From: Phoronis australis
Taxonomy: Eukaryota; Animalia; Phoronida
NCBI GenBank assembly: GCA_002633005.1
Contig: NMRA01000418.1
Location: 1 to 38,141, forward strand
Direction: 5' to 3'
Length of the DNA stretch: 38,141 nt
Shown here piece by piece: positions 1-38,141 of this stretch (within the stretch, counting starts at the first letter, position 1; each line of letters starts with the position of its first letter). Under the pieces are notes generated by a model. It had not been told where the DNA came from and searched no databases. It saw nothing but the letters and a program-made list of their open reading frames with translations. A program made the translations under genes and the position numbers.

Positions 1-1
1 C

Positions 2-3000
2 CGTGTCTAGACCACTGGCCATCTCGAGGTGAACAGCCCGACATGTTAGACACGTAAATAAACACAAGTATCGCTTGTCCCGACGCTTTCCGCGACCCTG
101 GACAGTCATGAATGGCCCTGCAAAATCGACAGCTGTCCTGGCAAAGGCGCGTAACGGTTGTTTGACTCGAATAGCGGGTAATGGTCCCATCAGCTGTCTT
201 CCTGGAACAGCTTTCGATCTCTTACATCGGTTACAATTTGACTCCCAGCGCTTTATTTCTTCTCGACCGGACAATATCCAATATATTTGCGATGATAACG
301 CAAGGGTGTGGTTTGTTCCTGCCACGTGTTTACCTAGCTCGTGATGGTGTTTAATGATGAGCTGCGTCACCCAGTTACGTTTTGGGAGAATCACTGGAAA
401 TTTGGTGTCGTATGATAGGTAGTCCGCGTTTTCTAACCGACCACCACTACGGAGAATACCATCGTCGTCCAATATAGGTCTCAAATGAACGATTACACTA
501 TTTGCAGATACGTTCAAATTCTTCGTCAAATCCCGATTTTCTTTCGCGAACTCCTTGCCCTGCGCGGCACGAATTATGTGCTTCTCAGAATCCGATAATT
601 CATCTGCGGTTAATTCGTCGCTTTTGCGATTTTCCTTCGTAACGCGACAATTTTCTACGAAGCGAATCACCCATGCTTGTACCCGAATAAGTATTCTCCA
701 ATCAGAGAATCGATCAGGGAGTAGTCTCCAATCATCCGGCATTTTACTGTAATCAATTGATAAATATGTGTTACCCTTGAAGTTTTTCTTAACTTCTCCG
801 TAATCAATCTCTCCACTTTTCTCGAATTTCTGGTTTGGCCAACACGATTCATCTTGTGACAGAAAACATGTTGCATGCCACCATGTCTCACAGTCAGCTA
901 GCTCCTGGGCTGTTTTACCTCCAGTAATATAATCAGCAGGATTGTCACGAGTCGGAACATACCACCATTGACTGGGTGACGTATGCTCTTGAATAATGCC
1001 GACACGATTCGCGACGAACGGTTTTAGGATTTTATTTTGGCTGCGAATCCACCACAACACATTCATACTATCCGACCAGAATGTGCAATTGGTGATGTCA
1101 ATCTCTGGGGCTCTCGTAACCGATAAACAAAACTTCAGTCCGAGAACTGCAGCCATTAATTCCATTCTGGGGATGCTGACAGCAGTCAACGGCGTAACAC
1201 GATTTTTCGAGCCAACGATAACACAAGATACGCTTTTATCTTCATGTTGGCAGCGTTGGTAAATCACGGTACCATAAGCGTCTTGAGAGGCATCCACAAA
1301 CACGTGTAGACTAATAGATTCCATGACACCACCGCGACCCAGGCACCGTGGAACTGCGACATTAGCCAACATTTCAAACTCTTCGAACCACACAGTATTA
1401 CGCATTTTATTCTCTAATGATTTATCCAATGGTTCGTCCCATCCAACACCGACAGTCCACAACTCCTGCATCAGCATTTTTGCTCGCACTACAAACGGCC
1501 CTATGAATCCCAACGGATCAAAGAGTGTCGCGATTTTACTCAAAAAATTTCTCTTCGTATATGTGAATCCGTCGCAAGGCTGTTCCGCATGGAACGTGAA
1601 TACATCTTCCTCGGTTTTCCACATAACTCCTAATGTTTTAATTGACGGTAACACTTCATCTTTCAAATCTATCTCGGTCGCTCTCAATTCCGGTGAAATC
1701 TCGGACAACAATTCCTTTGAATTCGATAACCACTTTCTGGCCTGCATTCCTGCTTTCGACCACAATTTCGATAACTCTCGGTATAACTCAATCTCGTCTA
1801 GTACGTTCGGAACGGAATCCCTGTTGTCATCCATGTACGCTGATTTTAAGACAGTTTCGGATGCCCTTGGAAATTCCTCACTGTGTATCCTGGCGTTTTC
1901 CTGTGACACAAACTGTGCCAAAAATGGCGAAGAATTTACGCCAAAAACGACACGATTGAACTCGAACACGTCCGGTGTGGTATCGCTCTTTATATTTCGC
2001 CACAAGAAACGATGATATTGTTTATCCTCATTGAGCAGCTGGACTTGTAAATACATCTCGGATATGTCACATACCAACGCGATAGGATGTTTACGAAACC
2101 ATAAAAGTACATCAGTCAGCTCTCGCTGCAATTTTGGCCCCTGGTATATTGCATTATTCAAGCTTACGCCATCCTTTTTTGCAGATGCATCAAACACAAT
2201 AGGGACTTTAGTGGTCGCACGATTTTCTTTCACAACAGGAAAGTGCGGTAGATACCATCCTGTGAGTTCGGCACTCATTTTACTTTCAGCAAGTTTACGA
2301 ATATATCCCTTCGCTTCATATTTCTCAATAGTCTCATTGTAGACTCTAGCGACTTCTGGCGATTTAGCCAGCTTCTTTTCTGTAGCCTTTAAACGATCCA
2401 GTGCCATCACGTAAGCATTGGGCAAGCTCGATGGCGATTCTTTCCACGGAATTCCGATTTCATAACCGTTGTCCAGTTTCTTTAAATTTTTTTCCGCGGC
2501 GTTGTACGCGGTTCGATCATCGATACTCATCGGTAATTCATCAGTGTTTGGGTTTTCGATTTCCCAAGAACGTTGTACAGTACGATCGAGAATGTTCTCT
2601 GTAAAGAACGTGTGGTGAGCACTCAACGCTTTGTTCATTCCCCCAATGCATGTCCATCCTAACGGCGTAAGTCTGGCGATGGGCTCTCGGTTTCTTCCCC
2701 GCACATCCTGCATTGAGTAATGCAAGTCGCTGTTATCCAAACCGATCAAAATGTCAATTCGATGTCTTCCTTCAAGATCGGGAAATTCTATCCCGCGCAG
2801 ATGTGACCACCTTTTCTGTTCCGTTCTCCAGTCTATAGCTTTCAAATTTCCGGTTACGCGATTGACAGTCATAGCTTCGATTTCCTTTTTCGTGTGTCCA
2901 CCGATGTTTTCCAATTCGAATTTCACTGGCATCGTTTTGAATGATTCCTAACGACCATTAATTACGTTGACTACTATTTCTTCGGATTTTCCGCACACTA

Positions 3001-4621
3001 ACAGTCCCAATTCCGCGGCGACATCGGCGTTAAGGTAAGTGCGTGTACTAGCATCATCCAACAAGGCGTTTACACGAATACGTTTTGATCCATTTTTAAG
3101 TACCACTGGAACTGTTCTCATTGCTACGAAATCGGATTTATTCGAATGCAGGGTAGTGGTCGTGTGGGTCGCATGTGTAATCGCCCCCTCCGTGGCTGGA
3201 AGGCTAGAGGGACTGTTAGTAGTAGCGCCATCTGTGGCATTCTCACGCGTTTTCGGTTGGCGATCGTTGTTATTACGGTGTAATAACCTATTATGGGTTT
3301 CTTTACTTCCGTCGATATTGTATACACGCGATCTGCGACAATCCTGACCACGGTGATTGTACCCCAAGCAACGGAAACAAAGACGGAGTTGTTTAGCTTT
3401 CGACCATCGATCACTCACGGACATTGATTTAAATACCTCGCAATTCCAGGGGCCGTGCCCAGGCTGACCACAGGCTAAACATTCCGTCACGTCTGAGTTA
3501 TGTGTTACCATAGTACGATGTGGCGTAGAACGTGGGTGGGTAAGGGGCGTTGCCGACATTCCATGGACAGTTTCGAGCGAAATTGTGTGAAACTCGGCCT
3601 CCAGAATAATAAACTCACGCAATGTTTCAACCGATTCTTCCCTCTTTTTCTCGAACATCCAGCGTTGGAAATTAGTAATCATGGTCTCGCTCATTTTTCT
3701 CAATAGCTTATGATAAAGAGACCCGTTTTCTAGTTCTGAGACCATCTCTTCTTCTTTCAAATTGACTACCACTACATCCAACAAATCGGCGTAGTCTTGT
3801 ATGTCTTTGGCAGATTTTATAGGGCGAAATTCGTCAATTGCTTCAAGTTGGCTGGCTATCTTTCTGCGTTTGCCTCCATATTTTCTATCAAGGCGTTCTT
3901 TCGCTACTTTATAGGCCGTCGCATTATGACCCAGGCTTTCGATTAGTTTAAGGGGTTCTCCTGACAAATATTGACGAAGTTGGAGCAATTTATACTCTTC
4001 TGTTGCATTGGTTGTGTCAACACATGCGTAGAAAGCGGCTTTCCAGTTTTCATAATTTTTAGTTTGTCCAGAAAATACCGGGATTGAAACCCGTTTCAAC
4101 AATTTCCACATGTCACTGGCAGTAGTTGCAGGTGGACTTACTTCACTGTGTTCACTCTCAGTTGTAGTATTTGCAGTGGCGGATCTACGTTTTCAGTAAG
4201 GGGNCGAGGGGGGGTTTAAACCCCCTGAAGCCCCCCCGTAGATCCGCCTCTGAGTATTTGGGATCATAGTGTTTAGTGCACTGACAGGTGATTTATTAAC
4301 AATCTTACCGTCTATGTAAGCTTGAACCTGCTTGCTTGCCTCAGCTCCTTCGTTTTCTAGTTGTTCTATTTCCGATTGAGTTTTCTCATACAGCGATTTG
4401 TCCGTTTCGATATAAAGTCCTGCTAATTCACTGCACACTTGTTGCGCTTCGAAATTCAGTTGTTCTACTAACTCGCACAACTGATTTATGTCGTCGACTT
4501 CACTCTCCTCCAATATCAAGTTTGACAGCTGTCTCCTTTTTTTGGTGAAAGCCGCCTTGGCCTTCGACTTATTTAACTTCAGCGCATTTATCTGTTGTGT
4601 TTTTTCCGTTTTTGCACTCAC
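2..4621 (-). pseudogene. BEL/Pao gag-pol polyprotein with two lesions: MITE insertion at 4174-4252 and in-frame TAG at 2948-2950
   Basis: ORFs 4193..4621 and 2948..4111 are in the same frame. The frame continues past the TAG (ESFKTMPVKF...IDILIGLD) and is the same frame as the integrase motif at the window edge. The pol part is probably missing from the ORF track because it has no stop inside the window; I did not check every codon. Confidence 0.88.
4174..4252. mobile_element. hAT-like MITE inserted in gag
   Basis: TIRs CAGTGGCGGATCT / AGATCCGCCTCTG and a perfect 8-bp TSD AGTATTTG (4166-4173 and 4253-4260). It contains one n, so the true length may be greater. Confidence 0.9.
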
Positions 4622-4647
4622 TGCTCTCCATCCTGATTACTCCAAAC

Positions 4648-4665
4648 AACCTTGCTCTGCTACCA
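4648..4665 (-). promoter_or_regulatory. Primer binding site complementary to the initiator tRNA-Met 3' end
   Basis: Minus strand TGGTAGCAGAGCAAGGTT begins 5 nt after the LTR's terminal CA. The plus strand reads AACCTTGCTCTGCTACCA, which resembles a tRNA-iMet 3' end. Confidence 0.85.
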
Positions 4666-4670
4666 GAAAT

Positions 4671-4848
4671 TGTGCCGATGGTGCACAACTAAATTCTTAT
4701 TTTTAAAAACGATTTACGATGAAACACGATAACAAAATGATAACAACGCCCTTCCTTTACTTTTACGATATCGACTTTATATTTCGACTAACTCTCACGT
4801 GACATATAAGCATGCGCAGTAGTAAAAACACTTATAAACAGTGGAACA
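4671..4848 (-). repeat. 5' LTR of the BEL element (outer end uncertain; alternative 4877)
   Basis: TG...CA termini next to the PBS (TGTGCC...GGAACA). The second LTR is outside the window, so the outer boundary cannot be confirmed. Confidence 0.6.
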
Positions 4849-5689
4849 TCTGTAAAAGGTTAAAACACTCGTGAACATTGGCCGTAGCCTATTGTGTATG
4901 GGGGCCTAAACAAAAAATATTTCTCATAACGTCAAGGATAAAATCCGGACACGTTGTCGGGAGATTTTAGCCACTGGCAAGGGCATTTGCAAAGGTCAGG
5001 ACGTTTTAAAAACAAAAACGTTTCGTAACTTGAAACACGCAAGTTGATGTCAGACGTGCAAGTTCAATGTCACAGTCGGAAGTCGAACAGCACGGTCTAA
5101 TTAAACCAGAGCACATGTTACGCTACAACGAGAAACTGCAGCCTTCGGTGTATTTCCCATTTGTATTTTCATCAGAAATTTTCGTCATACGGGACTCGGT
5201 GATTCTTTTCATAGCTAAAGCGCCGAGCACAAGCTAAACGCAAGACAATCGAGTAACGGTCGTGACATCGTCAAGACAAGGGAAAAATTACAAAGCCCGT
5301 TCAAGCCTTATAGAGTAATAATCATCCGTTGAACACTTTAGTGACACGGGAGTTGCGTCGATCCCAAATTAGCGCTTCTAAAATTTTCCTTGTCCGAAAG
5401 TCGCGGACAAAAATCCGACGTTTATGACATTGTCCGAAATTCGAGGATCATTGAAAAACAGTTTTTGGACCTTGTACGAATTTCGTGGACTATGAAAAAC
5501 TCATTTGAGAAATATTCATTCTTCATTGGTCGAAAATGACTTTACCGTACCCAAATTGCGCGTGAGACGATAACGAGTACTCCCCGATACGCAGCAACTG
5601 TGCCACATGTTGAATGACTCGTAAACAAACGCAAACGACAATCGAACTTATCACAGCCGAGGTAAAAAACAATGACTGACTCGACATGC

Positions 5690-6167
5690 AAACAGACAAG
5701 ATGGTAACGAGTTCAGCGCTCCAAATAGACGTGGGTGGTCGCTTTCTCACTAGTTATAGAACGTCCTGGTCACCCAGAATTTAAAACAAAGCATCCAGAT
5801 CTCCTTCTCGTCTCACTACAATGAGTTCAAACTGGAGTGAAAGTACCGTAGTTTGCTGTCTTCCTGATTTCTGAAAATAAAACCGTATGAGAAATTCAAT
5901 TTAAAAACTACAGTTTGTTGCCTAAAATCCACCAGAGGTCCTTACGAAGGTTTTTGGGTTCAAACCACGGAGACGAAAGTTGTAAATATCTTGCTGCCTT
6001 CTTCTTATGGACGCCCTGGTGCATATAGAAGTCCAGTTGTCACGATAAACAACAGTTAGAGAGTGATCCATAACTCCAAAGATGCCGATCGGTTCCTCTG
6101 GGGCCGGTACCGTATGCTGGTTTCGGCCACATCGATGTCTTGTGAGATTCTTCCTTCGTCTGAACAT
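5690..6167 (-). pseudogene. Decayed Polinton/adintovirus accessory ORF resembling the N-terminal region of pPolB
   Basis: Translations QDIYNFRL, FKLNFSYGFIFRNQEDSKLRYFHSS and RPPTSIWSAELVT, with stops and frameshifts, lie directly downstream of the PolB in the same orientation. Confidence 0.55.
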
Positions 6168-6285
6168 GCACCTAAGATAGAAAAGAAACCTTATTATGTT
6201 CTAACCGTGTATTAAGAACAAATTTCATTATAATACAGTACGAAAATCACTATGGTAAATTTATTAAATGTCTAACGGTCCTGGA

Positions 6286-7965
6286 TTAAATGTTCAAAGG
6301 TCCATTGTTGACACCCTTGTCGAACACTTGTTCTTTGGGATAAAACTAGGTGAATGCACACCTCTCTTGCAGATAGGGATACTTAGGTATTTCGTTGCCT
6401 AACCGAAATCCTTTGTTCCGGGACATGCAACTCCTCGTAGTCTGAAACACTTTGAGATACCTCGCCTTAACGATTTCATTTCTCTGCCGTTGTACTCCTT
6501 TGCAGCTAAAATGAAATTTACCGTCGTCCGCATCCATGCGTTTTAGTGCAATGCAGCTCAATAAACCAAGGGTGCGCATGTCATAGGACTCGTTTTCTTC
6601 AGTGTATGGTCGTGGAAACCAGAAATGTTTTCCCTTTCGAATGTCGGGTTTAATCATGTCATCTAGACAGTTACCGACACTGCCATGAACGTCGAGTCTG
6701 TTTCCATCTCGCAAACTTCGAAATAAGATCTGTCGATAAATTTTAACATGAAGTCGGAGTAAAACTCGAACATTCGCAACTTTGTGTACTGATAGACAGT
6801 AAAGTCTATTTGAAGTGGTAGGTTCAGGCTTATGCTCTTCTTTTTCATCTCGAAGTCGTGGGTTCCGTCACCGATATAACTGACATGTCCACGTTCCGGG
6901 AACCGGACCTTCCATTGAGCATTAGCCTCTTCGCAGTACTTGTCGTCAAGATGACAGAGTTACCCTACGCACTATTGCCTTTAACCTTCACCGTCTGCAC
7001 TACAACAGCCTTCTTGTTGTCTTTGTCCCATTCCCGCCTAGCGTCGCTGACTTCCTAGCTCACGAAGACACTCGAAACATTTTGAAGGAGCGCATTTGAC
7101 CATTTGATAGATGTTTGTTATCTCCATGCCGTGTTTCAAGTAACATTTCAGAAGTGGGGTTGCCAACAGAATTTTCTCACTGAAGATACTTCCCACCAGA
7201 GATTGTCGTGGTCGGCTTTTGTTTTTCTCTGCATACTCCCGCATATGGTCTCTTATGTCGTCTCTGCCGATGTCTACATTCTTGAATATTGGTTACATTT
7301 CTGAAAAGTGCTCTCTCAGATGCCTTAGGACTTCGATGTCACATTCCACAACACAGAGCAAAGAGTAACGTCTAGAGGCGCTTTTTTATTGTCAATCTCA
7401 TCAGAGATTACCAATTATACGTTATTCATTATATTGTAATTGTACTAGTCATAATCAATGACCTTATATCGCCTACCTCCTTCTCCTTTTCATCTCTGGT
7501 AACAAGCTTGCGACGCACGTATTATTTATCCATTATTCGGGAGATATATCGATCATAAATGTTTTTACTTGTTCGCTCGTGAGGCTGTAGAAATGTTCAG
7601 TGAGTAGTTCTCGCCTCCCGAGGAAAGAACATAGGACATCATCTTGCCGTTTCAAATCCTCAAATTTGCACTCCCAGATTTCTTCATAATCTAAACCTTG
7701 ATCGGTGATATAGTCTAATCTTTCTCCAAGAGCTCACTCAAAGCGACGGTTCGGGCTTGATTTCTCGTCCTCAGAGTTCCGTCGTCTTTTCTTGTGAGAG
7801 CACAGTCGTGACCGTGCCAGTTACATCCTCGGTGCTTGGACAGAAATCGTCCCCTGGAATACGACGCTAACACAATCTTTTTCAACCCATTGAACTGGTG
7901 ACGAATACTAAATACTATTGCCACTCTAAGTAATCCAACCAAGCAGTTGCGTTTCGTACCTTAGG
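6286..7965 (-). pseudogene. Protein-primed family B DNA polymerase (Polinton/Maverick/adintovirus type), C-terminal half, frameshifted
   Basis: Motifs occur in order across frames: AWLDY..IRHQFNG, GCNWHGH, IWECKF, LLATPLLKCYLKHG, KGNSAYG (motif B), LPLQIDFTVYQYTKLRMFEFY, CEMETDS (motif C), SCKGVQ, NKGFR, FYPK..PLNI*. Confidence 0.9.
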
Positions 7966-9900
7966 GTCAGAATAATAGAGAGTGATTCCAATAACAGAGG
8001 ATCATGGATAAATAATTGTTTGTCGTGTAATAAAATTGTACTTGTGTTGTTTTTTGTACTGAACAGGTTAAAAAAATCATCGGGACCAGATGTTTGCAGG
8101 CTCTTTGGAGATGGTGTACGAAACCGTTGACTCCAAAGTCAAGGTCCCTCTCCAACTGGTTGACTTAAACCTATCACGTAACTACCTGTGACGTCATTTT
8201 CACTTCTCTTCAGTTTGCGGATTGTGTCACTTTTGGTTGAAACCATCACAGGTGACTTTTGATTTTTAAGTTTGGGACTTTGACTGGGGTCCCTCCCAAA
8301 CACGGCGCCTGAACAACTCATTATACCAGTTGCTTGTTTTTATTTAAAAAGCATGTGTGTTTCAAAATACACTGAAAATTCTTTGTAAAATGATATGAAA
8401 AATCAGATAGTGTCGCTTTTTCATTAACAGTGAATTAGAATCCTGAAAACAAATATTTCTACTTTCATAGCATAAACTTCATTTCAACCATTTATTCATC
8501 AAATATTACTATATTACAACAGAAAGTCTTCGTTATCGAAGGTGCGATATGAACGCTTGTTAATGATACGTGGTGGAAACCTAGGGTGACAAGTCTTATA
8601 CGCTGTGAATAAAGATTATGATCGCTAATCCCAATGGGTATACTATCAAACTTAAAAATTTTGCAACGTTTGATACAAGAATAAGATCAAGGCATGTCGA
8701 AGTTTTGACGGAAACCCTTGTGGGCACGTTAATAATATTCTGCATACCCAACTCTCGTTCCCATGCCTTAATCTTACCCACTGTCCTCTTACACAATGCA
8801 TCACAATTAAAATCACCAGTAACAATAAAATCTTTGCTGGTGTGAGCTTGATTATGAACAATATTTTTTAAATGATCAGTCAATTTTTCTGTGTATTCTG
8901 CGTTCGCAGAGGGTGGTCTGTAGACTGATCCAATAATCAAATTCTTCGATTTAGGAATACCAATCTCAACCCAGAGCGACTCCACCTGTTCGTCATGGTG
9001 CTGCAGCTGACGGCTAGTTAGTTCTTCTTTCGTGTAGATGGCAACACCACCACCTTTCCTGTTACGGTCGTTCCTATTCAATTCAAAGCCGTCGATGGCG
9101 ATCTCAGAATCATCGATGATAGAAGAGAGCCGTGTTTCATTCAAGCAAAGAATATCGATGAGTTTTTGACTCATAATAAAACGCAGATAATCAATTCGAT
9201 CAGTTAGCGACACTATATTAAGGTGTCCAATACGGAGACCTTTGGTGTATTTTAAATCAGATAGAATATCGGGACCATGGTCACTCGGGATACTGCCAGA
9301 GATTGACGGGGATGATTCATTTATGTTCTCGGTTGTGAACAACGAGTCACTAAAAATTAAAAAATCGGAGAAACCATTGAGAGCCGGGACGTGGTCTGGT
9401 TTGAGCCACGTTTCCGTGGTTGCAGCTATGTCATCTTTCTGTTCAGGACAGTAAAGAACCTCACTGTTAATGGTAGCAGATTCAGTGACTAGGGGGAGTC
9501 CCACATTAAAAGCCTCATACCAGTCAATTACATTGTCATGGTGCTTCTCTGGTTGTAAACATGGATAGACATAATGCAGGAAACAATGCAGTTGTTCCAA
9601 ATACATAGCAGTAGCAATGCTGTGGATTATCACCTGTTGAGTTCCGTTCAGCTGAATGCTGGACCTTGACTAGCAATCAAGAATATCCTTGGGAAGGGTA
9701 CACAGCAGGTTATCGGTATTGCAGCAAAAATTTTCATCGATACTCAAAGAGTTCAGCGTCAAAATACAGTAGAACCACAAAACACAGTTCTGTGGCAGTC
9801 CACTCATCAGATCCTTCGACATTAAAGCTTTCGATGGAACCCAAATATACATCAATCAGAACGGTTATGACTCTGCAATTCTCTTAAGATACGGAGCAAT
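7966..9900 (-). mobile_element. CR1/L2-group LINE fragment with an APE endonuclease (ORF 8596..9633), RT missing
   Basis: GLRIGHLNIVSL, DILCLNETRL, DRNRKGGGVAIY, IGSVYRPP, GDFN, PTRV..TCLDLI and a frameshifted SDH motif. Boundaries are approximate. Confidence 0.88.
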
Positions 9901-10203
9901 TAACAGCACGTTACAGGTCACAGGACGTACGCTTCAACACCATTGTAATTTGCCGTTTTGCTTGCAATTTGCCTTTAATACGTTGCACTTTGCGAATTAT
10001 GTGTCCGTGAACTGTTGCTGAATATTTTGCGGCTTCCAGTTCCACGGGCGGACGGGCAGAAACCCATGCCAATGGGGCTATTCGGAGAATTCTCCTCGCG
10101 GTGTCGCTGTTGTACTAGTGGTGATTGAATTGCGCATGCGTGGCTGTCTGCATGTAAACAACTGGTAAAAGATGGAATTTTTATCAAAATACGTCGTCGC
10201 GCT

Positions 10204-11110
10204 AAGCCTTATTACTGCTAATTTCCCTGGTGCAAGTCTTCGACAGGTGGCCACAAATTCCCAAAAGACCTAAGGTTACTATATTCGTGGACAATTGCGG
10301 TCAACAGGGTCAACTGACAAAAAGTGTGTGGATGCTGACGCCCCGTGTGTGCTCTCTATTTCTATGACTATGCAATTACATTCGGAGACTACACAACATT
10401 ACTTGGTAATTTTTTAGCAATCAGTTTCTATCAATATCGTTCGGTGATGTTATCCCCACCAGTTACCCTACTGAATAACAGTTTTCTTGAGTGGATATAA
10501 GTGTTTCTTTTTGGAAACTCACCCGATGCCGGGTAGGCTAGCAGCACATCATATTATCCTGGGTGGGAGTGCTCCCAAAATAAGAGGTGTATGGTACGTG
10601 ATGCACAGAAGTCAAGAGTGACTTTTTCACTGCAGTTTCTCTTCAAACTATGCTGTTTCCAATAAAATTCTCTAGATGAATGAGTTTCCTTATTTTATCG
10701 TGGACCCCACCCCCAGGACAACCACCTCAGTTATCGAATTAACATGAATAAGCCTTAATTCAGTAAATGTCGTAACATTGCATTGGAAATAAATTGACAC
10801 CTAGAATGAATTTTACTTGTTGAGATCAGAAGCATATTTTAAGTGTCATGAAAAATACATATTGTTAAATCACTTTTAGCCTGTTTCACATATTTTAATT
10901 CAGATATTAAATAAGACTTGGGTACAAAGGTTATTAGTTTCTACACATAAACATGAAGATGAAATGTTAAGTATGTTCTGCCTTACAAAAGTAGTTTTGT
11001 CTTGTCTTTTCTTTTGCAATTTGCTAATATTTCTATTTTGTTACAGGCAAGAAAAAACAACTGAAATCAACCGCCTGACCACCTATTTCACCGTTGGACA
11101 AAGTGAAAAG
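10204..11110 (+). pseudogene. THAP zinc-finger remnant (N-terminus of the transposase), two exons
   Basis: PYYC*FPWCKSSTGGHKFPKDLRLLYSWTIAVNR...VCALYF, then a GT donor at 10406, an acceptor ttacAG at 11045-11046, and KKQLKSTA*PPI (a decayed AVPT box). Confidence 0.7.
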
Positions 11111-11429
11111 CAATCCTTCAGCAATAACCTGAGAGAATTGAACGTAATTCAGAAATTCAGCACCTGATATGCCTGATTATGGACTCCCTCGCAATGTTGT
11201 TTCTTTCTGTCCTTTTTCAGTTTGCCATTTGTTTTTAAATACACTGATAATTGTTTATTCTCGAATCTTGTGCATAGCAGATTCTTATCCAGCTAGCTAC
11301 AATTGAAAACATACAATAAGACAATCGATGCAGTCACTGAATGTCATTTTCTCATAATCTGTACCAAATTGAAAAGTTTTTACCAATAGTATAAAGCCTT
11401 TCTTCTGAAAGGAAAATTTAATGTCACTC

Positions 11430-13130
11430 AGCTTGTGGCTTTCATTTCAGTGGGTTCTAGTTTCAATGGCCTATAGAAGCGCTTGTAAAAAAGGTCCAGT
11501 TTCAACACGTGGCTTTCTTTCATGTAACCTCATTCAGCCTCAATAACATCCACAATTAGACCGTTGAAGGTAAACACAGCAGCATATCACTTGAATCGTT
11601 TTGAGCCCAAAATNNNNNNNNNNNNNNNNNNNNNNNNNNNNNNNNNNNNNNNNNNNNNNNNNNNNNNNNNNNNNNNNNNNNNNNNNNNNNNNNNNNNNNN
11701 NNNNNNNNNNNNNNNNNNNNNNNNNNNNNNNNNNNNNNNNNNNNNNNNNNNNNNNNNNNNNNNNNNNNNNNNNNNNNNNNNNNNNNNNNNNNNNNNNNNN
11801 NNNNNNNNNNNNNNNNNNNNNNNNNNNNNNNNNNNNNNNNNNNNNNNNNNNNNNNNNNNNNNNNNNNNNNNNNNNNNNNNNNNNNNNNNNNNNNNNNNNN
11901 NNNNNNNNNNNNNNNNNNNNNNNNNNNNNNNNNNNNNNNNNNNNNNNNNNNNNNNNNNNNNNNNNNNNNNNNNNNNNNNNNNNNNNNNNNNNNNNNNNNN
12001 NNNNNNNNNNNNNNNNNNNNNNNNNNNNNNNNNNNNNNNNNNNNNNNNNNNNNNNNNNNNNNNNNNNNNNNNNNNNNNNNNNNNNNNNNNNNNNNNNNNN
12101 NNNNNNNNNNNNNNNNNNNNNNNNNNNNNNNNNNNNNNNNNNNNNNNNNNNNNNNNNNNNNNNNNNNNNNNNNNNNNNNNNNNNNNNNNNNNNNNNNNNN
12201 NNNNNNNNNNNNNNNNNNNNNNNNNNNNNNNNNNNNNNNNNNNNNNNNNNNNNNNNNNNNNNNNNNNNNNNNNNNGTGAAGGTTAAGAATTACCTCACCA
12301 TGCTCTTTTCCCCAAACATGTATTACCTGTTATTTCCACACATTTAGTTGTACCAAATATTACAACCCCCCATGCCAATCCCCCCTCGGGACCTGAATAA
12401 GTAATTTAACAAAATGACTTTAAAAATAGGTGTTCCTTTTCAAAGGCTTTGTCCGTTGTCTCCAATATTGAAAGTAGGCTTTGACAACAGATCTGCACTG
12501 GATGATGGGAAGATCTTGTTGGTTAGCTGCAGTCAAATGCTAAAAACCAATTTTCGTCCATTCAGGGACGGTGCAGAAGCGATGCATATCTCCTCTGCAC
12601 GGTACAAGCCTTCAAACCTAAAAACCAAAGGTTACGTGAAAACTGACGTGATAGATTTCCATTTCAACGTGAAATAGATTTCCAGAAGACATATGATAGG
12701 GAGTAAACAAATAGTCTAATGCAATGGATAATTATCACTCACGCACCCTTTGCCATTGGGATTGGATTGTAATCGTAACTCATTAACCTGTATCGAGTTG
12801 ACAGCATAACCATTCAGCATTGATTGATGTAACTGTCACTGATAAACTTTTAGAAATCATTCCAAACAATAATACTGCTTTGATGTAGGAAAAGATCCCG
12901 ATTGCTACGTCAAGTATCGTATCACATATCACAACATACAAAGATTAACCAGATTCTGGCTGGCGACTGACTGCCGCGAAGTCGACATCGGCGAGTGCCT
13001 CAGTTAATAGGCATCGGTAGAATAATCACAAATCTTACCTTTGTATGAGGTCGTGCTTACTTTCTCTCATAGAAGCACCCTTTTTACGCAATCTCAGATT
13101 CAGTTGGCACGACTGCAAGCCATTTCACCA
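11430..13130 (-). pseudogene. SAP-domain / YqaJ (lambda-exonuclease-like) gene remnant of the ISL2EU element
   Basis: Exon 13130-13039 reads QLNLRLRKKGASMRESKHDLIQR|gtaag (SAP-like), with an acceptor at 12619-12618. The C-terminus at 11430-11613 reads VFTFNGLIVDVIEAE*GYMKESHVLKLDLFYKRF (YqaJ-like). The middle falls in the N-gap. Confidence 0.6.
11614..12275. other. Assembly gap
   Basis: Run of n. Confidence 1.
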
Positions 13131-13299
13131 TGTATTTAAAGGGCTCGCGAAATCGAGGCTGTTAATCTATCACCACTAGTACACGCACGCCCTCTAGTTA
13201 TTGTAGATTTTCCGAATAGCCCCATTGTAACGTGTTGCGAAATAAAGCTCCAAAACGTCCCGTGCAACTTGTTGCTTGACTCGCATGCAGCTATAGGAA

Positions 13300-14745
13300 A
13301 AAATGTCTCTTTTTGAGATTTTCCATTTTGGACAAACAGCCTCTCTGAGCCCATAAAAATTCCAAAACATTGGTTTAAAATTGAACTTTTTGCAAAAATC
13401 ATCAAAAGATAACAAATACCCATGTTCACCTGGAAGGTCTGGGATATAAAAGACACCAATTTCAAACCATTTTCTCCAAAACACAGTTTCTTAGCCAATC
13501 ATAACATTAATGTTATACCAAATTAGTTGATATTGTATTTCCTTCTGCTCTATTATAATGGAAAAAAGCATACAGAAATTTAAATTGTTCCTTCCAAAAA
13601 GGTTCTCAGTTTGAGAAGCGGCATGTTTGTAGAAATAGTTCCCAAATGTTAGAAAATCCAATGATACTAAATCAGTGTTTAAGAAGAGTCTTATTAATAA
13701 CCATGCTGCAGAATTTGTGGCTTTTAAGATCCTACGCATCCATGTTATCTTATTTGCCTTTACAATGACAAAACCTCTATCATTTTACAATCACCGAAGT
13801 CATAATTTTGAATTATGGTTTTCGACTAATTCTCTCACACTTTCCTCTCCAAACATAACAAAACCAGTTTTCTAAATCTTTTCACAACAGATTGTTGGGG
13901 ATTGGCAAACATGGATCAGTTTTAGGAGAAGAAATGATTTGACCACAGTAACTTTACCAAAAGTTATCATTAAGTCTCTATTTGACCATCTTACAATTTC
14001 CTTTTTAATATCAAACAATTTGCGACCAAAAGTTTAATTACTCATTTCATGGATGTCGGTACAAAAAACAATCCCGAGTACAGTTAAGTGTGAGACCATT
14101 TTAAGTCCTTTTCAGAAAAAACCTTGAATTGCTTTGCCTCATAGAACCTATCCAGACACAAGAACTGAATACTTCGAGAACTGGTCAAGTAGATCAAGAG
14201 TTTTTTAATGATCTTTCGGAACCATCGACGATGATGGCAGTGTCATCTGTACATTGGACTAGCTTATATTCTTTAGATCCAATCTGGATACCTTTTGTAT
14301 TTTTGTTCTTCCTAAGGAGATTTCCCATAATCTCAGCATAGAGTAGAAAAAGATAGGGAGATAAAGGGTCTCATGGTTTGCAACCTCTATCCATTTAAAA
14401 AAAATCCACATTGAATTACACAAACCATAGCTCCCTCATTAAGCAACGAGACCCACTTTTTGATGTTTGGGCCAAACTTAAAAAAGACAGGGTTTGTTGT
14501 AGAAATGCCCAAGACTGAATCGAACGCCTTCTCAGAATCCAACAGGACCAGTAATCCAGGAATATTCAATTGGTCAGTTGCTCAGATAAGATCATAGGTT
14601 AATCGAATATTTTCATCAATTTACCAGCAATAAAATCTTTCTGGTTTTCGTGGATCAAACAATTTAAGGCAGACTAATGACGCTCAACAATACAAGCTGA
14701 AGCAATGAAATTGGCCTCCAGTTTTTGAGAAGTTCCCATAGTTTG
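13300..14745 (-). mobile_element. Tx1/L1-clade LINE, decayed RT region
   Basis: LKNWRPISLL, PGLLVLLDSEKAFDSV..FGPNIKKWV, RGCKP*DPLSPYLF, EYKLVQCTDDT; many stops and frameshifts. Confidence 0.88.
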
Positions 14746-17560
14746 TTAGCTGTCAAGGTTGACCTGTGTGCGTTTGTCCTGATTTGGTAATCTCGATAAG
14801 GCATCTGCCAGTACCATGCCTTTTCCGGGTGATAAGGGACAGAGAAGTCGTATGCCTGTATTTTGACCATCGTCCGCCGGAGTCGCGGGGTGCTGTTGGT
14901 ATTGGTTTTCTGAAGATGATTTCCAGGGTCTTCTTGTCTGTGATAACTGTGAAGTGTGTGTTATACAGGTATTGTCTGAAACGCTGAATGCCTTGCATCA
15001 AGCTAGATGTTTTTATAATTGGCTTTCGCTGTTGTTACAGCCTTGTTGGCAAAAGCCACCGGTTGCTCTTTTTGTATCAGAACTGTCCGAGGCCCTTAGT
15101 GGATGCGTCCACTTCTAGCGTTGAAGGATAGAGTGGGTCGTAGAAGCTCAGTTCTGTTATTTAGTTACCAGCTCTTTTATCTGCTGAAACAATTGCTGAT
15201 GGTCCTCACTCCATTCGAATGGCGCTTCTTGAGCAAATCACGTAGGATTGACGTGTGCTCCGAGACCTTGGGAAGGTGAGTAGACATGAAAGTCACTATC
15301 CCAATGAAGCGTTGGAGGTCCTCAACCCTTCTTTCTGAGCAATTTTGAAAAAGTGGATGAGTCGTGCGTCGTGGTGTTCTTCGATTTAGCGAGAAATTGC
15401 AATATCATCACTAATACCAACTCATCTTTCACACTAGTCCAAGATAGCATCCATACGACTCTGAAATATGTCTTGGCTTACAGAGAGGCCAAAAGGCTGT
15501 ACCTTGAAGCAGTATCTCCAAAATGAGGTGCGAAAGGTAGCAAGTTCTTGCGACGTTGCCTTCAGTTTGACACTCAAATAACCGGCTTTCACATCCGACT
15601 TGATGAAAAACTGCGTTTGCGAATGTCGGTTCTCTTTTCTACTGCTGATATCTCGTGGGGCATTGTTTCAATGCTTGATTTAACTTCCTGTGATCTAAAC
15701 AGGTACATAAACTGCCATCCTTCTTCAAAACGTAGGTTAGGGATCAATCGGTAAGGTGCGTGACCTTTCTGATGATGCCCATCTTCGCGAGCTCATCTTT
15801 TATTTTGGAGAGAACATTGATGGAATGAGTGCGAGGTCGGTCAGTAGGTGGAATTGAATCTTTTTCTGAGATTAAAATCTGCCTCACCAGAAAAGTTTCC
15901 AATTGCATCATAACAGTCGGGAAACCACCTTTTCGGATCATCGTGGGTGGCTTACCACGCTGGTGCAAAGCTGAGTGGGCCTCGTGGGTGGTGCCAGCAT
16001 CAGGCGTCGAGCTGGCACTGTTTCGGGGACCATTGGCCACGCTGAGGAAGTCGGCGTCCAAAATGACTATACAAAGCTTTTTGCATGCAAGTAAAACTCA
16101 GAATGGCGGGCTCAGGAACATAAACAACGTAGAATTTCTGCTTTTGGTAACCTGTGCTCTTTGGGCGTCGCACATGTAGCATTACTGACCTATAACACTT
16201 GATGGCGTGTCCAGTGGAGGCCGAAAGTTGGTCATGTTGCTTCTACATTGAAGAACCCTTGGAGTAGACCTGGAGCCAAAAATTTGGCGAAATGTTAACC
16301 CCAGCGCCAGTATCAGGAGCTCTTCCATTCGAGGGTTGCCATGCCTGATGTCAGCCTGGTGTGGACTTCATCATGCAGGAACGTGTAAAGTGCCGTATTA
16401 CTAAATGTGATCGTGCACAAGATTTCGGAGTACACAGCGTGGTTTCCGTCATCGGTATCGGTGCTGTAGTTGTCTAGTCACTTCGTGCTGAGAACGTCTT
16501 TGGTTGCGCGAATTGTTGTGTGTTTTGTCGTCATAACGTTTACGGTGTTCTTTGGGGTTGGCCTGAGGTTGTCTTCCCTGTTTCTTGCGGCACACTGTTT
16601 ATCAATGGCCTTGGTGTCCGCGGTAGCCACACGTATCGTTTTACGCTGGACAGGAGCGTGACTGGTGGTGAATATTACAACTGGAACGTGGGCGGCGGGA
16701 TGGCTTTATTTCACCAATACCTGCAGAGCTAAGGTTATTCATGATGAGAGATTGTTGGGATGCCTTAATGGCCTCATGTTCGCGCCGTCGTTCGACGACA
16801 GCCGTGATCGAGTGGCCTTTTATTTTTTACAGAAGTTCCTTTTTGAAGTCGCCGATAGGAGAGGATAAATTAACCATTTCAATGTACCTCTTGTTGAGCT
16901 CGTTGTCTCCGAACAGACAGTTTGCTGCTTTCTCTCGCAGGCGTGACGCAAAGTCTGTGATGTTTTCATCGTCTCATTGGCGCATGTGGGAAAATTCGAG
17001 GCTGTGGACTATAAAATTTAACTTCACCCTGCCATCGACCAGCCCTTCCACGAGTTTCCAAAGTTTTGCTGGATTTTTCATATGGGCGTCGCATAGCTCT
17101 GATGCCAGAAGGTACGTGGCGCGTACCCTCGTCGCTAAGGCCAATAGTTTTACTTTAGTGGCCTGCTTTGCTGAATCACCCATTTCAAGGTCCTCAAGAC
17201 ATAAGTTTACTCGGGCCTGAAAGGTGCGGAATCATTGCGCCAGGGGTCATGGCCCCACTCCATGAAGGGCATTTTCGTGCCGGATGCCCGTGGATGTAGT
17301 TGGCCATTGTTACTACTTGTTATCTGTTTGATGTTACACGTCGATTAGGGACACCCAGGTGCTTTTGAAAGTATCTGCAGCGTCGACATGGGCTGAGGTA
17401 TTCGGACACTGGGCACAGATTGTTCCTGTGGAAAGTGAGATGCACATTCACGCACTATAGCGATTGACGATCCCGGTTCGCGAGCGTTCACAGTCACGCC
17501 ACAAGCAGGAAGCGTGCACGAGAAATAGACAGAGTTCAACGTTGGAGACAGTCCAGTTTA

Positions 17561-17572
17561 CTGCTGCCACCA
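17561..17572 (-). promoter_or_regulatory. Gypsy primer binding site, probably tRNA-Leu
   Basis: TGGTGGCAGCAG immediately follows the LTR end ATACTACA on the minus strand. Confidence 0.75.
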
Positions 17573-17811
17573 TGTAGTATGATGAGCACAACTGTATTGA
17601 AGTGTAACTCACTGAGCTCTCACAAACCCGAAGAAGGCAGCCGACATCTTGCTAACATCGCCACCTATCGTATCCACACGCTACAATAGCCGAAGCCCAA
17701 TAAGACAGCGCCAAAGCAGAGCTGGACGTTACAAACAGAACATGATAACCCAGTAGCGCAACTCTTGCGCCCGGACAAGGCAGCGCCGTGCAAGGGAGAT
17801 TTTATACTACT
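17573..17811 (-). repeat. Gypsy 5' LTR (about 239 bp)
   Basis: Inverted termini TGTAGTAT ... ATACTAC(t), adjacent to the PBS. Confidence 0.8.
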
Positions 17812-18712
17812 CTGCAGTCCGATTAACTATCGTCGAACATCAGTTTTACGTGCACCCCGTCCAATGATTAGAAACTTCGTGAAGCCGTTCTGGGCTTGCT
17901 AATTAATTTTGAATGGGATACTTTAAGTAGTAAGGAATGAGACACCACTGTCTTCATGCAGCATTCAGAGCTTCTGTCATCGAAATTTTTGTTTGAAACA
18001 ATTTTTTGCATTAAAAATCTTTCGTTTTTTTGGTGTATAGTTGGTAATGTCCTCTTAGTAGTATTCATTGGCCCAACTACGCCAGTGTGTCTTTAGCAGT
18101 ATTAATTCCCAGCAAAATCGCGCTAGGCACACACGCAATAGTTACATAGACGTTGCATCCTTGTGTTATGTTGTGTAAGAGACCATTTGCCTCCAAAATA
18201 CTTTGCTCTGTACTATATCACATATCGAAAACTAAAGTACATGCACGTAACCACACCTCACTGTACTTTAAAAGGTCTTTGTTGATGTCTGGAGCACATA
18301 CATGTAGCAGATGCAACAACCTCGCTAAGGAAGCTAGTGTGATCACGTCCTTCGTTTGCGTTACATGTCAATATCTCGCGAAGTCTCCAGTTCCGGTTCT
18401 TGCGTACTCGTGAGGTTCTCGCGTTAGTGCTTTTGGACGCACGCTAGGGCAGAGTTTCATAGCTGTCTCCCGACTAGAACATGAGCAACGCGGAGCGTTG
18501 AAATGCCCTCACAAATGCCGGCAAACTGTGTGGTTCTAGGATTAGTAATTTTTATCTTAAAAATGGCAACTAGAGGGCTCAGAAAACATTGAACCCATCC
18601 AAATATGGGACAGTGTCGTTGTTTTTCAAAATTATTTGGCACATTTTGTGGAAATCTGTCAAAGTACTCTAAAATACAATGGCAAACGTAAAAAACGGAT
18701 TGTTCTAAAACC

Positions 18713-18830
18713 CCCTCGACCCCCACACCCCATGACACTCTCGACCCACGACCCTCGACCCACGACCCTCGACCCACGACCCTCGACCCACGACCTACAA
18801 CCCCCTCGATCCAGTCTACACAAGCTCGAC
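18713..18830. repeat. Heptamer minisatellite (alternating CGACCCA/CGACCCT)
   Basis: Direct reading: tcgacccacgaccctcgacccacgaccctcgacccacgacc. Confidence 0.9.
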
Positions 18831-20739
18831 TCCATCTGAATGTAGAACAAGAGCTGATTTGCAGGACCAATGAGTTGGGCCGTGAGCTCGGCACATCCGA
18901 AAATCCCTGCAAACGTCAACCTGGGTTTTCTCATCGGCAACATTTTCCGTTTTCAAATTCACATGAATGCAGTCAGTTAACTTAATAACGATCCTTCAGA
19001 GTATATAGGAGATACAGCAATGGCGCAAAAAATGACACTAGGTGGCGCCACAGTAGTCGATACAGCGATGGGTGCAACAACAAAACTGTCACTAGGAGGC
19101 GTCGTCGAAAAATCATCGTTCGTCTTCTGTTAGAACAAAGACGACGTGTTTATATCTCCAGAAATGAGCGTTTGCGTATTTTCCGTTATAACTTAGGTAA
19201 ATCATGGGCAGTGAAACACTGAAAAAATTGGGGGCTATACCCCCAGCTCCCTATGGTTCGTGCCCATGTCAATGTAAGGTTGAAAATGACTTTGACATGT
19301 TATTTGTTTGTACATTATACACTGACACTATTAGGAAAAGGTTTATACCAGAGTATTTGTGTTATAATCCGTGTGAATGAAACTTCATCAATCTTATGTC
19401 TTCACATCTTTCTACCATATGTATACATCGTTGACTCGGTGAATGAAAGGAGTGAGGGTACATAAGAAGCTGCACTGCTGCATGGCGGGTTGAGTGGCAG
19501 ACATTTAACCTTTTACCACAGAGAAGAAGTAAACAAATTTCCAAGCGGTTGCACGGTTCCAATGTGGCTCGGTCAAATCCTTTTCTCGCTTTAATTGGTA
19601 TATATTCTGTATTTTTAAAATACTAAACTTAAAAGTTTCCCTTGAATGAAGATGAGGCACTTTACAAGATATATGTGAAATATTGTAAAAATTGACCACT
19701 TTTTGTAAATAATGCCTACAATAAGTTGCTGAAAAAAGAGGTGTTTAGTGAGAGGTGTGTTTTAGCTCTGGCCTGCCTTTTTCGAAGAGTCAATAGAGTT
19801 TTGTCTTTTGATTTTGGCTAAAACCACTTTACGGATGACTAGCCTGTATCACGAAAACAGAATTTTTAATGTCGGCCAAATATGCATACATTCCAAAACG
19901 TTTCAAGAACTGAACGGCAAAAGGTAAAAACTCAACTCTCGGCTTTTCATGCTTACATTTCTGACTTTTGAAATACGAAAGTCAAAAGTCTTTTCAAGAA
20001 ATAAGTCCATGAACTACTACGGAAACTGTTGTTTCCTTGGTACAACTTTCAACTGAGGTAGCGTGACCGTGACCTACATAGCGCTGATGTAGAGTTGTAA
20101 CACGCCACATTATTTCCTCAAAACCAGTGTGCAAGGGTTATTTCCTGAGCACACATATTATATGCTATGCATACATATGTAGGCTAGCGAATATTTGTGC
20201 GATCTGAAATTTACAGTCAAGAGTGGCAAAGGGTAAGTACAGGAGTATCAAAAAATTGCCAGGTAGTCACCCTATTGTGGCCTTTGAGCCTAAGCCCTAA
20301 ATACGCACTTAGTAGGTTAGCCAAACCAGGAAAGTATTACCAGGTGTCTCTAAGCTAGGATTTGTGTTATTTTTCCGGAAGCAATTGCATTGTAGAAAGG
20401 GCACTCCTTTGTGCACAGCATGTGATCAATCTCTTCGTTTTACGACCTAGCGATAAAGTAATTATGCTTCGGAAATGTTGACTTCACGGCAAGATATATC
20501 TGTAAAATTTCTCTGACAATTTAGTGGGCGTACGAGAGTTTTTTGTGTGCCGTTAACCTGGACATGTGAGTGAATTTTTATGCTAGAATAGTGTCGGGTC
20601 ATCCACTAAACCGCAATATAGGGGCAGGGGCCTAACACGACTGAGCACTGCCTTGGAGTCACATTGTTCCACTATGTTTAATCTACCTAAAGCCTTGTTA
20701 AGGCGCTGATGTGCCAGGTTGCATCATTTCTAAAACGTA

Positions 20740-21050
20740 TTGATCCTTACTCCGACCTTTAGCCAATTGACATTTTCAAGACGTTTCGGTCGATCACTTC
20801 TCCGGACATATTCAGTGTTAAAGCGTTCTTGGAAAAATGAGCACGGATGTAAGATACACTCTTCAGTGGACAATGACGATCACCTTCAATCTTTTTCGTG
20901 GCACAAGGTGGGATTGTATCAAGGACATTTAGATTGTCAGTCCAGTACTCCTACCACTAAACAATCGAGTCATGCATTTACATTTGTTACATCTTCCTTA
21001 GGCTTGAGTGGTACAACCACGTGTTACTTCGTTGCCTGTTGGACTGACTG
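20740..21050 (-). mobile_element. Possible Penelope-like element 3' remnant with a degenerate minimal hammerhead (20780-20815)
   Basis: Minus strand CTGAATA-TGTCCG-GAGAAGTGAT-CGACC-GAAACGTC, preceded by a weak GIY-YIG C-terminus-like translation (DNLNVLD...RKIEG). Confidence 0.45.
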
Positions 21051-21099
21051 AAAACGTTGCCGTGTAACTTCATTCGACAGATCTGGCTTTAGTTGAAAT

Positions 21100-22322
21100 T
21101 ATGGATAGAACTGTCAAGGGCCGTTCTAATTGATCTTTCCAAAGCTTTTGTCTCTTTAAATCATTCAATTTTACTCGACACACTTCTAATGGTTGCCGCC
21201 CTTTGTCTTTAATATTTTGTGAAACTGTATCTCTAATCGGGCTAAGTGTGTTCAGATTAATAACATAAAATCTAACACGGTTTCAATTTTGCGGAGTGTC
21301 CCACAAGGGTCTATATTGGGTCCGCTATTATTCATCATTTATATGAATGATTTTGTGAAGTGCACGAGTTTCTTTTACTGCATACTTTATACTTATGATA
21401 CTACTATCATTAATGGTAGGACGTTGTCTGTAAATGAGTCACATATTTTGTGGGAGCTAGAGAAACTTCAGTGTTGGTTAGTTCATTCAATTTACTTGGT
21501 GTTACCATCAACGAAAACCTGTTAGAGACTCCACATATAAACAACGTGTTGAAAAAGATAAGCAGATTCTGTGGTGTTCTTAATAACATTAAACATTTCT
21601 TGCCCCTTGAAACTTTGAAAACTGTATATAATGCTCTTGTCCTTCCTCATTTTAATGGTGACATTCTGCTATGGGGGTGTGAGCATCATAGAATATTCAA
21701 ATTACAGAAAAAGGTTATTGGCACTATTACCTCTAGTTATTTTAATGCCCATACAGATCCTTTATTTAAGACTACACAGTTACTCAAAATTAAGGACTTG
21801 TATGTTGTTACTATTATTATTTTTTTTTCTACAAATATGTTCATAATTACTTACCTTCGTTTTTAACTAGTTCAATTCAAAAATCCGTGGGTCTGTTCAT
21901 CTTCTACAAACTCATTGTTATACTAAATCATTTGCTGAATATTAAGTTCGCACTTCCCTACCTCATATCATTAATAACCGTCCTGAAAGTGTTTCCCAAA
22001 ATTTTTTTACCCATTCGTCATCCTCTATTATAAATTATTTTAAGAACGTTTGTTTTGAAAGCTATGAACTTGAGTGCACTATTTTCAAACGCTCCTAGTC
22101 TTTTTACAAGTAGTTTTGAATTACATTATAACCTTTTTTGTAATTGTGATAATTTGTAACACTGTATTTTTATTCTCTGCTGGCTCCGTGGTCAGTGGAC
22201 CCTTCGGGTCCTTCACGGAGTCTCCATAAGCGTAAATTTGTATGAATTTTATTTTTGTTTTAACGTGAATAAAGTGTACTACTGCTACTACTGCTACTGC
22301 TGCTGCTGCTGCTGCTGCTGTT
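21100..22322 (+). mobile_element. L2/CR1-group LINE, 5'-truncated, RT through 3' tail
   Basis: LIDLSKAF, VPQGSILGPLLFIIYMND, LGVTINENL, YNALVLPHF..ILLWG, AHTDPLFK; 3' UTR hairpin at 22184-22220, AATAAA, then a (CTA/CTG)n tail at 22277-22322. Confidence 0.9.
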
Positions 22323-22989
22323 GCGCATGGCCTCATTGATTTGTCTCTTGGTCAAACTTGTTCCGTTGTCAAGTATCCCGGGTGTTATGCCACTGTATGC
22401 TCTGTTTTTGACCACATGTGTTCTATTACTCCCGATTAGCTGTTGCTTTCTCTTGTGTTCCGAAATCCTGGTTTCATTTGATGTTCATGTTTTGCCTATG
22501 TAGGATCCACAACATTCACATGAGATTTGGTAGAAGAGGTGTATCTTTTTTCCCCACGTCTGTTTTTGGTTTGACTTTGTTCTGCAGCCGTTCCATGGTG
22601 TCTGAGCCACTACACGTTTCTTATTTTTTATTCCTTGCATATGCGTCCTAGAACTTCAGAAATTTTAGGTATGTACGAGAGCCACACAGTTTGTGTTGTG
22701 TTTTTTCTGATTCTCCTTTCTTTGTGATGTTATGATGATTCTTTGAATTCTTCTGCGCCGCTACCATTCTTGTCGAATGTTTGCACCAGGTTGTCTGTCT
22801 CGGCTTGGAGTGTTCTTGGACTACATACTTCCTTTGATCGTCAGACATTTGATACTACCTCTCTTAACTCGTGGTGTGATTGGAGTTGGAGTCAAAGCAC
22901 CGTTTACTACTAGACTTCTTGTTAAAGAATGATGTTATTAATTACTCTCCATGTCTAGCAATGATCACATAATGCTCTTGGCTTCATCT

Positions 22990-24330
22990 TGTTTCATCCC
23001 AAAATTAGCGACGGTGAAGGCAATAAAGGACTTTCGATTGATTTCTTTTCTCTGCTTAGAGAGCACGATTTTTTTGCCATAGTGTCGCGTTGCATGGCAG
23101 CATATGCGTTGGGAAATGGGTTCACCAACCCACAGGTGCAGAAAGGAGGAATACCAGGATATTCCGGCTGTACAGATCACACAAGCATGCTTTCGGAACT
23201 CACTAGAGAATACAAGCAGCAGGCTAAAGACTTAACGATCATATGGATATACCTGGAACAGTGTGCGTGAGTCGACAAGGAATAGGCTTCGCACCAACTA
23301 AGAGGTGGAAGACAACAAAAGGGAAGGAAAGAAGAGATATGGTGTTTCAGCAGATATGCATTGCTGAGGAAGAGAAAAGAGATGTTACAGCTGTTTGAGA
23401 AAGAAGATCACTCCAAATGATCTGTTGTCATCACAAATTCAAGGACTCAGCTTTGTGCTTAGAGCAGGGTACGATCAACATCCCACGCCCAGGAACTTGA
23501 GTCTGTAGGTAAAGCTGAAGACGGCAGATGTGATAGGTTCGGGGAACCAGGTACTTTGCAGCACATACTATCAGCGTGCAAAGCAGCACTAGCAGAGGGG
23601 ATGTATACCAGGCGGCATATCAAGTGCTGAAGGCCCTGTCATATCCTGGACATTGATAGATCAGAGAAAAAGAGCATCAGTGGAAGAAGAAATCATCACC
23701 AGGGTTTATTCCACAAGTCGAGCGACTGGAAGATGACGGTAGACCTGGGAAGTCGACCGGTTTTCCCTACATACATAGCAGTGACAACAATGACGCCTGA
23801 TATAGTGTTATGGTCGGACAGCCTAAAAGGATTGGCCATAGTAGAGCTAACAGTGCCAAGGGAGACAAGGGCCGAGGAAGCTAACGAGAGGAAGACAGTG
23901 AAGTATCAAGGTCTGATTCATGACTGCGCAGGCAATGGGTGGATGTATCACAACATCCCGGTGGAGGTTGGTTGTGGAGGATTTACCACCAAGAGCTTAT
24001 GGAGAATGGCAAAGATTTTGGGGCTTACTAAGACATCACGGAAAGAGCTGTTTAAGACCTGTTCAACAGCAGCGGAAGCAGCTTCGGCATGCATCTGGCT
24101 GCAGAGAAGTAACCTCTGGCAACATGACCGTCGCAAGACCTGAGGCACGAATCTACCTCAGGTGGCCTGGGTTTTGGAGGTCGTACTGGATCAAGGCCGA
24201 AACGACCCATGAGGATTCCTAACCAGCTGAAGACGAGCGACGGTCAGTAGCAACGACACCAATGCTTACAAGCATTTAGTAAATCATTGTCACATCGTGG
24301 TTTCCGAGACAATTTCAACAAACGGCTATG
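22990..24330 (+). mobile_element. HERO-type (R2-group) non-LTR retrotransposon with restriction-like endonuclease; most of the RT deleted
   Basis: RT start (VQKGGIPGYSGCTDHT..DLTIIWIYL), CCHC remnant (GTLQHILSACKAALAEGMYTRRH) and RLE (PDIVLWS..IVELTVP..ERKTVKY..PVEVGCGGF), stop at 24143. Confidence 0.9.
24125..24246 (+). ncRNA. Putative rearranged (pseudoknotted) hammerhead ribozyme in the HERO 3' UTR
   Basis: GUA cleavage triplet at 24183-24185, GAAA at 24199-24202 and CUGAAGA at 24227-24233, with stem I, II and III pairings in register with the core plus two extra helices (see findings). Confidence 0.6.
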
Positions 24331-24346
24331 TGAAACAAAAATAAGA

Positions 24347-24425
24347 CATTATTATTATTATATTATTATTATATTATTATTATTATTATTAATATTATTA
24401 TTATAAGTAATAAGTAATAAGTAAT
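24347..24425. repeat. (ATT)n / AGTAATA microsatellite
   Basis: Direct reading; lies between two tail-to-tail LINEs. Confidence 0.95.
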
Positions 24426-24429
24426 TTTT

Positions 24430-25300
24430 TTGTTATGGTGACACGTGTTCAAATGAATTTAAAGAATGAATACGTTACAAAACAGGAGCACCCAGGCTTC
24501 CACAGGTCTTATAAGTCACTTTAGGCTCATGATACAAAAGAAAAAAAACAAGTGTACTCGCATTGCAAGAGGACCAAAAAGACAACACAGAGATAAGAGC
24601 GATCATACATCAATATAATTTTTCCTTACTTCAAAAATATTTTTGATGAAAAATGAAGTTTTTCTGATAACATCTTTTTGCATGATTGTAATTAATTTAC
24701 TTTCACAGCTTTCTGCACTAAATCGTAAATATTTAATCTCAACGTAACAATAAAAGGTGTTTCTGGCGTCTAAGAAAAACGGACACTCAAACAGAAGATG
24801 TACTTCAGTTTCGACCTGACAAATATGACAAAGACAGCAAATTCTATCATCAAATTCTACAGAACGAAAACTCCCAACCTCAACCAATAGCTGTAGGATT
24901 CCGGTTCTAAGTTGAGCAAGAATTGACCTACTAACTGCACGTAAGACTCAACTTCAAAAACATTCTGTATCAAAACATAGATTCTTAACCACCTATCACA
25001 AGCCAAATCACATAAATATTCTTACAGTGGGAAAGATTGACGATACGTAAGTTATGAAAACAATCCGAAATCCTTAATTCTTCAAAAACGTTCAAAACTT
25101 CAGAAGACTAATTATTAGTACAGGTGGTGTAGTCCCACCAAAATATTCGATAGTCTATCTTCCTCGAAATTAATAACATGATTGCGCATTCTCAAAAGCT
25201 TAGTTTTCCGCCTAACACTGGGGAATTCCCACCCCATGATTAGGAGCGAATTTGTGAATGTCCAAGAAAACTTGCACGGCTCTATTCTGAATGACATCAT
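24430..25300 (-). mobile_element. LINE 3' fragment with C-terminal CCHC finger (RTEX/I-group-like)
   Basis: RSILAQLRTGILQLLVEVGSF..DRICCLCHICQVETEVHLLFECPFFLDAR, followed by a short UTR and a (TAA)n tail. Confidence 0.8.
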
Positions 25301-25313
25301 AAACTAGAGCCCC

Positions 25314-25360
<47 letters not shown>
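25314..25360. repeat. (ATT)n microsatellite
   Basis: About 15 perfect units. Confidence 0.98.
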
Positions 25361-25361
<1 letters not shown>

Positions 25362-25479
25362 GTATATGTGTCAACAAATAGAAAGGAGCAAAGCACATTT
25401 AAAACAATACTTGTACGAGATATAACTGTAAGAGACTGTTACATGTATAGCATCAGATTGTGGGGGAACGAAATCAAAT

Positions 25480-26560
25480 CATGACGCAGCGTCTAGAAAT
25501 ACTGATCTAACGTTAAACCTTTTCTCAAACTGCAAGCGAATTTCGTGTAATATTACGATACAGCTTTGTTTCCAAGCACGAATTCGAAATGTCGAGGTAA
25601 GGTGCTCAAAATTTTTGTGGCAAATAATTATTTGGGCAATTCCATTTGTGACGGACGTACAACTAGAGAACATTATCTCAATTGTGAAAAAATATTCATC
25701 TTAGGAAAGTAATTAATACACCAATTGACAGCTCTCGTTGATAGCTTTAAATTAAAGCGTGTATCATTTTTCTCCTATCTTTTTATCTGACTGAGAAAAT
25801 TGCATTTAAAGGGGTGTGACGGACGTATGCAGAGAATTTGGATTTTTTAAAAAAGCTTAACTTTAATTTTCTGTGAGTTGACCTTTGACCCCAAGTAATC
25901 TATGATAAACCTTAGGCCTCATGTGACTGGACAAATTCGATAGTATAGTGATGTACTCATAATTAGCTTTTTATTACAATAATTAGCACAACACGTGAAA
26001 GTCGAGCTAAGATTTTAGGGTCAGGTGACCATCAAAATTGGGACCATCTAGGCGAAAATTAAAAGTTATAAGACAATAAAATATAAGCCCTGAAAGTAGA
26101 AAGAATGGGCATTCAGATGAGACCAGAAATTTAGTGTAGCCATAATTTGCCCATTTGTAATCGCTTGGATAACGGGTTGAGAAGTCTTATAGGGCGATAG
26201 TAGGCCATGTCCGTTTTCGAGTCTTTTTGTGTAGAGATATCATTATTCTGAGTTAACAAGGCATAGAGAATTTTCCTGATGTTATATAGTGTTGTCAGAG
26301 GGACTGTGAGTTCTTTTGTAACGGTTTTCATCATTTTATTTGGTTATTAGGTCGGTTCTGTTCTTTTTGTATTCGCCTATGTTTAGTTTTATGACCTCAG
26401 AGGATTTGGCTTGTATGAGTCAGAGGTATTCAAATGATGTACCAGGGAATTCAGAAGAGGTTTTTTGTTGGTTTAATGTGACTTTTGGATGTGAAGTACT
26501 GGAGGAAAAAGTTACTCTTCTCAAAATTGAATGACGCATGAGTGTTGAGGACCCAAGGCT
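25480..26560 (-). mobile_element. CR1-like LINE RT N-terminal remnant, interrupted at about 25560-26150 by unrelated repeat DNA
   Basis: EKSNFFLQYFTS, ELTVPLTTLYN, YYRPIRLLNPLSK, and after the interruption VRSVFLD. Confidence 0.6.
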
Positions 26561-27094
26561 TCATTTGAATTGGTGTTGCTGGTGTATCCTCGAAGTTTAT
26601 TGATTATATTCGAGTTCACACTGAGTTGCGTTCCGTTCACCTAATTACCACTCGCGCGAAAAGCTTCGCATGTAATGCACTGGGATGTTTCGCGAAGACA
26701 TGCGTTATTTTGCTTTTCAACAGAACACAACCTAGTTGCCCGTTACGTTGATGCAATAACCTCCAACAGCTCAAGATCACTCGAGCCTTCGAGAGATATC
26801 GCCATCCATGAATTACAAGCAAACCCCGTGCTCACACGAACTTTCTAACAAAGTACTTGTGTCTACGGGACTCGACCCCACTAGAAACGTTGTTGCACTA
26901 CCGCCACCCTAGTATATTTAATGTCGCTCATTCAGAGGTAAACAGTAAATGGCGCTGAACGTTGTCCATCAAACACTCTCCTAGTGATACATCTTGTTTC
27001 AATATGTCGCACCTATATAAAACCATGGCTATACCAGAACTGATTTAATTCGAATTTTATTTTTTGTTTAGGTCTGGACTCGCGAACAACAGAA

Positions 27095-27152
27095 ATGACA
27101 GATTCGTCGTTGGCAGCTGCCTTGATTATTATTATTATTGTGGGCGTGAAAG
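27095..27152 (+). CDS. Signal-peptide exon of an IgSF gene (MTDSSLAAALIIIIIVGVK-G)
   Basis: Acceptor ttttgtttAG ends at 27071, ATG at 27095, hydrophobic core, phase-1 donor AG|GTGGGG at 27153. It splices in frame to 29199 and gives a VDA-AL cleavage-like site. Confidence 0.6.
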
Positions 27153-29198
27153 GTGGGGTGAAATTTGTGTCATATTTCATGTTCAATAAAGGCTTATTTT
27201 CTTAAATAACTCTTTCGAAACAAACCGAAATGGAATATTAGATGTCTACTTTATCTGGATTGTAAACATATCTGTTAAAGATGTATATATCGGGCGTCTC
27301 AAAATGCACAAGTGCAGGATAAGATGACGATGGTGCTTCTCATTGATTACACCAGTTCTAGCGAAGCATGCGCAATAGGCCTTATGCACGCAGTCGTCAT
27401 TTTAAAAAAGAAGTTTGAAGAATGCAGTTGGGAATAAATATAACGATGCACACAAAAATATCGCGTCTTGCACTTTGACTAAGCGCGGAATGCATTGCGT
27501 TTTAAAACCAAAATAGGAGGCTTTGCGTGATATTGCGACTGCTTGAATAAGGTGTATTAAATTTTGTATTGAGCAATGACGATGAAATCAGGAAACGGAA
27601 CTACAGCCACCAGCAGTTACTTATGTTTTAAAAAACTATGTTTGAGACATTCATTTTAATAGCAAGTCGTTAAAAAGATGTTTAAGAACGTCAGAGTTAT
27701 GAAAATGCGCCAAATTGACTAACGCTTTCAGCAACGTAACATTGCTTTATGACGTTTCAGAGGTAAGACATGTTTCTGAAAGCGTTAGGCAGCACTGCAT
27801 AAATACATGATTTCTGGACTTGTTTTTGGTCCTCTTTTTAATAAAGCATTGTTTAGTCATAGTATGATTAATCTTAAATTACTCAGCATTTCTCACTCAA
27901 CACTTACATGTACATGTGTAGACTTTTATGCACTTTTTGGAAAGCTTAGTGAGGTTAAATCTGTGTTTTTCAAAATTAGTCTTTTGTCTCTCGTTGGACG
28001 GATACCATGTTTAACATAAAAAGCTTAACCCGAGCAATCAATGTCTTACACCAAACCTGTAATTCAGAGTAAAAGACAAAGGTGTTGAAAGCCAGCTTTC
28101 AGCACAGATGTAAGTCGTCTGACACTTTTCGGACATAGTTAGGTTGGATGAATCCATGTTTAAGAAGCTTCGTTTTCTTATTGTAGGTTTGCTTTTGCAG
28201 ATTTTGAAATGAATGTTCTTCAAGAGGCCATCACTATCAGAGGAGGTTTTTGACAGATAACTACAGCCAATTAAAATATTAGTTTCAATTGACACATTTT
28301 ATAAGGAAATGAAATCACTATTACAACGTACCTCTTGTGCAATCGCTGAACTAGCAAAATCTTTTGAGAATTTTGAGAAACCTCAGTTTTGAGAGTTTGT
28401 TTTGTATTTACATTTCTCAAATAACCTGGAATGTGCTACGACACGACTAGTTAATGACACCAAGCTCGTAATTTTTGGATATTATATGGGCGAATCACAA
28501 AGTAGTGCAAATTGGACATACATAGACTTTACATTTTATGGTCTGCAAAACACTAAAACGACTAAACGCGCGCCAACGAAACAATGCCGGAATTCCGAGA
28601 AGGTGACAAGGTTATGATTGACAAATCGGGTGTCGCAACTTTACGTACTCCCAGTCGGAATGACATGCAAACAACTTCTTAAACGGACACATCTTCGGCG
28701 GCAAATTCCATATCCACGTTAATTCAAATGGATACAAGCCCCGACTCAAGAAACGCGGAGAGACTGTCGAGCTGTGGTGTCTCTAGGTCAATTCAGTGCT
28801 CACGCGCTGGAAACCTTGCTGACTGCTACTTCTCGACATTTTTTTAACTTTTAATATTACAACTTCAAAGACTATTTATTAGATTCTAACTTGAATATTT
28901 GCTACGAAAGCTGCAATTTACGATTGTTAAGCTTAAAATAAAACTATTAACAAAAAGTAACTGAATTACTTTACATTGCGCAAGCGTGTTTTTACAAAAG
29001 TTGCGTCATGTGGTTGAAAGTTTTAGACACGTCGAGTTTTTCGGCAAAAATATCGTTTTTACAGTTCATGAGAGAAAACAAATCCTACAATCGTCTCAGA
29101 TTTATGAACCTGATACTCGTGTAGGATTCTCTATGTATTATACGATCAATACTGATGAACACCCCTAGATCCAAAGGTTTTGCGCTTGTTTATTGCAG

Positions 29199-29564
29199 GT
29201 GTTGTTGATGCAGCTCTTGATGTGAATGTTCCTAGTGAGATCATCGCTGTGAAGGGAGGCTTAGCTGTATTTGAAATCAGCTACACAGAGAGTGGTGGTG
29301 ATACCTTCAACAGTTTTGCATTGAATAAGGGAGCACAGAATGTGTTTACTGCACCTCTCGCTGTTCAAGGCCAGTATTTCCGCAATGGATCATTCTCAGG
29401 ACTCTATAAAACCCGTGCTTCTACTAACTACTATTTTGGCAGGACTCAGTTCACCATCACTCTAAGTGGAATTACAACAAGTGATAAGGGAGAGTACCAA
29501 ATAAAGTTTACTATAAACCGCAACGTAGCTGTCCCATCTGCTGTAACTCAACTTGTGTTGGATG
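29199..29564 (+). CDS. Exon encoding a V-type immunoglobulin domain lacking the canonical disulfide
   Basis: ttattgcAG acceptor and G|GTAAGT donor; 366 nt, phase 1-1; AVKGGLAVFEISY (B strand), YKTRA, FTITLSGITTSDKGEYQI (E-F strands, DxGxY), TQLVL (G strand). Confidence 0.88.
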
Positions 29565-31128
29565 GTAAGTACATGTAAGGCTTTGCATTAGAAATGTTGA
29601 TGTTTGCCAAGCAATGGAGCAATGTGCTTTTATTGGTTTGCTTTAGAGTTTTGGTCTTGGCCTCTTCAGTGTATTTTAGACCTGTGTACTGTATGCAAAA
29701 ATGCAGGTTCGTATCGAAATTGGGCTAGTAGTACAGGAGTACTCAAGATTGGGCATAAATTCACAAATTTTGAGCAGATTATTTACCAAGTTGTTACTCA
29801 CTTAGTGAAAACCTAATAATAGAAATGAAAGACGATTTTTAAATTAGAAATTAAAAACAAATTTCAAATCATTCACTAAAAATACGAGTCCTGAAGCCGG
29901 AATCTCCCCGACTCATTCTAAATGTAATCAATGAATCACAAGGCTTCTTCATCACCAGCCTAGGTTATGAGTAACGTTTTCTGTTATTAGCGGATTGTTT
30001 ACTTTGTTTTGGACTATATCCAACTAAATACATATAGACCGGGATCCCAGAGCTTTTTTGGACATGAAAAGGTAATCAATTTTCTTTGGTGCCACGCTGC
30101 TCTATGGATATCCTGATGCTTGGAAATGGTTGTCTGGCAGGTTCGCTATGGTGGGTGTGGTCAGGGGAGCCAAGAAAATGACACTCAAAAATTGATCTAG
30201 ATCAACTTTTGTGGTAACCACTTCAAACTGCCTTGGATACCTCCTACGTAATCCACTGCATCAAAATTGGTCAGACGGTTATAAACAAGGTGCAAAAATT
30301 GAGCTAGATCAATCCAAGAGGTAACCGCATGAAATCAGTTGCAAAATATTCACTGTGAGCCCAGGTATCACGAATGAACACTGCCAGACAAATCTAGTGG
30401 TGGGTTAGCCCCGCCAGACACGCTCAAATACCCGCAAATACCCGAGTTGAGCTAGATCAACCCACCAGGTAACCGTTTGAAACCAATTGCACGATGTTCA
30501 GCATCACTGTACATGACACAAGTGTTAGATGCCCGACGTTTTCAGTGGTGGGTTGCCTCTGCCAGACGATTATCAAAAAGGGTTAAAAATTGAGCTAGGT
30601 CAACCCAAGAGTTAACAGCTTAAATCCAGTTCCAAAATATTCACTGTAAGCCCAGGCATCACGAATAAACACTGCCAGACAAATCTAGTGGTGGGTTATC
30701 CCCGCCAGACACGCCCAAAGACCTGAGTTGAGCTAGATCAACCCAAGAGGTAGCCGCATGAAACCAGTTGCAAAATATTCGCTGTAAGCCAATGTATCAA
30801 GAATAAATACTGCCAGACAAATCTAGCGGTGGGTTAGCCCCGCCAGACAAGCCCAAATACCCGAGTTGAGCTAGATCAACCCACCAGGTAACCGTTTGAA
30901 ATCAATTGCACGATGTTCAGCATCTCTGTACATGACACAAGTGTTAGATGCCCGACATTTTCAGTTGTGGGTTGCCTCTGCCAGACGATTATCAAAAAGG
31001 GTTAAAAATTAAGCTAGATCAACCCAAGAGGTAACCGCTTAAAACCAGTTCCAAAATATTCACCGTAAGCCCAGGTATCACGAATAAACACTGCCAGACA
31101 AATCAAGTGGTGGGTTATCCCCGCCAGA

Positions 31129-31782
31129 NNNNNNNNNNNNNNNNNNNNNNNNNNNNNNNNNNNNNNNNNNNNNNNNNNNNNNNNNNNNNNNNNNNNNNNN
31201 NNNNNNNNNNNNNNNNNNNNNNNNNNNNNNNNNNNNNNNNNNNNNNNNNNNNNNNNNNNNNNNNNNNNNNNNNNNNNNNNNNNNNNNNNNNNNNNNNNNN
31301 NNNNNNNNNNNNNNNNNNNNNNNNNNNNNNNNNNNNNNNNNNNNNNNNNNNNNNNNNNNNNNNNNNNNNNNNNNNNNNNNNNNNNNNNNNNNNNNNNNNN
31401 NNNNNNNNNNNNNNNNNNNNNNNNNNNNNNNNNNNNNNNNNNNNNNNNNNNNNNNNNNNNNNNNNNNNNNNNNNNNNNNNNNNNNNNNNNNNNNNNNNNN
31501 NNNNNNNNNNNNNNNNNNNNNNNNNNNNNNNNNNNNNNNNNNNNNNNNNNNNNNNNNNNNNNNNNNNNNNNNNNNNNNNNNNNNNNNNNNNNNNNNNNNN
31601 NNNNNNNNNNNNNNNNNNNNNNNNNNNNNNNNNNNNNNNNNNNNNNNNNNNNNNNNNNNNNNNNNNNNNNNNNNNNNNNNNNNNNNNNNNNNNNNNNNNN
31701 NNNNNNNNNNNNNNNNNNNNNNNNNNNNNNNNNNNNNNNNNNNNNNNNNNNNNNNNNNNNNNNNNNNNNNNNNNNNNNNNNN
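31129..31782. other. Assembly gap
   Basis: Run of n. Confidence 1.
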
Positions 31783-31973
31783 ATTAAGGAAAATACTTGA
31801 TTTTTAGATGTAAAAACAGAAAAATTTCCTGGGCGGAAGGGGGGCAAACCCCCCTCCCGACCTCCCCCCATTCGGTGCTATGCGCATCTACAATCGTGGT
31901 TCAGTTTGCGCAAATGTTTACAGCCGGACAAAATGTTGGCCCCCCCCCTTGGGATATCCTAGATCCGCCACTG
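31783..31973. mobile_element. Right end of a MITE with the same TIR type as 4174-4252
   Basis: Ends in AGATCCGCCACTG, after which the Academ repeat unit resumes (CAGGTAACCGTTTGAAACC). The left end is in the gap. Confidence 0.75.
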
Positions 31974-32379
31974 CAGGTAACCGTTTGAAACCAATCGTCC
32001 GATGTTCAGCATCACACACACGTGGCACAACAGTAAGATGCCCCAATCAGACAAATAAAGAGTCGAAACAAAATTGATTATGCATGTAAGTCCATTCACA
32101 ATGAATAAGCATCACATTGAGGAACCAGGCACTTCGATTTTTAATAAAGCCACTGAGTCTGTACGACATAGTTTACCACAGAAGGTGAAAGATTTTTGTC
32201 CACAAGTTTACGTCAGGGCATGAAAACCAGAAACATCGCGCCTGGTGTCGCAGCGACCTCACAAGTCCATGCGAAAACAGCGGAATAATCCACATGATTC
32301 ACTTTTAAATAGCACATTGTGTTTGCACGAATTTTGATTTTTCGTTGTCCTATTTTACCAGTCCAAGCTGTATCAACAT

Positions 32380-32565
32380 TTCCCCGGTTATGCTAGATGT
32401 ATACTTTGCCCAGAACCGCCCAAACTACGCCAGATGGGGAACATTGTTTTACCATAAGTTGAAATTTGTAGACCGAATATTACGTAAAGTGTTTTCTCAG
32501 TGCTACGTACGAGGAAGAACTTCAGTAGATCGGCTGTTGACCTCTCTCTGGAGCAATCCGTATTT
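32380..32565 (+). pseudogene. Academ transposase fragment
   Basis: YFAQNRPNYARW followed, after a frameshift, by RTRKNFSRSAVDLSLEQSV; this matches the Academ FFAxxxxNYARW...FSxxxxDxxxEQ signature. Confidence 0.8.
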
Positions 32566-33473
32566 TTATGTTTGATATGGTGTTCTCCAAAAAGGCTGAA
32601 AACACCTCTGCGGCACCTGATATTGAGTACGTACAGCCGTGTTAGATTTCGTGGAAAACATCAAAGGTGTAACGTAGATTAAACATTCTGTTCATGTTGG
32701 GAACATGTTATTCACAGTTCGTGGGTATAACGTGTCCTGATAGTTTTTCAATGAGATTGACAATCATTTCATTTGCACGACACAGGTATGCGGGCAATGG
32801 AACTATTCGCTTTCTGTCTTTATAGTGATTATAAAACACGTTCGAATTAATTATTCATAGATTTTCTTTATGGGGATCAGTCACATTGGGGGAGGGTGTT
32901 GCAGTTGAATTAAATAAAGGTTCTAGTTGATGCTTCACGTTTTTACTTTTATAATTAATAGTACAGGCCTGTAGCCGTGGCGGGGGGCGATTTGATCGAA
33001 TCCTTCCCCCGCCGAAAAGGTCCAGCCCTAGCATATTCGTTAAACATGGGATATGAATGGATAATAACAACAAAATTGTTGCAGCTACTGGTGCTACTAA
33101 CTACAATGATGCATTTAACTAAGTTAGTAACAATTTTCAATTTGCCTCCTATTCAAAGCGCTTTACGTGTCATCGGGTCGTACTCGGCAAACTTCGCCTG
33201 AGTGCCTCAGGATCGTGCATATGATAAGAGGAGGCTTTATGTTATTCATAAACCACGCGCCTGGTGGCTACATCAAAGGGTAACAAGTGAGTCCAAATGT
33301 GAATGTCTATACCTAAGCAAAAAAGTCTAACCCTACCACCTTAGAAAGCTACATATTTTGTAAATAGCACTGAGAGAGTTCCCAAAAAATAGTGCGGTGT
33401 AAATGCCTTAAACTCGGCCAAGAAACAAAACAGTAGAAATTTGAGATTTGTTATTCTGCTATTTTGGTTTTAA

Positions 33474-33617
33474 GAGGCATTATCTGAGAAAACCTGCAGA
33501 GGTCGGCGGAGGCATGTTAAAATTCATGGATTTCGTCAATGGGGNGTATCAACTTAATTGATGAAAGTGCCTCCGCCAACATTTTGCAATTTTGCAGGTT
33601 TTCTCAGATAATGCCTC
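33474..33617. mobile_element. TTAA-site MITE (Sola3- or Kolobok-like termini)
   Basis: Perfect 25-bp TIR GAGGCATTATCTGAGAAAACCTGCA with TTAA on both sides; an internal n may hide extra sequence. Confidence 0.85.
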
Positions 33618-33787
33618 TTAATTGCAAGCACGGTACGGTAGAGGTGTAGGCATTTTCAAATTTTGAATTGAAGATGATCGTCAAAAATCCAAATATGTTG
33701 TTCATCCAGTGTCCACTTTGATTGTGGATTGGTGGATTGATATGAATGCCTGTACACGTTTGAACGTTTCTGTTCTTTTAAATTCAG

Positions 33788-33799
33788 TACACGCTGACG
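33788..33799 (+). CDS. Candidate 12-nt phase 1-1 microexon (V-H-A-D)
   Basis: tttctgttcttttaaattcAG|TACACGCTGACG|GTAAGC; in frame with the Ig exon (…QLVLD-VHAD), but it lies inside nested transposons. Confidence 0.3.
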
Positions 33800-34029
33800 G
33801 TAAGCTCATTATAGGCAGTCCTCCGTAATGCTAAAAACCAGACATTCAACTACCGTGTTTTCTAGCACTGAGAAAACACCGTTGAGCATATTCACGTTAT
33901 GATGGAAAAGAAGGCGTAGACCTCAATTTTGGTCAATGAAAATCTTCTCTAGTCAATCAATGTCAATGATGCACAACCCTGCAGACTTCATACGAGCTAC
34001 AAACTTGATAGAAAAGATTTCCCAGATTC

Positions 34030-35151
34030 CATGTCACTATGACGAAGGTTCAATACTCCGAAGGTGCAGTACTCCGAATGCCCATTACTCCGAAGGTTCG
34101 TTATCTTCTAAAATTCACTAATCTCCGGTATTCCAAAACCAGGACCAGGTCTCTAGTCTTTGGGCTCGAAATGAACTCGAAATTATCTTTGGCAATACCT
34201 CTCCTCCTTTTGTGCGAGTTCAAGATAAGTAGTTATCAGACTGTGCTCGAATAAGTATAGTTGATGCATGTGAGTTTTTAGTCCAAGTTTGTACGTAAAA
34301 CCCGCCCTTATATTCGTGCTACAACCTCGAGTAAAAACTCGAAGTTTGGAACTCAAACTCGAACTTTTAGCTTTAATGATGGATTGATCAACTGCAAACA
34401 AGGACTAATAAATCATCCACGTAAGTCATTATGTACTCAAGCATATAGAGTAATAGACACTTATCTGGAGTTCGCACTAAAGTAGAGAAATGCCAAACAT
34501 AATTTCGAATTCAATTTCGAGTAAAAAGATTCGAGACTCAGGGCCGAGAACTCCAATAGTTCACTACTCTGATTGTGTGATCACGACTCACTCTCAAGCA
34601 GAGACAACATCTGGGGCACGGCTGCGGCGACCAACGGCGGTTTCAAATTTAAGAAGATCAAATGGGACTCCCTGATTTTGTGAGAAGTGGCAGGGAAAGG
34701 GTGGCCTACTAACTTCATTTAGTTTCAACCTGGCCGTGCGTCGCGCTGCCATTCGATCTTGACATGGACTTGATGAATTGTGTCATGGTTGATAATCCAT
34801 CAGTATTCCTACTTCGTATCATTTTTAAATGCAAGTGTGTACACATTTCAAGACATGTGGGCAATTTCGCATACGCTTGAAATCTGACTTCGGTTTCCAG
34901 TTGTGCGCCAGCTGGAGACGGTGGTCATTGTCCACATTGAATCCAAACCAACTGTTTTAGTGCCCGGGTGTTGGTTTCGGTATGGGTGCATCTAATAACT
35001 GAAATATCGTTCATTTTTTAATGTAAAAGTTTCAAAATCACATCTGAGTTTGAAAGTTGAGATATTTTCGAAGGGGTTAATCTTCGAATTAGTGAATCGT
35101 CAAACTAGTGAACCTTCCGAGTAGTAAACCTTCGAAATAGTGGGATGTTCC
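34030..35151. mobile_element. Non-autonomous DNA element with about 16-bp subterminal tandem repeats
   Basis: Left (TACTCCGAAGGTTCA-like)n and inverted copies on the right (TGAACCTTCCGAGTAG, AACCTTCGAAATAGTGGGATGTTCCC). Confidence 0.6.
34142..34545. mobile_element. MITE with about 55-bp imperfect TIRs (Harbinger-like termini)
   Basis: GGACCAGGTCTC...CTCGAAATGAACTCGAAATTATCTTTGGCA is mirrored by TGCCAAACATAATTTCGAATTCAATTTCGAG...GAGACTCAGGGCC. Confidence 0.7.
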
Positions 35152-35579
35152 CATTTTTAGCGATGTAAGGAACTTAAGTAATGCAACCAGATAAACAATT
35201 TTGTTAAGTCATTCACTGACTAAACTTCTTATCTCCGTTTGAGTATGCAATGAGGTGTAATCACTCATTTACGCATGGCTGATTTGAAACTTTGTCAAGA
35301 GATAATGCGAGAATGTTCTCTTCCCCCTAATTAAGCTGAGTCAAAGGCCTTACGGAAATTTCTACTTTTCGACGTTTGCAAAATACCAAAGGTCTACCGT
35401 TCTTGAAATTGGAACCACCCCCCGCTCAATGCTGGCTACAGGCCTGAATAGCATATACGCATTTGAGTAGAGAGATAGGGGCATCTAATATAAAGTCACC
35501 CCTGCATCGACCAAACCTCTGCATGCTACTGCCCCACCGCTAGAAATGTATGTAAAGTACCTTTTGTTGCATGCAGAAT

Positions 35580-36625
35580 GTTGCTCGACATTATACAAAT
35601 GGTTTCAAACGGTTACCTGGCGGGTAAATCTGGTCGAACTCAGATATTTGATCGTGTGTGGCGGGGCCAATCCAGCACTAGACTAGTCTCGCAGTGTTTA
35701 TTCATGATACATGGGCTTACGTGGAATATTTTGCAACTGGTTTCATGCGGTTACCTCTTGGGTTGATTTACTTCAAATTTCAACCCTTCCTTAGTCGTCT
35801 GGCAGGTACACCCCATCACTGAAATTGTCTGGCATCTTACTGTTATACGATGTACAGTGATGCTGAGCATCATGCAAACGGTTACGTCGTGGGTTGATAT
35901 AGCTCAACTCATGTATTTGGGCTTGTCTGGCGGGGCTTACCCACCACGAGATTTGTCTGGCAGTGTTTATTCGTGATACCTGGGCTTACGGTGAATATTT
36001 TGGAACTGGTTTTAAGCGGTTACCTCTTGGGTTGATCTAGCTCAATTTTAAACCCTTTTTGATAATCGTCTGGCAGGGGCACCCCACCACTGAAATTGTC
36101 TGGCATCTAACACTTGTGCCATGTACATTCATGCTGAACATCGTGTAATTGGTTTCAAACAGTTACCTGGTGGGTTGATCTAGCTCAACTCGGGTATTTG
36201 GGCGTGTCTGGCGAGGCTAACCCACCACTAGATTTGCCTGGCAGTGTTCATTCGTGATACCTGGGCTCACGGTGAATATTTTGCATCTGGTTTCATGCGG
36301 TTACCTCTTGGATTGATCTAGCTCAATTTTTGCACCTTGTTTATAACCGTCTTGCTGATACTCCCCACCACTGAAATTGTCTGGCAATGACCAATTTTGA
36401 TACAGTGGATTACATGGTAGGTATCCAAGGCAGTTTGAAGTGGTTACCAGAAAAGTTGAAATAGCTCAATTTTTGAGTGTCATTCTCTTGCCTCCTTTGA
36501 CCATACCCACCATAGCGAGCCTGCCAGACAACCATTTCCAAGCATCACGATACCCATAGAGCACTGTGGCACCAAAGAAAATTGGCTACCTTTTCATGCC
36601 CAAAAAGCTCTGGGATCCCGGTCTA
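35580..36625 (-). repeat. Right arm of Academ (inverted copy of the left arm)
   Basis: Reverse complement of 30035-31128, with the same A/B units. Confidence 0.93.
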
Positions 36626-36659
36626 CATAGTAATGAAAGAAATATCATTCTTCCTATGA

Positions 36660-37620
36660 TGTCAAACCTCTTTGAAATAGTGGTGGTAACAACATGTCAA
36701 ACCGTGATGTGTAAACGTAAAAATGGGGTGCCTAGCACTCTGTAGGGACATTATCATTTTGCTCAAACTTGATCTAGAACTATAGGTTAACGGGGCATGC
36801 ACTGATTCAAAAAGCTGACTGTTGGGTTTTCGGACTATAAAAACATGCAATTTCGCTTTCTGTTACAATTGAAGAAAAAATATGAATTAAAATTGCTTTT
36901 TGGCCATTGCTTGTTGGTTCGAAGTACATAGAAATATGGATAAAGATTGGAATTCTATTATTAATGGACGTGAAGTCCCGTGTTTCATGAGGCGCCATTT
37001 TTGTGTTGCCGCTCTCAGATAAGGGAATTTGGTATATTAATTCTTTGAGATATTGCATTTTGATCTTTTTAAAGCATTACATTAAATGCTCATATTATAC
37101 ATCGCTGACTTTGACGTTGGCGGTTTTTGTTCCATACAATCAACTTTCAATGAAACCTAGTTCAAATCATTCTGTTAAATCACTGTGTTTTTCTGAAGAT
37201 TGCGGCTCAACTTACATAAAATTGTTGCTTGTCTTGTACTCCGTTGCACGCTATTCTGATGACCCAGTGACCGCATCTGACAAGTCGTTTGTTCTCGAAA
37301 AATGTCTGCCTCCAGAGATCAACGTAACACAGTTTTGAACTTACACAAAGGAATGTTTTCAACAAGATACAATTTTGCGGTCTGAATTAAGTTCTTCGTA
37401 CAGATGGACATAGTTATATTTACAAATAATACAGTGCTTGCCGATAGTTCAGAAATAATCACTTTTTGAATGTGGTGCTTGTCTAAACAAGATTTTAAAT
37501 CTCAACCTCCTCGATTCCAAAAAGTAGGCGTACTCTGCATCCACAGCTGTGAAGGCGTTCCTCACAATATCGTTAAAGCTGAACTTAGGAGCCCCTTTAA
37601 AATCCTATTGGAACACTGCA
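36660..37620 (-). pseudogene. Heavily decayed reading frame, possibly an SF3-helicase-like gene of viral/Polinton origin
   Basis: One frame reads protein-like through scattered stops: YLKELIYQIPLSE...PTSNGQKAILIHIFSSIVTESEIA (decayed Walker A?)...KFE....APHFYVYT. Confidence 0.3.
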
Positions 37621-37744
37621 CTCGCTATCCACTATGGAAAGCCCCATGACAACATTGAGCAATGAATGAGATGATTTTAACATCCTTGATGTCCATGATG
37701 TATTAGCACTTTTCTAAATATGTATTGTGTCCTCGTTAAATAAA

Positions 37745-37872
37745 ATCAGAAATAATAATGATAATAATCATGAAAACGAAAACAATAACGAGTAATTATG
37801 TAGTGACAGTAGTAATAGTATTAATAGTAGTAACAGTAGTGATAGTAATGTAATACTAATACTAATAAAAAT
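37745..37872. repeat. Degenerate (AAT/AGT)n low-complexity tract
   Basis: Direct reading. Confidence 0.85.
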
Positions 37873-38141
37873 GATTATAGGTAGCCAAATTCATGTCGGG
37901 TCAGCCCAGAGGGCATACTGTACCTATAGAAGATGCATACTAAAAGTGCATCCCAAAAAGATGTTTTTTCATAGAAAAAATACTCTGCAAAATGCTGTCA
38001 TTTTCGACAAAAACTAAAAGGTGCCTTTCCTGAGTTTCTGGAACGGCAATGTGCAAAAAACGCGAGGTTTTCCACAAATTAGTCTTTAAATGGGTCACGT
38101 TTTAGTACGAGCCACTCTCTAAATGGGTAGGTATTCAATTT

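Follow-up and report, generated by a model that had tools for sequence, protein, structure and literature searches.

Results

A decayed R2-like element in the window

The window analysed here is the whole 38,141-nucleotide stretch of Phoronis australis contig NMRA01000418.1. Its forward strand carries a 5'-truncated, internally deleted and decayed retrotransposon copy, whose broken ORF matches amino acids 429-522 and 951-1172 of a full-length relative of 1175 amino acids, P0059.

22975..23255, forward strand: reverse-transcriptase fragment in two frames, found by tblastn, matching amino acids 429-522 of P0059
23508..24143, forward strand: broken remains of the C-terminal region with its CCHC knuckle and restriction-like endonuclease, ending at the stop codon 24141-43

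P0059 contains RVT_1 and zf-RVT domains and its best PDB matches are R2 proteins; a PD..E.K endonuclease pattern is present at the C-terminus of the ORF. One ORF bearing reverse transcriptase, CCHC knuckle and C-terminal PD..E.K endonuclease, complete in the relatives and fragmentary in the window, places the element among the RLE-type (R2-like) non-LTR retrotransposons. Those relatives that bear a name belong to fish, lancelets and bivalves, and the family is presumably HERO. The HERO description in the available text of PMC4640811 agrees with these hosts and with unrelated flanks. Protein scans of viral contigs gave no relative of the element, and 19 viral-contig matches to the core DNA pattern described below were set aside as chance, none having a stem I of at least 3 bp. 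In a prokaryote collection three loci (L100, L101 and L102) hold HERO-like DNA inside bacterial assemblies, and are probably host contamination of those assemblies.

Elsewhere in the window the following were seen:

2948-4636, reverse strand: DUF1759 ORF with zinc-knuckle and protease-like motifs, presumably a fragment of a BEL/Pao-type LTR retrotransposon
8596-9669, reverse strand: AP-endonuclease ORF
21223-21866, forward strand, and 24603-24947, reverse strand: RT-like or LINE-like fragments, with no Pfam match for the two scanned
24349-24426: degenerate (ATT)n and a short tandem repeat, beyond the end of the element
29159-29578, forward strand: immunoglobulin V-set-like exon (E 1e-4, under the Pfam cut-off)
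about 11600-12280 and 31120-31780: two assembly gaps of N

A hammerhead core with separated strands

A sequence-only reading had proposed that the 3' UTR of this element holds a hammerhead core and five helices; when the letters were re-checked, all of these were found in place. To them can be added PI as a further, sixth helix, together with the pattern of a k-turn. All of the parts lie on the forward strand:

24125..24137: 5' strand of the outer helix P0, pairing with 24234-46, with two mismatches at 24135-36
24138..24163: hairpin P1 (stem 24138-45/24156-63), its loop 24146-55 decayed in the window copy
24141-43: stop codon of the element ORF, inside hairpin P1
24164..24168: 5' strand of stem II, beginning with G10.1, detached from CUGANGA and pairing with 24194-98
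24170..24176: 5' strand of PI, the interaction helix of stems I and II, which has decayed in the window copy
24177..24178: GA step of the predicted k-turn, on the non-bulge strand
24179..24189: block S, comprising the stem III 5' strand (24179-84), H17 and the stem I 5' strand (24186-89)
24183-85: GTA triplet, with U16.1 at 24184 and H17 at A24185; the predicted cut is 3' of A24185
24190..24193: linker from the stem I strand to the stem II strand
24194..24207: block G, comprising the stem II strand (24194-98), GAAA (24199-202) and the stem III 3' strand (24202-07)
24208..24219: predicted k-turn bulge (24208-10) and GA (24211-12), then the PI 3' strand
24223..24233: stem I 3' strand (24223-26) and the CUGAAGA core (24227-33)
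24234..24246: 3' strand of P0, beginning directly after A9
24247..24272: element tail; the points at which other copies diverge from the window, 24260 and 24272, lie about 87 nt beyond the cut

The motifs CUGANGA, GAAA and NUH, with H not G, are all present, stems I, II and III adjoin them and covary, and the pairs G10.1-C11.1 and A15.1-U16.1 are formed. The pairing of P0 is real, but it is not the perfect 10 bp first described: P0 has 13 bp with two mismatches on the junction side, its start being set by relatives in which it follows directly after A9. The window copy is decayed both at PI and at the loop of P1. Two other pairings were rejected: the canonical one of the published type SGC, with a stem II strand right after CUGANGA, by the 50 parsed sequences described below, and a G-U-rich stem II at 24170-77, which was the parser's choice, in favour of 24164-68 by the spacing in relatives. 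Single-sequence folding, for which pseudoknots are beyond reach, recovered only parts of the fold. No hammerhead was found with Rfam in window positions 19000-27000 or in the 12 related loci scanned: neither gave a match to the covariance models of hammerhead types I-III.

The fold is conserved and covaries

Eighty related loci (numbered with the prefix L) were fetched by their endonuclease alone, and a descriptor was written that comprised NUH, GAAA and CUGANGA in that order, stems I and III, and an upstream partner for stem II. In the 38-kb window, on both strands, its single match is the site at 24125..24246, and 54 of 81 sequences (the window and the 80 related 3' regions) matched. It found nothing in 3240 dinucleotide shuffles, in the reverse complements or in the coding DNA that lies upstream (238,810 nt). 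Four of the 54 matches (L012, L036, L056 and L076) were left unparsed, giving 50 parsed sequences; exclusion of the mis-parsed L058 and L072 left 48 sequences, which group into 24 families when anchored columns are compared at 80% identity. From 24 representatives a covariance model was made; it matched 70 of the 80 loci at E<0.01 and, with the limit relaxed to E<=1, 72 loci, of which 23 had served to build it. The eight loci with no model match are L018, L021 and L040, which end too early, L074, with about 330 nt past the stop, and L035, L065, L067 and L070, RLE relatives at a greater distance that lack the motif and branch close to the base in a tree of weak resolution; in the three of these four that were scanned, Rfam gave no match of any family. 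L102 has the motif without P0, P1 or stem II, about 570 nt after the endonuclease match.

Column conservation was taken from 67 of 76 aligned matches, eight partial or gapped at an anchor column and one weak match within an ORF being left out. The 12 most conserved columns are those of the hammerhead core (G5, U4, A13, A14, A6, A15.1, G8, A9, U16.1, G10.1, C3 and G12), as the sequence-only reading would require, and N7 is free to vary. H17 is C in 29 rows, U in 20 and A in 18, and G in none of the 67. U at this position is a slower base in hammerheads, and its share here (alignment column 82) is above that known for natural hammerheads; slow cutting may suffice.

In a structure-blind MAFFT alignment of the 24 families, 84% of the cells of the proposed helices are paired, against 59% when shuffled and 34-44% when slid, and 35 of the 37 proposed pairs change on both sides. 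In a tree-aware G-test of our own, which ranked 6786 column pairs, proposed pairs take every one of the first 20 places; six, in stems I, II, III and P0, reach E<0.05, and no pair of P1 or PI does so. RNAalifold alone recovers the detached stem II. The percentages paired over the 48 sequences are, for stems I-III, partly so by construction because these stems are in the descriptor, and P0, P1 and PI lie outside it but had their register optimised. The fold is a real and widely conserved feature; its six helices covary, and the covariation foreseen across families is supported, with significance in the G-test for pairs of I, II, III and P0. That the arrangement arose by chance or as an artefact has a negligible probability in view of the shuffle null, the MAFFT pairing test, the G-test and the conservation of the core columns.

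A predicted four-way junction in place of the A9-G10.1 link

From 5' to 3' the strands run P0, hairpin P1, II, PI, III, H17, I, linker, II, GAAA, III, PI, I, CUGANGA, P0, with a spacing of 14-19 nt from U16.1 to G12 in the 50 parsed sequences. A hammerhead has A9 and G10.1 joined directly or through 1-2 nt; here two helices are inserted between them. There are no unpaired bases at any of the three steps A9 to P0, P0 to P1 and P1 to G10.1 in 38 of the 50 sequences, and in only four of the 50 could the base after A9 pair with position 11.1. The earlier proposal that two helices replace the A9-G10.1 link is upheld by these counts, which point to a link opened into a perfect four-way junction. In such a junction two stacks would form, P0 with P1 and stem II with the G12-A9 pair, and the two crossing strands would bring A9 and G10.1 together in place of the missing bond. 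The fold is very probably a self-cleaving hammerhead, with the cut predicted after H17 (A24185).

PI, the predicted k-turn and the loop of P1

It had been suggested that the short linker alone takes the place of the usual loop-loop contact between stems I and II. This does not hold in the relatives, which have a real helix there, PI, as in type SGC; each of its pairs is formed in 21-24 of the 24 families. Between stem III and PI the pattern of a k-turn (helix, 3-nt bulge, GA opposite GA) is present in 17 of 24 families and 35 of 48 copies, the window included, against a chance level of about 0.03. The standard k-turn consists of a helix, a 3-nt bulge, tandem G-A/A-G pairs and a second helix. 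A k-turn is therefore predicted from the pattern, and it would fold stem III back toward PI, with PI clamping stems I and II.

The loop of P1 has at least 5 nt in 14 families, and 12 of these carry in it a palindrome of 6-8 nt (the threshold being 6 nt); under the null the mean was 2.0 and the highest of 5000 values was 7. The palindromes differ by family (TGATCA, TGGCCA, TGTACA, TCATGA) and are mostly half a base off centre; among control regions 2 of 48 had a loop palindrome. A GACG tetraloop caps P1 in 5 of 24 families, and neither palindrome nor GACG is found in another 5 of 24 (L025, L029, L046, L047 and L061), besides the decayed window copy. The window loop is not palindromic, and placing there four letters from other copies (among the letters listed, which are without phase) gives an 8-nt palindrome. 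On balance we regard P1 as a putative kissing-loop hairpin that would pair two RNAs loop to loop.

Copy ends, tandem joints and reads

Across families the predicted cut lies 29-182 nt downstream of the stop codon, and in 13 of 24 families the stop codon lies within P0 or P1. Copies are without poly(A); 17 copies of three families end 85-91 nt past the cut and four copies of a fourth family 214-215 nt past it. All 21 of these copies contradict the proposal that the cut forms the 3' end of the element: their ends fall 85-91 or 214-215 nt beyond it, so that the template does not end at the cut. A small hairpin is seen just upstream of the element 3' end in many families (window 24247-24272; tails of L003, L007, L020 and L046).

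At 12 of the 55 loci with at least 450 nt past the stop, the tail is followed directly by the 5' UTR and N-terminus of a next unit, the heads being complete and abutting precisely. The joints of L053 and L079 are of one family. L028 and L054, on one contig, form a mixed-family tail-to-head tandem (74% DNA identity, 58% protein identity), and carry an identical P1 loop palindrome. Over 10 loci the downstream unit tends toward the kin of the upstream unit (Mantel rho 0.36, p 0.019). A collapse of repeats may also account for contigs of this tail-to-head kind. In the 5' UTRs of the downstream units there are arrays of short hairpins with purine-rich loops and a repeated TGAC-like motif between them (L007 2012-2135, L020 2022-2150, L030 2030-2160; also L006, L012, L028, L049, L066 and L069), possibly protein-binding or translation signals.

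One locus is broken at the predicted cut itself. Positions 1-43 of L076 are the 5' half of its own family's ribozyme, ending at H17, fused with 3-nt microhomology to the ORF interior near amino acid 564; of the 5' junctions that can be seen it is the only one at the cut, the 34 others lying elsewhere. Such a joint would be the product expected of a reverse transcriptase jumping onto the cut 3' end. In 83 loci no 3' half was found that begins by itself at the cut and has foreign DNA visible upstream of it, a weak test as the loci were chosen by the endonuclease.

DNA and RNA runs of the same species contain other copies, with 46, 27 and 6 RNA reads (18-19% of each run), none of them at least 95% alike to the window. 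The RNA reads span 24175-24199 without a pile-up of read ends and stop near 24260-24272; the first mate is mostly of the minus strand, which in most stranded libraries means sense transcription.

Discussion

Relation to known ribozymes

The order UH, GAAA, CUGANGA had been thought undescribed, and this is not so: it has been published as type SGC (Eckert et al. 2023, PMC10085705). According to the available text, type SGC (HRIMA-1 and variants) cleaves in vitro at 0.007-0.19 per minute and was found only in metatranscriptomes, and the count of six hammerhead permutations assumes three unbreakable blocks, with block C uninterrupted. The LINE fold shares with it the order of site, GAAA and CUGANGA, the short linker from stem I to stem II, a helix tying these stems together, two core pseudoknots and the same conserved bases. 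It differs in that block C is split, the stem II strand lying upstream and joined via P0 and P1, and the ends are open in P0; it differs also in having stem III and PI joined on both strands with a k-turn pattern, the loop palindrome and an animal LINE as host. The S, G, C order, the linker and the interaction helix are thus those of type SGC and the uninterrupted block C is not, and because of the latter the fold is set apart: it appears to work like a type-SGC hammerhead, yet outside that type. The terms k-turn, kissing and four-way are absent from the main text of PMC10085705 as available.

Smaller departures are known. A single extra base (A10) between A9 and G10.1 is tolerated in the CChMVd (+) hammerhead (PMC3705267, available part), where it sits in a type III fold, compared with two inserted helices here, and other small core insertions are listed in the accessible portion of PMC3088659. 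The hammerheads of Penelope-like elements and retrozymes share a retroelement host, tandem units and a circular RNA as proposed template, and differ in having type I topology and belonging to other element classes; the available text of that preprint (bioRxiv 10.64898/2026.07.22.740005) has no occurrence of HERO. The 5' HDV-like ribozyme of R2 likewise frees a unit of an RLE LINE from a longer transcript by self-cleavage, but it is of another ribozyme class, lies at the 5' end and releases its product (PMC7650587, PMC13580325, as far as their available text goes). Palindromic loops, as in HIV-1, and GACG tetraloops both link retroviral dimers (PMC516450, in part), and these dimer initiation hairpins share with P1 a 6-8-nt off-centre palindrome or a GACG tetraloop on a stem-loop; unlike them, P1, a putative dimer hairpin, sits inside a ribozyme junction of a LINE 3' UTR. 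The available parts of PMC13725137, PMC10162972, PMC7650587, PMC5678591, PMC13580325, PMC516450 and bioRxiv 10.64898/2026.07.22.740005 held no precedent. Within the literature accessible to us, which did not extend to Repbase Reports, subscription journals or preprint supplements, there was no hammerhead in HERO or RLE 3' UTRs, nor any precedent for the A9-G10.1 four-way junction, the stem I-II helix with a k-turn pattern, the palindromic or GACG hairpin, or the LINE host. Measured against that literature, the split block C, the k-turn pattern, the loop palindromes and the LINE host would be new, and the SGC strand order is already known.

What the cut may serve

The reading that we place first, and hold tentatively, is that the window carries a decayed copy of a conserved 3' UTR fold of R2-like, HERO-type LINEs that likely self-cleaves, the nick serving an end-joined (circular or nicked-circular) template. 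We give an end-joined template slightly less than an even chance. Because P0, II, PI and III, about 30 bp together, all bridge the two products, the cut would be a nick; for the same reason nothing would be released after it and re-ligation would be favoured. Cutting of a tail-to-head transcript would give a unit with the upstream 3' half first and its own 5' half last. A ribosome stopping inside P0 or P1, where the stop codon lies in 13 of 24 families, could displace the old partner and allow the two ends of the unit to pair with each other and close it. Reverse transcription, target-primed at the tail end, would then pass across the joined site. Several observations count against an end-joined template: the RNA reads of other copies cross the site with no pile-up of ends, an exchange of about 30 bp is needed for a unit to close on itself, and just one junction at the cut is seen against 34 elsewhere. 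Furthermore, a self-circle does not explain why L028 is followed by a different family.

That mixed tandem, with one palindrome in both loops, is more readily accommodated if the hammerhead is an expression switch, which is the second-ranked explanation and one that we consider doubtful. The cut would part the coding body from any tail, whether poly(A) or read-through, with the effect that translation falls or the RNA passes into the ribonucleoprotein; the uncut or re-joined linear RNA would be the template, and tail-head joints would come from end-to-end template jumps between two RNAs held by the kissing loop. The stop codon inside P0 or P1 in 13 of 24 families and the lack of poly(A) on the copies fit this explanation, and template jumping is known for R2 (PMC5678591, available text). 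It is harder to reconcile with the four helices that keep the products paired and with heads that are complete and abut the tails precisely; the kinship of downstream and upstream units fits both the switch and the end-joined template.

It is improbable, and ranked third, that the 3' UTR is a non-catalytic scaffold to which the element protein binds, as happens at the R2 3' binding motif, and that the core, derived from a hammerhead, has been retained for its shape or for binding. Reads that span the site, U at H17 in 20 of 67 rows and a break in the A9-G10.1 backbone larger than any published (by comparison with the available text of PMC10085705) would agree with a scaffold, but the conserved positions are precisely those needed for catalysis, N7 varies freely, G does not occur at 17, and the L076 junction falls at H17. 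The original suggestion that the cut forms the 3' end of the template RNA is very unlikely: the position of the site, 29-182 nt past the stop, would suit it, but the ends of the 21 copies of four families do not, and the window family diverges from its flanks at 24260/24272.

An extension of the end-joined template, which we regard as unlikely, is that a ribozyme-closed RNA circle replicates a whole animal LINE clade: a hammerhead across a four-way junction and a k-turn would cut and re-seal, and a retrovirus-like kissing hairpin would pair two RNAs for the passage of reverse transcriptase. If true, the life cycle of these LINEs would include steps resembling those of viroids and of retroviruses, and their hammerhead would have a topology beyond the six thought possible.

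For the family itself, one block of the hammerhead is broken and yet every catalytic base is kept, and because of that break descriptor and Rfam searches missed a probable ribozyme common in LINEs of the fish, lancelet and mollusc type. A non-circular permutation is no longer confined to orphan RNAs and has a place in animal genomes. In a LINE, a self-complementary loop would act as a signal for dimers. Lastly, plain linear target-primed reverse transcription does not readily account for a cut that lies 85-90 nt inside the template, which makes the template form of R2-like elements directly testable, and that form bears on their use as gene-insertion tools.
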